Below, piece by piece: positions 1 through 64,000 of a stretch of DNA of 64,000 bases. The notes under the pieces were generated by a model. It searched no databases. It was not told the DNA's origin and worked only from the letters and a program-made list of their open reading frames with translations. Position 1 is the first letter of the stretch. Every line of letters begins with the position of its first letter. The position numbers and the translations under genes were made by a program. This DNA comes from an uncultured Methanosarcinaceae archaeon. GTDB lineage: Archaea; Halobacteriota; Methanosarcinia; Methanosarcinales; Methanosarcinaceae. The DNA lies in NCBI GenBank assembly GCA_963847185.1, contig CAWJYV010000010.1:64001-128000 (forward strand). The letters run 5' to 3'.

Positions 1-51
1 AGACTTTCGACTAATATTAATGGACATTCTTTCAAAAAATAAGGGGAAAGC

Positions 52-1284
52 ATGAAAATACTTCATCTCACTACAAGTTTTGTCCAGCAAAGCGCTGGGT
101 ATAGATTACATAGAGGGCTCATAAACTTAGGACTAGATTCACATGCCCTTGTGGGATTTAAAGGAATAAATGATTCTACTGTACATGGTGCTGAATCTTT
201 GTGGGCAAATAAAGTGGCATACCTGAAAGATAGGGCTGATCAGTTACTCGTTAGACAATATCCCCACAGGACTGGAATCATCTTTTCTCCATCAATTGTT
301 CCTGACAGAATAACCTCAAAAATTGAGAAATTCGATCCGTCAATTGTGCATCTTCACTGGATTTGTGGAGGATTTATAAGAATTGAGGCATTAAAAAAAA
401 TTACGAGACCTATTGTATGGACACTACATGATAGCTGGGCATTTACTGGAGGTTGTCATATCCCCTATGATTGTAAAAAATATCATGAAAATTGTGGTAA
501 ATGCCCAACATTGGGGAGCAAGACTGATCACGATTTATCGTGGCTCGTACTGTTAAGAAAAAAAAAATCATGGCAAGACTTGGAAATTGTAATTGTAACT
601 CCGAGTACTTGGTTGCATGATTGTGTTATAAATAGTACTTTATTCTCAAATTCCCGGGTTGAAGTAATCCCAAACGGGATTAATATAAATCAATTCAAGC
701 CAATTAATAAAGACTTTGCACGGAGTCGATTATTATTACCAAGAGATAAAAAAATTATATTATTTGGCGCAGTAAACAGTACAAGTGACCCCAACAAAGG
801 CTTTAAACATCTAAAACAATCTTTATACCATCTTAAAGAGAAAAAAATATTTGAAAATATAGAGCTTGTAATTTTTGGAGGAGATAGATCAATAGATTTT
901 CAATATTTAGGATTCAAAGTACATTCTTTAGGTAAAATACAAGATGATAGCACTTTGGCACTTCTCTATTCTGCAGCAGATGTTTTTGTTGCACCTTCAT
1001 TATCTGAAAACCTTCCAAATACTATATTAGAATCTCTTGCTTGCGGGACACCTTGTGTTGCATTTAACATTGGTGGCATTCCGGATTTAATCGACCATAA
1101 ATGTAATGGATATCTTGCTCCTCCTTTCAATTCAGTGGATTTTGCAGAGGGAATTGAATGGATACTATGTGATGAGACGCGTACAAAAATTCTTGCTGAG
1201 AATGCTAGAAAAAAAATAATACAGGAATTTAACATTGTAGATGTCATACATAGATATAGTGAGTTATATAACTCCATTTCTTGA
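52..1284 (+). CDS. Glycosyltransferase family 4 (WcaC-like)
   Basis: GT-B motifs VHLHW, WTLHDSWAFTGGCH, ENLPNTILESLACGTP. Confidence 0.9.
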   Translation: MKILHLTTSFVQQSAGYRLHRGLINLGLDSHALVGFKGINDSTVHGAESLWANKVAYLKDRADQLLVRQYPHRTGIIFSPSIVPDRITSKIEKFDPSIVHLHWICGGFIRIEALKKITRPIVWTLHDSWAFTGGCHIPYDCKKYHENCGKCPTLGSKTDHDLSWLVLLRKKKSWQDLEIVIVTPSTWLHDCVINSTLFSNSRVEVIPNGININQFKPINKDFARSRLLLPRDKKIILFGAVNSTSDPNKGFKHLKQSLYHLKEKKIFENIELVIFGGDRSIDFQYLGFKVHSLGKIQDDSTLALLYSAADVFVAPSLSENLPNTILESLACGTPCVAFNIGGIPDLIDHKCNGYLAPPFNSVDFAEGIEWILCDETRTKILAENARKKIIQEFNIVDVIHRYSELYNSIS

Positions 1285-1623
1285 TTATATCCAATAAAAC
1301 TGCTATAGAATGTCAAATCTGCTGAAAATATTATCAATTTCATAGAAACGACTTTCTGAAGTAAGATTTCATAGGCAGTTTACGAAATATCTGTAAAATA
1401 TGATTTTTTTTAAATCTGTTGGTTTGAGCAGTAACAAGCTTGAAACATGAAGTATTTTGAAGACTGAAAATCAGATTACATTTGTGATCATCCTTTAAAT
1501 AAGGAACTTGAAGTTTCCTCGACTTTAACTCATTAAGCTACTTTCTATTATATCAAATGAAAACTGATTATAACTTTGTGAAATCACAGTTATCTAGGAT
1601 ACAACAATTAGGTAGGCAATCAG

Positions 1624-2403
1624 ATGACTTACGATATCAAAATATCCGTAATTACAGTTTGTCTTAACAGTGAAAATCTAATTCAAAAAACAATTAAAAG
1701 CGTAGTTAGTCAGACTTATCCAAATGTTGAGTATATTATTATCGATGGAAAATCTACAGATAATACCGCAAACATTGTCATGAAATATAAATCACACATA
1801 AATATTTTCGTTTCAGAAAAGGATAACGGAGTTTATGATGCTATGAACAAGGGAGCTCATCTTGCTACTGGAGATATGATATATTTTTTAAATAGTGGGG
1901 ACTATCTATATGATGACAAAGTTTTGGAAAAAATCGTAGCTGAAGCAGAAAAACATAACCTTTGTGAGATATTCTATGGAGACATTTTGTATTACAACAG
2001 CAGTGGCTCAAAATATTACTTAGGACCAATGAATAGTATTGCAGAGATAATATCAAGAGGTATAAACCATCAGTCAATATTCACCAGAAAAAGTGCTTTT
2101 GAGAAATGTGGGTATTTTGATACGAAGTATAAAATTTTTGCAGATTATGACTGGTTACTTAGATGTTTAACTAAATATCATACGAAAATAAACAAAGTTG
2201 AAATTCCAATTTCTTACTATTTAAGAGGCGGATTAAGTGATAACCACTGTGACGAATATATACATGAAAAATACGAAATTATTACTAAATACACAAGATT
2301 AAATCAGCTCATTAAGTATTCACAGGCACATCCAGTTGGTTTTGCTCGTTATATAAAATATAGATTCTGCAAAACTATCGCTACTAACCATATTAAGTTT
2401 TAA
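1624..2403 (+). CDS. Glycosyltransferase family 2 (WcaE-like)
   Basis: ISVITVCLN, IIIDGKSTD, DNGVYDAMNKG, ADYDW. Confidence 0.9.
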   Translation: MTYDIKISVITVCLNSENLIQKTIKSVVSQTYPNVEYIIIDGKSTDNTANIVMKYKSHINIFVSEKDNGVYDAMNKGAHLATGDMIYFLNSGDYLYDDKVLEKIVAEAEKHNLCEIFYGDILYYNSSGSKYYLGPMNSIAEIISRGINHQSIFTRKSAFEKCGYFDTKYKIFADYDWLLRCLTKYHTKINKVEIPISYYLRGGLSDNHCDEYIHEKYEIITKYTRLNQLIKYSQAHPVGFARYIKYRFCKTIATNHIKF

Positions 2404-2443
2404 CTTATAAGATACAAAAAGTCGAAAGACTATAATATTTGAT

Positions 2444-3532
2444 TTAATCCTTACTTACTTTATTATAAACGTTGATTATTATATTTGATATCGGTTCCCA
2501 AGATAAATCTCGCTTTAATTTCTTATGTGCATTAATACCCATTTTTGATCTTATATCATAATTTTTTAACAAGTAAATAATAGCTCTCGATAAAGCCTCC
2601 TCATCTCGTGGAGGGACAATAAGTCCTGTAACACCATGGTCTACAATTTCTGGAATACTACCGACATCAGTTGCGACTACTGGTTTACAAAATCCGTAAG
2701 CTGTAGGGATAACACCACTTTGGGAGGCCTCTACATATGGTAAAACAACAAGACTACAAATTTTAAATAATTTTGCGCCCTCTTCGTATGAAATTCGATA
2801 ATTATATATAATGAACTTATCTCTATTGACCATCATATTTTGATATTTTTCTAAATCATCTCCTTTTCCTGCAATAATAATTTTAACGTTAGGTATCTCT
2901 TTTACAATTAAAGGCTCTGCTTTTATTAAATATTCCAAACCCTTATATTTTTTAATTCTACCAAAAAATAAAATTGTATTCTCTTCTTCTTTATAATTTT
3001 TATCATATTTCTTGAATGGAGTAACTTCATGTTCACCGATAGGAATAACACTGATTCTATTGTCTATAATATTATATTCCTTAATTAATGACTCCTTCAA
3101 CTTAGTACCATGAACAAATATATGTTTTGAATAGCATTTTGCACATTTCATCACAAAAGGATGCAAAAAATATTCTTCTCCTAAATGCCTATTTACGTCA
3201 TGAAGTGTAGTTACCATTTTAAAATTTAGTACCTTACTGAATAGATATATTATAAAAAAAATAAAACCTGCTCCTTGAACATGAACTATGTTTGGTCGGA
3301 AATCTTTAATACTCTTCAACATCTCATAGATAATTGAAATCGAGTTAATAACTGGATTAGAGGATTTATAACAAAATAATTTTAGGTATATTTTTTTATC
3401 TATGTTTTCTAAACTGTCAATATTTGCCCATTCAGGCAGGATCAACATGACTCTTTGACTATTAGATAATGAGTTAGCCAACTGAATAATATAATCTTGA
3501 AAACCTCCTAACGTTACACACATAACCTTCAT
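2444..3532 (-). CDS. Glycosyltransferase family 4
   Basis: FFGRIKKYKG, EASQSGV, KPVVATDVG. Confidence 0.9.
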   Translation of the reverse strand: MKVMCVTLGGFQDYIIQLANSLSNSQRVMLILPEWANIDSLENIDKKIYLKLFCYKSSNPVINSISIIYEMLKSIKDFRPNIVHVQGAGFIFFIIYLFSKVLNFKMVTTLHDVNRHLGEEYFLHPFVMKCAKCYSKHIFVHGTKLKESLIKEYNIIDNRISVIPIGEHEVTPFKKYDKNYKEEENTILFFGRIKKYKGLEYLIKAEPLIVKEIPNVKIIIAGKGDDLEKYQNMMVNRDKFIIYNYRISYEEGAKLFKICSLVVLPYVEASQSGVIPTAYGFCKPVVATDVGSIPEIVDHGVTGLIVPPRDEEALSRAIIYLLKNYDIRSKMGINAHKKLKRDLSWEPISNIIINVYNKVSKD

Positions 3533-3715
3533 ATAAACTCCTCTGATCCGTATTCTAATGAAATTTATTTCCTTTCAAAAGTAAGTTTGGTATTATCTTT
3601 GAAAAGAAGTTAATTAAAAATACTGCTTGAACAATTATTCTTTTTTCTCCAGTATTTGTTTAAATCTTTGTAAAAGAATGTAAAATATAAGACGTCAATA
3701 TTTTGCAATCGAAAC

Positions 3716-4957
3716 TTAATCCTTGAATTTTTCAATTTCAATGATCTTACGATAAGCTTTCGCAATTTCTTCCCCATACTTATCCCAAGTAAAAACTGAA
3801 ATTCTCTCTTTTGCAGATTCTCCCATTCTAATTCTGAGCTCATTGTTCTTGTATAATAACAATATCTTATTCTTTAATTCATCTACATCTTCAATAGGTA
3901 TTACAAATCCATCAATACCGTCTCTAACTTGAGACCCACTATTTTTTGTTACGATAGAAGGAAGTCCACAAGACATAGCTTCATAAGTAGCAAGTGAAGA
4001 TCCCTCTGACAAAGAAGGAAAAACAAATACTGAAGAATTACTGTAATACTTATATAATTCATGGTTAGGCACATATGGAATATGTTTATACATTCCTTCA
4101 TATCGACTCACTACCGGCTGTAAAGAATAATCTATTTTCCCAATTAAAAGTAATTCTGTATTTTCTATTTTATTATCGGATATTAATTGATAGTAAGCTT
4201 CTAATAGAAAGTTAATCCCTTTACTTAATGAGAGAAGTCCCACATATATTATGCGAAAAACTTGATCATTTTTAGGAATAGGCTTAAATTTATTTTCATC
4301 AACTCCATATGGGATAATAAATATTTTATTAGGATTTCCTCCGTTTTCTATAAAGTTCTTATACACATATTCAGAAGGAACAAAGATGTAATCTGCAAAC
4401 GTGTATTCTTGGAGTGTTTTCTTCATTCTCGGTTCATCTGGCAATAAACAGTTACTATTATATTTAGAATATGCACTTTTCAACAAATTTTTTCGATGGA
4501 GTGGATGAGAGGCACCTTGGTCTATGATGACAATTGCACCTTTTTTCTTTGCTAATCTTGAAGTCCAATAAGCATAAGTACTACAAACATGGAAAATATC
4601 ACATTTTTTTATATACACTAAAGATATTAGTTCGAAAAGATAATTGCACATACAATCGATTTTTTTCCCAAAGATAACTGGCAATTTTGAAGAAAATATA
4701 CTTAATACTTCTGGACTGAAGATAGACACTATATACTTGTCATCTAGTTTATCGCTACATCTTAAACAAACTAAACTTTCTAATCTGGAGATATATTTAA
4801 ACTTTAAAGATTTTAATTTTGGGTACTGAACGATTTTTTTTGAGAACTTTTTGAAATACATTGTAGTAATAAACATATATAAATAGCCAGCTTTTTGAGC
4901 TCCAAGAGCTGTGTTGTAGTAGTGACCTTTTTTTCCAGATAACAAAATCACTCTCAT
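3716..4957 (-). CDS. Glycosyltransferase family 4
   Basis: FPSLSEGSSLATYEAMSCGLP motif. Confidence 0.9.
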   Translation of the reverse strand: MRVILLSGKKGHYYNTALGAQKAGYLYMFITTMYFKKFSKKIVQYPKLKSLKFKYISRLESLVCLRCSDKLDDKYIVSIFSPEVLSIFSSKLPVIFGKKIDCMCNYLFELISLVYIKKCDIFHVCSTYAYWTSRLAKKKGAIVIIDQGASHPLHRKNLLKSAYSKYNSNCLLPDEPRMKKTLQEYTFADYIFVPSEYVYKNFIENGGNPNKIFIIPYGVDENKFKPIPKNDQVFRIIYVGLLSLSKGINFLLEAYYQLISDNKIENTELLLIGKIDYSLQPVVSRYEGMYKHIPYVPNHELYKYYSNSSVFVFPSLSEGSSLATYEAMSCGLPSIVTKNSGSQVRDGIDGFVIPIEDVDELKNKILLLYKNNELRIRMGESAKERISVFTWDKYGEEIAKAYRKIIEIEKFKD

Positions 4958-5040
4958 TATATTCCTCTAAACGATATCAAATTCAAATAAATTAGGCTTT
5001 GAATAACACGACACAATTGAAAGTTTACAAACTAGTTAAA

Positions 5041-6645
5041 TCAGCTAGGGGAGTACTTGTAAGATATAAATTTATTATCTCCAGATACTTCTGTCAAATC
5101 TTTGTGCAAAATGTTGTACTTTTCCTTTACAGGGACATCTATATTCCATCGACTGAAATCTACAGACTCATTGTCTCTAAATGGTTCTGTATTCCCTATG
5201 ATAGAATGAGGGAGTTTCAATAATGAAGTTATGACAAGAATTACTAAAAAAAGTGATATAAATGTTTTAAACAGTATTTTTAATTTTATGTCAGTTGATC
5301 TCATAATACGAATTAGACCGAAAGATAGTATAATAGAAAATGGGAACGCAAAGAAATTATATAGCCTATCTGGATTTAATTCAAAGCCTTTTACAGAGAT
5401 TAATAGCATGAATAAAATAAGAACTACTGCCCATCCTATTATAAATAAGTCAGATGATTTTTTCCTGTATTTGACTACTTCTTTTACGTAGACAAGAAAT
5501 GACCCAATGAATAAGACCCTAGTAAACCAAGTAGACCAAAAAACAAGCGGCCCGTATAAATATGCTTTCAAGCCCCCAGTTTTTGATTGGTGAATTACTG
5601 TACCATTAGTAGCAACTATATCACTCGAAAAAGATTCTTTTAAAAGAGACATAGAAAATTCAAATATGTTCCCGAAAAAATGACCTATATATATCATATA
5701 AGATATAAATAAAATAAAACACAAAAATATAAGCGACATTGAAATATCCATGTCATTCACCCAGTTAATCTTCTTTGATATAAAATAAGATAAATAAATT
5801 ATTAGTAGAGTGATAAAAAACGTTATGCAAGTTACAAAATGAAAAATTGTTATTGAAGCAACTAGAATTAGGATTATAATTTTTAGAATTATACGATTAA
5901 AATTTTTAGTTTGATATTTATAATCACTGAAGCTTTTTTTGATAGCTATATTGTTATCATTTAGTTTCTTAGATTTATTATCAAGTACTATCAGCAGTAG
6001 AGTTGTCATATAAATGACTATTGCTAAACTTTGAGTTCTATACTCAAATCCAAACTTAAATACAGTAAATTCCCATCCACTAATAAAAACTGCTATCAAA
6101 GACAATTTGGGATCGAAAAAATTCCTAATGAACATATATAAGTAAAAAAATACCAACATATTAATAGCTGGGTGAAGATATGTAGCTAATGTATAGAGAT
6201 CTATTCCAGTAACAGTTGTTAAAGCAGTGTAAAAGATATATAATCCTGGAAAACCATATGATACAGAACCGATTTTTGCAAAATTTATGAAAGAATTATC
6301 TGATAAAAAATAATTTGTTGCTCGTAAGGTAGAAGGTGCATCTGTTCCTATCGGATAGTTAAATTTTAATGCAAATATATAATGGTTAAATAAAATAGTC
6401 AACATAATAAGGGAGAATAAGTACATTTCATCTTTCGGTTTAAAATAATTCTCATCCCAAATTAGTAGATAGATTATAGGTGAAGCCAATAAAAGTATTC
6501 CAGGAATAAATACGTTAAACTCTGTACTAAATTTTAGGGGGAGAATTGAAAATAACAATCCAACAATAATAATTAATAGAGATATTAGCTTTTTTTCATA
6601 CTTGATGCAAAAGTCATTATTCATAGTAATACCATACTCATTCAT
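5041..6645 (-). CDS. Polytopic membrane protein (Wzy-like polymerase or GT-C-like)
   Basis: Many hydrophobic segments; located inside the GT cluster. Confidence 0.6.
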   Translation of the reverse strand: MNEYGITMNNDFCIKYEKKLISLLIIIVGLLFSILPLKFSTEFNVFIPGILLLASPIIYLLIWDENYFKPKDEMYLFSLIMLTILFNHYIFALKFNYPIGTDAPSTLRATNYFLSDNSFINFAKIGSVSYGFPGLYIFYTALTTVTGIDLYTLATYLHPAINMLVFFYLYMFIRNFFDPKLSLIAVFISGWEFTVFKFGFEYRTQSLAIVIYMTTLLLIVLDNKSKKLNDNNIAIKKSFSDYKYQTKNFNRIILKIIILILVASITIFHFVTCITFFITLLIIYLSYFISKKINWVNDMDISMSLIFLCFILFISYMIYIGHFFGNIFEFSMSLLKESFSSDIVATNGTVIHQSKTGGLKAYLYGPLVFWSTWFTRVLFIGSFLVYVKEVVKYRKKSSDLFIIGWAVVLILFMLLISVKGFELNPDRLYNFFAFPFSIILSFGLIRIMRSTDIKLKILFKTFISLFLVILVITSLLKLPHSIIGNTEPFRDNESVDFSRWNIDVPVKEKYNILHKDLTEVSGDNKFISYKYSPS

Positions 6646-6666
6646 TTTATCAGATTAAATATTGAA

Positions 6667-7836
6667 TTAATGGAAACCATTCATCAAAGAGTTAATTGCA
6701 TCTGAAAATGCTTTCGAAGAATTCTCTACTGTTATATCTCTTATTATATTCTCAGAGAAAATACCCATATTATTCATTAAAGCAGGATCCATGAATATTT
6801 TATTTATTGAGTCATATAATTGTATTTCATTTTTCGGCTCGACAATAAACCCATTGATCTCATTTTTTATTAAATCAACGGAAGCTCCAACTGCGTTTGT
6901 GCTAATAACAGGCAATCCACAAGCCATTGCTTCATTAAGAACTAAACCCCATACTTCTTCAGAAGAAGGTAATACAAAAATATCAGCTACGGCATAAAAA
7001 CATGGAAGAGCATCTTTTTGAACAAAATCAAAAATATGTACATTATTAATATTATTAATTTTAGTCCACTCGATTAGTTCTGACTTTTCGTTACCATTAC
7101 CAACTATGACTAAACCTACATCGTAAATTCTATTTAATTTTTTGTGAGCTTCCAATAAATATTTAATTCCTTTCCGTTCAATTAGCTGCCCTACATACAA
7201 AACGACAAATTTATAATTCAGTCCAAACTTTTCTTTCAAATCATTTTTATTTAATTTTAAATCTAAAATTGCATTTTTAAAAAAGTTAGTATCTACTGAG
7301 TTAAAAGAAATAAACACTTTTTCTTCAGATGCTCCAAGTTTCACTAGATATTTTTTTGCATTCGTACCATAAGCAATAAATAAATCTGAACGTTTAACTA
7401 CATATTTAACAAATGGCAGAGAAATAATTCTCAACAAACTATGTTCGTTTTCAGTACTTCCGGACCATAATATGAATGGAATATTTAATGATTTGGCAAC
7501 AAAAAAAGCAATTTGATTTGTAAATGAACTATAACCTGCTGAAATAATAACATCAAATTTACCATTATATAACTCTCTAATAATTGTTGGATTAATATGA
7601 TAAAAAGTTTCTTTACCCAAGTTTAAAGTAACTTTGGGAAGGATTTTGTAATTAAATGAAAAATTATGATTCACAATCCATTCTCTATTTTTTTCAGATT
7701 CTGAAGTGAAATAAACAAATAACTCAATATTCGGATTTCGAGCTAATTCTTCGAATAACGGAATCCTATAAGGTGCAATTATGTTATGTATCAATGCAAC
7801 TTTGATAACTTTCGGGTAAAATTTATTTTCGATCAT
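6667..7836 (-). CDS. Glycosyltransferase family 4
   Basis: YVGQLIERKG, EVWGLVLNEAMACGLP. Confidence 0.9.
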   Translation of the reverse strand: MIENKFYPKVIKVALIHNIIAPYRIPLFEELARNPNIELFVYFTSESEKNREWIVNHNFSFNYKILPKVTLNLGKETFYHINPTIIRELYNGKFDVIISAGYSSFTNQIAFFVAKSLNIPFILWSGSTENEHSLLRIISLPFVKYVVKRSDLFIAYGTNAKKYLVKLGASEEKVFISFNSVDTNFFKNAILDLKLNKNDLKEKFGLNYKFVVLYVGQLIERKGIKYLLEAHKKLNRIYDVGLVIVGNGNEKSELIEWTKINNINNVHIFDFVQKDALPCFYAVADIFVLPSSEEVWGLVLNEAMACGLPVISTNAVGASVDLIKNEINGFIVEPKNEIQLYDSINKIFMDPALMNNMGIFSENIIRDITVENSSKAFSDAINSLMNGFH

Positions 7837-8998
7837 CTAAAACCTCAAAATAACTGTCTTCTATTAGGTCAATAACCCGATTCAAAGTATAGGATTTTTT
7901 AATTATTTTTGTACAATTTTGCTCAAAAATTGAGCTGATTTCATTGTTCGTCAAAATTGTATATATAGCACTCTTCAATGAATCTTTATCAAATGGGACT
8001 ACAAATCCAACGTTACCCTCAATCCATCCAAGATTATCCCCTTTGGTTGTTGTAATAATGGGAGTACCACAAATACACGATTCAAGAAACGTAATAGGAA
8101 AACCTGAAAACCAAGGAGTTACAAAGACATCGGAGTCTACAAAAGCAGAAATTTTTTCAGGAATAGATACAAAACCAGTAAACAATACCTTATCATTAAT
8201 AGCTAATTTATCTATCAATCTTTCGAAGTGATTCTGATAACCGTCATTAGGGCCAATTAACACTAATGTTGCGTTATCTATTTCATTAGTGAGCTCTGCA
8301 AATGATTCAATAAGTAGATCAATTCCTTTACTTATATGTAAACGACCAACATACAGCACAATTTTTGAGTTTTCAAGCCCATATTTCTTTCTGAAAATTC
8401 CTTTGGGAGGTAACTCACAATACTTAGTTTCATCTATTCCATTAGGTACAATTTCAATTATATCTGGACTTACTCCAAAATCTAAATATTGAGCAACTTC
8501 AGTTTCATTAAGTGCATACAGTCTAGATGCATCTTTTAATATCTTTTTTCCAAAAAGTACGTCAAATATTGTTTTTAAATTCTTTCTTTTAATTATTTTA
8601 GGGGAAGATCCATGGGCCTGAAGTACATAAGGGACATTATTTTTTTTCGCAAAGTAATTGACAATAATAGCTGAAAATGTCCTGTATTCATGTATATGAA
8701 TAATATCAAATTCCTTTAACTCTTTGCTGGCGACTAATGGTAGATAATAAGGTATAGGAAGGACAAGATTTTTGGAGAGATAGCTAGATAAGTTCCTAAA
8801 ATAGTATGTTTTAACTCCATCAATATTTATAGGCTTATTTTTATCCACTTTCAATCTTGACTTGAACCCATCTGTAGTATAAACAGTTACTTCATGCCCT
8901 CTCTCCACTAAACTAAGAGAAATATCATAAGCGACTCTTGCTGGACCACCTGCTTCCCAAGAAGGTTTAAAGAAATTTGTAACTTGTAATATTCTCAT
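7823..8998 (-). CDS. Glycosyltransferase family 4
   Basis: MRILQV, YVGRLHISKG, FPITFLES. Confidence 0.9.
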   Translation of the reverse strand: MRILQVTNFFKPSWEAGGPARVAYDISLSLVERGHEVTVYTTDGFKSRLKVDKNKPINIDGVKTYYFRNLSSYLSKNLVLPIPYYLPLVASKELKEFDIIHIHEYRTFSAIIVNYFAKKNNVPYVLQAHGSSPKIIKRKNLKTIFDVLFGKKILKDASRLYALNETEVAQYLDFGVSPDIIEIVPNGIDETKYCELPPKGIFRKKYGLENSKIVLYVGRLHISKGIDLLIESFAELTNEIDNATLVLIGPNDGYQNHFERLIDKLAINDKVLFTGFVSIPEKISAFVDSDVFVTPWFSGFPITFLESCICGTPIITTTKGDNLGWIEGNVGFVVPFDKDSLKSAIYTILTNNEISSIFEQNCTKIIKKSYTLNRVIDLIEDSYFEVLDDRK

Positions 8999-10184
8999 GA
9001 AAGGGCCTCTAAATTTAGCTCAAACAAATTAACAATAGAGTTCCAAGTGTATTTGGTAACGAATTCAAATGACTTTGATCCTTGTTTTGATATTGAGTCT
9101 GGAGATTCTAAGAATTTATTCAGTTTGCACAAAGTATCTTCTGGTTTGTCAATATAGGTAATCCCATTATCCATTCCAAACTTCTTTTAGTATACCAGGA
9201 AGGTTCGTGGCTATTACAGGTTTTCCCATGGCCATATATTCATATATTTTAATAGGCACAATATTCATCATGATTTCATTTTTATAAGCTGGTAAAAGAC
9301 ATATATCAGCGGCAGCAATGTGTTTTGGAATTTCTTCGAATGGGATTTTTCCTGTTAGTATTAATTTACCATTTAGGTTTTTTTCAGATTTCATTTTGAG
9401 TAAAGAGTTTGTAGAGGTCTCCCTCGCCAACTATCATTAATTTGATGTTTTCATTGGTCAGTAGTAGAAAGGCTTTCTGCAACTTCTTTCATTCCAGAGA
9501 AGTCGTATATCCATCCCATGAAAAATAATAAGACATCATCTTTTTTAATCCCATATTTTTCCCTAATTGATGAACCGTCTACCTGGGGATTGAATTTTTC
9601 AAAATCTACACCTGCAGGTATTACAGATATTTTATTGATATTACCCCCCATCTCCACAGCATAGTCTTTTAGACCCTGGTTGATGACAAAAATCTTATCT
9701 GCGCCTTTAATTGTCTTTTTTTCAAATTGTTCTGCAGTTATTCTTGTAAATTTACTTGGAAGTAATGTGTGTAAATGGTCTATAAGATAATACACAAAAG
9801 GAATGTCGTATTCTTTCTAGCCTGCTGCATACCAAGATATGCATTAAGAATACCAAATGCTATTATTACATCTGGTTTAAACTCTCGAATTTGTCTTTTT
9901 ATCTCTTTTTCATGAAAATAAATAATAGATGCCATATCAAGAACTGGGACTTTGATCATCCCTGGTCTGATAAGAGTTATGTTAGCTTCCTTGAATATTT
10001 TATAAGCTCCTTTAATTTCCTTCCGACCAGTGATTATTTCTTTGTCTTTATCCTCTTTCCAGAGATACTCATAATCAATTACTCTTATTTGATGACCCCT
10101 CAATGCCATTCTATCCATTAGATGATGCTGTTGATGAGGCCCTCTTTTAATCCAATCGGTTTCCTGAAGCACTAAAATGTTCAT
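8995..10184 (-). pseudogene. Glycosyltransferase family 4 broken by about 4 single-base frameshifts (likely assembly error)
   Basis: ORFs 9780-10184, 9451-9795 and 9167-9430 plus a tail (GITYIDKPED...LEALS) join into one GT4 with PIKIYEYMAMGKP; its TGA overlaps the next ATG. Confidence 0.8.
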
Positions 10185-10195
10185 TTAGCATCACA

Positions 10196-11194
10196 TCAGA
10201 ATTCGGCGCTTTCATCGATATTCTCCCAGTTTTCTTTAAACCAGCTGTGTACATTTTTTAGGCCATCTTCAAATTTCATCTGAGGTTTGTAGCCAAGTAC
10301 TCTATTCGCCTTGTCTACACAGGAAAGAAGCTTTGTTTTTACATCCCAATCCCTACGTTCTTTAAAAATGACTGCAGCTTTGTTATTTGTTAATTCGTTG
10401 ACAATCGTTGCCATTTCAATGACCTGATGATCGGTTCCTGAACCAAGGTTAAAAGCTTCACCTATAGCTTCTTCTTCTATTCCCATAGCAACGAGACCAT
10501 TGACAATATCACCTACATAAGTCCAGTCTCTTGTTTCTGTTCCTTCGCCTGTAATTGGAAGTGGAGCTCCTTTCATTGCCCAGTAGAAAAAGTTGGGAAT
10601 TACATTTCGGTATTTTCCAGGAACTTCTCCTGGTCCATATGAGTTAAAAAAGCGTGCATTTGCAATGGGCATATTGTAAAGATTATGGAAGTAATTCGTG
10701 TAAAGTTCACCAAGGAGTTTCGTTACCTGATAAGGCGTATGAAGACTGATTGAGATATCATGTTCTTCAAATGGCATTTTCGAATCAAGACCATATACTC
10801 CGCATCCAGATGAAGAATAAACAAAGCGTTTTACATCAACAAGTTGAGCATATTGAAGGACTTTGAGAATTCCAATGCCATTGATCATTAGATCTTTCTC
10901 AGGGTTATCAACAGAATTCTGGTTTGCAAAATGAGCAGCAAGATGGAAGACATAATCAGGCTTATCTTTGAAGGCACGCTTGAGTATTTCATCATTAAGA
11001 ATGCTCCCTTTAATAAAGAATATATTATCTGCCTTTGGTATGTTCCACTCATAAGAAGAGGAGAGATCATCTAATATGATAACTTTCTTTGCATTCATCT
11101 CAGAGAGTTTTTGGCAGAGATTCCCACCAATTGCACCAGCCCCGCCAGTAACCAGTATAGTTTTTCCTTCATAATCACTCGGTATAGTTTCTCA
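10196..11194 (-). CDS. NAD-dependent epimerase/dehydratase (N-terminus probably frameshifted)
   Basis: In-frame upstream [16 protein letters not shown]; YxxxK motif (YQVTK); probable TTG start near 11194 is one base out of frame. Confidence 0.85.
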
Positions 11195-11196
11195 AT

Positions 11197-12139
11197 TTAT
11201 TCACCTATCCTGTAATATTTTCTCATCCATTCTACTGTTCTGCGTATTCCTTCTTCTGGAGAAACTTTGGGATTATGGTTAAGATCTCTAACAGCTTTAG
11301 AACAATCAATTGTCTTTACTTTTGTTGTAAATGATTCTGCTCCCTCATAAGTAACGAGGGAATCTTCTACACCTATAGCTTTCAACACAAGGTCCGAATA
11401 TTCCTTAATGTCTTTCTCCCATTCAGGTCTTCCAGCTACATTGTAGGCTTCTCCAGGGATAAAGTTGTCAATAATATTTGCCCATGTACGACAGGAATCT
11501 TCAACAAAGTCAATTATACGTTTATGACCACTATACACTGTATATGGCTTATTGTGAAGAGCAAGATAGATAAATTTGGGAATAAAACCTCGATAAGGCG
11601 TATAATGTTCGTAGGGGCCGTAACAGTTTACAGGGCGAACTCTTACAGTTTCTGTTCCAAACATTTTTGCAGAATTCATACACATAAGCTCTCCAGCCCA
11701 TTTAGTGATGGCATAGTCATTCATTTGATAGGTATCTTTAATGGGATTGTTTACCATCACATCTTCTGTCATGACTCCATCATAGTCACCATACACTTCT
11801 GCACTGGAATAAAAAATCATGCGAAATTTGAGTTTTTCCTGAAGCCGAAGCATATTTTTGGTACCAATTACATTAGTCTGCCAGAGATTTTCATAGTAAT
11901 CTTCTCCATTCCATCGACCGTATTCAGCAGCTAAATGGTAGACATAATCAAAATTAGATTTTTCAAAAATTCTTTCAAGCTGTCTGTAATTCCTGACATC
12001 AGACTCTAATATAATTCTCACGTCTGGTATTATACAGATCAGCTGCAATTACTTCGTGACCTCTACTTTCTAATTCATTGACAAGATTTGTACCGATGAA
12101 ACCTGCTCCACCAGTAACTAATATTCTCTGTGCATCCAT
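11197..12139 (-). CDS. NAD-dependent epimerase/dehydratase, frameshift near 12040
   Basis: ATG at 12139 gives [16 protein letters not shown] behind a GAGG RBS; the rest is ORF 11197-12048 with YAITK. Confidence 0.85.
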
Positions 12140-12221
12140 AATTTATCCTCAGTACAGTTGAATAATATTTGCAAAGATAGTCGTGTGCACTCTTAGGGAA
12201 ACTTCAATAAGACACAGAAAT

Positions 12222-13368
12222 TCAAAAATAAATTATATAGCTTTTATAAACATTCGACCAGATAATGGGGGTTTTCAAATCTTCTTTAGAAAATTTTCCG
12301 CACACGTCTACAATTAATTTTGCTGCATTTCCATCACCGTAGGGATTAACCCAATATTTTTCCCTAACTGCATCTATAGCGTGATTGAGTATTGTCAGTG
12401 GATCCACACCTGCAAGGACATTTGACCCTACTTCAAGAGTTTCTGGACGTTCGGTATTATCTCTTAATGTAATGCAAGGCACTCCCAATATACAGGTTTC
12501 TTCCTGTAAACCTCCAGAATCTGTTAATACAAATTTAGCGTTCGCTTCCAACTGAAGAAATTCAAGGAACCCCTGTGGGGAGATAACATCAATACCTTCA
12601 AGAGAAAAACCGAATTTTTCAATCATTTTTTCAGTTCTGGGATGAATCGGAAAAACAATTGGAAGTGAAAAATAGTCTTTAATTAATTTCAATCCAGTAT
12701 ATAATTCCTTCCAACCTTTTTTTGACATCTACATTTTCAGCCCTGTGGAGTGTAACAAGAATATAATTTTTAGGGGATAAACTTAAATTACTCAATATAT
12801 CTACTTTATTTTTTGCAATTTCGATGTTCTGATATACTGCATCAACTACAGTATTTCCAGTCACAAAAATTTTTTCAGAATCAATTCCCTCTTTTATTAA
12901 TTGTCTACATGATGTCTCTGTTGGAGCAAAAAGATAATCAGAAATATGATCCGAAACAATACGATTAATTTCTTCTGGCATACTGCGGTCAAAACTCCTG
13001 AGACCAGCCTCAACGTGACCAACCTTAATATTTAATTTAGCTGCAGTAAGGCTTCCAGAAAGAACCGTATTCGTATCCCCCTGTACAAGAACGACATCAG
13101 GCTGCTTTTTAGAGAGAATATTTTCGATCCCCAGCATAATCTTACCAGTCTGAGAAGCATGCGTACCAGAGCCTGCATCTAAATTATAATTAGGTTGTGG
13201 GAGATTTAAAATATCGAAAAAAATTCGATCCATTTCATAAGAATAATGCTGACCAGTATGAAGTATAAAATAATCCAGATTTTGCTCCTCACATTCTGTA
13301 ATAACTGGAGACATTTTGATAATTTCAGGGCGGGTACCAAGAATAATGCAAATCATTGTCACTGACAC
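12222..13368 (-). CDS. wecB: UDP-N-acetylglucosamine 2-epimerase, split by a frameshift at a poly-A run near 12720
   Basis: GTRPEIIK, HTGQHY, HVEAGLRS, PEEINR, HRAEN in one fragment; TDSGGLQEE, RDNTERPE in the other. Confidence 0.9.
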
Positions 13369-13384
13369 CTTTGAAGTCTTTTCT

Positions 13385-14350
13385 TTAAGCTATCTTAGAG
13401 TCCTTCATAACTGCAGATAATGAATGCAACAAAATTCCTGTCAGCGACATAAAAGTCCCTACAACAATAAACAGAACCATGAGCATGGTCGGACCGAACT
13501 GCAGGCTTTCTCCAGCAACGAAGGTTTGCAGGAAGTCAGCACCCATGTAAAGTCCGCCTATTCCAAGAGATAAACCAGGGACTGTTAAATAGTAAAGAGG
13601 TCTGTTGAACTCTATGTCTTTCAAAATAATGACAAGGACTTCAAGACCGTGCTGAATAGGATTCTTTGTTGAACAGTCAACGTCGTAGCGAACTCCTATT
13701 TCAACTTCTTTTATTCGAAGGCCAGATTTTGCCGCGTCTGCAAGCATTTCGCTTTCTATTGCCATACCCTGTGCATTAAAACGAAAAATGTCTTTTGTAG
13801 AGGCTGTAAAGGCACGAAAGCCACTCTGAGAATCTGTAATTTTGAGGCCGGAATTCAGATTAGTAAACCTATCCAGAACTCTCTGACCTATGCGACGGTA
13901 GATGGGAGTGTTCCTGTCCAGACCGTTTAAATAACGGCTACCATTTACCAGATCAGCTTCGCCTTTAAGAATAGGCTGAACCAGTCGTGGAATATCTTTA
14001 GGATTATGCTGGCCGTCAGAGTCCATGGTAACTATAATGTCTGCACCTTCGGCAGCTGAAAAACCGGTTTTTAGAGCGCCTCCTTTTCCTGTATTAGCCT
14101 CATGAACAATAACTTCTGCACCTGCTTTCCTGGCAATATCAGCTGTTCGGTCTGAACTGCCGTCGTCTATAACGATCACATTGTCAGCGTAGTGTTTTGT
14201 GAGGAGGACTATACTTCCTATAGATACTTCTTCATTGTAAGCTGGGAGTATAACAGTTATATTCTGTGGAACATAGCCTCTAGTGCACGGTTTGTTTTCT
14301 TTATTATAAGTGCTCAGGGCGCTGCTGTCAGTTAACAGCTTGTTGCTCAC
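13385..14350 (-). CDS. GT2 of the polyprenol-phosphate glycosyltransferase (DPM1-like) type with C-terminal TM helices
   Basis: ILPAYNEE, DDGSSD, DSDGQH, DSQSGFRA. Confidence 0.85.
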   Translation of the reverse strand: MSNKLLTDSSALSTYNKENKPCTRGYVPQNITVILPAYNEEVSIGSIVLLTKHYADNVIVIDDGSSDRTADIARKAGAEVIVHEANTGKGGALKTGFSAAEGADIIVTMDSDGQHNPKDIPRLVQPILKGEADLVNGSRYLNGLDRNTPIYRRIGQRVLDRFTNLNSGLKITDSQSGFRAFTASTKDIFRFNAQGMAIESEMLADAAKSGLRIKEVEIGVRYDVDCSTKNPIQHGLEVLVIILKDIEFNRPLYYLTVPGLSLGIGGLYMGADFLQTFVAGESLQFGPTMLMVLFIVVGTFMSLTGILLHSLSAVMKDSKIA

Positions 14351-14875
14351 GGTGAATGGCTCCTTGAATTAGTACTATTGAAAATTATCCTCTAAGTCTT
14401 TTTTTAAAAGTAATTCAGAACCTAACTATATAAATTTATTTAAAATGACATAATAATATAATAATAATTGGGAAATAGCAACATCTGGAACCCTTTAAAT
14501 AAAGTAAATAGAAAATTATGCTCTTGAACCAATAAACTCAAAAATAACTAGAATATTGGACTAAAAATAGAATAATTTGCCTAAAATAGGAAAGCCAGTT
14601 TCGAAAACACAATCAACAAACTTCAAAAATACTTTGAGATCTTGCCCGGAGATCCCTATATTGTGAAGAAGATTTTCTCTAGATGGGCTATTTTCAAGCG
14701 GAGTTTTTCTTTATGGACACTTGCCTCATTCATCAGAATAAACCATATTCTTACTAAACAAAACAAGAGACAAGGAAAAACTCAATTCAGACCTGATATA
14801 TGGGAAAAAATAGAAATTAAGTGGAAAGTTTTAGCTTTCCTTAAATTAACTTTTCTGAGATAAACTTTCCTCAAT

Positions 14876-15475
14876 TTAGCTTTCCTCTACTTTTTTTCTT
14901 CCCGTCTCAAAAGCCCTAATATTAACTTCAATTGTCTTTTGCGGCACAAGGGCTTTCACGTTTTCAAGCAAGGTGTCTTTTGGAATGGGCAGATAACCTG
15001 AAACTGCTCCTACCATTGCCACATTCATTGCTAATCTGCTGCCTGCCTCATATGCCAGTTCATCGGCATTGAAGGCTTTAACTATATATTTTTCAGTAAG
15101 AACATCAAGAATTTCCTGGACGTCAGGATATTTTGCAAGACCTGATGTGACAGTAACAGGAAGCACAGGCTGGGTGTTTACAATTACAATTCCACCATCT
15201 TTCAGGAAATCGAGATAGCGGACTGCTTCCATTGGCTCAAGGGCAAGCATGAGATCAGCGCCTTTTTTAGGGATCATGGACCCAAAATCTTCACCGATCC
15301 TGATATGGTTTACAACCGAACCTCCGCGCTGGGCCATACCGTGAGTTTCTGCAGCCCTAATAGGCAGCCCTGCAGCAACTGCAGCTTTTCCGATAATATC
15401 CGAAGCAAGGATTGCACCCTGCCCGCCGACTCCAGTAATAAGGAGGTCGAATTTTTGCTTCTTAGTCTGGTTCAT
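14876..15475 (-). CDS. iorB: Indolepyruvate ferredoxin oxidoreductase beta subunit
   Basis: GVGGQG, ETHGMAQRGGSV; adjacent to the alpha subunit. Confidence 0.93.
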   Translation of the reverse strand: MNQTKKQKFDLLITGVGGQGAILASDIIGKAAVAAGLPIRAAETHGMAQRGGSVVNHIRIGEDFGSMIPKKGADLMLALEPMEAVRYLDFLKDGGIVIVNTQPVLPVTVTSGLAKYPDVQEILDVLTEKYIVKAFNADELAYEAGSRLAMNVAMVGAVSGYLPIPKDTLLENVKALVPQKTIEVNIRAFETGRKKVEES

Positions 15476-17274
15476 TTCTTCACCTCCTGGACAGCATCAA
15501 ACTTGCAGATCTGGGCGCAGACCCCACACCCGCTGCAGAGAGCAGTGATCACAGCACACTTGTTTATCTCCTCAAACTCGATTGCCGGGCAGCCGAATTT
15601 TACACATTGTTTGCAACCTTCGCATTTCTCAGGGTCAACTATATAAGGAACTCGTTTTATTCCTGCCCTCTTTCCCGATATTACGCAGGGCTGTTTTGCA
15701 ATGACCACAGCCGTACCTTTGAATTCCTTTGCGGCTCTGAAGGCTTCCTGTGTTTCTTCAAGCCTGTAAGGATCAACAACAGACACAAATCCGGCTCCCA
15801 TTACTTTGCAGAGCTCTGCAAGCGAGACCTCTACTGTTGGTTCTCCAGTCACTGTAAAACCCACACCAGGATTTGGCTGGTGTCCTGTCATGGCTGTAAT
15901 GCGATTATCGAGAATAGTGACTGTAATATCGGCTTTATTAAAAATAGCATTCAAAAGAGAGTTTATTCCTGTATGGAAAAAGGTTGAATCCCCTATAGAA
16001 CAGCAGATAGGACGTTTTTCTCCTGCATGGTAAAGTCCTGAGGCAATACTTATGCTTGAGCCCATACAGAGCGTTGTCTCAACAGTCCCGCTCTGGATTC
16101 CAAGGGTATAGCAGCCGATATCACTTGGATAAATGGCATCCTTTCCAAAGACCTTTTTCATTGAGTAGAAAGTTGCCCTGTGAGAACAGCCTGCACAGAG
16201 AGCAGGCGGGCGGGGAGCAAGCTCAAGAGCAGGACCTGAAAGCTCAGGTTCTACTTCAAGATCAAAAACCTTCTTAAGGCTCTCAAGAAAAACACTGACA
16301 TCCAGTTCCCCTTCCCTCGGGACAAAACCTCCAGTTTTTCCAAAAATCGAGACAGCCAGTTCTGCCTCCTGAGCAATTAACTTTACATGCTCTTCAACGA
16401 CAGGTTCCAGCTCTTCGAACACAAGTACCGTATCTACGGTTTTAAGCAGTTCAAGAATTAACTTCTTCGGAACCGGATAAGTTCCTACTTTCAGGAAAGA
16501 AGCATCAATTCCAAGCTCAACAAGAGCCTCTTTTGCATATACTGAAGCAATTCCTGCTCCTATTACTCCAAATTTTGCCCCGTCCTTGAGTTCTAAGGAA
16601 TTCCAGGGGGATTCGGAAAGAGCATCTTCAATCGGCTGCTGGATGGAAAGAAGATGAGTATGGCGTACGCGGGCGTTTTTTGGCAACATAACCCAGCGGT
16701 CGAGAAGTTTTTCAAAATTGGGGTTCCGCTTTTCTGTAGATATTTCCCCAAGCTCGACATCGGATTTCCCGTGCGAGATCCTGGTTGTTGGCCTGAAGAT
16801 AACAGGAACTTCGAACCTTTCCGAAAACTCGAAAGCATAAGAAAGCATATCCTTGGCTTCCTGAGGAGTTGAAGGGTCAAAGCAGGGCACAAGGGCAAAC
16901 TGAGCATACCTTCTCGTGTCCTGCTCGTTCTGAGAAGAGTGGCAGGAAGGATCGTCAGCTACAATTGCAATCAGTCCGCCTTTTGTCCCGGCATAGGCAA
17001 GAGTCATAAAAGGATCGGCTGCAACATTTAATCCTACATGTTTCATTGTCACTACAGAACGGACACCCGCCCAGGACCCACCAACTGCTACTTCCATTGC
17101 TACTTTTTCGTTAACTGACCATTCAATATGGTAGTCCCGGTTTTCCAGGCAAGCAAGCGTATCTATGATTTCTGAAGAGGGGGTTCCGGGATAGCCTGTA
17201 ATAAGCTGCACTCCTCCTTCAAGAAGTCCACGAGCGATTGCCACATTTCCAAGCATGTACTCACGCATTGTCAT
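15472..17274 (-). CDS. iorA: Indolepyruvate ferredoxin oxidoreductase alpha subunit
   Basis: YPGTPSSE, NEKVA, HSSQNEQD, TPP-binding GDSTFFH, C-terminal 2x[4Fe-4S] motifs. Confidence 0.95.
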   Translation of the reverse strand: MTMREYMLGNVAIARGLLEGGVQLITGYPGTPSSEIIDTLACLENRDYHIEWSVNEKVAMEVAVGGSWAGVRSVVTMKHVGLNVAADPFMTLAYAGTKGGLIAIVADDPSCHSSQNEQDTRRYAQFALVPCFDPSTPQEAKDMLSYAFEFSERFEVPVIFRPTTRISHGKSDVELGEISTEKRNPNFEKLLDRWVMLPKNARVRHTHLLSIQQPIEDALSESPWNSLELKDGAKFGVIGAGIASVYAKEALVELGIDASFLKVGTYPVPKKLILELLKTVDTVLVFEELEPVVEEHVKLIAQEAELAVSIFGKTGGFVPREGELDVSVFLESLKKVFDLEVEPELSGPALELAPRPPALCAGCSHRATFYSMKKVFGKDAIYPSDIGCYTLGIQSGTVETTLCMGSSISIASGLYHAGEKRPICCSIGDSTFFHTGINSLLNAIFNKADITVTILDNRITAMTGHQPNPGVGFTVTGEPTVEVSLAELCKVMGAGFVSVVDPYRLEETQEAFRAAKEFKGTAVVIAKQPCVISGKRAGIKRVPYIVDPEKCEGCKQCVKFGCPAIEFEEINKCAVITALCSGCGVCAQICKFDAVQEVKK

Positions 17275-17544
17275 GATTACTGTCTCCAGTATTTATATTT
17301 AGATAGAAAAATACAATTATTAATATTTTGTAACCGCTTTAATATAGTTGTAATTCAGTCAGAGTCAATAAATTTGAAGTCATAAAGCAGACCGGACAAA
17401 TAAAACCTGTTATCCGCAAACCAGGTAAAACTTTTGCATTATTCAAAATAACATGATCAATAATATACTTTCGGATAATTGTTCCGAAATTTAACCACCA
17501 ATAATATAATTTAGAAAATTGTTTTAGAATTTCGGTTAGGAACC

Positions 17545-17672
17545 TGAGCGGAAAAATAAGTGACAGGGGGAGTACACTTTTGGAAACAGATTTAAAACGA
17601 GCCTTCTAAGAAATTTATCTCAATAAACCAGAACGACATTAATACAATCTTCTGTCGAGCTTTTTCCGCTCA
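17545..17672. repeat. 12-bp inverted repeat pair (TGAGCGGAAAAA / TTTTTCCGCTCA), possibly MITE-like
   Basis: Exact IR at 17545-17556 and 17661-17672. Confidence 0.45.
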
Positions 17673-17984
17673 AAGAGCGGTACTTACGAAGGCATGATAA
17701 AAGATAAAAGGTAGAGCAAAAATCTCAACCATACAAACTCCAATATACTAAAACCCTATTGAATATATATTTCTTAGCTCATAAATTGTGAATGATAAAC
17801 AGTGGACAGAGGTTCAGGACTTAGATCCAGTCAACTAAAGCTTTATAAAAGGAAGGAAGCGATAGAACCAATAAACACTTCCTCACTGCTCAATTAATGA
17901 ATTAATTCACAACCTAACACATTTAGATTTAATCTTTTAGAATTTAGCATTTTTAGAATTTAATACTCTAATTAGTTAATAATT

Positions 17985-18802
17985 TCAGGAGTTAGTACTC
18001 CTATTTTTCTCCAGAAAATCTGCAAGCTTTTCAATTTCTTCCAGCTCAAAATCAAGTTCCTCTCCTTTAAGGGAGGCTTTAAAAATCTCTCTTTTTGCCG
18101 GAATCTCAGCCACAACATTCATGCAATTCACAGAATTCAGCATTTCTTCCCTGATATCAGGCTCAACTTTGTTGAGCACAAAATAGACACTGCAGCCGCA
18201 CTGGCTTCCAAATTCATCGAATTTCTTTGAAAGCTTGAGAGATTCGTAAGATGGATCGATGACTACCAGGATGAGGTCAAATTCCTTATCCACGCCACGC
18301 CCAAAGTGTTCAGTGCCTGCTTCAGTGTCCACAATCACCACGTCATCTTTTCCAAGGTCAAGGTTTTCAAGGAATTCCCTGGTCAGGACTCCCATAGGAC
18401 AGGCACATCCCTCTCCAAAGTCATGAATTTTGCCAATAGCCATCAATTTGAGATTCCCTTTTTCTTCTATAAATTCAGAAGGAAGATCTAAAAAACTCCA
18501 CCTCTTTTTAAAAAACCTGGACTGCTGTTGCGCTGGCTGCCCTGAAGAGTTATCATTGGCTGCAAGTCCCCAGAATTGAGTTGTCTTGGGAGCAGACTTT
18601 TGTTTTTCCTTAAAACCTTTTTTTCCCCGAAATATTCCATCAGGTCTTTTGGAGCTGCCAATCCTAATTGGCTGTGTAGCCCGTAGTTGGATTCATCTAT
18701 ATCAAGTACAAGCACGTTTTTTGTTTTTGACATCTGCTTTGCAAGGAGCGCAGAAATCGTGCTTTTTCCGCTTCCTCCTTTCCCGCATACCGCTATTCTC
18801 AT
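17985..18802 (-). pseudogene. CooC-like nickel-insertion ATPase with frameshifts in homopolymer runs
   Basis: GKGGSGKST Walker A in one fragment; GCACP and DTEAGTEHFGRG in the other. Confidence 0.8.
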
Positions 18803-19452
18803 ATCCTGTTCACCTATCCCACTAATTTATCCTGCTGAATTAAAAACGCTTTCTTTAAGCAGTTTTTTTGTTCACGCTGCAAATAAAAATATCTTTGCAA
18901 AATTAGAGCATGAAGTTCCGTGTACAATGAAATCGAGATCATCCAACTGATTATTGGTAAGCTGAATAGTTAACATAATTCCTAGATATATAGCATAAAA
19001 ATAACACTTTTTGACATTTTAAACCTTAACCGAATCCAAAGAATGGAATTCCATTATTCTTTTAAAATTGGAGAAGAATCAGAAAAAATTAAAAAGACTC
19101 TGAACTGAAAAGGAATGATGGGATAGTTTACTATGAGGTTCACAGTAATAGAAAAATATAATCAAACATCAGCGCTAGCCCTACAACAATTAATTGAGTA
19201 AAGCTAGGACTGGAGTTTCAGCCTGGTTTAGCATACACTACAAAAATAGAAAAAACTGGTATTCTCAATGCAGACTCTTTATGTGTAAATCATGATTGAA
19301 TCGAGTCTTGCAGTACCTACCTTTGTCCAGTAATTGCAAATGCTACAGTACTGAGTCTCGCTGTTTGAGCTTACTTCCAGTTTAGCATGGCATTTTGGAC
19401 ATATTTTTAGACTTTTCGTAAATAAACCCCCTTAATATTAAAATAAATTCTA

Positions 19453-19518
19453 TAGAACTTACGCAGTTCAACTGAGAAATCAATGGCATTAAACCTTTAA
19501 CTGTTTAAAACATAATTT
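19453..19518 (+). mobile_element. Truncated copy of MITE family C
   Basis: tagaacttacgcagttcaactga...aactgtttaaaacat matches the left part of 41428-41544. Confidence 0.7.
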
Positions 19519-19781
19519 CAAACCACAACTTCTATTATCTTTTCCGTCTCTTCCATTCAAATTATAGTAATATTATAATTACTTTAAATTAATTGTACAA
19601 AAAATAGTTTTGTGTCAAAACACGCCTTTAGATTAAAAGTTTCAAAGACGACATCGAACCCTAAATGAGATTCGTTATTAACCACAAATATCACAAAAAC
19701 AAGGTTACAAATCACATCTTTCGAAATTCTGAGATGGATAATTCATCCATCTCAGATGCACCGGTCTCACTCGAAGTTGGG

Positions 19782-20000
19782 GTGAGTCATTGAAAAACGA
19801 AAGCACAATAGCATTTCATTTTTCAAAACGTGGGCTATTTTGTGTGATGAAAATTGTGCCTCATTTTTCAGAGAAAATCAATAAAACTAAAGAAAAGGAT
19901 AACTCGAGTTTAAAAAAGCACTGTGCTTTAACAAATCCAGGACCTCAAGTTTACGGTTTCCTAGTTTTACTTCTTAGGTCCTAATCAATAACTCACAGAC
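19782..20000 (-). mobile_element. MITE family A, long copy
   Basis: TIRs gtgagtcattga and tcaataactcacagac; ends match the other family A copies. Confidence 0.65.
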
Positions 20001-20338
20001 AAAACCTATTATTTAGATGTCTCTTCTTTGGCATCTGAGATTGATACTTTCTCTTCTTCTTCTATTAGTGCTGCATTAGTAGATTCTGGCGCAATATTTT
20101 TGTCTGTTTCACTCATGGTATTTACCTCTTTATATTTTTTAAGTAGGGAGCTATAAATTTAGCTCTCCAGAATATATTTTAGCTTTCCCAAATATTCCAT
20201 ATGAGCCTTTTATGCAGGGGAGTTATAAATTTAGATTCCCCAAATATCCTGCATGACATAACAGTATATTGAACTATATAAATAGCCATGTATATTTTAA
20301 ATTTACTTTAGATGTTCAAAAAGATCGAAATTTAGTGC
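19984..20338 (-). repeat. Left arm of a ~350-bp inverted duplication (promoter + leader + micro-ORF)
   Basis: Reverse complement aligns collinearly with 22932-23285. Confidence 0.85.
20009..20116 (-). CDS. 35-aa acidic micro-protein MSETDKNIAPESTNAALIEEEEKVSISDAKEETSK
   Basis: GAGGT RBS plus ATG; TTTATATA box upstream; paralog at 23152. Confidence 0.55.
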   Translation of the reverse strand: MSETDKNIAPESTNAALIEEEEKVSISDAKEETSK

Positions 20339-21063
20339 TTAAGTTGTAATGCAAAATATGAAAGTATAGCGAAAAATGTAACTTCTGTGCATGTGTGGAA
20401 CACGCAATGAGTTGTCAAGATTTCGTTCAAGGTTTTTTTCTTCTCATCAATACTGCAATTTCTCTCTTCATTTCCTTTAAAACATCATCTGTTAGATTTA
20501 ATTTAAGTATAATATCATTTCAATTTAAATTCAAAGCTTAATTACAATGTAAAAGTTCTACTTCTGTGTACATATAAGTTAGGACAGCAAAACTATAGTT
20601 CACCTTTTTTGGTTAGGTTTGAGAGAACATGTCTTTTGTTTGCGATTCTCGTAATTGACCCCATGCCCTAATCTCTTAACTTTTTTAGGCTCATATAACT
20701 ATTCACAGGCTTAATTCACGTTTTTTGTGCCGAAATACTTGGTATTTCTATGTAGATTTGCTTTGATTCAACCCTTATCCCTGAAAAAATTCTCTCAAAT
20801 TAGAGTATTTCTATAGAGCCTAAATTCAAAAGGGAAGTGTTTAAAAATAATTAGGATGTAATCAGTATTAAAATTGTTTCAATGAATGCGAAAGAAGGAA
20901 AAGACAAGTGAAAAATAAAGAGATTGCAGAGAAGAATTCTCTAAATTTCAACCATTGAGTTGACTGAAACCGGTTTACAAGTCGTCACTGGCTGGATAAC
21001 AGAATTCTGTTTTTGTCTGTTAGTCCGAAAAGATTGGAACAAGGGCAATAAAACGGTGTTAAC

Positions 21064-22605
21064 ATGTCAGTTAACGACTCGGTCAACCTAATAGTGGTAG
21101 GTTCCGGTGTAATTTTTGCAGGAACTCTTGCTGGACTGCTGTTCGATATTCTTATTAAAGGAGTGCTCACCTCCTATCTCTCTCCAGCCGACTTCGGAAC
21201 ATATTCCCTTGCACTAACGGTAATATCAATTACAGGAGCCGTAGCAACTCTTGGCCTTCACGAAGGAGTACCGAGGTACATTGCATATTTCAGGGGCAGG
21301 CATGAGGAATATAAAATTCAGGAATTAATAATATCAGCCACAATAATGGGCCTGATTGCCAGTGTGCTTGCCATGCTGGTCTCGCCGGTTCTGTTTGAAC
21401 ATTTAGCCGGGAAAGGATTCGATGCGCAGGGCAAAATCCTGTCCGTAGTCAGGATAATGATCTTTGCCATTCCATTTACCATAGTCCTGAATCTGGCAGT
21501 AGCAATTTACAGGGGATTCGACCGTACAAATGTTAATACTTACTTTTATAGCATCATAAGACCGGTTTCCCTTCTCGTATTTGCTTCAGCAGCCGTTTTT
21601 CTGGGCGTGTCCCTGAGAGGGATAGTGCTCGCTGACCTGCTCTCAATGATATTCACATTTGGCATAATGTCAGTTTACTTTATCAAAAGACCTCCATTTA
21701 AACCTGAATGGAAACTGAAATTCGGCGAACCAACAAAACAGTTAATAAGGTACTCGTTCCCGCTTTTGATAAGTGCAACTCTGTTGAATATCATGACATG
21801 GACAGATACCATAATGCTTGGCTATTTCAAGTCAACTGAGGTAGTCGGAGTTTACAGTGCAGTATACCCGCTTGTAGGTTTTCTGTCCATGATAATCGGT
21901 TCCATGGGTTTTGTGTACATCCCTGTAACATCAAAGTTATGGGGAGAAAACAAGCCCGAATCGCTTGGTCCTATCTACCAGATAATGACAAAATGGTGCT
22001 TCATGCTTACCTTTCCGGTCTTTGCATTGATGTTTTTGTATCCCGAGTTTCTTCTAACGAAACTATACGGTGCAGAATATGCAAGCGGTGCCACGGTTTT
22101 GCGCATCCTTGCTCTGGGATTCGTAACAAACTCATACTTCGGATTTAACTACCACACCATAATGGCATCCGGAGACTCTGACTTTCTTATGAAGTGTTCG
22201 GTAGCAAGTGCAGGAATGAACGCACTTCTTAATTTTATACTCATACCTCAGTATGGGATGGTAGGCGCAGCGGCTGCATCTTCTGCATCTTTTGCATCAA
22301 TTGAAGTCTTAATGACTTTAAGAACCTGGAAAAAGCAGCATATGCATCCCTTTACTTCTATGTACAGAAGGGTGACCCTTGTCGGCATCTCCATAATTGT
22401 GCTCATGCTTGCCGCCAGAAAAGCACTCTTGCTTTCCGGAGCAGGCTGGGAATATGTATCTTTTGTCATCGTGTATTTTGTGATAATTAAAGCTGCAAAT
22501 GTGCTAGACAGCACAGAGCTGAACATGATAGGCGAGATCAAGAAAGCTATTCGAGATAATATCCGCATCCTCATCCCTCAGGCACTTAAATCACTTGCAT
22601 CATAA
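21064..22605 (+). CDS. Wzx/MurJ-type flippase (polysaccharide biosynthesis transporter)
   Basis: About 14 TM segments, LSPADFGTYSLA, TDTIMLGYF...VGVYSAV. Confidence 0.9.
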   Translation: MSVNDSVNLIVVGSGVIFAGTLAGLLFDILIKGVLTSYLSPADFGTYSLALTVISITGAVATLGLHEGVPRYIAYFRGRHEEYKIQELIISATIMGLIASVLAMLVSPVLFEHLAGKGFDAQGKILSVVRIMIFAIPFTIVLNLAVAIYRGFDRTNVNTYFYSIIRPVSLLVFASAAVFLGVSLRGIVLADLLSMIFTFGIMSVYFIKRPPFKPEWKLKFGEPTKQLIRYSFPLLISATLLNIMTWTDTIMLGYFKSTEVVGVYSAVYPLVGFLSMIIGSMGFVYIPVTSKLWGENKPESLGPIYQIMTKWCFMLTFPVFALMFLYPEFLLTKLYGAEYASGATVLRILALGFVTNSYFGFNYHTIMASGDSDFLMKCSVASAGMNALLNFILIPQYGMVGAAAASSASFASIEVLMTLRTWKKQHMHPFTSMYRRVTLVGISIIVLMLAARKALLLSGAGWEYVSFVIVYFVIIKAANVLDSTELNMIGEIKKAIRDNIRILIPQALKSLAS

Positions 22606-22931
22606 CTTGCTTCCCGGTGTAAAAAAGACAGGCAGATATCTCTTTGAAGAATGCCGGCAACTCTATTTTTGCGCAGTTTTTCAAGTTAAAAAGTTCTATA
22701 TTCTATTTTTAGCAAGTAACTTGTTTTTTCCCGAGTATTTTTAATGATAGCGTTTTTGTAGGGAAATACATTACCTCCCAGACTAAACATTATTGCAAAA
22801 ATGGTTCGTTGTTTATATAAGTCGTGAGATTTGGGCATATGTTAACCAGTTTTAAACACACTCTAAATATCCGATATGTTCATAAAAAGCTATCATGAAA
22901 AACATTTGGTTTTAATGTCGACCTGCCGAAA

Positions 22932-23285
22932 ATACTAAATTTTGATCTTTTTTCTCATTTAAAATAAATTTAAAATATACATGGCTATTTATATAGCTAA
23001 TATACTAGTATGTCCTGCAGGATATTTGGGAAATCTAAATTTATAACTTCCTCTGCATAAAAGGTATCATATGGAATATTTAAAAAGCTAAAATATATTT
23101 GGGGGGCTAAATTCATAACTCACCTGCATAAAAATACACGGAGTTAAAAACCTGGGTGAAACAGACAAAAATATTGCGCCAGAAGCTGCAAGCAAAACTA
23201 ATGCAGCACTAAAAGACGAGAAAGTATCAAATCAAGACGTCATGAAAAACACCTCAATAATAGGTTTTGACCGTGAGTTATTGAT
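22932..23285 (+). repeat. Right arm of the inverted duplication; promoter region of the GT4/GH130 operon
   Basis: Homologous to the reverse complement of 19984-20338; TTTATATA near 22988; ~40-bp motif repeated at 23022 and 23095. Confidence 0.85.
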
Positions 23286-23331
23286 TAAATCTGAAAAATC
23301 GGGCACAATTTACGTATTTGAAAAAATATAG
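23152..23331 (+). CDS. Micro-ORF paralog (CTG start, 59 aa, LGETDKNIAPEAASKTNAALKDEKVS...) whose 3' end runs into a MITE
   Basis: GGAG RBS; homologous to 20009-20116. Confidence 0.4.
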   Translation: MGETDKNIAPEAASKTNAALKDEKVSNQDVMKNTSIIGFDRELLIKSEKSGTIYVFEKI

Positions 23332-23368
23332 AGAGATTCTTTTGCTTATGTTTCTCAATAGATCCTCC
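23268..23368 (+). mobile_element. MITE family A, degenerate copy
   Basis: ccgtgagttattgatt...gagagattcttttgcttatgtttctcaata aligns with 45077-45182. Confidence 0.65.
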
Positions 23369-23460
23369 CAACTACCCTATTTTAGTAATTACCGTTACTA
23401 AAAGTTCGAGTAGTAATCATATAAAACTGACAAGTGCCGTTATTTTCTTTTGATCTGGAA

Positions 23461-23520
23461 TTTTATCTTGATCTATTTTATCTTGATCTATTTTATCTTG
23501 ATCTATTTTATCTTGATCTA
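23461..23520. repeat. Tandem repeat (TTTTATCTTGATCTA)x4
   Basis: Four exact 15-bp units. Confidence 0.9.
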
Positions 23521-23530
23521 TATTTGGATA

Positions 23531-23637
23531 GTGTCTGTGAGTTATTGATCTATCCTGAAAAAACGAGTACTTTCCCCGCATTTGAGGAAAATGAAGAGAA
23601 ATTATTGTGCTCACTATTTTCAGTAACTCGCAGGCAC
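23531..23637 (+). mobile_element. MITE family A (~107 bp, 18-bp TIR)
   Basis: gtgtctgtgagttattga ... tcagtaactcgcaggcac; full-length match to 45077-45182. Confidence 0.8.
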
Positions 23638-23686
23638 GACCAGAGATCAAAAAGTCTAGAAATTAATGTAAGTTTGGAGGGATTAA

Positions 23687-26098
23687 TTGAATAAGCAATT
23701 AAGAGTATTATTTATAGGAACTTATGTTCCAAAAGAGTGTGGGATTGCTACATTCACTTCTGATCTTTTAAATTCAGTTTCTGGAGAAAACAACGACGTT
23801 CATTGTGAAGTTATTGCTTTAAGTGATCCTTCTGAAAATTATACTTATCCGGAAGAAGTCGTTTTTCAAATTCAAAGAGATAAACTCGAGGATTATTACC
23901 TGGCTGCGGATTATATAAATCAATCTGATGCTGATATCGTATGTCTGCAGCATGAGTTCGGTCTTTTTGGGGGAAATGCAGGAGATTACATTTTTGCTCT
24001 TCTATCAGGAATAAACAAGCCTGTAATAACCACAATGCATACTGTGATCCGGGAGCCTGAACTTGAGTATCGAGTATCCACAGAACAACTCATCAAGTAT
24101 TCCGAAAAACTGGTTGTAATGAGCCAGGCTGCAGTAGATATGCTAAAAAATGTTTATAAGGTTCCTGAAGACAAAATAGAAATTATTTTCCATGGAGTTC
24201 CTGACTATCCGTTTAACGACTGCAGTAAGTATAAAAAAATGCTGAATCTGAAAGGGTCTCCACTTGTCCTTACTTTCGGCCTGCTGAGCCAGAATAAAGG
24301 TATTGAAAGTGTGCTCGAGGCTCTTCCTGAAGTTGTAAGCCAGTATCCGGACCTTGTTTATCTTGTACTGGGTGCCACGCACCCTATGGTCAAAAAGACT
24401 CAGGGAGAAGTATACAGGCAATATCTTAAGAACAAGGTATCCGAACTCGGGCTTGAAAACAATGTAGTATTCCACGATAAATTTGTCGAAAAAGAAGAAC
24501 TCTGCAATTATATCCTTGCCAGTGATATTTACGTATCCCCTTACCTTTCCAGAGAACAGATCGTAAGTGGCGCTCTGACCTATGCAATGGGTATGGGAAA
24601 AGCAATAGTATCCACTCCTTACTGGTACGCTCAGGAAATGCTTTCCGATAATTGCGGGCTGCTTGTAGATTTCGGAGACACTGATGGCTTTAAAAACTCG
24701 CTTTTATACTTAATTGAAAATCCAGAAGAGTGTAATGGTATGCGCAAAAAGGCATACGATTTTGGTAGAAAAATGACATGGAAAAATGTATGTAAAGAAT
24801 ATAATACTGTTTTTAGTAAGGCTTTAAAGCACTACAATACCTATCCCAGAGTACAGAACAGATTTAATTTCCTTCCAAATCAGCTGCCTGAAGTTAAACT
24901 CGACCACCTCGAACTGCTGACTGATGACGTGGGCATTATCCAGCATACCAATCTTGGTGTACCTGCTCGCCATTATGGGTACAGTACTGATGACGTTGGA
25001 AGAGCTCTTGTTGCACTGACACAGCTGATAGATAGCCAGAAAAAAGCCGAAGAGTTCCGGAAGATTATTACCACATACATGAGCTTCCTTGAACATGCTC
25101 AGACTGATACGGGGCACTTTCATAACTTCATGAGTTATAAGAGGGAATTTTTGGATGAGAAAGGTAGTGAAGACACTCTTGGACGTGCGATCTATGGGCT
25201 TGGACATGTAATAAGCTGCCCGTATCTATCAAGAAATATACGCACTCTTGCACATACCCTTGTCAGCAGATCCAAACCAGAAATGGAAAATCTGGGTTAC
25301 CCAAGGGCAAAAGCCTATACAATGTGCGGTTTGTATGAGATTCTCAGGACAGAAGTAGATGCAGATGAATTTGAGTCCGTATTCAACTCACATAGAGGCG
25401 TTATTAAGCCTATAGACACTCTTGTAGACAGGGACAACTTTGAATCCATATTTCTCAGCCACGCGGATTCTCTGGTCAACTTATACGAGGCTAACCATAA
25501 AGAAGACTGGAACTGGTTTGAGCCCACAGTTACCTATGGTAATGCAAAACTAAGCGAATCTCTTTTGCTGGCGTATAATTATACCAAAAACAAAACTTAC
25601 AGAGAAATAGGCCTTGCTACATTGGATTTCCTTACTGAGATCCAGTGGAAAGGAGATTTTTTTGACGCGGTTGGAAACAAGGGCTGGTACTCCTATAAAG
25701 GAGAAAAACCGATTTTTGACCAGCAGCCTATAGAGGCAGGTTATTTAACTCAGGCTTATGTTTCGGCTTATGAAATCGTGCATGAGAGGAAATATCTCGA
25801 GCTTGCAAAATACTCTTTTGAGTACTTCCTTGGCAGAAACCGCTTGCAAGCTGTCATGTACGATTACTCGACGGGTGCGGTCTTTGATGGGCTCACTTCT
25901 GACGGAATGAATTACAACCAGGGTGCAGAATCCGTAATTTGCTTTCTTATGGCATTGAGCTCTTTAAATGAACACATGCATGAAGCCTTCAGTACATTAT
26001 TGCAATCCAAAGTAAGTGATGGGTTAGTGACAGGGGCTCTAGAGAAACGAAAAAGCCTGTTATCAGTAAGTCAAGAAGAAATGAGGGAAGTGACATAA
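23687..26098 (+). CDS. GT4 glycosyltransferase fused to a C-terminal glycosidase-like helical domain
   Basis: PKECGIATF, QHEFGLFGG, QIVSGAL; C-terminal YSTDD, FDQQPIEA, NQGAES. Confidence 0.85.
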   Translation: MNKQLRVLFIGTYVPKECGIATFTSDLLNSVSGENNDVHCEVIALSDPSENYTYPEEVVFQIQRDKLEDYYLAADYINQSDADIVCLQHEFGLFGGNAGDYIFALLSGINKPVITTMHTVIREPELEYRVSTEQLIKYSEKLVVMSQAAVDMLKNVYKVPEDKIEIIFHGVPDYPFNDCSKYKKMLNLKGSPLVLTFGLLSQNKGIESVLEALPEVVSQYPDLVYLVLGATHPMVKKTQGEVYRQYLKNKVSELGLENNVVFHDKFVEKEELCNYILASDIYVSPYLSREQIVSGALTYAMGMGKAIVSTPYWYAQEMLSDNCGLLVDFGDTDGFKNSLLYLIENPEECNGMRKKAYDFGRKMTWKNVCKEYNTVFSKALKHYNTYPRVQNRFNFLPNQLPEVKLDHLELLTDDVGIIQHTNLGVPARHYGYSTDDVGRALVALTQLIDSQKKAEEFRKIITTYMSFLEHAQTDTGHFHNFMSYKREFLDEKGSEDTLGRAIYGLGHVISCPYLSRNIRTLAHTLVSRSKPEMENLGYPRAKAYTMCGLYEILRTEVDADEFESVFNSHRGVIKPIDTLVDRDNFESIFLSHADSLVNLYEANHKEDWNWFEPTVTYGNAKLSESLLLAYNYTKNKTYREIGLATLDFLTEIQWKGDFFDAVGNKGWYSYKGEKPIFDQQPIEAGYLTQAYVSAYEIVHERKYLELAKYSFEYFLGRNRLQAVMYDYSTGAVFDGLTSDGMNYNQGAESVICFLMALSSLNEHMHEAFSTLLQSKVSDGLVTGALEKRKSLLSVSQEEMREVT

Positions 26099-27156
26099 TG
26101 TGGAAAGACCATGGAGAACTGTTCCAAAGGTGTGAGAAAAATCCTATACTTACCGTTGAAGATTGGCCGTATCAGGCCCATTCAGTATTTAACCCTGCGG
26201 CTGCCATAGTTGATGGTATAACTTTATTAATGGTACGTGTCGAAGACCACAGGGGCTTTTCTCACTTTACAATAGCCAGGAGTAGGAACGGAATTGATGG
26301 CTGGGAAATTGACAGCGAACCAACTTTTTCTCCTGATCCTGCAAATTACCCTGAAGAGATATACGGCATTGAAGATGCACGTATAACTTACATAGATGAG
26401 ATGGGAAAATGGGCTGTAACATACACGGCTTTTTCGGATTCAGGCCCCTTACCATCTCTTGCCCTTACAGAAGATTTCCGTAATTTCGAACGAATGGGAG
26501 CTATCCTGCCGCCTGAAAATAAAGATGCTGCTATTTTTCCTGTAAGATTTAATGGCAGGTGGGCGATGTTGCACAGGCCTGTATCTCAGAGTTCGAAGGC
26601 AAATATCTGGATCTCCTTTTCTCCAGATATGAAATACTGGGGAGAACACGAGGTTCTTCTGTATGCTCGGGAAGGCGGATGGTGGGATGCCAACAAGATA
26701 GGTCTATCACCGCAGCCAATCCGCACATCTGACGGATGGTTAATTATGTACCATGGGGTACGCCAGACGACATCTAAAGCAAGTTATCGGCTTGGACTTG
26801 CCCTTCTTGATCCTGAAGATCCCAGAAAAGTGCTTCACAGGTCCGAAGGATGGGTTTTCGGGCCTCGTGAAATGTATGAACGCAGCGGAGACGTTAATGA
26901 TGTTGTTTTCCCCTGCGGATGGGTCTTAGTGGATGATGAAATCCGTATTTATTATGGAAGTGCGGATGTATCAGTATCGATGGCCAGTGCAAAATTGAGC
27001 GATATCCTAGAGTATATCCATGGGTGTCCTGAGACACAGTGCCCTGAAGAATACTGCAGATGGTTTGAAGAAAACAGAGGAAAGTCCACTGATCCAAAAA
27101 AAGGTGATATAAAATTAAATCTCATCCCAAAACCAATTTTATTCTCAAATAAGTAA
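26098..27156 (+). CDS. GH130-family beta-mannoside phosphorylase/glycosidase
   Basis: VFNPAA, GIEDARIT, ENKDAAIFP, MLHRP, YHGV, YYGSAD. Confidence 0.85.
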   Translation: MWKDHGELFQRCEKNPILTVEDWPYQAHSVFNPAAAIVDGITLLMVRVEDHRGFSHFTIARSRNGIDGWEIDSEPTFSPDPANYPEEIYGIEDARITYIDEMGKWAVTYTAFSDSGPLPSLALTEDFRNFERMGAILPPENKDAAIFPVRFNGRWAMLHRPVSQSSKANIWISFSPDMKYWGEHEVLLYAREGGWWDANKIGLSPQPIRTSDGWLIMYHGVRQTTSKASYRLGLALLDPEDPRKVLHRSEGWVFGPREMYERSGDVNDVVFPCGWVLVDDEIRIYYGSADVSVSMASAKLSDILEYIHGCPETQCPEEYCRWFEENRGKSTDPKKGDIKLNLIPKPILFSNK

Positions 27157-27255
27157 AGATTCAATCTCCTTACGAACTTTTTTTCATAACCATAAACTCG
27201 ATTTATCACTAAGAATACTAATAGAAGAACCAATTTTGAGTCTTGGGATCAGCTC
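27121..27255 (-). mobile_element. MITE family B (GAGCTCATCCCAAAAC-type TIR) overlapping the GH130 stop codon
   Basis: Ends ctcatcccaaaacca and caattttgagtcttgggatcagctc match the ends of 41264-41622. Confidence 0.7.
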
Positions 27256-27355
27256 TTAAAATAGAATTACAATTAAAACAAAATTACAACTAAAATGAAA
27301 TTAACTTTAGATTTGAAAATAAATTTGGAGATGTGAGTATTTTGGGGGTATTATT

Positions 27356-28393
27356 ATAAGAATTGCAATGTTATCTCCGATTGCCTGGAGCACGCCACCT
27401 AAAAGGTATGGCCCATGGGAATCAGTAGTATCTTTATTAACCGAAGGGCTTGTAAAAAGGGGAATTGATGTTACACTGTTTGCGACAGCAGATTCGCATA
27501 CCGCAGCCAAACTTCATTCAGTATGTCCGAGACCCTACGAAGAAGATAAGAGTATATTGGCAAAGGCATATGAATGCCTGCATATATCAGAGGTTTTTGA
27601 GAGGGCAAATGAGTTCGATATAATACACAATCATTTCGACTATCTCCCACTTACCTACAGTGCGCTTGTTAATACACCTGTTGTGACAACAATACACGGC
27701 ATTTCTTCGAGGAAAATTCTGCCTGTCTATAAAAAGTACAATAATAGGACTTTCTATGTATCCATAAGTGATGCCTACAGATGCCAGGAACTGGACTATA
27801 TAGCTACGGTTCGGCACGGAATCGACATAGAAAGTCTTCATTTCAATGATAAGCCGCAGGACTATCTCCTCTTTTTATCGCGCCTGCACAAAGACAAAGG
27901 AGCAAAAGAAGCAATAGAAGTTGCAAAAAAAACAGAAAGGAAACTTAGAATAGCCGGTTTTATCGCAGATCAGGCCTATTTCGAAAAAGAAGTGCTGCCC
28001 CATATAGACAATGAACAGATTATTTATGAGGGGCATGTAGATCCTGAGCGTAAGAAGGAACTCCTGTCAAATGCTTACGCTTTGCTGCACATGATCAATT
28101 ATGATGAGGCTTTCGGACTTGGTGTGGTTGAAGCTATGGCCAGCGGTACACCGGTAATTGCAATGAATAGGGGTTCGATGCCTGAGCTGATAAGGGATAA
28201 AGAGACCGGATTTTTGGTTAACAGCGTTGAAGAAGCCGCAGAGGCTGTGCAAAAGGTTGCTTCCATATCCCGCAAAAAATGCAGGGAAAGTGTGGAAAAA
28301 TGTTTCTCTGTTGACCGGATGGTAGATGATTACATCAAGGTGTACGAAACAATTCAGGAGAAATGCAAACATGAGTCAGAAATGCAAACATGA
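27356..28393 (+). CDS. GT4 glycosyltransferase (N-terminal part of a former GT4-cupin fusion; probable ATA start)
   Basis: IRIAMLSPIAWSTPPKRYGPWE, EAFGLGVVEAMASGTP. Confidence 0.85.
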   Translation: MRIAMLSPIAWSTPPKRYGPWESVVSLLTEGLVKRGIDVTLFATADSHTAAKLHSVCPRPYEEDKSILAKAYECLHISEVFERANEFDIIHNHFDYLPLTYSALVNTPVVTTIHGISSRKILPVYKKYNNRTFYVSISDAYRCQELDYIATVRHGIDIESLHFNDKPQDYLLFLSRLHKDKGAKEAIEVAKKTERKLRIAGFIADQAYFEKEVLPHIDNEQIIYEGHVDPERKKELLSNAYALLHMINYDEAFGLGVVEAMASGTPVIAMNRGSMPELIRDKETGFLVNSVEEAAEAVQKVASISRKKCRESVEKCFSVDRMVDDYIKVYETIQEKCKHESEMQT

Positions 28394-28727
28394 GTCAGAA
28401 AGACCCTGGGGGCACTATGAGGTGCTTACTCAGAAGCCCGGGTACAAAGTCAAAAGCCTTACGGTTATGCCTCAGGGTGAAATCTCACTTCAGCGCCATG
28501 CTCATAGAAATGAGCACTGGTACATAGTAAAGGGAAAAGGAATTGTAACTAAAAACGGGAGTGAAATCAGGGTTCTTGTCGGAGATTCTGTCGATTTTCC
28601 GGTAAACGAGGTGCATCGCGTTAGAAATATAGACAACGAAAATCTCGTTTTCATTGAGATCGCGCAGGGAGATTACCTTGGAGAAGATGACATCGTCAGA
28701 CTTGAGGATAAATACGGGAGAGTCTGA
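28371..28727 (+). CDS. Type II mannose-6-phosphate isomerase cupin domain (as in the ManC C-terminus)
   Basis: RPWGHY, SLQRHAHRNEHW, GDYLGEDDIVRLEDKYGR. Confidence 0.85.
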   Translation: MSQKCKHESERPWGHYEVLTQKPGYKVKSLTVMPQGEISLQRHAHRNEHWYIVKGKGIVTKNGSEIRVLVGDSVDFPVNEVHRVRNIDNENLVFIEIAQGDYLGEDDIVRLEDKYGRV

Positions 28728-29153
28728 GAAGATTTGTATTTAATGAGTTTGTATTTTGGAAGACAACCTATATCGCAACTCAATACACATTTTTCTAATT
28801 ACATGTTGCATTTCCGTAACTCACTGTTACATTTCTTTTTTTAAAAGAAGGCAATGATACTTGGTCGGATTTCTCAGGTTCTTCCTTTTATTACCAGAGA
28901 AATTTTAGAACCTACCTCGGCGTTTTTACCCTTTGAGGAATTTAATCAGGAAATTCGTATTTCTTATAGGAATTTTTGACCTGAGCCGTTACATCCTCAC
29001 CCAATATTTCGGAGATTTTTATGAAGGTGCCTCAGAACTCATAGGGCTCATCATAGAATCAGCCAGATTTTTCATCACAGGCACCCAATTGAAAGTTCAG
29101 ATATTGTTCAAGTTATAAGAAATATGTTCAAGATATTTAAGGAAAAAATACTT

Positions 29154-29819
29154 TCAGTTTCCGCCTCTTAGCTCAGACTTGATCTCCTCAGTAATCTGCC
29201 TTGCAGCTTCTTTTGGAGACTCTGCCTTATAGATGCTTCTTCCGACAATCACCCAGTCTGCTCCTGCAGAGATTACATCAGAGGCTTTTCCTCCCTGGGC
29301 TCCTACTCCAGGAGATATAATAGTAAGGTTGTCTCCGATAATTTTCCTTATCTCTTTGACTCTTTCAGGTCTGGTGGCCGGAGCAACAAGCCCGAAGGCT
29401 CCTGCTTCAGCGGCCATTCTTGCGATCTCTTCTGCAACAGGCTGCATGAACTCGGTTCCACCCGGATGGCTCATTTCACTTACAACAAACACATCTCTCC
29501 CGTATTCAGAAGCAGTTTCAATGCAGGCATCAAGGCTGTCTCTTCCGGTAAAACCCTGGGCAATGACTGCACTCGCTCCTGCTTTAAAGACCTGCTTACA
29601 GATAAGACGGTTGGTGTTGGGAATATCAGCAACCTTGAAATCGGCTATTATTGGGGCGAGTTTAGCAAGCTCCCTTATAATCCCTAGCCCTGTTGCAAGT
29701 ATGAGAGGATAACCAACCTTTATTGCATCTACAAATTCCCGGACATCTTCTGCAATTTTGAGTGCTTCATCTCTGTCAGTAACATCCAGGGCAAGAATCA
29801 TACAGGTATTTTTTTCCAT
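29154..29819 (-). CDS. pyrF: Orotidine 5'-phosphate decarboxylase
   Basis: [29 protein letters not shown]. Confidence 0.95.
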
Positions 29820-29823
29820 CAAA

Positions 29824-30777
29824 TCACCTCTTTGAAAGGCGCGTCCGAACGGCAGCAATGATGAGCGGAAGGGTAATGGTTGCATCCGCGTACACAGTTA
29901 CGGATTTTGCGTTTTCGCCTACCTTTCCCCAGGATTGGGCTTCGTCAAGGGTTGCACCGCTAAGCCCTCCTGTTTCCGGGCGGTCCATTGTTAACTGGAT
30001 TGCGTAATCAAAGGACTTGGGAGTTACAAGCATGGACTGCAGGATATAGTTTTTTGGGACTCCGCCACCTATCAAAAAAGCACCTGCGCTTTCGGCTTCA
30101 TAACAAATCTCCATGAACTCGTGCATGTCAGCAAAGGCGTCCACATTAAAGGGATTCCCTTCCTTGTACAACCAGGCCTGAAGCCCTATTACAGAGTCCT
30201 GTAGAGCCGGACAGTAGACAGGCACACCCATGTCTGCTGCAGTTTTTAAGATAGAAGAATCGTCATCAAGGTTTTTCCCGATTTCCGTAAGGACCTGCCG
30301 GATAGATAGTTTTTCCTGTGGAAGCTTGGAATAGACGTCCTGCAAAAACTCCTCGAGGTCGGAAAAGTGCTGGTCAGGAAGGTAGACATCATAAATCCTG
30401 TCAATACATTCGTGCCTTAGTTGAACGTCGTTTGCGCAGTCGTTGCCTTTATAGTGATGTAGCCCCAGGGCTTCAACCGTATCATGCACCATGTTGGCTC
30501 CGGTAGTGACAAGGACATCTATGTGTCCGTCCCGGATAAGGTCTGCAATAATTTGCCTCATTCCTGCAGGAGTCATGGCCCCTGCAAGCCCGAAAAATTT
30601 CTTAGTTTTTTCCGAAGCCAGCATCTCGTAATAGATGTCAACAGCCTCGGCCAGCCTGCCTGCTCCAAAAGCACAGCCGCCGTATTCTCTTACAAGCTCG
30701 TCTACAGTCATATTCGGGACTATTTTTGCCCCTTTCACAGGAGTTGTAAGTTTTTTAGCAGAAGCTTCAAAATCCAT
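29824..30777 (-). CDS. dys: Deoxyhypusine synthase
   Basis: [38 protein letters not shown]. Confidence 0.92.
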
Positions 30778-31219
30778 TCTTTTTCCTCAGAGATTACAAG
30801 AAATTAATATATTTCAAATTTCATCCTTCATTTAACATATATCCATAGGTAAATAAATACCAGTATCTGCCGATATATATCAGCATATGCAAGTATGTAT
30901 CATTATGATCTTGATAGTAATATATTTGGATACTATCCAGAGAACTGATATATTTAAACACTGTCCAGATAATAAATATAGTTTAGACCCACAAGTATTG
31001 CAAAACCTGGATCAAAGTCTTCATTTCCACTTGGTGCAAACGTGCTGAACTGGTCTGAACTGAGTTATCTGAACACGTCTGTATAGATAAATCTTCTCTT
31101 CTGAGAAACACAGGAAAGAATTCTTCTGAAAAAACTGTATTTGAACATTAAGAAAAAGTACAAAACAGTAGCAGTAAAAGCAAAAATTGATATTAACAAT
31201 AAAAATAATTGGGACAAAA

Positions 31220-31861
31220 ATGCAGGAAGAAATAATAAGGTACGAAAATATAGGTATATCTTTCGGCAGTAAAAAAGTAATTTCTGGCTTCTCCCTCCGC
31301 ATCCTTAGAGGTCAGAAAATCCTGCTCAGAGGAAAATCAGGAACAGGAAAATCTACCTTATTCAAAATGCTCCTGGGATTTGAAAGTCTCTCTGAAGGCT
31401 CCCTCTATTATAAGAAGAAACCTATAAATTCTCATGTAGCCTGGGAAATCAGAAAAGAGGTCAGTTATGTTTCTCAGGACACGGACCTTGGGGAAGGGCC
31501 TGTAAAGAACCTGCTTGATGAGATATTTTCTTACCGCCCTAACAGGGAAAAAAAGAATTTCGAGAAATTAAATATTTTGATGAAGGAATTTGAGCTCGAT
31601 AAAGATATACTAGAGAAAAACTTTGAGAATCTTTCAGGAGGGGAAAAACAGAGGATAGGAATTCTCATATCTCTGATGCTTGAAAGAGATACTTTTCTAC
31701 TTGATGAAGCAACATCTGCTCTTGATTCCGAGCTTAAAAAAAGGGTTGTGGACCATTTTCTTAAACACAACGACTGGACTCTTTTTATAATCTCGCATGA
31801 TAAAGAATGGGAAAGAGACGAGGTAGAAATTGTAAAACTTAGAAAGGATGGACTTAGCTAA
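31220..31861 (+). CDS. ABC transporter ATP-binding protein (FetA-like)
   Basis: GKSGTGKS, LSGGEKQR, LLDEATSALD. Confidence 0.9.
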   Translation: MQEEIIRYENIGISFGSKKVISGFSLRILRGQKILLRGKSGTGKSTLFKMLLGFESLSEGSLYYKKKPINSHVAWEIRKEVSYVSQDTDLGEGPVKNLLDEIFSYRPNREKKNFEKLNILMKEFELDKDILEKNFENLSGGEKQRIGILISLMLERDTFLLDEATSALDSELKKRVVDHFLKHNDWTLFIISHDKEWERDEVEIVKLRKDGLS

Positions 31862-32011
31862 AAAAGGTAATATCTGAAGAAAAGTATGACCTGACTCCAT
31901 AACCCGAAATCCTGAAATTTGGGAAATTAATTCTTGCAAATAGGAGAAAAAGCTAACTAAATAAGAGGCGCGAAAATTAAGAGAGGGAAAAATTAAGAGG
32001 GGAAATTTCAC

Positions 32012-32815
32012 ATGGCAACCCAGGACATATCGATACCTTCTCTTATATTGTGCTTTTTATTGCTTGCAGTCCCTCTGGTAATCAGTTATATAATAAAACT
32101 GGATGTTACTGAGAAGACCATTAGATCTGTTACGCGCATGACAGTCCAGCTTGTTCTCGTAGGCATGTTTTTAACTTTTGTCTTCGACCTCAACAGCGGA
32201 ATTTTGAACCTTGCATGGTTACTGGGGATGGTTATAGTTGCAAGTTATACAAGTATACGCGATGTAGAGCTTAAAATGGACAAACTCTTTCTTCCGATTA
32301 TTCTTTCCTTTACGGCAGCAAATTTAAGTGTACTCCTTTATTTCAACAAATTTGTGCTTGACCTTGAAAACCTTCTTGAAGCCCGTTACCTTATTCCGAT
32401 AGGGGGTATGATTCTCGGAAATTCTCTTAGGGGTAACGTAGTGGGCGTAGGAGAGTTTTATGCGGATATCCGAAGAAACGAAAACAGATACCTCTATAAT
32501 CTCTCGCTTGGGGCCAGCAGGTACGAAGCTCTTTTGCCCTACATTCGTAAGTGTCTGCGCTCGGCGCTCCGGCCTACTCTTTCGAATATAGCAACAGTAG
32601 GCATCGTTTTTCTCCCCGGAATGATGACAGGACAAATCCTCGGAGGCGCAAGTCCGCTTCTCGCAATCAAATACCAGATATCCATAATGATTGCTATTTA
32701 TGTATCTACAACAATGAGTACGACTTTTAGCATTCTGACTTCAATTCAGGCCGCTTTTGATGAATTCGGGCTTGTAAGAAAGGATATATACAGGGAAAAA
32801 GGGAAGAAAAAATAA
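32012..32815 (+). CDS. ABC permease of the UPF0014/FetB family
   Basis: RMTVQL, IPIGGMILGN, LPGMMTGQILGGASPLLAIKYQ. Confidence 0.9.
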   Translation: MATQDISIPSLILCFLLLAVPLVISYIIKLDVTEKTIRSVTRMTVQLVLVGMFLTFVFDLNSGILNLAWLLGMVIVASYTSIRDVELKMDKLFLPIILSFTAANLSVLLYFNKFVLDLENLLEARYLIPIGGMILGNSLRGNVVGVGEFYADIRRNENRYLYNLSLGASRYEALLPYIRKCLRSALRPTLSNIATVGIVFLPGMMTGQILGGASPLLAIKYQISIMIAIYVSTTMSTTFSILTSIQAAFDEFGLVRKDIYREKGKKK

Positions 32816-32919
32816 CCCAGGGAAAAACGAGAGGAATAACATAAGGAAAAAGAGAAGAAGAATAACCTAGGTAAAAGGGGAAAAAGAATAAAAATGGATC
32901 AGAATCTTTGGTCTACGGG

Positions 32920-33312
32920 TCAGGCATATCCTGTGATATCCTGCCCTATAGGAGTACTTTTTCTTATGCAATCTTCTCCATATTTAACCATATTCTCAAC
33001 CGCATTTTTTAATATGGAAGGATAGATTTGGCCTACCTGTTCCCACACAGGCCTTCCATGGCAGAAAAACTTGAAAGTAGGTGTGCCCTGAACTCCATAC
33101 CTTTCTGCAGTCCAGGGATTTGATGCAATATTTATCCGGGCAAAAACTGCCGAGTTTTTAAACTCTTCTGCGTAATTCGCAAAATAAGGTTCCATTGCTT
33201 TACAATAAGGGCAGGTGGGGCTGTAAAACATCACAATAACTGGTTTTTTAGACTCTTCTACCAACTTTCCCCAGCTCGTATCTTCGACTTCGACTATATT
33301 GCTTCCGTTCAA
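32920..33312 (-). CDS. Thioredoxin-family protein
   Basis: CPYC motif, YGVQGTPTF. Confidence 0.9.
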   Translation of the reverse strand: MNGSNIVEVEDTSWGKLVEESKKPVIVMFYSPTCPYCKAMEPYFANYAEEFKNSAVFARINIASNPWTAERYGVQGTPTFKFFCHGRPVWEQVGQIYPSILKNAVENMVKYGEDCIRKSTPIGQDITGYA

Positions 33313-33767
33313 TCACTTACCCCCAGGATATTGTAGAATAGAATTTTGGAGTTTTTGCATCAATACTTTAACCTAAATACTTAATTATTTATTGTGCTTA
33401 AACCAATGACTTTGAGCCTTATAATTCATTCGTACCTCAAGAGTTCTCTAAAATCATTGTGTTTCATAGAGTTTTGTAATATCATTTATGTCTCATAGAG
33501 TTAAAGTTCACGCCACTCCAAATTAGCCGCTTAAGAATTCTTTTTTTCAAATAGAGAATAGATGGTTATAAATAAGCAAGAAAGATAAGAGAAAGTAAAA
33601 AAACTGTGAACAGAACTAAAAATCAGTTCTGTTTTTCCTGATACAATAAAAATAAATATACTGGAACCTGCTAATCTAACAAAATTAATAAGCACAGGTT
33701 AATAGTGAAACAAATCTTATAATTAATGCTTCCTGGAATTTTTATCTTGATTATTTTATCCCGACTA

Positions 33768-34112
33768 TTAATCTGAATCTTCAGTCTCAGGGCTCATGAT
33801 CTCTTTAAAACATTCACAACATATGTACTTATCATTAAGGCACGTTTCTTTGAAATCTACTACTGGACCACCCGGCTTTGTGGTTGCTTCTCTAAATACA
33901 TAGAACTTTTCGTGAAATTCAATCGGTTGACCACATCTCGAACATATGAAGGGAGGATTCTCAACAGAATCAATCGCACACTCAATGCATATCAGATCTG
34001 ACTTATCTCCGTGAACATCTCTGAACTTTATCGGTTTCATATCCATACTGGTGTCCACAACCAGCACGTCTTCCAGAAGCTCCCGACCACAGATATTACA
34101 ATACTCTTTCAT
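33768..34112 (-). CDS. Small Cys-rich protein with four CxxC pairs (putative Zn-binding)
   Basis: CNIC, CIEC, CSRC, CCEC; GGAGG RBS before ATG at 34112 (TTG at 34199 is also possible). Confidence 0.65.
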   Translation of the reverse strand: MKEYCNICGRELLEDVLVVDTSMDMKPIKFRDVHGDKSDLICIECAIDSVENPPFICSRCGQPIEFHEKFYVFREATTKPGGPVVDFKETCLNDKYICCECFKEIMSPETEDSD

Positions 34113-34259
34113 TGTGTCGCCTCCTTTCTCCAGAGGATTCTTCACAAAACCCAATACTGAGCCCACAAGAGGCTTCATTGTTTCCGTGTTTGCACTCAAT
34201 TGTATTCCCCTTTTCAGCTTATTTAATTCATACCAAACCGGCTACTCAAGCAAGATATC

Positions 34260-34358
34260 TTCCGATTCAGTAAATTTAACACCATTGAGTTGCGTTTTTC
34301 ACCCGGCCGGCGTCTAGCCGCCAGCTTCGGTCTTGAGAAGATAGACCCAGAGTCGGAA
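34260..34358 (-). ncRNA. Candidate structured leader RNA or sRNA
   Basis: Closing stem ttccga/tcggaa, hairpins ggtct/agacc and gctggcg/cgccggc; TATA-like box about 25 nt upstream. Confidence 0.45.
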
Positions 34359-34736
34359 AAGCAAACAATGAATAGACACACTATAATACTGTATTCATTT
34401 TTTTTAATTGTTGCCTCAGAAATACTTTCCGCATTAGAATTTAAAGATGTTAGAAAACATTTGAAGAAGGCTTTTTGAATCGCTTTCTAGCCTCTGGTTT
34501 TAACTTCCCTATGCAAATATACGCTTTAAAACTATATACAATTGTTGATTTTAATCAAAAATAATTGAATAATCACAATGTGGATAATAAATAAAAGAAA
34601 AATTAAGTCCGGTGAAGGGAGAAAGCTGTATTAAAAATTATTTAAATTTAAAATGAAGTGAAACAAAGAACTTTATTGATCAAGAATCAATAATACATAA
34701 GAAGGGTAAAAAGACCACTCAGAAGGATTCGAAAAA

Positions 34737-35492
34737 ATGCTTAAGCAAAGATTTGTACTGGATACGACAGCATTAACGGACCTTCAGACGCGTGAGGTCA
34801 TGGGATATACATCCCTTTGCGAGGGGATGAAGGCTATTCTTGACCTTATAGCTGATGCTCGCCTGCAGTTCGGGATAAGCTGTTACGTACCCTATCCCTC
34901 AGTTTACAAGGAAATGTATGAGTTTGCAAGCCGCAACGGCTGTGATAGAGAAGTTATAGCCAAGATAGATACCTGGCTTGTAAAGAAATCTCCTGACCGT
35001 TACAGAGTATACGTAACTTCTCAGATCTTTCAGGAATATGTAAGTTATATGAGGGAGAGGATCAATCGGGGTATGGGAGTTGCAGAGGATGCTATATGGG
35101 AGGCAGCCACTGAATGCCTTTTTATGGAAAATCCGCAAAACAAGAAGAAGGAGTACAGGGAAGAGGTTGAAAGAGAAGTAATTGGAGGAATTATTGGCAA
35201 ATTCCGGAACAAATATCGAGCTGCCCTGAGATATGGAATTCTTGACAGCGCTCCTGATATTGATGTCCTGATTCTTGCCAAAGAGCTTGACGCAGCAGTT
35301 GTTGCAAGTGATTATGGGATTGAAAAATGGGCAGAACAGCTTGGGGTCCGCTTTGTGCCTGCAAATACATTCCCTATGATGATAAAAGAATACCTCAAGC
35401 ATCTTCCGGAAAAAGACAGAGAAAAAGAACTAGAGACTGAGAGCGAGGATAAAAAGAAAACAGGGTCTTCGGATGAGCTAGAATTCATTTAA
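34737..35492 (+). CDS. PIN-domain RNA-free RNase P homolog (HARP; UPF0278 'RNA ligase partner')
   Basis: [37 protein letters not shown]. Confidence 0.85.
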
Positions 35493-35519
35493 TAAATCTG
35501 GCGGCTTTTTAACCAAAGA

Positions 35520-35573
35520 TTCTAAAACAGGACTTCTAAAATAGAACTTCTAAAATAGAGTGCTAAAATAGAG
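35520..35573. repeat. Degenerate 13-14 bp tandem repeat (TTCTAAAATAGAAC)x4
   Basis: Seen directly upstream of mat. Confidence 0.7.
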
Positions 35574-35599
35574 AATAATAATATCTGGGGGGTAAGATT

Positions 35600-36832
35600 T
35601 TGAGAAACATTGTTATCGAAGAGTTGAAAGCTTCAGAAGTTTATAACCAGAAGGTTGAAGTTGTTGAGAGAAAAGGGCTGGGACATCCGGACTATATATG
35701 TGATGCCATTATGGAGCAGGTTTCAGTAAACCTCAACCAGAAATATCTTGACACATTTGGAAACATCCTGCACTATAACGTAGACAAAGGGATGCTTATT
35801 GCAGGAGAAGTGGAAGGAAAATTCGGGGGGGGCAGGATAGTAAACCCTATGACATTGATCTTTGGAGACCGGGCAACCTTTGGAGCAAAAGGGGTTGAAA
35901 TTGATGTTCCCGGCCTTGCCGTTGACACTGCAAAGGAATGGTTTTCGGAAAATCTCCGTTTTGTAGATCCTGACAATTTTTCATATCAAGTAGAACTGAA
36001 AAGAGGTTCTGCAGAATTAACTGATATATTCACAAGAGGAGGAGAGATTCTCGGGGCAAATGATACCTCAGCAGCTGTAGGATATGCACCTCTCAGTCCT
36101 ACTGAAAGGCTTGTGTTCGAACTCGAGCGCTACCTGAATTCAAGGACGTTCAAAAAAGAGTATCCCGAATCCGGAGAGGACATAAAAGTCATGGGTCTCA
36201 GGCACAGGGAGGATATGCATCTGACAGTGGCAATGCCGCTTGTGGACAGATTTGTTGAATCTGAACAAGACTACTTTAAAAAGAAGATAGAACTGCATGA
36301 GCAGATGGAGAAATTTGCTGCCGAGTTTGCGGAAAAAGCAAGGGCTGAAATTGAGAAATGTATGTGTTTAAAACCTGCAGTCTCCATGAACACACTTGAT
36401 ATGCCGGGAAGGGGAATGCAGGGAATCTATACTACTGTTACTGGCACCTCCGCAGAAGATGCAGACTCCGGGCAAGTAGGACGTGGAAACCGCGTAAATG
36501 GAATAATCCCTTTAAATCGACCGGTTAGCAGTGAAGCCGCAGCAGGGAAAAACCCTGTAAGCCACATTGGAAAGATCTACAACCTTCTTTCCCACAGGAT
36601 TGCGGCCAGAATCTACGACCAGGTACCTGATGTCTCTGAGGTCTATGTCTGGCTTTTGAGCGAAATCGGGACTCCAATTGACCAGCCTCAGATTGCAACT
36701 GCACAGTTAATAATGAAAAAAGGGTCTTTAAAAGATGTGGAAAAAGAAGCAACCGAAGTAATAGAAAGAGAGCTTGAGAATATACAGGCCTTCACAAAGG
36801 AACTGATTGCAGGAAAGTGTCCTATTTGCTAA
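35600..36832 (+). CDS. mat: Archaeal S-adenosylmethionine synthetase
   Basis: [47 protein letters not shown]. Confidence 0.95.
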
Positions 36833-37056
36833 GGAATGATTCAAATATAATATCAAGGGGTTTTGTTGCCAAGAATGGTTATTAGGGGAAATGGAACTAT
36901 AGATCAATTCCCAAACTGAAATTTATAAGTTCTATTTTCATCATTCCTAAAGAATTAATTCCAGAAATATTTCGTTATCATGTGAACTGGAAAGAAGTTC
37001 ACCCTGGAGTTGCCTGAAAAAATTTAGAAATTGTTTGGAGAACTTAAAAATAAAGC

Positions 37057-37926
37057 TCATGCTCCTGCAATGAAAGAGAGAAGAGCAAAAAACATTGCGA
37101 TTTTAAACATCTTTGAAGATTTTGTGGGATTGTTGCGGACAAGAATCTGGTAGATGGCTGCCAAGAAACCCAGGTCTGCCAGAAGAACAATGTAAAGATA
37201 GCGCAGGCCAAGTATTGACATAAGGTAAGGAAGAGGGCTTAAAAGTACGGCAAGGAACCCGATCAACACTGCAAGATAGCTCGCTTTTTTCACCCCTATC
37301 CTGATCGGAAGAGTATCTGCCCCTTCAATTTTATCTCCTTCCATGTCTTCAATATCCTTTACAATCTCCCTGGCAGTGATAGCAAGAGCCGCAAGCAAGA
37401 AAAGCACAAAAAGAGCCCGGAGACCCCCAAACCCAAAAACAGAGGCTCCAAACAGGAAAGTAGAGCCTGTAAGGTAACCTATGCTCAAGTTTCCCAAAAG
37501 GGGAGTACCTTTGAGTGTTTTTGCATAGAAAATTAGCAAAAGGGAGTTAAAAAGGGCAATAGCCCCGCAAACTGAGTTAATTGAGAAGGCCAGAAGTGTA
37601 CCCAAGCCAAACAGGAGGCAGGAAAAATAAAGAGCTTCCTTTAATTTCACCCTTCCTGAAGGAATTGGTCTCTCAGGACGGTTGATAGAATCTATCCTGA
37701 TATCAAAATAGTCATTAATAGAATTTCCCGCACCCGAAACCAGAAATACTACCAGAAATACAAAGCTTGAATCAGGGAAAGGGAAATTTTCCGGATGATA
37801 CGAGTCGATATTCCCGGATGTAAGGATATTAAAAGCTATGAGTGTTCCTATCACGGCTGCAAAACCTGCCATCAGGCAGTTGCCGTATCTCATCAGTTCC
37901 AGGTATGTACGCACTTTTGAAGGCAT
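37057..37926 (-). CDS. Digeranylgeranylglyceryl phosphate synthase (UbiA family)
   Basis: [34 protein letters not shown]. Confidence 0.92.
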
Positions 37927-37975
37927 CAGAAGAAAGCAGCATTATAAAGTATTAAAAGTATCGGATCTTTTCCTC

Positions 37976-38140
37976 TCGAATTGCGCCTCGCCCGAATTGC
38001 GCCTCGGGATCACAGGAAATCAGAGATTTTCTGGGAGTTGCAATGTAACCGCAACAGTACGCAGTCCTTTTCGCTGCGCTCAAGAGGACAAATTTATTGT
38101 TCAGAATCCCGAGTTTCGCTTCGGGAGCGCGAGGTCCGTT
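37976..38140. repeat. GC-rich palindromic REP-like cluster
   Basis: Direct repeat cgaattgcgcctcg x2; hairpins gtccttttcgctgcgctcaagaggac and cccgagtttcgcttcggg. Confidence 0.55.
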
Positions 38141-38469
38141 TTGAATTGAGAATTGGAACCAGAAAAATCATAGATCTTCTTTTAGCTTCGGTATGATTGC
38201 AACATATATTGTTCTTTTATCTTCAAGTCAAGAGAGTTAATTTACAGAGTTTCAACTCTTCTTCTTTTCATTGTTTTATATCTGTCTTTAAAATAATTTT
38301 AGATATATTCAAAGGACAAAGTATTAATGTCTTGGACCAAAATTTAATGAAAAAACACTCACAGTAAGTTCCTAAATTTTGTTTCCATGAATTATATTAT
38401 AGTATGTAAATAACTTATTGATACACCAGAGATTTATGTTTACAAAAGTGCTGGCGGAGGCCAATAAAA

Positions 38470-39878
38470 ATGAAAACGAATTTTTTTAGGTCTTTAATTT
38501 TTGTAATATTCATCATGCTAATAATTGTTGGAAGAGCTCCTGGGATGGCATCTGCTGCAAATGATATTGATATCGGAAGTTCTGATACAGGCACTAATGA
38601 AGTTACAGATACAGGAGATAGCTCGGGAGACGACTCGGGAAATGACTCGGGAGATGACTCAGGAGATGACTCAGGAGATGACTCAGGAGATGACTCAGGA
38701 GATGACTCAGGAGATGACTCAGGAGACGACTCGGGAAATGACTCAGGAGATGACTCAGGAGATGACTCGGGAGATGACTCAGGAGATGACTCAGGAGATG
38801 ACTCGGGAGATGACTCAGGAGATGACTCAGGAGACGACTCGGGAAATGACTCGGGAAATGACTCAGGGGATGACTCGGGAGATGACTCAGGAGATGACTC
38901 GGAGACGACTCGGGAAATGACTCGGGAAATGACTCGGGAAATGACTCAGGAGACGACTCGGGAAATGACTCAGGAGATGACTCAGGAGATGACTCAGGAG
39001 ACGACTCAAAAGATAATTCAGGGGACAGTTCAAAAGAGAACTCTGGAGACAACTCAAAAGAGAACTCTGGAGACAACTCAAAAGACAACTCAGGAGATAA
39101 CTCATCGGGAAATGGCTCTGGAGACAACTCAGGAGATAGCTTGTCGGGAAATGGCTCTGGAGACAACTCAGGAGATGATGACGATGACGACAGCATAGAA
39201 AAAGAAGCTTCCATAGAGCCAGCCAGCAATATCGCTGTCAAGGAGCTTGCCACTAGGCATGTGATTAGTGGGTATCCTGTGAGATTCGATTTTGTAGAAA
39301 ATGTCACAGATGTTACAGGTATTGGATTTGATCCAAAAAAGACTTTCAGGAAAACGACAACAATTGTAGAGATGCTTAAAGGAAACTCTACTCTTGTTTC
39401 AACAATTCCTCCAGGCAAAGTATATAAATACTTGAATATCTGGGTGGGAGAAAAAGGAGCAGGACTTCCCACTTCCCTTAAAAATGGATATGTGGAGTTC
39501 AAAGTTGAAAAAACATGGATTAAAAAGAATAATGTAAGTGAGTCTCAGATAACTCTTCAATGGAACGATAAAAGTTGGGAACCCCTTTACACGGAGAAAG
39601 TAGGAGAAGATGAGAGTTATGTCTACTTTAAGTCAAAAGTTACAGGTTTTTCCTTCTTTGCAATAACAGAATACGCTGATGGAAAAGTTCAGTCCGAAGG
39701 AGTACATGAGACTCTGATAAAACTGAAAAGTGAAGGAGAGTTAGCTCTGAGCGCAAATGCGGAAAAAGGGAGTAGCATAATAAAGGATCCAAAAGGAAAA
39801 GCTAAAATACTTATGGCAGTTTCCCTTCCGCTGTTTATGATTGGTGTAGGATACAGTGTATGGAAGAAAAAGATCTGA
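38470..39878 (+). CDS. Secreted PGF-pre-PGF domain protein with (GDDS)n repeats; 1-bp deletion at about 38900
   Basis: Signal peptide, 12-bp repeats, KTTTIVEMLK...YLNIWVG...GFSFFAIT, C-terminal TM helix. Confidence 0.8.
38626..39008 (+). repeat. About 32 tandem 12-bp units (GGAGATGACTCA/G) encoding GDDS
   Basis: Seen directly; degenerate units continue to about 39190. Confidence 0.95.
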
Positions 39879-40016
39879 AAAATATTATCATCTAATGGAA
39901 AACAAGTGAGAATATTCTCACTTAATCCACTTTATTAACTGATTTAATTAACTTATATTAAGAGGGACTTAACAGAAAAAGAAAAGAATAAAAGGTTCAA
40001 ATGCTTGTTTAAATGC

Positions 40017-40931
40017 TTATCTTAATTTTACTGCAAGCATTCTGTCAAGCGCCTCTTTTGCCCTGATTCTGATACCTTCAGGAACAGTTACTATCTGCTG
40101 CATCTTTTCAAGGGAAGCCAGGACTTTTTCAAGATTAACCATTTTCATGCTCGGACAGCAGGCAAATTCAGAGATGCAGTAGTATTTCTTTTCCGGAGCT
40201 GCTTTCAAAAGCCCGTGGATAAGTCCGCATTCCGTACCTATAATGAATTCCTGTGCAGGAGAATTTTTTGCGTACATTATCATTCCTCTAGTGCTTGCGA
40301 TGTGGTCTGCTAGTTCCAGAACTTCGGGGCGGCACTCAGGATGGGCAATAAATCTGGCATCAGGATGCTTTTCCTTCATTTTCAGGACATCTTCTTTCAG
40401 AATTTGATGGTGCGTAGGGCAATGACCTTCCCAGGGGATAATTTTTTTGTCAGTTCGAGCTGCGACATAAGCAGCCAGGTTTTTGTCAGGCACAAAGATA
40501 ATCTCATCTGCATCCAGAGAATTTACTACTTGCACTGCATTCGCAGACGTGCAGCATATATAAGACTCTGCTTTGATAACTGCCGAGCTGTTAACATAGG
40601 AAACAACCAGAGCATCGGGATGCTTTTCTTTTTCTTTTTTAAGGCCACCTACATCTACCATGTCAGCCATAGGGCAGGTAGCATCAATTTCAGGCAGGAG
40701 GACGGTTTTATTTGGACTGATAATTGCCGCACTTTCTCCCATAAAATGGACTCCGCAAAAAACAATAACATCCGCACTCTGGCGGACAGCCTCTTGACTC
40801 AGACCTAAGGAGTCTCCTACAAAATCTGCAATGTCCTGAACTTCAGGACGGGAATAGTAATGAGCAAGAATAACTGCATTTCGCCTTAACTTCAATTCTT
40901 TGATCCTTTCTATAAGCTCTGCTTGCTGCAT
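40017..40931 (-). CDS. nadA: Quinolinate synthase A
   Basis: [39 protein letters not shown]. Confidence 0.95.
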
Positions 40932-41263
40932 GGGACCACCATAAACGTGTTTAAGGAAGACCTGAATGAGATTATCATGAGGTCAGAATCAAAATAACCT
41001 GATATTTATTATATATTGCTTTGTGTGTTTTTCCGTAGAGACATTTTTATAAGCACATTGATAAGAAACGTACCAATGTAAACAGCTACAGGCTCTTTGT
41101 ACACATACTATTGTCTAGAGAACGTACCTGTTAACTCATCCGCACTATATATTGTTTGTGAACCCCGAAGCTTTGTCAGCAGAATTTCACTTAATTCTTA
41201 GCAAATTACTTTGATTTTGCTGTAATTGCTACTTTTGAAAGAAAAAGACACAAAATATTCCTT

Positions 41264-41622
41264 GAGGTGATCCCAAAACTCAAAATTGCATCACTAAATC
41301 TAGTGCTTCGATTCCAAAATAAATTCCTTATTTAATAGGAAATTCGTGATTAATGGGTAGATTCAAAAGTCAGGTTTTATGAACATACTTCGGAATCGCA
41401 GTACTAGTATTCCAAATTATAAATATATAGGACTTACGCGGTTGAACTGAATAATCAACAGCCTCAAACCTTCAACTGTCTAAAACATTGATTTATTAGT
41501 GATGTCTATGATACTGATTTTGAACCTCAAGTGCGTAAGTCTTAAATATAGTTTCTGATTGTGAAAAAACAGTTCTGAAAATTTTGCAGACTTGCGGATT
41601 GAAATGGTTTTGGGATGAGCTC
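41264..41622 (+). mobile_element. MITE family B carrying a nested family C MITE
   Basis: TIRs gaggtgatcccaaaac / gttttgggatgagctc. Confidence 0.7.
41428..41544 (+). mobile_element. MITE family C (117 bp), flanked by an AATATA direct repeat
   Basis: TIRs taggacttacgc / gcgtaagtctta; second partial copy at 19453. Confidence 0.8.
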
Positions 41623-41632
41623 ATGGATAATA

Positions 41633-41992
41633 TTATTCACTGATCCAAGTCTTTGCTTTATCAAATTCATTATTACTGAAAACTCTCACCTGAACAGGAA
41701 TAATGAATTTAAACACATTGACAGAATCATTTATCCAGTGAACATCAGAAACAACCGCAACCTTCTCGAATGAAAATGTATGCCATGATACCTTTGCATC
41801 TTCTAGGTAAGCATCGAGTGCATAATGCATAAAATCTTTGTTCAATTGATAAAGCATGCGAATCTTCTTGTACCTTTGCAGTTTGTCTTTCATTGCAGGA
41901 ATTAGTACAGTGTCGTAGTCTTCTCCTGTTATCGTTCCACTCCCAATAATACCAAGAACATTGTCTGGCAACCCTTGCATAAGTTCCATCAT
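41633..41992 (-). CDS. SpoIIAA-like (STAS/SEC14) protein
   Basis: LPDNVLGI...GTITGEDY...FEKVAVVSD...AKTWI. Confidence 0.8.
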   Translation of the reverse strand: MMELMQGLPDNVLGIIGSGTITGEDYDTVLIPAMKDKLQRYKKIRMLYQLNKDFMHYALDAYLEDAKVSWHTFSFEKVAVVSDVHWINDSVNVFKFIIPVQVRVFSNNEFDKAKTWISE

Positions 41993-42009
41993 AATATTTC
42001 CCTCCAAAA

Positions 42010-42208
42010 GACACAATGCCAAAATCTAGTGATGAGATTAAAATTAAAAATCACTAGATTTCGAAAATGGTCACAATTCTTTGAATGCTACCTATTAATT
42101 GATGCCGATAAATCTCGAATATTGAGTTTACTTGAAAACTCAATTCATTTTGGAAATTCAATATTTCAATCAGAAAATGCAAAAATCACTAGATTTTGGA
42201 ACTGAGTC
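42010..42208. mobile_element. MITE family D (199 bp, 24-bp TIR, CTCCAAA target duplication)
   Basis: gacacaatgccaaaatctagtgat / atcactagattttggaactgagtc; ctccaaa on both flanks. Confidence 0.75.
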
Positions 42209-42327
42209 CTCCAAAGCTAGAAATTATTCTAATAATATCCACAGGCAAATGAAAGTACTTTTCTCCTTACTTTTTTTGACTGTTGATGTCATCATTACCA
42301 TAGGCAGGAATTTTTTCAATAACACAT

Positions 42328-42520
42328 GTATGAAGCTAAGAAATAAGCGTAGCTTCTTGTAACCCTCTACATACCTAACACGCACATATACCTAGAAGCC
42401 ATGTACAAAGGCCAAGGATATCGCTTGGGATAAGGACAGGTAGTCCGGCTCAGGATAGTGCGGAAACTATTAGTGTGAGAGCCGGATCTTTGCCGAGGCT
42501 TAGAAACGATTATATCCCGA
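42328..42520 (+). ncRNA. Candidate structured sRNA, copy E1
   Basis: Core ctagaagccatgtacaaaggccaaggatatcgc shared with 45792; nested stems tccggctc/gagccgga, atagt/actat, ttgggat/atcccga. Confidence 0.55.
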
Positions 42521-42584
42521 AAACAAGTAAATATTTAAATACAAGTTAAGAAATTTTAGCTTCCCTGCTCATCATTATTCAGAC

Positions 42585-42875
42585 TTAATCTATCATCTGA
42601 TTGATTTTATTGTAAAAATCTATTATCACATTTGTTGCCTCATTTTCCATGTTCAGCTGGAAAGTTCGGAGTTGCTTTCCCAAGAGTTTTTCTCGGACAA
42701 CGCCTGATGCTATCAAAGGGGTGACAACTCTTGATACACTGGCGTGAGACAATCCAGTTTCTTCAGCTATTCCTGAAAGGTAAGTTGGCTCGTTCTGTTT
42801 TTCGATCAAGTTCTTGAGGACTGTCATCTGTGCAGTTTTTCCGAAGATTTTCTCCATTGGATCCATTGATATCAT
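42585..42875 (-). CDS. Small winged-HTH (ArsR-like) transcription regulator
   Basis: YLSGIAEETGLSHASVSRVV HTH. Confidence 0.85.
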   Translation of the reverse strand: MISMDPMEKIFGKTAQMTVLKNLIEKQNEPTYLSGIAEETGLSHASVSRVVTPLIASGVVREKLLGKQLRTFQLNMENEATNVIIDFYNKINQMID

Positions 42876-43146
42876 CTCAGAGGTGGCTATTCTCTATAAG
42901 AGCGTGCCTTAAAATTAAATTTGAATCTATAATTGGGATAGGTCTTATTCATTTGAACTGAAAAAGAATAGCATTAAACAATCAAATGCCTAAAATACAA
43001 ATATAAACCATGATATTACTATGTTTTATAGATGGTATTTTTGCGGCGCTGAAAGAAGCGCCGCTAACTATACCCTGAATAGTTAGTGCATTTTTCGGGT
43101 TGGAAAATTTTCCCTTGAATTTGAAGAAGATATAATTTTTGCGGCT

Positions 43147-43227
43147 TTACCAGCATTGGATGTATCTGAACCATGTCATGGTATAATTCCAGCTACTTAT
43201 ACACAAGTATTCATACAATATATACAT
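43147..43227 (-). CDS. 26-aa small ORF MYILYEYLCISSWNYTMTWFRYIQCW
   Basis: GGAGG RBS 8 nt before ATG; GC hairpin gcggcgct/agcgccgc downstream at about 43043. Confidence 0.35.
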   Translation of the reverse strand: MYILYEYLCISSWNYTMTWFRYIQCW

Positions 43228-43954
43228 TGAAATTTCCTCCACTCTTTTAACGTATTTTGTTCATGCTCATCTTTGTAGATATTTTAAAAGAAGATGGATT
43301 ATTTTGAAGTCGTGTGTACTATTCCTCTTTGTTAAACTCTTAATCAAACCTCCTATTTTGTACTAACTATGGTTATTTTACGGAAATATTTTTAACAATT
43401 ATCTCTCCTGAGTATACTCATTTTCATCTTGAGGTAAATATATCTCAAATTTCGTGGAAAATAAGTATATGTGATTATATAATCTAAAGTTATATAAGTA
43501 AAATAGAATACATTCTCCTTAATAATAATCATTTGATATAATTTTTGGAATTTTTTACTTTATTGTCTCTTATAATGGGTACTTTTAACTAATAGGGAAT
43601 TATTTAATCAATATTAACTTTATTGTGGAAAAAATAGGTCTAATTGATAGTTGATGAAAAAAGAAAAAACGTAATCAGTAATTGATAATTTACGAAAATA
43701 ATTCAGAAACATTTGTCCATTGTATCTTAACTTTATATCGTCAAATTAACTCATTTTTGCAGATATCGCAACCCATTTCCACCTAAAAAACCGGATCTTG
43801 AGTATTAGACCCTTCATAAGAAATAATACATTTTTAATATTTTATGTCTTAACCGAATCCAAATGAGTACATACTATACATACATTTATCGTTATTGGGT
43901 ATTATACACACCTGATAAAGCTAATAAAAGTATATAAAAAATGATGGTGGAAGT

Positions 43955-44830
43955 ATGGAACTCACTTCGATTCAAAAAGATATCATTATTGCGTTAATCA
44001 ACTTGCAGAGGCAAAAAGACAGATCAATTAAGGGGGAAGAAATTGCCGAGGTTATCCAACGCAATCCTGGAACTGTTCGCAATCAGATGCAATTGTTAAA
44101 AGCTCTGGGTTTAGTGGAAGGGGTCCCGGGACCAAAAGGAGGATACAAACCCACAGGAGCTGCGTATGACACTTTGCGCATCCAGCAACTTAACAATGAA
44201 TCAGCGGTTCCAATTTATAAAAATGATCTCGTAGTTAATGGTGCTACAGCTGCCGAAATAAGCTTTACGACAGTAAGAAATCCAGAAGCCTGCAATGGAG
44301 TCATCCGCGTACTAGGAAACACAAAGGACTTTTTGATGGGCGATAAAATTCAGATTGGTCCGACTCCTGTGAATCGCCTGATAATCCGAGGAGAAGTTAT
44401 AGGAAGGGATGATACCAGTAATTCTATTCTCTTCAATATTACCGAAATGATATCTCTCCCTAAAAAACACGTTAAACACTATATGAAATATCCTCCTTTG
44501 CTTGTGAACCTGAATGCCAGTATTCAGGAAGCAACGAGACTTTTTATAAGAAACAATGTTCATGGTGCTCCTGTTGATAACAATGGAAAAATAGTAGGGA
44601 TAGTTACTTACACAGATATCGCCAACGCCATTGCCCAAGGAAAACCGAATGTAAAAGTAAAAGATATCATGACGAAAGAACTTATTACCGTTGATGGGGA
44701 CATGCAACTCTACGACGTAGTAAAGCTCTTCCATAAATATAGTATAGAAAGGCTTATTGTAACAATCAACGGCGTACCTAAAGGAACTCTGTCAAAGACC
44801 GAAGTCCTGAATGAACTTGCAATTTACTGA
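43955..44830 (+). CDS. HTH plus tandem CBS-domain transcription regulator
   Basis: KGEEIAEVIQRNPGTVRNQM...GVPGPKGGY; C-terminal CBS pair. Confidence 0.88.
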   Translation: MELTSIQKDIIIALINLQRQKDRSIKGEEIAEVIQRNPGTVRNQMQLLKALGLVEGVPGPKGGYKPTGAAYDTLRIQQLNNESAVPIYKNDLVVNGATAAEISFTTVRNPEACNGVIRVLGNTKDFLMGDKIQIGPTPVNRLIIRGEVIGRDDTSNSILFNITEMISLPKKHVKHYMKYPPLLVNLNASIQEATRLFIRNNVHGAPVDNNGKIVGIVTYTDIANAIAQGKPNVKVKDIMTKELITVDGDMQLYDVVKLFHKYSIERLIVTINGVPKGTLSKTEVLNELAIY

Positions 44831-44839
44831 GATTAAGAT

Positions 44840-45050
44840 TGTGGTCGCATCTATCATTTAAGGCGTATACCAGTTATATTTCTCAACATAAGCCCATCTA
44901 GAATCTAATCAAAAAAGCCGAAGCTATCGGATAAGGAAAGTTATTAAGGACACCAAGCATGAAGGCCTTGCCTGTCGAAGGACCAGCTGCACATCAGGGA
45001 TGAGCAGATAGAAAAGTCTTAGATGGGAATATGATAAACAGGCGGTCCAT
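44840..45050 (+). ncRNA. Candidate structured sRNA, copy E2
   Basis: Degenerate core ctagaatc...aagccgaagctatcggataagga; stem cccatcta/tagatggg; 5' part homologous to E4. Confidence 0.45.
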
Positions 45051-45076
45051 ATTAAATGTTTTTTCCATAATGGGTA

Positions 45077-45182
45077 ATGGGCATGAGTTATTGAAAAACA
45101 TAAGCATAAGAATCTCTCTGCATTTCCTCAAATTCGGGAGATGTACTCGCTTTTTCGGAATTGATCAATAACTCACGGACAC
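45077..45182 (-). mobile_element. MITE family A
   Basis: Collinear with 23531-23637. Confidence 0.8.
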
Positions 45183-45247
45183 GGACCCCATAATGGTGAT
45201 CCTGAAAAGGATTGTCAGCATCGTGGAGTTAACCTGTTTGAAATCCT

Positions 45248-45646
45248 TCACTTTGAGTGATTGAGAGAGGCTTGTCTGCTCATCACTTTCAGCTTCTTGA
45301 TAGCAGAGATGGTTGCCTGAGATTCTTTGTAAATCTTGTCTTCGTAATAGCTTATGATTTCGTCAACTGGAGCCGCAAGAGAATAAATCTTCATCGGCCG
45401 CCCTTTTCCAGGCTTTTTTTCCGAGCGTACACTGATCCAGGATTGGTTGTGCATTAACCTTATTGCAATACTTACTTCGGGCTGCCTTAATCCGGTGCTG
45501 ATTTCAATTTCACGGGATGAAGCTTCGTCTACATTCATAAGATATGCCATGGTTGTAGCGACATTTCTTGACATGCTGAGATTCCTTAACGTTTCAATAA
45601 AAGTATAGTCTTCTTCATCCAATATTTTTACTTCCAAGTTTTTTAT
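45248..45646 (-). CDS. ArsR/MarR-type winged-HTH regulator (probable ATA start at 45646)
   Basis: SSREIEISTGLRQPEVSIA...GKGRPMKIY; GAGGGG RBS. Confidence 0.85.
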   Translation of the reverse strand: MKNLEVKILDEEDYTFIETLRNLSMSRNVATTMAYLMNVDEASSREIEISTGLRQPEVSIAIRLMHNQSWISVRSEKKPGKGRPMKIYSLAAPVDEIISYYEDKIYKESQATISAIKKLKVMSRQASLNHSK

Positions 45647-45770
45647 GATAACCCCTCGATATTTCTAGTTTTATGGATAATTTGTCAGCTTAAAAGATAC
45701 TTTTATTACTCATTAAAGTTAAGGATACTTTATAAACGTTTTCAAATTATATGCACTTACATGAGATAAC

Positions 45771-45895
45771 CTTGATCCGTACTGTAGCTGACTAGAAGCT
45801 ACGTACAAAGCCAAGGCTATCGCCCGTAGCCAGATGGACAAAATATACCCGGACGGCTCCACAACACAACTAAAACGAATACGAATGGGCCAAGT
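45771..45895 (+). ncRNA. Candidate structured sRNA, copy E3
   Basis: Core ctagaagctacgtacaaagccaaggctatcgc; stems gtac-gtagct/agctac-gtac and gcccgt/atgggc; TTTATAAA at 45729. Confidence 0.55.
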
Positions 45896-45898
45896 TTC

Positions 45899-46300
45899 TT
45901 ACCGTCTGACCTCGATTTCAAAACCGTTCTCTTTTGCAACATTGCTCATAAAATCCAATAATAAAAAACGGTGACAACGTTCTCCACATTCAGGACCTTC
46001 GTGGCTCACAAGAAAAATGTCATTTGATTGTGCTCTTTTGGCTGTTCGAAGGATTGCCACGCTGGGGACATGCGGTTGCATTTCCTCCAAGAATTGAAGT
46101 GTGAATTGCTCCCAGTCATCTTTTGTCCTTTGACTCTTGTTATAGTTGGCAATTAGTTTCTTGCTTGGGACTAAAGAATACTCGCGGTAACTGTATTTGC
46201 ATAACGGTTTGTCACGCATAACAGCAACGAACTCTGCGTTTGGGTGTGATTGTCTTATATTTTCAACATTTGCTGCATAAGTTTGGGATAACATTTTCAC
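45899..46300 (-). CDS. DUF488-family protein
   Basis: LVPSKKL, WEQFTLQFLEEM, LVSHE...CHRFLL pattern. Confidence 0.7.
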   Translation of the reverse strand: MKMLSQTYAANVENIRQSHPNAEFVAVMRDKPLCKYSYREYSLVPSKKLIANYNKSQRTKDDWEQFTLQFLEEMQPHVPSVAILRTAKRAQSNDIFLVSHEGPECGERCHRFLLLDFMSNVAKENGFEIEVRR

Positions 46301-46380
46301 ATCTCTTTTTTGTTTTCAATGTCTTTTTCCTTTATCGTGCCCTAGATATTTGCTTAGTGTATAAGTATAATTCTCTTCGA

Positions 46381-46557
46381 GTATTGAAGCTGACGCAAAT
46401 ACGAGACTAAGTGAATACTTCGTGTCAGCACGTACGGGACTCTCCTAGACGTCCCAGATCTGGAACGTCTATATGCTTAAGGTTCAGGCTTCTGGGATAA
46501 TTGTGGAAGGGTGGTGCAGTAGATCTATCCTGAAGGCGCATACCCCCATACCTAACC
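46381..46557 (+). ncRNA. Candidate structured sRNA, segment E4
   Basis: Stems gctgacgc/gtgtcagc and gggac/gtccc; shares gtat(t)gaagct and catacctaac with E1, and tctatc..aaggcg(c/t)atacc with E2. Confidence 0.45.
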
Positions 46558-46790
46558 AGAAACATTTTCTACAAAGATAGTGTTTGACTTGATAAAGTCT
46601 CCTGTTATTTGTTTCACCATCTCAAATTTAGATGGATAAAATTATACTTCGCGGTATACGTGAAAAAGAAATATGGCAAAGTTAAGATAGTATCTTGTTA
46701 TTTTGTGATTATTAGCAACTCGGGTTATGTACAGTATTTGTTTTTACTAAAAACTGTCTAACACTGGGGCTAAATAGGTAGATTTATACA

Positions 46791-47197
46791 TTATAAATCA
46801 GGAGAATATTCATCTGTTTCTGACACTTCCACATTCTTCATCATATTTTCATTTACTTTATCGCATTGTTCAGCTGCACGGGCTAACCATAGTTTTACAC
46901 TGGCAGATTGTACCCTTAAAACATCAGCAATTGTTTCAATAATCATTCCTTTCATAGACATTCTCAGAGCTAATTCGATAGTGTTCTCATCTTTGCGAAG
47001 ATCATGATAAAAAGTGCCTGTATGGTCGCAAAAGGATTTGCCGCATTGATGGCAAAGATACCTTCTTGTTTTATTCCCACGACTTATGTAAATGCCATTT
47101 CCAGTAACATTGCCCTGATTAGTAAGGCCATAGAGCTTACAGTCTTTCTTAGGACAGGAAACGTCAAAAATTGTGGTTTTGGACCTCTTTTCCCCAG
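46791..47197 (-). pseudogene. IS1-family transposase N-terminal (InsA-like Zn ribbon/HTH) remnant
   Basis: GKRGPKPQF then a frameshift, DVSCPKKDC...RYLCHQCGKSFCDHTGTFYHDLR; no DDE domain seen. Confidence 0.7.
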
Positions 47198-47798
47198 AGA
47201 GATCTATATCTAATGGTTAATATATAATTCCAATCGAATAAAAATTGACCATCTTTATTTTTGATTTTTTTCAATTCCTTTGGTTTTGTAATTATATTAA
47301 ATTTCGATACTGTTTTGATAAATTAATGGTCAATTACTTTTCTTTTATATCTTATCTATATTTATAATGAATCTTGCATTTTTCAGGATAACTATAAAAA
47401 TATATTAATTTATTGATTTGTAGTTCCAGTGCCTTATTTATTTGTGATTATTAATGAGATTTCCTTAATAATGTATTAATGGATAAAGAAAACAGTTCTT
47501 GCCATGTCTGTCCTTATTAAGTTCATATCTTTATTACTACACATATGATGATAATGTGAATCGATGCTGATTCATTCTATATGATACTATTTAAACACGT
47601 TTCTGAAAGTTCCCCGGGGTATAAAGTGGAATGAATTCCAATAAACAGAGAAATCTTTTTACCTTTTTTCGTAAATTAAATATTTTTACAATAATATTAA
47701 TCTCCACCAATATGTTTATATTGTACTTGCAATTAATTTCTAATTAATTATATGAAGTTACATTTGCATTTTCTTTGATTTCTATGGAGGAATTTGAC

Positions 47799-50700
47799 AT
47801 AAATCGAGTAAGACTTTTATTACTAGCTTTTTTAATCTTTACACTAAGTTCCTTTGTCGGGTCGGCTGCGACATATACAGTAGCCGCCGATGGAACTGGA
47901 AACTATGCAACAATACAAGCTGCAATAAATAACGCGGCTTCAGGCGATGTAATCATTGTACAACCTGGAACGTATTATGAGAACATTGATCTAAGCCGAG
48001 TTAGCGTAGAACTCAGATCAGCATCTGGTAACCCTGACAATACAATTATTGCGTCCAACAATACGCTCAAAAATGTGATCTCTGTTGTATCCAGAGCTGA
48101 TGTGAAAATTCAAGGTTTTACAATTAGTGGAGCTGCAGTAGATTACTCAGGAATCCGTTTAACTGGATGTAGAAACTGTGTAATTGAAAATAACAAATTT
48201 ATAGATAATGGAATGGGAGTGTTCGTAGATTCTTCTACATCTTGTACAGTACGCAACAACGTAGCTACCAGAAATGTAGGCGAATCTGGTAGAGGAATTA
48301 ATGTTGAAAGATCTCCTCTTACTACCGTTTCCGGCAACACAATTTCAAACCAGAGGTTTGGGATTTATTTTACTAACTCAGATAGTAATACTGTATCAGG
48401 AAATACAGTAAGTCACAGTGCAGGTAATGGTATCCATCTGGAAGGCACAACAAATACTGTTCTGGAAGGAAACAATGCAAATTCGAACGGGAACAAAGGA
48501 ATCTATCTGGCTGGCTCCAGTAATAAAAACATTGTGAGAGGTAATACAGTTTCCTCTAATGCAGGAAATGGAATTGACCTGGAGAGATCTTCTGGATGCA
48601 CAGTTTCTGGTAATACAGTCTCAGGTAATTCTACAGTAAACAATACTCATGGTATATTCCTGAACACCTGTAATGATAATTACGTGCAGAACAATGACGT
48701 TGGGACCTGTGATTACGGAATAGCTATGAGATTTTCCCAAAATAACACTGTGACAAGTAACAATGCCCATGACAACGACAGAGGCATTTTCGTAGCTTAT
48801 CAATCTACCAAAAATACAATTTCAGGTAATAAGGCAACGTCCAGCAGCATAACTGGTATTGTCGTAACGCTCGCAGCCAATAATATTGTTGTAGAGAACA
48901 ATGAAGTAAGCTCAAACCTAGGTACTGGTATATCACTTGACAATACAACAAGTGACAGAGTATCCAAGAACACAATAACCCAAAATGGTAAAGGTATTTT
49001 TTCAGGTGCGCTATCCAGCGGAAATATAATTTCAGAGAATACTCTGGACCGTAATACCGGCGATGGTATGCGGTTTGAAAGTTCCACTGATAACGATATT
49101 CTCTACAACGTCGTCAGTTCAAGCAACGGCAACGGAATATTTTTCGCAAGCTCAAGTAACAATAATGATGTAATCGGCAATACACTAAAAAACAGCAAGG
49201 TAGGTATCGAGTTAAGATACTCAAATGGAACTAAAATTTATCAAAACACTGTAACCGAAAATACTGGATCTGGAATTGCGCTCACGGTTTCCACGAATAA
49301 TACTATTTTCAAGAACACAGCTTTTAGCAATGTCGAAGGTATTACTCTCAACTCGTCTGAAAGCAACAACATATCCAGTAATAGCGTAAGTTTAAACAGT
49401 AATGGTATCTATCTATGTCCCAGAAGCTATTATAACCTGATTTATAACAACTATTTCAATAACCCCTACAATACCGATGTCAGAAATAATAGAAGCTACT
49501 GGTACATAGCAAAGACCAAAGGCAAAAATGTTATGGGTGGGCCAAATCTTGGAGGTAATTTCTGGGGAAGTCCGTCAGGTATGGGTTTCTCAGAGACTAA
49601 TCCAGATGCAGATGGTGACGGTATCATTGATTCTCAATTCACTTCAGCTAATGGTAACGTCGTAGACCTGTACCCACTCTTCCCTATGGAAGTTCCAATT
49701 CCACGTTTCATCTCCAGTTCTACGAGCGGATATGCTCCTCTCTTCGTGCAGTTCACTGATTCTTCACGAAATGCACTTTCATGGAGCTGGAACTTTGGAG
49801 ATGGAAATACTTCAACTCGAGAAAAATCCAAACCACACATACATCACTCCAGGAACCTATACCGTTACACTTGCAGCAACCAACGCTAACGACACTGTCT
49901 TCACAAGTCAAATAATAAGCGTACAGAAATTTATAATTCTTCCTGTGGCCGACTTCAGCGCCAGTGCAACGAGTGGCGATGCTCCTCTTACTGTGCAGTT
50001 CACTGACATTTCACAAAATGCAGTAGCATGGAGCTGGAACTTCGGAGATGGATCTACTTCTGCCGAAAAGAGTCCGGCACACACTTTCAATTCAGCAGGA
50101 ACTTATACTGTCAGTCTGGTAGCAGGTAATGAAAATGGAACTTCTCCAATACCGAAAACTGCTACAATAACTGTAACGACAGCAAGTAGCTCAAGTGGTG
50201 GAGGCAGCAGTGGTGGTCACAGCAGCAGCGGCAGCAGCGGTGGAAGCAGTAGTGGCGGAAGCGGTGGCGGTGGCGGTTCTCCCGAGTCTTCAAAGAACGT
50301 TAAAGTAAAGGAACTTTGTCAGGTCTTCATTACAAGTGGAAAAGCTGTGAAGTTTGATTTTACAAAGAATGCAACTGCTATTGTAAATTTGAACTTTGAT
50401 TCAAAGAAGACTGTTGGCAAGACAACAACTATTGTTGAAATGCTCAAAAACAAGTCCACGCTTACTCCGGAGACACCTGAAGGCGAGGTTTACAATTACC
50501 TCAATATCTGGGTTGGAAACGGAGGGTATGGAAGTGACGAAAACAATCTCGAAAACGCAGTCATAAACTTCAGAGTTGAAAAATCCTGGGTACAGGATAA
50601 AGGTATTGACCAGAGTTCAATAGTCCTGAACAGGTATAATGAAAAGAAATGGAATGAACTTACAACGACCCTTTCAGGAGAAGATGGCACATATCTCTAT

Positions 50701-50955
50701 TTCAAGGCCGAAGCCCCGGGATTCTCTCCGTTTGCAATAACAGGCGAGTTAACAGCAAAGGAAGCTGTGACTGAAACACAGCCTGAAACTGAGGACAATG
50801 AAGAAAACACCGGAAGTACAGCAGCAAATACTGAACAGGAGTCTGAGAATAAACAAGAAACAAGCACTCCTGAGAAAACTTCAAGTGCTCCTGGCTTTGA
50901 AATGATTTATGGAGTTGCTGGATTGCTTTCTGTATTTCTTCACAAAAGAAAATAA
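47799..50955 (+). CDS. Cell-surface protein: NosD beta-helix + PKD + PGF-pre-PGF + PGF-CTERM; extra base near 49818 splits the ORF
   Basis: ORFs 47775-49889 and 49732-50955 join inside a PKD repeat (WNFGDG..STEKNP.HTY); C-terminal PGF motif. Confidence 0.85.
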
Positions 50956-51005
50956 AAAAATGAACTGAAATATAAAGCAAAATTTCATTACGGAAGAAAT
51001 AAAGG

Positions 51006-51050
51006 ATGAAGATTCAATACCTTCATCATGTTTTCTTTACTTTTTTTATT
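51006..51050 (+). terminator. Hairpin plus T-tract terminator
   Basis: gatgaag...cttcatc followed by T runs; near-identical hairpin at 56901. Confidence 0.55.
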
Positions 51051-51054
51051 TTTT

Positions 51055-51164
51055 GTCGGACGTGAGTTACTGAAAACCATGAGTACAGAGATCTTTTCTA
51101 TTTTTCCTCAAATGCCGTATCGTACTTGTCTTTTTCAGGTTTATCTAATGATTTTCGTCCAGAC
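51055..51164 (-). mobile_element. MITE family A, degenerate copy
   Basis: Reverse complement contains cctgaaaaag..gtac..gcatttgaggaaaa...ttttcagtaactcacg. Confidence 0.65.
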
Positions 51165-51165
51165 C

Positions 51166-51246
51166 TTTTCTAAGTTTTTCTCCCCTTTTTAAGTTTTTCT
51201 TTCCCCTTTTCTAAGTTTTTCTCCCCTTTTCTAAGTTTTTCTCCCT
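51166..51246. repeat. ~20-bp tandem repeat (TTTTCTAAGTTTTTCTCCCC)x4
   Basis: Seen directly. Confidence 0.8.
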
Positions 51247-51585
51247 GGTTCTAAAATAATTTTCAAGAACATAATTTTAAAAAGAAACTTTATTAAGCTC
51301 AATTTCTTTGAAATCTGTTAAAGTAATAAATCTTTTTCTGCATCAAGGTGATTTACAGGGATTAAGTGCAAACATTATTCTTTCATAATCTGAGTTTAAA
51401 TATCAAAAGAAAGAGCCTATATAGTTTCTTTCAATAAACTCTTTGTTGATTATTGTTTTTCATATATTTTTATGTCTTTTTTTTGATATTATTCTAATTC
51501 AATATATTTATATGATTTAATGTTTAATTTGTAATTTATTAATTTAAATTTAAATAATAACTTATATAGAATGCGGGGGATGTAA

Positions 51586-53655
51586 ATAAACAGATATATC
51601 ACTTTAGCGGTAGCTTTTCTTATTTTAGCAATAAGCTCGAGTACAGGGACTGCAGCCGAGATTTTAGTTCAGCCAGGAGGATCAATACAGGCCGCAGTAA
51701 ATAATGCAAGTCCGGGAGATGAAATAGTCATAAGTTCCGGAAACTATACCGAAAATATCGTTATAACAAAGGATAATCTCGTAATCAGATCAGCGTCCGG
51801 AAGCCCTGAAGACACAATAATTGTGTCGAATAATAATGCTACGGATGTTTTCCGTATAGAAGCGGACGGCATCACAATCAAGGGACTCAGTATTGCAGGA
51901 GCTGCGATTGAAAAGTCAGCACTTTATCTTCTTTCATCCAATAACTGTACCATAGAAAATAATTTGATTCTTAATGACGCGCTTGGTGTATACTTAAAGA
52001 ATTCTATGTACAATAATATTCTCAACAATACGATAACAGAAGGCAGAAGAGCAGTTAACGTTGAAAGATCTAACTATAACACGATTCAGGACAATATTAT
52101 TTTAAAGCAGAGATACGGAGTTTACGTTTTCAACTCTGAAGGAAACAAACTATCAGGAAATATAATAAGTGAGAGTTCCAGTCATGGTATTGTTCTGGAC
52201 ACCTGTAGCAAGAACAGCCTTGAAGATAATGCAGCAAACTCAAACGGAGATTACGGCATTTTCCTTAAGTCTTCCGGTAATAATGATCTGACAAATAACA
52301 CTGCGGATTCAAACGTATTTTATGGTATCGGACTACTTGATTCGAGTAATAACAATATGGTCAATAATACAGCAGCCAATAATAATAGAGGTATTTTCCT
52401 GTTGAGATCAGGTGAAAGTACGCTTTTCGGTAATGTGATTTCGAATAATGGGGAAGGAATAAGGCTTTCATCGTCAGCAAATAGCGACATCTCAGAGAAT
52501 ACTGTCTCTGACAGTAATGTCTCAGGTATTTCTCTAATGAATTCTGCTAACTGTACTCTCGATGAGAACACGCTGTTAAATGATACTCTAGGGATAGATC
52601 TGGTTTTTTCCAACAACAGCAATGTCTTTAATAATACTCTCCATGAAGGCGGAAGGGGAATTAACCTGCGGGATGCGAGTTACAATACCCTGTCAAACAA
52701 TACTGCTCTGAACAACAAGAATGGAATTTACCTCCAGCGTTCACAGTGGAATATTTTCTCAAATAATACGGCAGGTTCAAACTATATCCACGGTATCGTC
52801 CTGGCAAATTCCAGTGATAACAGCTTTACAGACATCATTGTAAACTCGAACGAAGGTCATGGAATTTATCTAAGTAACTCGAGTAGCAATACTTTGAGTA
52901 ATTGCACGGTTTCCGGTAATGGTAGAGGTGTTTATATGACAACATCTGGTGCAAATACTCTATCAAACAACACAATTCAGAATAATAGAGAATACGGGCT
53001 CTTGCTGTATTATTCAGCAGGGAATAAGATTTCCGGAAATGAAATCTCAAATAGCGGAAGTGGCATTCACCTGATTACCTGTGACGGAAATATCATTTCA
53101 GGAAACACTATTATTTCAAACAGTATTTCCGGCATTTTCATAAGCTCTACAAGCAGCAATAATATTGTCTTTGATAATTACTTCAGTAACTTCTTTAATA
53201 CAGATCTTAAAGAGGGAAGTTTCGGTAATGTGTGGAATACAACAAAAACCGAAGGTACGAATATCGTAGGCGGTCCCTTTATCGGCGGGAACTTCTGGGG
53301 AAAACCTGATGGTTCAGGATTTTCACAAAGCGCAACAGATGTAGACGGGGACGGCATTGCTGATTCAGTCTACGATCTCAAGAACAACTATACAGATTTC
53401 CTGCCTCTTGTGGGTGGTTTTGAATCAGAGGTGTCCGCAACTCCTGTACAAAAACTCAATACCAGTGAAACGGGAACAGGGATAAACGAAACAGAAGCAG
53501 GCGAAATTGAAGAAGGCATCAGCGAAACAGAACCAGAAAGTATGGAAGAGAGCAACAACGAGACAGAAGCAGGTGAAATGGAAGAAGGCACCAATGAAAC
53601 AGAACCAGAAGGTATGGAAGAGGGTACTAACGAAACAGAATCAAATAAAATGTGA
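51586..53655 (+). CDS. NosD/right-handed beta-helix secreted protein with acidic NETE repeats (ATA start)
   Basis: In-frame signal peptide INRYITLAVAFLILAISSSTGTAAE upstream of 51823; GGNFW..PDG.GFS motif. Confidence 0.85.
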   Translation: MNRYITLAVAFLILAISSSTGTAAEILVQPGGSIQAAVNNASPGDEIVISSGNYTENIVITKDNLVIRSASGSPEDTIIVSNNNATDVFRIEADGITIKGLSIAGAAIEKSALYLLSSNNCTIENNLILNDALGVYLKNSMYNNILNNTITEGRRAVNVERSNYNTIQDNIILKQRYGVYVFNSEGNKLSGNIISESSSHGIVLDTCSKNSLEDNAANSNGDYGIFLKSSGNNDLTNNTADSNVFYGIGLLDSSNNNMVNNTAANNNRGIFLLRSGESTLFGNVISNNGEGIRLSSSANSDISENTVSDSNVSGISLMNSANCTLDENTLLNDTLGIDLVFSNNSNVFNNTLHEGGRGINLRDASYNTLSNNTALNNKNGIYLQRSQWNIFSNNTAGSNYIHGIVLANSSDNSFTDIIVNSNEGHGIYLSNSSSNTLSNCTVSGNGRGVYMTTSGANTLSNNTIQNNREYGLLLYYSAGNKISGNEISNSGSGIHLITCDGNIISGNTIISNSISGIFISSTSSNNIVFDNYFSNFFNTDLKEGSFGNVWNTTKTEGTNIVGGPFIGGNFWGKPDGSGFSQSATDVDGDGIADSVYDLKNNYTDFLPLVGGFESEVSATPVQKLNTSETGTGINETEAGEIEEGISETEPESMEESNNETEAGEMEEGTNETEPEGMEEGTNETESNKM

Positions 53656-54308
53656 GTTACCGTGAAACGAAAACAAGAATCAGTAAAATTGATATAAAGT
53701 TTGATTTCACAAAAGATTTATAAAATCTACAAAAACGCATTGAAAATCTGTGGTGAAGGATCACCTCCTTCATCCTTATTTTGTTTTTCTGTTCTTCTTT
53801 TTCTGTTCTCCTTTTTTAATTCTTTTTTTAATTCTTTCTTCTCATTTTTATGGGCACAAAAAATGTCCTTAGAGACAAAAATTTGGGAAATTTGCTGATT
53901 TTTCAAGGATACTTTTATAGCATATTAATACCATTCTTATTAACTATATTTCATTAGTTAACAGCGTTATTCACCTTTTTGAGGTGGAACTAAATTTTCT
54001 AAATTAAGAATATATTTTTGTTTCAGGTAGATGAATAAATGCAAACCACAGAGGTGAAATAAATCAGGTTTTATAATAATTGGTATCTTGAAGCTTAGTT
54101 ATATGATGATAATTTGAACGGCAGAACATTAAAATTTCTGAACCAATTTCCGAAGGGAATTCAGACAAATTAATGGTAAATATTTTTTCGCCTTTCCAAT
54201 TTTGTCTAAGTTTTTCTTAACCAAAATAATTATATTGTTTTGCATTTAATCTCTAATTTACTAGAAGAAGTATATGTGTAATTTTTACTTTTATATTGGG
54301 GAATTCAA

Positions 54309-56810
54309 ATGAATAAATTAATTATCTTGCTGATGGCTATACTCATTTTTGCATCAATTTCTGGGATCGGAACCGCAGCTGAACATGCTGTTTCGCCAGG
54401 AAATTCGATACAGACTACAGTGAACAGTGCGAGTCCAGGCGATGTAATTATCGTCAAGCCCGGAACTTATACCGAAAATGTCCGAATTACTACGCCAAAT
54501 TTAGTAGTCAAGTCAGAGTCCGGAAAGTCCCAAGATACAATAATTAAAACTGCAAGTGCAAGAGGATTCGATGTGGCAGCCAATGGTGTGACAATTAGCG
54601 GGTTCAAAGTTGAATCCGGAGAATCAGGCATACGTCTGGTTGGATGCAGTGGCTGCTCAATCACTAATAATGACCTTTCGAGTAATGATTATGGGATATT
54701 TCTGAATATTTCGAATTCCAATAAAATCTCGGGAAACACAGCAAATTTGAACAGTTTGTTTGGGATTTATCTCCTGAGCTCTGGACAAAATAATATCTCA
54801 TACAATAATGTAAATTCTAATCAAAGAGGGATTAATTCTATAACTTCAAATAACAATCAAATTATTGGCAATATTGCTTCGAACAACAGTGCTTATGGAA
54901 TGTGGATTTCGCAATCACATGATAACAGTATTTCAGGGAATACAGTTAGCGAATCCGGTGGCAATAACGGAAGAGGCGGGGGCGGAGGTATTCATTTCAA
55001 TTCTTCCAGCAGGAACGCAATCACCGGAAATACTGTCGCTTTTAACATCGGCTCAGGCTTTTTCGAGTGCCCGGGTTGTCATAATAACGTCGTGTACAAT
55101 AATTACGTAAACAATACCTACAATGCTAATATTAACACCAGGGATACTACCTGGTATTTAAATCCAACTTCAGGTACAAACATTGTCGGTGGACCATATA
55201 TAGGGGGCAATTTCTGGGGAACTCCTGCAGGAACAGGTTTTTCGAATACAGCACAGGATCTGAATAAAGACGGCATTGCGGATACAGGTTACAGTGTATC
55301 TAACATTACTGACAATTATCCGCTTGTAGTTGGAGAATCATACTTACCTGCTATAAAGCCTGTTGCAAACTTCAATACAAATGTCACCAGCGGTTATGCT
55401 CCTCTTACTGTCCAGTTTAATGACCTTTCATCGAATGTCGTAGAGAGAAACTGGGACTTTGGAGACGGAAGTAATTCAACCGAGCAGCGCCCGGTGAACA
55501 CTTATTATTCAGCAGGAAATTATACGGTTAACCTGACTGTAGCAAATCAAAATGGTATGAATTCAAAACTTGTCACGATAACTGTTTTGAGAAAGCCTGT
55601 TGCAAATTTCAGTGTCAATGTAACCAAGGGTCCTGCTCCTCTTGCTGTTCAGTTTACAGATCTCTCGCAGAATGCAGTTTCGTGGAGCTGGGATTTTAAC
55701 AATGACGGAGTGCCGGAGGCTATTGACCAGAATCCCGTTAATCAATACACAACTCCAGGAAATTATACCGTTAAGCTGATAGTAAGCAACGAAAATGGCA
55801 ATAATTCGACAACTCAAAAAATAATCGTGCAGGATCCAAAGGATCTTCCTGTAGCGAATTTCGGCACAAATGTCACCAGCGGTTATGCTCCTCTTGCTGT
55901 CCAGTTTACAGACCTTTCGCAAAATTCAATAGGAAGAGGCTGGGATTTCAATAACGACTGGCAGGGTGATTCAGGTGATGCAGCTCCTGTTTACGTGTTT
56001 ACAGAGCCAGGATCCTATAATGTTAACCTTGTTGCAATCAATGAGAACGGAACCGCCACAAAAACTACTACAATAATAGTATTAGAGGAAAGATCAAGTG
56101 GTGGAAGCAGCAGCGGTGGAAGCGGTGGTGGTTCTCCCGAGTCTTCAAAGAACGTTAAAGTAAAGGAACTTTGTCAGGTCTTCATTACAAGTGGAAAAGC
56201 TGTGAAGTTTGATTTTACAAAGAATGCAACTGCTATTGTAAATTTGAACTTTGATGCCAAGAAGACTGTTGGTAAGACAACAACCATTGTTGAAATGCTT
56301 AAAAACAAATCCACGCTTACTCCGGAGACGCCTGAAGGCGAGGTTTACAATTACCTCAATATCTGGGTTGGAAACGGAGGATATGGAAGTGATGAAGATA
56401 ATCTCGAAAACGCAGTCATAAATTTCAGAGTTGAAAAATCCTGGGTAAAAGATAAAGGTATTGACCAGAGTTCAATAGTCCTGAACAGGTACAATGAAAA
56501 GAAATGGAATGAACTTACAACCTGCCTTTCAGGAGAAGATGATAAATACCTTTATTTCAAAGCCGAAACAGCTGGATTCTCTCCGTTTGCAATAACTTCC
56601 AAAACCGCAGAAAAACAAACTGATGTTGAGATAAAGCCAGAAAACGCCGACGATAAAGAAAACACAGGAAATACCGCAGCAGACGTTGAGCAACAGCCTG
56701 AGAATAAAGAAAACACAAGCACTGCAGAGGAAATTCCAAGTGAGCCTGGCTTTGAAGTGATTTATGGAGTTGCTGGACTGCTTGCTGTATTTCTACATAA
56801 AAGAAAATAA
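54309..56810 (+). CDS. Cell-surface protein: NosD + 3 PKD + PGF-pre-PGF + PGF-CTERM
   Basis: Signal peptide, beta-helix repeats, PVANF..NVTSG.APL.VQF, terminal PGF motif. Confidence 0.9.
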   Translation: MNKLIILLMAILIFASISGIGTAAEHAVSPGNSIQTTVNSASPGDVIIVKPGTYTENVRITTPNLVVKSESGKSQDTIIKTASARGFDVAANGVTISGFKVESGESGIRLVGCSGCSITNNDLSSNDYGIFLNISNSNKISGNTANLNSLFGIYLLSSGQNNISYNNVNSNQRGINSITSNNNQIIGNIASNNSAYGMWISQSHDNSISGNTVSESGGNNGRGGGGGIHFNSSSRNAITGNTVAFNIGSGFFECPGCHNNVVYNNYVNNTYNANINTRDTTWYLNPTSGTNIVGGPYIGGNFWGTPAGTGFSNTAQDLNKDGIADTGYSVSNITDNYPLVVGESYLPAIKPVANFNTNVTSGYAPLTVQFNDLSSNVVERNWDFGDGSNSTEQRPVNTYYSAGNYTVNLTVANQNGMNSKLVTITVLRKPVANFSVNVTKGPAPLAVQFTDLSQNAVSWSWDFNNDGVPEAIDQNPVNQYTTPGNYTVKLIVSNENGNNSTTQKIIVQDPKDLPVANFGTNVTSGYAPLAVQFTDLSQNSIGRGWDFNNDWQGDSGDAAPVYVFTEPGSYNVNLVAINENGTATKTTTIIVLEERSSGGSSSGGSGGGSPESSKNVKVKELCQVFITSGKAVKFDFTKNATAIVNLNFDAKKTVGKTTTIVEMLKNKSTLTPETPEGEVYNYLNIWVGNGGYGSDEDNLENAVINFRVEKSWVKDKGIDQSSIVLNRYNEKKWNELTTCLSGEDDKYLYFKAETAGFSPFAITSKTAEKQTDVEIKPENADDKENTGNTAADVEQQPENKENTSTAEEIPSEPGFEVIYGVAGLLAVFLHKRK

Positions 56811-57377
56811 ATGTATATAATGAGCATTTTTGACAGAAAAACCAATACGGAAAAGATGATTTGATTACAGAAAATATGTTCGATTAAAAAAAGATGATCA
56901 GATGAAGATTCGATGTCTTCATCTTATCTTACGCTTTTTTACTTTTATCCGGAAGTTTTAAATTATTTTCAGGAAGCATTTTGAGCTTGTTTTAGCTATT
57001 GGATTTTTACATTTCTTATTTTTGTATAATGATCCTCATTTCACAGATATACATAGAGACACTTTTTTGCAGATTTGCTCTGTTTTATCTGTTGGAAATG
57101 AGCTCGATTTTAAGTTAATTCCATACTGAGGAAAACTGTAACGTTTTCGTGAACTTCTTTAGAAAATTGTTTTTTAACCAGTATATTTATATTGTTTTGT
57201 ACTTAATTTTCCCACTTCACAAGTGATATTACAAATTGTTTAAATTAAACAAGCTTACATATAAACGCACACAGCTTACTTAGTCACTATTTATGTTTGC
57301 ATTAAACACATTTTTTAAAATCGAATTGATATGGCAGAAATTTAAAATCGCCTTCCTTAGTGAATGGAGGAATTGAA

Positions 57378-58769
57378 ATAAACAAATTAATTATTTCATT
57401 GTTAATTTTTCTCATTTTATTATTAAGCTCAGGTATTAGCACGGCAGCTGAGATTTTTGTTCAGCCGGGAGATTCGATACAGGCTGCTGTGAATAATGCG
57501 GTTACAAATGATGTAATTATCGTAAAACCCGGGAACTATAATGACAATATCAAAATAACCGTACATAATCTGACAATAAAGTCCGAATCCGGTAACCCTG
57601 TAGATACAGTGATTATTGCTAAAGACCCTGCTTTAGATGTTTTTACTGTAGAATCAACTAAAGTTACAATTAACGGGTTTAAGATTGAAGGAGCCAGTCT
57701 TAATCATTCAGGAATATATATGAATCAGTGCAAGAACTGCACTGTTGAGAATAACAGACTTTTGGAAAACTTCGTTGGGGTATATCTGAAAAATTCAGAG
57801 AATAACCTGATTCATGACAATTTGGTTGGTAAAGCTGATCACGGTATTGTCCTTGATCATTCTAACTATAATACGGTTTCAGATAACAGAGCCTCGAAAA
57901 ACAGATACGGAATTTATCTCCCAAATTCTAACAAAAATCTTGTAACAACTAATACTCTTTCAGAAAACAAAGATTATGGAATCCTGTTCTCAACTGCAGT
58001 TGGCAACACCCTCTCCGAAAACGAGGCATTTGATAACGGTAGAGGCGTTCATTTTGGCAATTCTGATGAGAATACGATTTCGAACAACAGGATTTATTCG
58101 AATAAAGTTTACGGGCTTTTCATCTGCCCAAGAAGCGATAAAAATCTGGTCTTCAACAATTATTTCAACAATACTGTTAATGCCCTCCCGAATAATGGGA
58201 CAGATAATTCCTATAATATGGAGAAAACCTCAGGTGAAAATATTGCCGGTGGTCCTTATCTTGCAGGAAACTTCTGGGCATTACCCAATGGTACAGGCTT
58301 TTCGGAAACTGCAGTTGATGCGAATGGAGACGGCATTGCAGATGAGAAATTTAAGATTGAAGTAAATAGCAGCTATATTGATTACCTGCCCCTTGTAGCA
58401 ATTAAACATACAGAGTCAATTCTTCCTGCTGCAAACTTCAGCGCAAATACTACAGGTGGTCCTGCTCCTCTTTATGTTACGTTTACCGACCTTTCGGGAA
58501 ATGAAACTGGAAGAAACTGGGATTTTGAAAGCGACGGAAACATTGATTCTGAAGAGGAAAGTCCGGTTCACAAATATCCAGATCCCGGAATCTACACTGT
58601 AAATCTTACAGCTAGTAATGAAAACGGAACTGCCTCTAAAAATATAATAATAAGTGTAACAGCAGAAAGTGCAGAGACAAAGCAAAATGGAATTATGAAT
58701 ATGCCGGGTTTTGAATTGGTTTACGAAGTTATTGGCCTGCTTGCAGTCTTCCTGTACATCAGAAACTAA
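57378..58769 (+). CDS. Cell-surface protein: NosD + PKD + PGF-CTERM (probable ATA start)
   Basis: GGAGG 7 nt before ATA AAC AAA TTA; terminal MPGF. Confidence 0.88.
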   Translation: MNKLIISLLIFLILLLSSGISTAAEIFVQPGDSIQAAVNNAVTNDVIIVKPGNYNDNIKITVHNLTIKSESGNPVDTVIIAKDPALDVFTVESTKVTINGFKIEGASLNHSGIYMNQCKNCTVENNRLLENFVGVYLKNSENNLIHDNLVGKADHGIVLDHSNYNTVSDNRASKNRYGIYLPNSNKNLVTTNTLSENKDYGILFSTAVGNTLSENEAFDNGRGVHFGNSDENTISNNRIYSNKVYGLFICPRSDKNLVFNNYFNNTVNALPNNGTDNSYNMEKTSGENIAGGPYLAGNFWALPNGTGFSETAVDANGDGIADEKFKIEVNSSYIDYLPLVAIKHTESILPAANFSANTTGGPAPLYVTFTDLSGNETGRNWDFESDGNIDSEEESPVHKYPDPGIYTVNLTASNENGTASKNIIISVTAESAETKQNGIMNMPGFELVYEVIGLLAVFLYIRN

Positions 58770-58882
58770 AAAGAATATCGGAAGAGTGAAAGCGCATTAG
58801 ATAAATGGAAAAAATGTATAGAAAACTAAAAGGTTGCAACTAACTCTGAAAAAAGAATTTTAACCATGAAGAAGGGATTTTC

Positions 58883-59539
58883 ATAAGGTCATGGGAAGCT
58901 TTTGATAGATATGCGGATGAATACGACTCCTGGTACGAGCGGTATAAACCTGCATATGAATCCGAACTCCTTGCTCTTAGAAAATTTCTTCCCGAAAACC
59001 TAGAAAAATTAAAAGCCCTTGAAATCGGAATTGGAACTGGCAGGTTTGCATATTCTCTTGGAATAGGATTTGGCCTTGAACCTTCAGGGTCTATGGCAAA
59101 AATAGCAAAAAAACGAGGTATTGAAACAGTTCTCGGTGTTGCCGAATTCCTGCCATTCAAAAAACAGAAATTTGACCTTATTTTGATTGTTACTGCAATT
59201 GCCTTTTTTAATGAGCCTGCCCAGGCACTCAGAGAAACGTTCAGGATCTTAAAGCCAGGAGGACAACTTATTTCAGGCATACTGGATAGAGACAGCCCTC
59301 TAGGTAGTATTCTCGATTCAGGGAAAAATTCAAGCAAATTCTCTTATGGGGCTCATTTTCTTTCAGCGACAGAAGTATCTATATTCTTGCAGGAAGCCGG
59401 ATTTGAAAATATTGAAGTCTGCCAGACTCTTTTCAGGCAGCCTGAGAAAATCGAAAACATTGAATTTCCGGAAAAAGGACATGGGAAAGGAATTCTTGCA
59501 GTGCTTTCTGTCAGAAAGCCTGCTAGAGAGCCTCAATGA
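58883..59539 (+). CDS. Class I SAM-dependent methyltransferase (ATA start inferred)
   Basis: In-frame upstream FDRYADEYDSWY...ALEIGIGTGRF; RILKPGG. Confidence 0.85.
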   Translation: MRSWEAFDRYADEYDSWYERYKPAYESELLALRKFLPENLEKLKALEIGIGTGRFAYSLGIGFGLEPSGSMAKIAKKRGIETVLGVAEFLPFKKQKFDLILIVTAIAFFNEPAQALRETFRILKPGGQLISGILDRDSPLGSILDSGKNSSKFSYGAHFLSATEVSIFLQEAGFENIEVCQTLFRQPEKIENIEFPEKGHGKGILAVLSVRKPAREPQ

Positions 59540-59602
59540 TAGGTTTAAACTGAAAACTAAAGCTCTTATCTGGAAATCAAAGCTCTTAACCGAAATTGAT
59601 GG

Positions 59603-59917
59603 CTAAATACAGTGTTTTCTTCTGATTTCCTTCAGTCTTTTCTTTCCTGTAGCTACAATGGATATCAGTTCAGAGTAGGAATTTTCTGAAAGTTCATTTC
59701 CCGGAGCAAGTGAATAAAGTTTTTTTCCGTCAGAATATAGAAGAATCCCATTCCAGGCTGCAAAGTGAGAACCTGATAAATATTCACAGGGCAGCTCCCA
59801 TTTGGATTTTACATTTTCAAAGCCCTCGAAACTGTAGAAAATAGTCCCGTTTTTGAAGATTTTTGTAAATTCCAACAGTATCTCAGCCATACTTTCATCC
59901 AATTTGCAGTTAAACAA
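59603..59917 (-). CDS. Hypothetical protein
   Basis: 104-aa ORF co-oriented downstream of fwdD; start uncertain. Confidence 0.4.
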   Translation of the reverse strand: MFNCKLDESMAEILLEFTKIFKNGTIFYSFEGFENVKSKWELPCEYLSGSHFAAWNGILLYSDGKKLYSLAPGNELSENSYSELISIVATGKKRLKEIRRKHCI

Positions 59918-59999
59918 GCCGTGAAAAAAGGAAAATAAGATATTTTTGCCGTTTTTAAGGAAATTTTTAAGGAATTTATTGAATTTACTGGAAAAGAAT

Positions 60000-60398
60000 C
60001 TAAAACGTGAGTTCAGTTATTTTTTCCTCTTTTGCACTGGTAACAGTTACAGAGATATCCTTGAATTTAGGTATCCCCGTACCCCCGGTTTCGTCCGAGA
60101 CCAGCATATTGGACAAGGGACTTTTAGGCATATATGCGATTCCCCTGTGAGGAGTCTCGTATCCGGATTCATCTGCTTTTACCACAACTCTTCCGAAGGA
60201 GTTTTTCAAGATGACAGTGTCACCTTTCTTCACGTTCAGCTGTTTGAGATCGGCAGGGTCCAGTTTTATAACGGCAGACAGGTCCCTGTACTCTTCTCCA
60301 AAGCGGTCTTCGAGCATAGCCTTATCCTGAAAGATGTCCCTGTAAGTTATGATTTTGACTTTTATCTCGGGAGCTGCAAGAAATGATCCGAAATCCAT
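60000..60398 (-). CDS. fwdD: Formylmethanofuran dehydrogenase subunit D-like (molybdopterin dinucleotide-binding)
   Basis: LDPADLKQL.VKKGD.V, YMPKSPLSN, TGGTGIPKFK. Confidence 0.85.
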   Translation of the reverse strand: MDFGSFLAAPEIKVKIITYRDIFQDKAMLEDRFGEEYRDLSAVIKLDPADLKQLNVKKGDTVILKNSFGRVVVKADESGYETPHRGIAYMPKSPLSNMLVSDETGGTGIPKFKDISVTVTSAKEEKITELTF

Positions 60399-61642
60399 TA
60401 GAGGGCCTCCGTTATTTTTCTGAGAATAACTTCATCAGACGGGTGATTTGTCTCAATAACCGGTTTAAAGCTCACTTTAACCCCGTCCATGCGTGTGGCA
60501 CTCCCATCTGCTTCTACTCCGCTGATTGCGGTATTGATGTAGACCTTTGAGTTTCTGGAGGTCAGGGTTTCGTACGGGTCAATTGTGATAACAGGAATTT
60601 CCAGCAGGTTTTTTGCAATAGTCCCTGGGAGAATTGAAAGAGGGTCAGAACCAATAATCAGGGCTGCATCCACGGTTTTTGCTTTAAGAGATTCAACAAT
60701 CGAATACTCGGGTCCGTGCTTTACAGTATCATTTTCGAATTTTACGCTGTTTACGTATCCTGTTTCTGCAAAGAGATTTTCGTTAAAGCCCATTGTATTA
60801 TAGTTTCCTACCATTGGCAGAAGGTGGAAATTTGCTTTTTCGTTCAGGATCTTCATAAGCCGGAAAAGAGGCTCGAGGTTTTCAAGCGAGTAGATTAGCC
60901 CCCTTCCTACAAAAATGACCCCAAATTTTGCTCCTTTAAGGATATTTGCCAGCTCAAGGATTCTCTTAGGGGGGAAATTGTAAGAAGTCTTGGGAAGCTT
61001 TCCTGAAATCCCTGCAATTATGGCATCGATAAATTCCGTGTCTCCTTTAGGAGGAACCTGGAAGAAATAGTTCCCGCAGATTTTTGCAGTATGTGACTTC
61101 CGGACATCTACTGCAATTGATGTCCTTTCTTCTTCCCAGCCCCGCTGCTTTTCACTTCCTCTGGGAAAGTAAGAATATTTCGAAAGAAGGCGAGGATGGG
61201 AATCCGAAGGGTCTGTTCCCCAATATATAATAACATCAGCTTTATTCCTTACATCGTCCAGGGTGCAGGTTTTGATCTTTTCATGAATAAGGGCCTCAGC
61301 CAAACTGCCCAGACAAAAAGAAGAGGTATCGTCAAGAGTAGCGTTGATTTTTTTTGCAAGCTTGATTGCTATTTTCTGGGCTTCATTGGTGGAAGCTCCA
61401 AGCCCGAAGATCAGAGGGTTTTTTGCATTTTTCAGGATTGCTGCAGCTTCACTTATTGCGGTTGCCTCATCGACAGACTTGTTGTCTACCTGAAAAGTTG
61501 CTTCTCCCTTGCTTTCTTTCATGTGGGCTACCCCTATTCTGCAGGCTGTATGAACTTTATTTATTCTGTTCTTTTCAGCTTCGGCCTCTATATCGTCGCA
61601 GAGAAGTCCGCAGCCTGTGCAAACATGATAGTTTTTCTCCAT
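60398..61642 (-). CDS. fwdB: Formylmethanofuran dehydrogenase subunit B-like with an atypical active site
   Basis: CTGCGLLCDD, TCTLDDVRNKAD, SHPRLLSKYS; FCLG and MVGNYN replace the canonical CHG and RGHYN. Confidence 0.85.
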   Translation of the reverse strand: MEKNYHVCTGCGLLCDDIEAEAEKNRINKVHTACRIGVAHMKESKGEATFQVDNKSVDEATAISEAAAILKNAKNPLIFGLGASTNEAQKIAIKLAKKINATLDDTSSFCLGSLAEALIHEKIKTCTLDDVRNKADVIIYWGTDPSDSHPRLLSKYSYFPRGSEKQRGWEEERTSIAVDVRKSHTAKICGNYFFQVPPKGDTEFIDAIIAGISGKLPKTSYNFPPKRILELANILKGAKFGVIFVGRGLIYSLENLEPLFRLMKILNEKANFHLLPMVGNYNTMGFNENLFAETGYVNSVKFENDTVKHGPEYSIVESLKAKTVDAALIIGSDPLSILPGTIAKNLLEIPVITIDPYETLTSRNSKVYINTAISGVEADGSATRMDGVKVSFKPVIETNHPSDEVILRKITEAL

Positions 61643-61652
61643 ATCCGCTTCC

Positions 61653-62117
61653 TCACACGAATTCTATTGCCTCTACAGGGCAGGTTACTATACAGCCATT
61701 ACATAGAATTTTGTTCTTTCCAAAACGCCGGCATTCACCTACATTCTGGGCTTTTACAATGCCGTCTTCTATGACCAGGATTAGCTTATTAATATTCTTG
61801 GGAGCATTTCCCGAGCCTACTCCATAAGGATCATTTGCTACATTAGGAGGACAGGCAACTACACAATTTCCGCATCCGAAACAAAGGTCCTCATGCACTA
61901 TAAGACCTGTTTCGGTTGCACCTTCGGACGGTTTGAAGAGGTCGCTTATTTTTTCGTAGTTTTCTTTATATTTCGGCTCTTCCTTCAGGGGGGGGCAGTC
62001 CTCAGGTATGAGCTCGCGGGCCATGAGGGCTACTGCAAAAGCCATACATGAAGTTTTTCCGCATTTTTTGCAGTTAGTTTTTGGAAGCATCTGATAGAGT
62101 TCCATTGCATTTGTCAT
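61653..62117 (-). CDS. Fe-S domain + 4Fe-4S ferredoxin (FwdG-like)
   Basis: LPKTNCKKCG..SCMAFA; CFGCGNCVVACP; CNGCIVTCP. Confidence 0.85.
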   Translation of the reverse strand: MTNAMELYQMLPKTNCKKCGKTSCMAFAVALMARELIPEDCPPLKEEPKYKENYEKISDLFKPSEGATETGLIVHEDLCFGCGNCVVACPPNVANDPYGVGSGNAPKNINKLILVIEDGIVKAQNVGECRRFGKNKILCNGCIVTCPVEAIEFV

Positions 62118-62539
62118 TCCAGGTCACCCTTGAGTCAAATTTTATTTTTGTGTCAGCTTTTATTAAAGAATATGCAGGTTATTAAAGAGTATGTAAGTTA
62201 AATATACAGGTTAAATAGATGGTTACTAAGCAAAATTAAGAGTATCACTGAAAACACAGGTAAAATAACCTTCAGCTAGAATGTATCTAAGTAATCTACC
62301 TTAAACTCTTGCTTTTTAGTTTTCAGTATTATTTTTAGATTGCAGCAGGATACTATGCAAATCTATTTAATTAATTTAAGTCCTCACACTTAGATTTCCG
62401 AAACTAATAGCTTTCATGGTTTCCAGAATATCGGAGATCAGGTTTTCCTGGAAATAAAGTTTCCTGACAGATTAATTTCCCTGATCCCAGAAAACAATTT
62501 TTAAAACCTTTTACAGGCAGTTGAATAATACGAATTAAT

Positions 62540-62821
62540 TTAATTCGCTTTAAAGAAAAGTTCACAGTGGCAGTTTCCATCTTTCTCGATTTCTTCTTTG
62601 TGGTAGATGCAGGGGCATACTATCTTTTTATCCTCCTGTTCATCTCCGGTAACTATCCTGCAGGGACAGTAACGCCTTCCGAATTTTTCCTGCTTAATTG
62701 CAAGCCCATCAAGCACATAATCAAGGGCTTCTTTATCAGGATTAAGCCTGTAGCCTGCTTTACTTGCATATTTCTCAGTCCATTCGTACATTTTCTGTTT
62801 TAAATTCTGATGTTCGGTCAT
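62540..62821 (-). CDS. Ferredoxin:thioredoxin reductase catalytic subunit-like
   Basis: YCPCR, CPC and CHC motifs. Confidence 0.88.
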   Translation of the reverse strand: MTEHQNLKQKMYEWTEKYASKAGYRLNPDKEALDYVLDGLAIKQEKFGRRYCPCRIVTGDEQEDKKIVCPCIYHKEEIEKDGNCHCELFFKAN

Positions 62822-63820
62822 ACAAAAACTCCGTTTGCTTGTGAATTGGAATAGTCCTGAATTATCTGTGATAGACAAGGGTAGAATATTTACTGAAAAC
62901 AAAAATTTTTTAACTTCCTTGTATAATTCTTTAATTTCCTTGTATATTTGTAGTGATAACTTAAATCTAAAGTGCAACTTATAATTTTGGTTAAATTAGT
63001 TTTAAAAGATATACCTTTCTACAGGATTTATCTCGCCCACTACTTTATAAGTAATTTCTATCAAGTATTCTTTTCGAAAGTTTCCTTTAAATAAGTTTAC
63101 AGATTACGAATTAGGTTTTCAAACTATATATTAATTAATGGTAAATAAAACTGGTTCAAAGACACTGAAACTTTATATAAATGAAAGTGTGGGTAAAAGT
63201 CTGTCAATAATCCGATGTCCATGTTTTGAAAATTATTATGAACCTCTAAGAATCATTATGAAATATCCCAGTTAATTTTGTTTGTATGTAGAAGAACCAG
63301 AAAGTTAATATGCTTTAATTATTAATTCTAATATATAAATTAAATGTTATTGATTGTACCTGAGTAAGCCCTATCTTTAAATTTCATTTCATCAAACAGC
63401 ATGCATGTATTCAGCTTAAAGACAGAAGAGTTGTTAAAATGCCTTTTTTGTAGCCAAAATCAGATTTAAATAAAATTCTGGTAAAACCTTATGAGATAAA
63501 GGTTTTGATTTTGCACAAAACGTCTATATTTTTATTCAGTTCAGGAGAAAGAATATAGAGATACATGAATAAAGCAAATTAAGAATCTGGAAATAGGTAA
63601 TTTCGTTTTCAGGTCGAAAAAAGGTCTTTATGAATATTTACATAACTTTCGACTTTTCTGTATGGCAGAAATGCCTGGAAGTATATTTCCTAATTTGTTC
63701 TGATTATCGTTCAAAAATATAATTTACCATTATAACTCACAGACTGTATAATATAACGAAATCCAAATCATATCACGAAAGATTGCACACTTGAGTCATC
63801 AATATTAAGGAGTCACCAAT

Positions 63821-64000
63821 ATGAGAATCGGAGTCTATGTTTGCCACTGCGGGCTGAATATTGCAGGAGTAATAGACGTGGCAGCCCTTGAGGATATGGC
63901 AACTAAACTGGAAGATGTGGTGCTTGCCCGGGAAGTACAGTTTCTATGTTCCGATTCCGGACAGGAAGGCATCATCAAGGATATAAAAGAAAATAAAATC
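63821..64000 (+). CDS. hdrA: Heterodisulfide reductase subunit A (5' part, runs off the window)
   Basis: AGGAG RBS; MRIGVYVCHCGLNIAGVIDV...FLCSDSGQ. Confidence 0.88.
   Translation, partial: MRIGVYVCHCGLNIAGVIDVAALEDMATKLEDVVLAREVQFLCSDSGQEGIIKDIKENKI

Follow-up and report, generated by a model that had tools for sequence, protein, structure and literature searches.

Mosaic intergenic repeats are known from Escherichia coli (BIMEs) and Streptococcus pneumoniae (BOX elements). E. coli also has long direct repeats of the LDR/QUAD type, in which type I toxin-antitoxin loci lie. Among methanogens, Methanosarcina genomes are the largest and the most rearranged.

A survey of prokaryotic satellites describes many Methanosarcina satellites, mostly short-unit, and classes most long-unit satellites as protein-coding repeats (PMC6749651). 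sRNA162 is described as a 191-nt transcript with three stem-loops (SL1-SL3) and a 39-nt linker; M. mazei has two copies, whereas M. acetivorans and M. barkeri have a single one. It adjoins an ArsR gene that starts inside the upstream ORF MM2440 and forms, by this overlap, the second cistron of MM2440-41. The RNA also overlaps the 5′ UTR of a divergent gene (PMC3510493).

We analyzed a 64,000-nucleotide stretch of DNA from an uncultured Methanosarcinaceae archaeon (the window), in which a sequence-only reading had proposed a locally amplified family of four structured RNAs, E1 to E4, forming a circuit with small regulators. We found that E1 to E4 are partial, worn units of a modular, multi-copy non-coding repeat and not a local sRNA-regulator circuit.

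Four worn units in the window

The segments and their parts were delimited as follows.

E1, 42328..42520, plus strand: 5′ hairpin module, linker, partial module A and unique tail
E1 5′ hairpin module, 42328-42379: GAAGCTA/TAGCTTC, from the upstream-context alignment
E1 part of module A, 42392-42428: first 36 positions; nhmmer match to A model 1-36
E1 tail, 42429-42520: no other copy in the genome; holds the proposed E1 stem
E2, 44840..45064, plus strand: B3 remnant, linker, variant module A and shared tail
E2 remnant of the B3 3′ end with linker, 44840-44871: from alignment
E2 module A variant, 44898-44945: GAAGCTAATCTAAAAGG subtype, from alignment
E3, 45778..45898, plus strand: the window's most complete module A, with hairpin and degenerate tail
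E3 preceding hairpin, 45778-45806: pairs the 5′ motif of A
E3 module A, 45792-45878: includes the TATA-like box; nhmmer match to A model 1-88, E 3e-20
E4, 46381..46564, plus strand: nhmmer match to B model 38-121, E 5e-17; palindrome; alignments
E4 internally deleted module A, 46381-46418
E4 B2 palindromic hairpin, 46446-46471
E4 B3, 46490-46530
E4 linker, 46531-46556: ends in CATACCTAAC
E4 start of the next module A, 46557-46564: first bases only

The blocks that the sequence-only reading had seen in common were all recovered: CTAGAAGC-N3-GTACAAAG at 42392 and 45792 (two matches in the whole window vs 0.02 expected, a number reached in 0 of 100 shuffles), its degenerate copy at 44898, GTAT(T)GAAGCT at 42328 and 46381, CATACCTAAC at 42370 and 46547, and TCTATC..AAGGCG(C/T)ATACC at 44850 and 46524. 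The segments are indeed richer in GC than their flanks (0.45-0.52 vs 0.25-0.33). BLAST matches to E1 were limited to its positions ~10-123, while E2 gave eight, the top one at C3:33420-33579 (82%); the E2 tail is common to four further loci and continues into MreA-like genes from their 3′ side. E3 ends in a short degenerate tail touching the DUF488 stop codon, and E4 holds part of B1, 5′ of the B2 palindromic hairpin. Within the window, the promoter-like part is kept by E3 only and the hairpin by E4 only.

The mutual kinship of the four segments and their non-coding nature were thus borne out, but not a family of four, as nhmmer returned 43 matches to module A and 38 to module B (15 of them B3-only) across the genome. 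The segments did not behave as markedly structured: minimum free energy z-scores for E1 to E4 were only −1.5, −2.3, −0.9, and +0.2 on the plus strand, and −0.5, −0.9, −1.7, and +0.3 on the minus strand. A pseudoknot suggested for E2 was not confirmed with the four informative sequences at hand, where ggacc/ggtcc is intact in the closest homolog but gcctgt/acaggc loses two of six pairs, and the stem gctgacgc/gtgtcagc proposed for E4 is missing at the orthologous locus of the related genome G065.

A genuine MITE lies beside E2, outside the A/B family.

MITE with flanks, 45065..45196, no strand assigned: 9-bp direct repeat CCATAATGG on each side
MITE body, 45074-45187: 114 nt; period 123
Target duplication, 45065-45073 and 45188-45196: CCATAATGG, 9 bp

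BLAST located it at least 48 times, in both orientations and on every one of the 10 contigs, and RNA contigs of relatives pass over it, joining 45067 to 45191. Like the A/B family, it is short, multi-copy, intergenic, and non-coding. The A/B family, however, lacks terminal inverted repeats and target duplications, and its copies face one way within a cluster, form head-to-tail arrays, and are regionally distributed; the 114-nt MITE is the opposite on each of these points. With this element as a positive control, we rejected a MITE identity for E1 to E4, whose edges carry neither inverted repeats nor a target duplication, in agreement with the sequence-only reading.

Module A is conserved in sequence and module B in one hairpin

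In a full unit of ~200 nt, module B comes after module A. The latter, a strongly conserved block of ~90-110 nt, contains the imperfect palindrome GGCTA-N7-TAGCC as well as GGACCAAATATAT, which is BRE/TATA-like; module B comprises a leader, a 24-nt palindromic hairpin (B2) centred on CAGATCTG, and a GGGATA...TATCCC block (B3). Columns conserved at 90% or more number 45/89 in A and 53/117 in B (17.6 and 9.0 expected under even spread), in a sample of related copies selected by HMM, which biases the test towards conserved columns. Copies differ by 1-2-nt indels. No conserved ORF was found on either strand of 42 copies, and reverse-strand frames are broken or shifted in many.

The covariation expected of structured RNAs was found in the B2 hairpin only; module A, without pairing support, is conserved as sequence. 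RNAalifold gave no consensus fold for 39 copies of module A, and from 16 A+B units it recovered the palindromic hairpin (46446-46471 in E4) as the sole structure. In A, GGCTA/TAGCC pairs in 357/522 cells with essentially one pair type. In contrast, B2 pairs in 87.3% of cells vs 75.4 ± 1.5% after shuffling (reached in 0 of 500 shuffles), and both sides have changed in 7 of 10 pairs. Slid controls gave 21-37%. The centre and outer bases of B2 are constant and its inner stem positions covary. Departures from Watson-Crick pairing gave no strand call for B2 (G-U 28 vs A-C 22); for GGGATA/TATCCC they were G-U 24 vs A-C 12.

The repeat occupies one part of the genome in directional arrays

Matches to A and B group into 41 clusters, commonly head-to-tail B-A-B-A arrays (also B-A-B-A-B), with some units solitary, in intergenic DNA of the chromosome part prone to rearrangement. 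All clusters lie on 5 of the 10 contigs (C1, C3, C4, C5, and C10), with none across the remaining 2.4 Mb. Orientation is uniform within clusters and switches once among 36 neighbouring cluster pairs. It shows no tie to the direction of neighbouring genes (upstream, 19 same and 21 opposite; downstream, 23 and 18; 41 clusters), which are ordinary genes separated by gaps of 0.1-3 kb.

Mosaic breakpoints coincide exactly with module edges, and CTAGAAGC is preceded by three different contexts. Units of the same array are no more alike than others (similarity 0.693 vs 0.668; permutation 749/5000), so recent tandem duplication is unsupported; of 15 copies, just 2 find their best match inside their own array. 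At a three-unit locus, Tandem Repeats Finder called no array of long period. No transposase is linked to the repeat, and no terminal inverted repeats or target duplication occur at the edges of solo copies.

The repeat lies among paralogous genes for sensor kinases and MreA-like regulators. Four genes adjoin E1 to E4 in the window.

96-aa winged-helix gene, 42585..42875, minus strand: weak MarR/Lrs14-like matches; one of 7 paralogs in the genome
291-aa HrcA-type wHTH + 2xCBS regulator, 43955..44830, plus strand: outside the repeat; conserved in all genus genomes searched
129-aa MreA-family regulator, 45248..45637, minus strand: TrmB-like, no sensor domain; NCBIfam NF053756
133-aa DUF488-N3a gene, 45899..46300, minus strand: single-copy in the genome

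The 129-aa gene scored 152 bits against NF053756 (cut-off 100) and has no overlapping upstream ORF. With both flanks it forms a repeated cassette bordered on each side by module A, and the interval 45188-45882 is common to four loci of this genome at 84-100%. Module A lies beside 5 of 6 close paralogs of this gene vs 0 of 3 distant ones, and ~3-4 of the 7 paralogs of the 96-aa gene adjoin it. Recurrence beside small winged-helix regulators therefore stood, whereas a dedicated local circuit did not. A query of 7.5 kb holding the 291-aa regulator gene matched 59 of 59 genus genomes and, among the matches listed, the gene was covered. DUF488, to which a new RNA class had been linked, was rejected as a defining partner: the gene is single-copy and so adjoins just one of the 41 clusters. 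At least four other genomes also have A next to DUF488, and the protein had no match in five complete genus genomes.

The repeat is specific to Methanosarcina

Other genomes of the genus matched the repeat in 28 of 58 cases (E ≤ 1e-6), with copy numbers from one to dozens, and it was absent from all 12 genomes taken from the order's other genera. With 41 clusters over five contigs besides, the family is not locally amplified. An exact 20-mer searched across ~185,000 species hit 23 loci, all labelled Methanosarcina or Methanosarcinales. In these searches the repeat is Methanosarcina-specific. Plasmid and phage collections held no match, and full-text literature searches returned no description of it. 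The supposed RNA class has no counterpart in Rfam 15, where no family reached the gathering threshold in the window; the lone match on 11 related loci was an unrelated HEARO RNA, and E-value scans gave chance-level matches only (e.g., RAGATH-25, 19 bits vs 49).

Compared to G065, DUF488 was 96.5% identical, its 5′ region 91.8%, and module A of E3 87.2%, and identity fell to ~47% just past 45792 and 46412. No orthologous pair of an empty and a filled site with clean edges turned up. The element is missing downstream of the MFS gene in 7 of 7 relatives, whose neighbouring genes differ too.

Origin and possible function

We consider the family to be a BIME/BOX-like mosaic repeat spread via block duplication and recombination in a plastic part of the chromosome (probability roughly 0.55). 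It would most likely behave like its bacterial counterparts: repeat blocks would be copied at the DNA level jointly with adjoining paralogous genes, those of MreA-like regulators and PAS kinases; the units would then be reshuffled by recombination where modules meet, and selection might retain one hairpin and a few of the sequence blocks, perhaps as signals for protein binding or transcript processing.

It is possible, rather than probable, that the full unit is a small transcription unit, with A as promoter (the BRE/TATA-like box and an upstream operator-like palindrome) and B as a ~130-nt hairpin RNA. The repeats would then be multi-copy, array-forming ncRNA genes, and transcription from E3 would yield an antisense RNA to the DUF488 3′ end. 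The GGACCAAATATAT box resembles this genome's tRNA promoters, e.g., GAAACCTTTATAT, and a conserved AATTAAAAC stands where a start site is expected, an inferred ~25 nt downstream, the general box-to-start spacing of archaeal promoters. RNA-library contigs of relatives cover E2 and one B3-to-A junction. The resemblance of the box, this junction contig, and the G-U excess of GGGATA/TATCCC also count against the mosaic-repeat reading; blockwise conservation and hairpin covariation would suit an RNA gene too. Uniform orientation inside clusters fits as well, and a stem between GCYCGT in A and ACGGRY in the short tail pairs in 49/54 cells, mostly by G-U, in an uncontrolled hand count of nine copies. 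Yet B2 favours no strand, the z-scores are weak, RNAalifold recovers B2 alone, and the putative promoter is better conserved than the putative RNA. Runs of T5+ within 150 nt downstream at 20/41 clusters vs A5+ at 21/41 amount to no terminator signal, and the RNA contigs come from other organisms (90-95% identical) and carry neither strand nor end information.

Conservation of A without covariation is what one would expect of a protein site more than of an RNA helix, and the constant centre and outer bases of B2 would suit one too. The repeats might then be arrays of binding sites for sensor-less winged-helix proteins acting in regulation or local chromosome architecture, the putative binders being the MreA/TrmBL2-like paralogs and the adjacent 96-aa HTH family; this we judge unlikely. 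The preference of A for close MreA-like paralogs agrees with it, as does one report in which no recognisable motif marks the promoter DNA bound by MreA, and the related TrmBL2 is called an architectural protein of the chromosome (PMC3419521). However, a protein site does not need the covariation of the inner B2 stem, and co-location may merely mirror co-duplication in the same plastic region. Joining both ideas, each A-B unit would be a miniature gene (promoter/operator and ~130-nt hairpin RNA), dozens of ncRNA genes having co-expanded with A-binding, sensor-less MreA/TrmBL2-like regulators; such a regulator-RNA network across the plastic half of the chromosome is a doubtful prospect. Very improbable is that the repeats are non-autonomous elements that a Y1 transposase of the IS200/RAYT type moves as single-stranded hairpins, or that they are integron-like recombination sites. 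A covarying hairpin without inverted terminal repeats or target duplication, the patchy distribution, and Y1 transposase and tyrosine recombinase genes on the same contigs would all be in keeping with this. But the end hairpins of the intact IS200-like copy differ, gaps are ~1 kb with neighbours facing both ways, plasmids and phages lack the repeat, and replication-linked polarity is absent in the complete genome G055, where cluster orientation runs −,+,−,+,−,+ across 0.83-2.19 Mb with cdc6 at 3.02 Mb.

As a genus-specific repeat with strongly conserved blocks, it is a candidate substrate of the rearrangements seen in Methanosarcina, and it might also act as a common regulatory or architectural signal. 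Annotators should not take each conserved intergenic copy for an sRNA gene.

Comparison with known systems

sRNA162 and sRNA171 of M. mazei share with the A/B repeat an intergenic position near a small HTH regulator gene in Methanosarcina, and one duplicated copy adjoins transposases. Compared by description only, the A/B repeat differs in its at least 43 copies, mosaic units, lack of a bicistron, and MreA/TrmB-like regulator. The suggested sRNA162-like identity is therefore unsupported: the published account has one or two copies per genome, where we counted dozens in 41 clusters, and its MM2440-41-type layout has no equivalent at the 129-aa gene or at DUF488.

LDR/QUAD repeats are likewise intergenic, a few hundred nucleotides long, and in some cases tandem, but the A/B repeat lacks a conserved small ORF on both strands. 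Repeats derived from REP/RAYT or IS200/IS605 elements were rejected as well, given that 18 of 21 B2-like hairpins lie within B modules and none beside a Y1 gene (six Y1 matches in the genome, with end hairpins of the intact copy unrelated to B2). So was an integron cassette array, given the mixed directions and wide gaps of neighbouring genes; the nearest of five tyrosine-recombinase matches is 2.3 kb from one cluster.

BIME and BOX elements are also made of short non-coding modules of variable order and number, with tandem module repetition, no encoded protein, tens of intergenic copies, a hairpin-forming unit, and copies that differ by module presence. The A/B repeat has no sequence relation to them and is archaeal, confined to one genus and one chromosome region, with ~200-nt units that are all direct rather than alternating, conserved sequence that is mostly unpaired, and no RAYT-type partner among those looked for. 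Modular, variable in order, multi-copy, intergenic, non-coding, and with a conserved hairpin unit, the A/B family belongs to the BIME/BOX-type mosaic intergenic repeats, which form a functional class and not a homology family.

The repeat family behind the four segments

The sequence blocks that the sequence-only reading had described as shared among four intergenic segments, E1 to E4, are present where it had placed them, and the segments are indeed richer in GC than their flanks. For the core CTAGAAGC-N3-GTACAAAG, the window has two occurrences, where 0.02 would be expected. All four segments point the same way, on the + strand of the window, and carry parts of two modules, A (~89 nt) and B, the latter consisting of a leader, a 24-nt palindromic hairpin (B2), and a GGGATA...TATCCC block (B3).

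42328-42520 (+), E1: 5′ hairpin module, positions 1-36 of A, and a tail unique to this segment
44840-45064 (+), E2: B3 remnant, variant A, and a tail common to four other loci
45778-45898 (+), E3: near-complete A
46381-46564 (+), E4: internally deleted A, followed by B

These segments had been taken for a family of four, but a BLAST search with E1 against the window's own genome (G000) returned 41 matches. Iterated nhmmer gave 43 hits for module A in this genome, and nhmmer gave 38 for module B, 15 of which covered only its last third (B3). Once merged, the A and B hits formed 41 clusters, located only on contigs C1, C3, C4, and C5 and at two spots of C10, with none in the other 2.4 Mb. Head-to-tail arrays are common among the clusters, one example being B-A-B-A-B-A-B at C1:25762-26453. 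The conservation of both modules is blockwise, columns conserved at 90% or more making up 45 of 89 in A and 53 of 117 in B, well above an even spread, in a test biased by the HMM selection of the copies.

Outside this genome, a two-unit query matched 28 of the 58 other genomes of the genus (E ≤ 1e-6); at the same threshold, 19 of the 39 high-quality genomes, the window's included, had a match. A search of 12 genomes belonging to other genera of the order yielded none. An exact 20-mer searched against ~185,000 species identified 23 loci, every one titled Methanosarcina or Methanosarcinales, at which co-oriented arrays were seen again; the titles include isolates. The plasmid and phage collections contained no match to the repeat. 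A viral or plasmid origin was rejected, as the sole IMG/VR match to the 20-mer lies inside an unrelated 1188-aa ORF with no further similarity and is therefore attributed to chance. The element of E1 to E4 is a genus-wide modular repeat and not the local sRNA circuit that had been proposed.

Secondary structure and excluded classes

The segments had also been called structured, a description that their unremarkable single-sequence folds do not bear out, and the pseudoknot suggested for E2 is not conserved. For module A, RNAalifold predicted no fold on either strand, and its GGCTA/TAGCC palindrome showed no covariation. In an alignment of 16 A+B units, B2 was the only RNAalifold prediction. Across 26 distinct copies from several genomes, 87.3% of the B2 cells were paired, compared to 75.4% in shuffles (0 of 500 shuffles reached the observed value) and 21-37% in slid controls, and both sides changed in 7 of the 10 pairs. 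Departures from Watson-Crick pairing in B2 were G-U in 28 cases and A-C in 22, so that its folding strand cannot be called. The GGGATA/TATCCC pairing of B3 is invariant (24 G-U vs 12 A-C).

Rfam scans of the window and 14 related loci, using both gathering and E-value thresholds, found nothing relevant. Coding sequence was rejected because neither strand preserves a reading frame and 1-2-nt indels separate the copies. The same indels disrupt the forward frames considered for a small protein or type I toxin; reverse frames, which end at a conserved CTA/TTA, lack a conserved start and are likewise shifted. Links to a Y1 transposase and to integrons or integrases were rejected as well. The repeat is not a MITE, as had been correctly noted, since it has neither inverted ends nor a target duplication.

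A true MITE does adjoin E2 (45065-45196), with a body of 114 nt (45074-45187), a 9-bp target duplication (CCATAATGG), and a subterminal inverted repeat (GAGTTATTGA/TCAATAACTC). It is present in at least 48 copies, in both orientations and on all 10 contigs, and is missing at this site from RNA contigs of relatives. At 46822-47254, the - strand ORFs are broken and Pfam gave no hit; this segment matches, at 83-87%, DNA that is multi-copy in further genomes of the genus (in G031, for instance, it has four places) and is probably a mobile-element fragment. Just before E1 and upstream of a SpoIIAA-like gene, positions 41991-42227 hold an imperfect inverted repeat of 43 nt (72%), together with direct repeats of AAAAATCACTAGATTT at 42046 and 42181. 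Another genome, G037, has a HEARO (IscB-associated) RNA (L046:507-711; 140 bits), with a partial module A ~300 nt away and an MreA-like gene at a distance of 1.4 kb.

Association with neighboring genes

The window genes relevant here are the following.

42585-42875 (-), 96-aa HTH gene
43955-44830 (+), CBS regulator gene
45248-45637 (-), 129-aa gene
45899-46300 (-), DUF488 gene

The 129-aa gene is a member of the MreA family; MreA is a TrmB-like regulator that lacks a sensor domain (PMC3419521). The gene and both its flanks form a cassette with A modules on its borders, present at four loci with a DNA identity of 84-86% (window 45188-45882; G000 C1:38703-39399, C1:96267-96940, and C3:32720-33416). 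In the window's genome, A adjoins five of the six close MreA-family paralogs, none of the three distant ones, and ~3-4 of the seven paralogs of the 96-aa HTH gene. The proposed link to regulators is correct in part. The MreA-family gene with ~120 nt upstream is 80-88% conserved across most of the genus's genomes, frequently in multiple copies.

The repeat is not an RNA class tied to DUF488; the gene is single-copy in the window's genome. An A module is found at the 3′ end of DUF488 elsewhere, in four or more other genomes, including beside a diverged paralog. Compared with the copy of another species, G065 (L024), the coding part of the A-DUF488 block (45792-46412) is 96.5% identical, whereas identity to G065 is just ~86% in the neighboring CBS regulator gene, a difference that suggests a recent exchange of the block. 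The two genomes also arrange the blocks around the CBS gene in a different order.

The genes flanking clusters are ordinary (PAS kinases, transporters, an aldo-keto reductase). A promoter or 3′-UTR role for particular genes was rejected, as neighbors point either way, distances vary, and no rule of orientation or distance emerges. At C1:78742-95528, three paralogous genes for PAS sensor kinases (of 818, 907, and 776 aa) stand in a row with a 796-aa gene outside this family, all on the same strand and with A/B units between successive genes; the pattern MT.FNLPD.DE.EIQ is common to the N-termini of the three kinases.

Orientation and spread of the arrays

Orientation inside clusters is uniform, with a single switch among 36 neighboring pairs. 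Control by replication direction was rejected: GC skew was uninformative, and gene-strand bias flips on C1, yet cdc6 is on C7. In G055, a complete genome from the genus, cluster orientation alternates over 0.83-2.19 Mb with cdc6 at 3.02 Mb, and no replication-linked polarity was seen. The gap where repeat orientation switches on C1 contains a tyrosine recombinase gene beside an IS200-like element with a 155-aa Y1 transposase and its own end hairpins (L051, C1:179380-181232).

Units resemble one another no more closely within an array than they do elsewhere, and TRF did not detect the arrays; recent tandem duplication is therefore not supported, and the arrays are old or were block-copied. A candidate block copy is C1:17147-17453, 78% identical to C1:25834-26144. 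Breakpoints between orthologous loci coincide with module edges. By analogy with bacterial mosaic repeats, the family would have spread by block duplication and recombination between modules.

DNA repeat or RNA gene

We favor a DNA-level mosaic repeat, with a probability of about 0.55. It is conceivable, if doubtful, that the units are instead a family of RNA genes: A carries a tRNA-promoter-like box, B2 covaries, B3 has an excess of G-U pairs, and RNA-library contigs cover E2 and one B3-to-A junction. These contigs are assigned to relatives because they are only 90-95% alike; they come from three metatranscriptome runs of one study (shares 0.08, 0.00, and 0.03), available as contigs only, and the parts they leave uncovered prove nothing. 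However, they carry neither strand nor end information, B2 lacks strand bias, folding energies are weak, the "promoter" is better conserved than its "RNA", and no terminator signal is apparent, T5 runs occurring at 20 of the 41 clusters and A5 runs at 21. That the units are putative protein-binding arrays seems unlikely to us, and an element mobilized by its hairpin or as a cassette still more so.

The precedent suggested for the segments was sRNA162 of Methanosarcina mazei, which PMC3510493 describes as a 191-nt RNA, present in one or two copies per genome beside an ArsR gene overlapping MM2440. Neither this copy number nor this gene context fits the A/B family.
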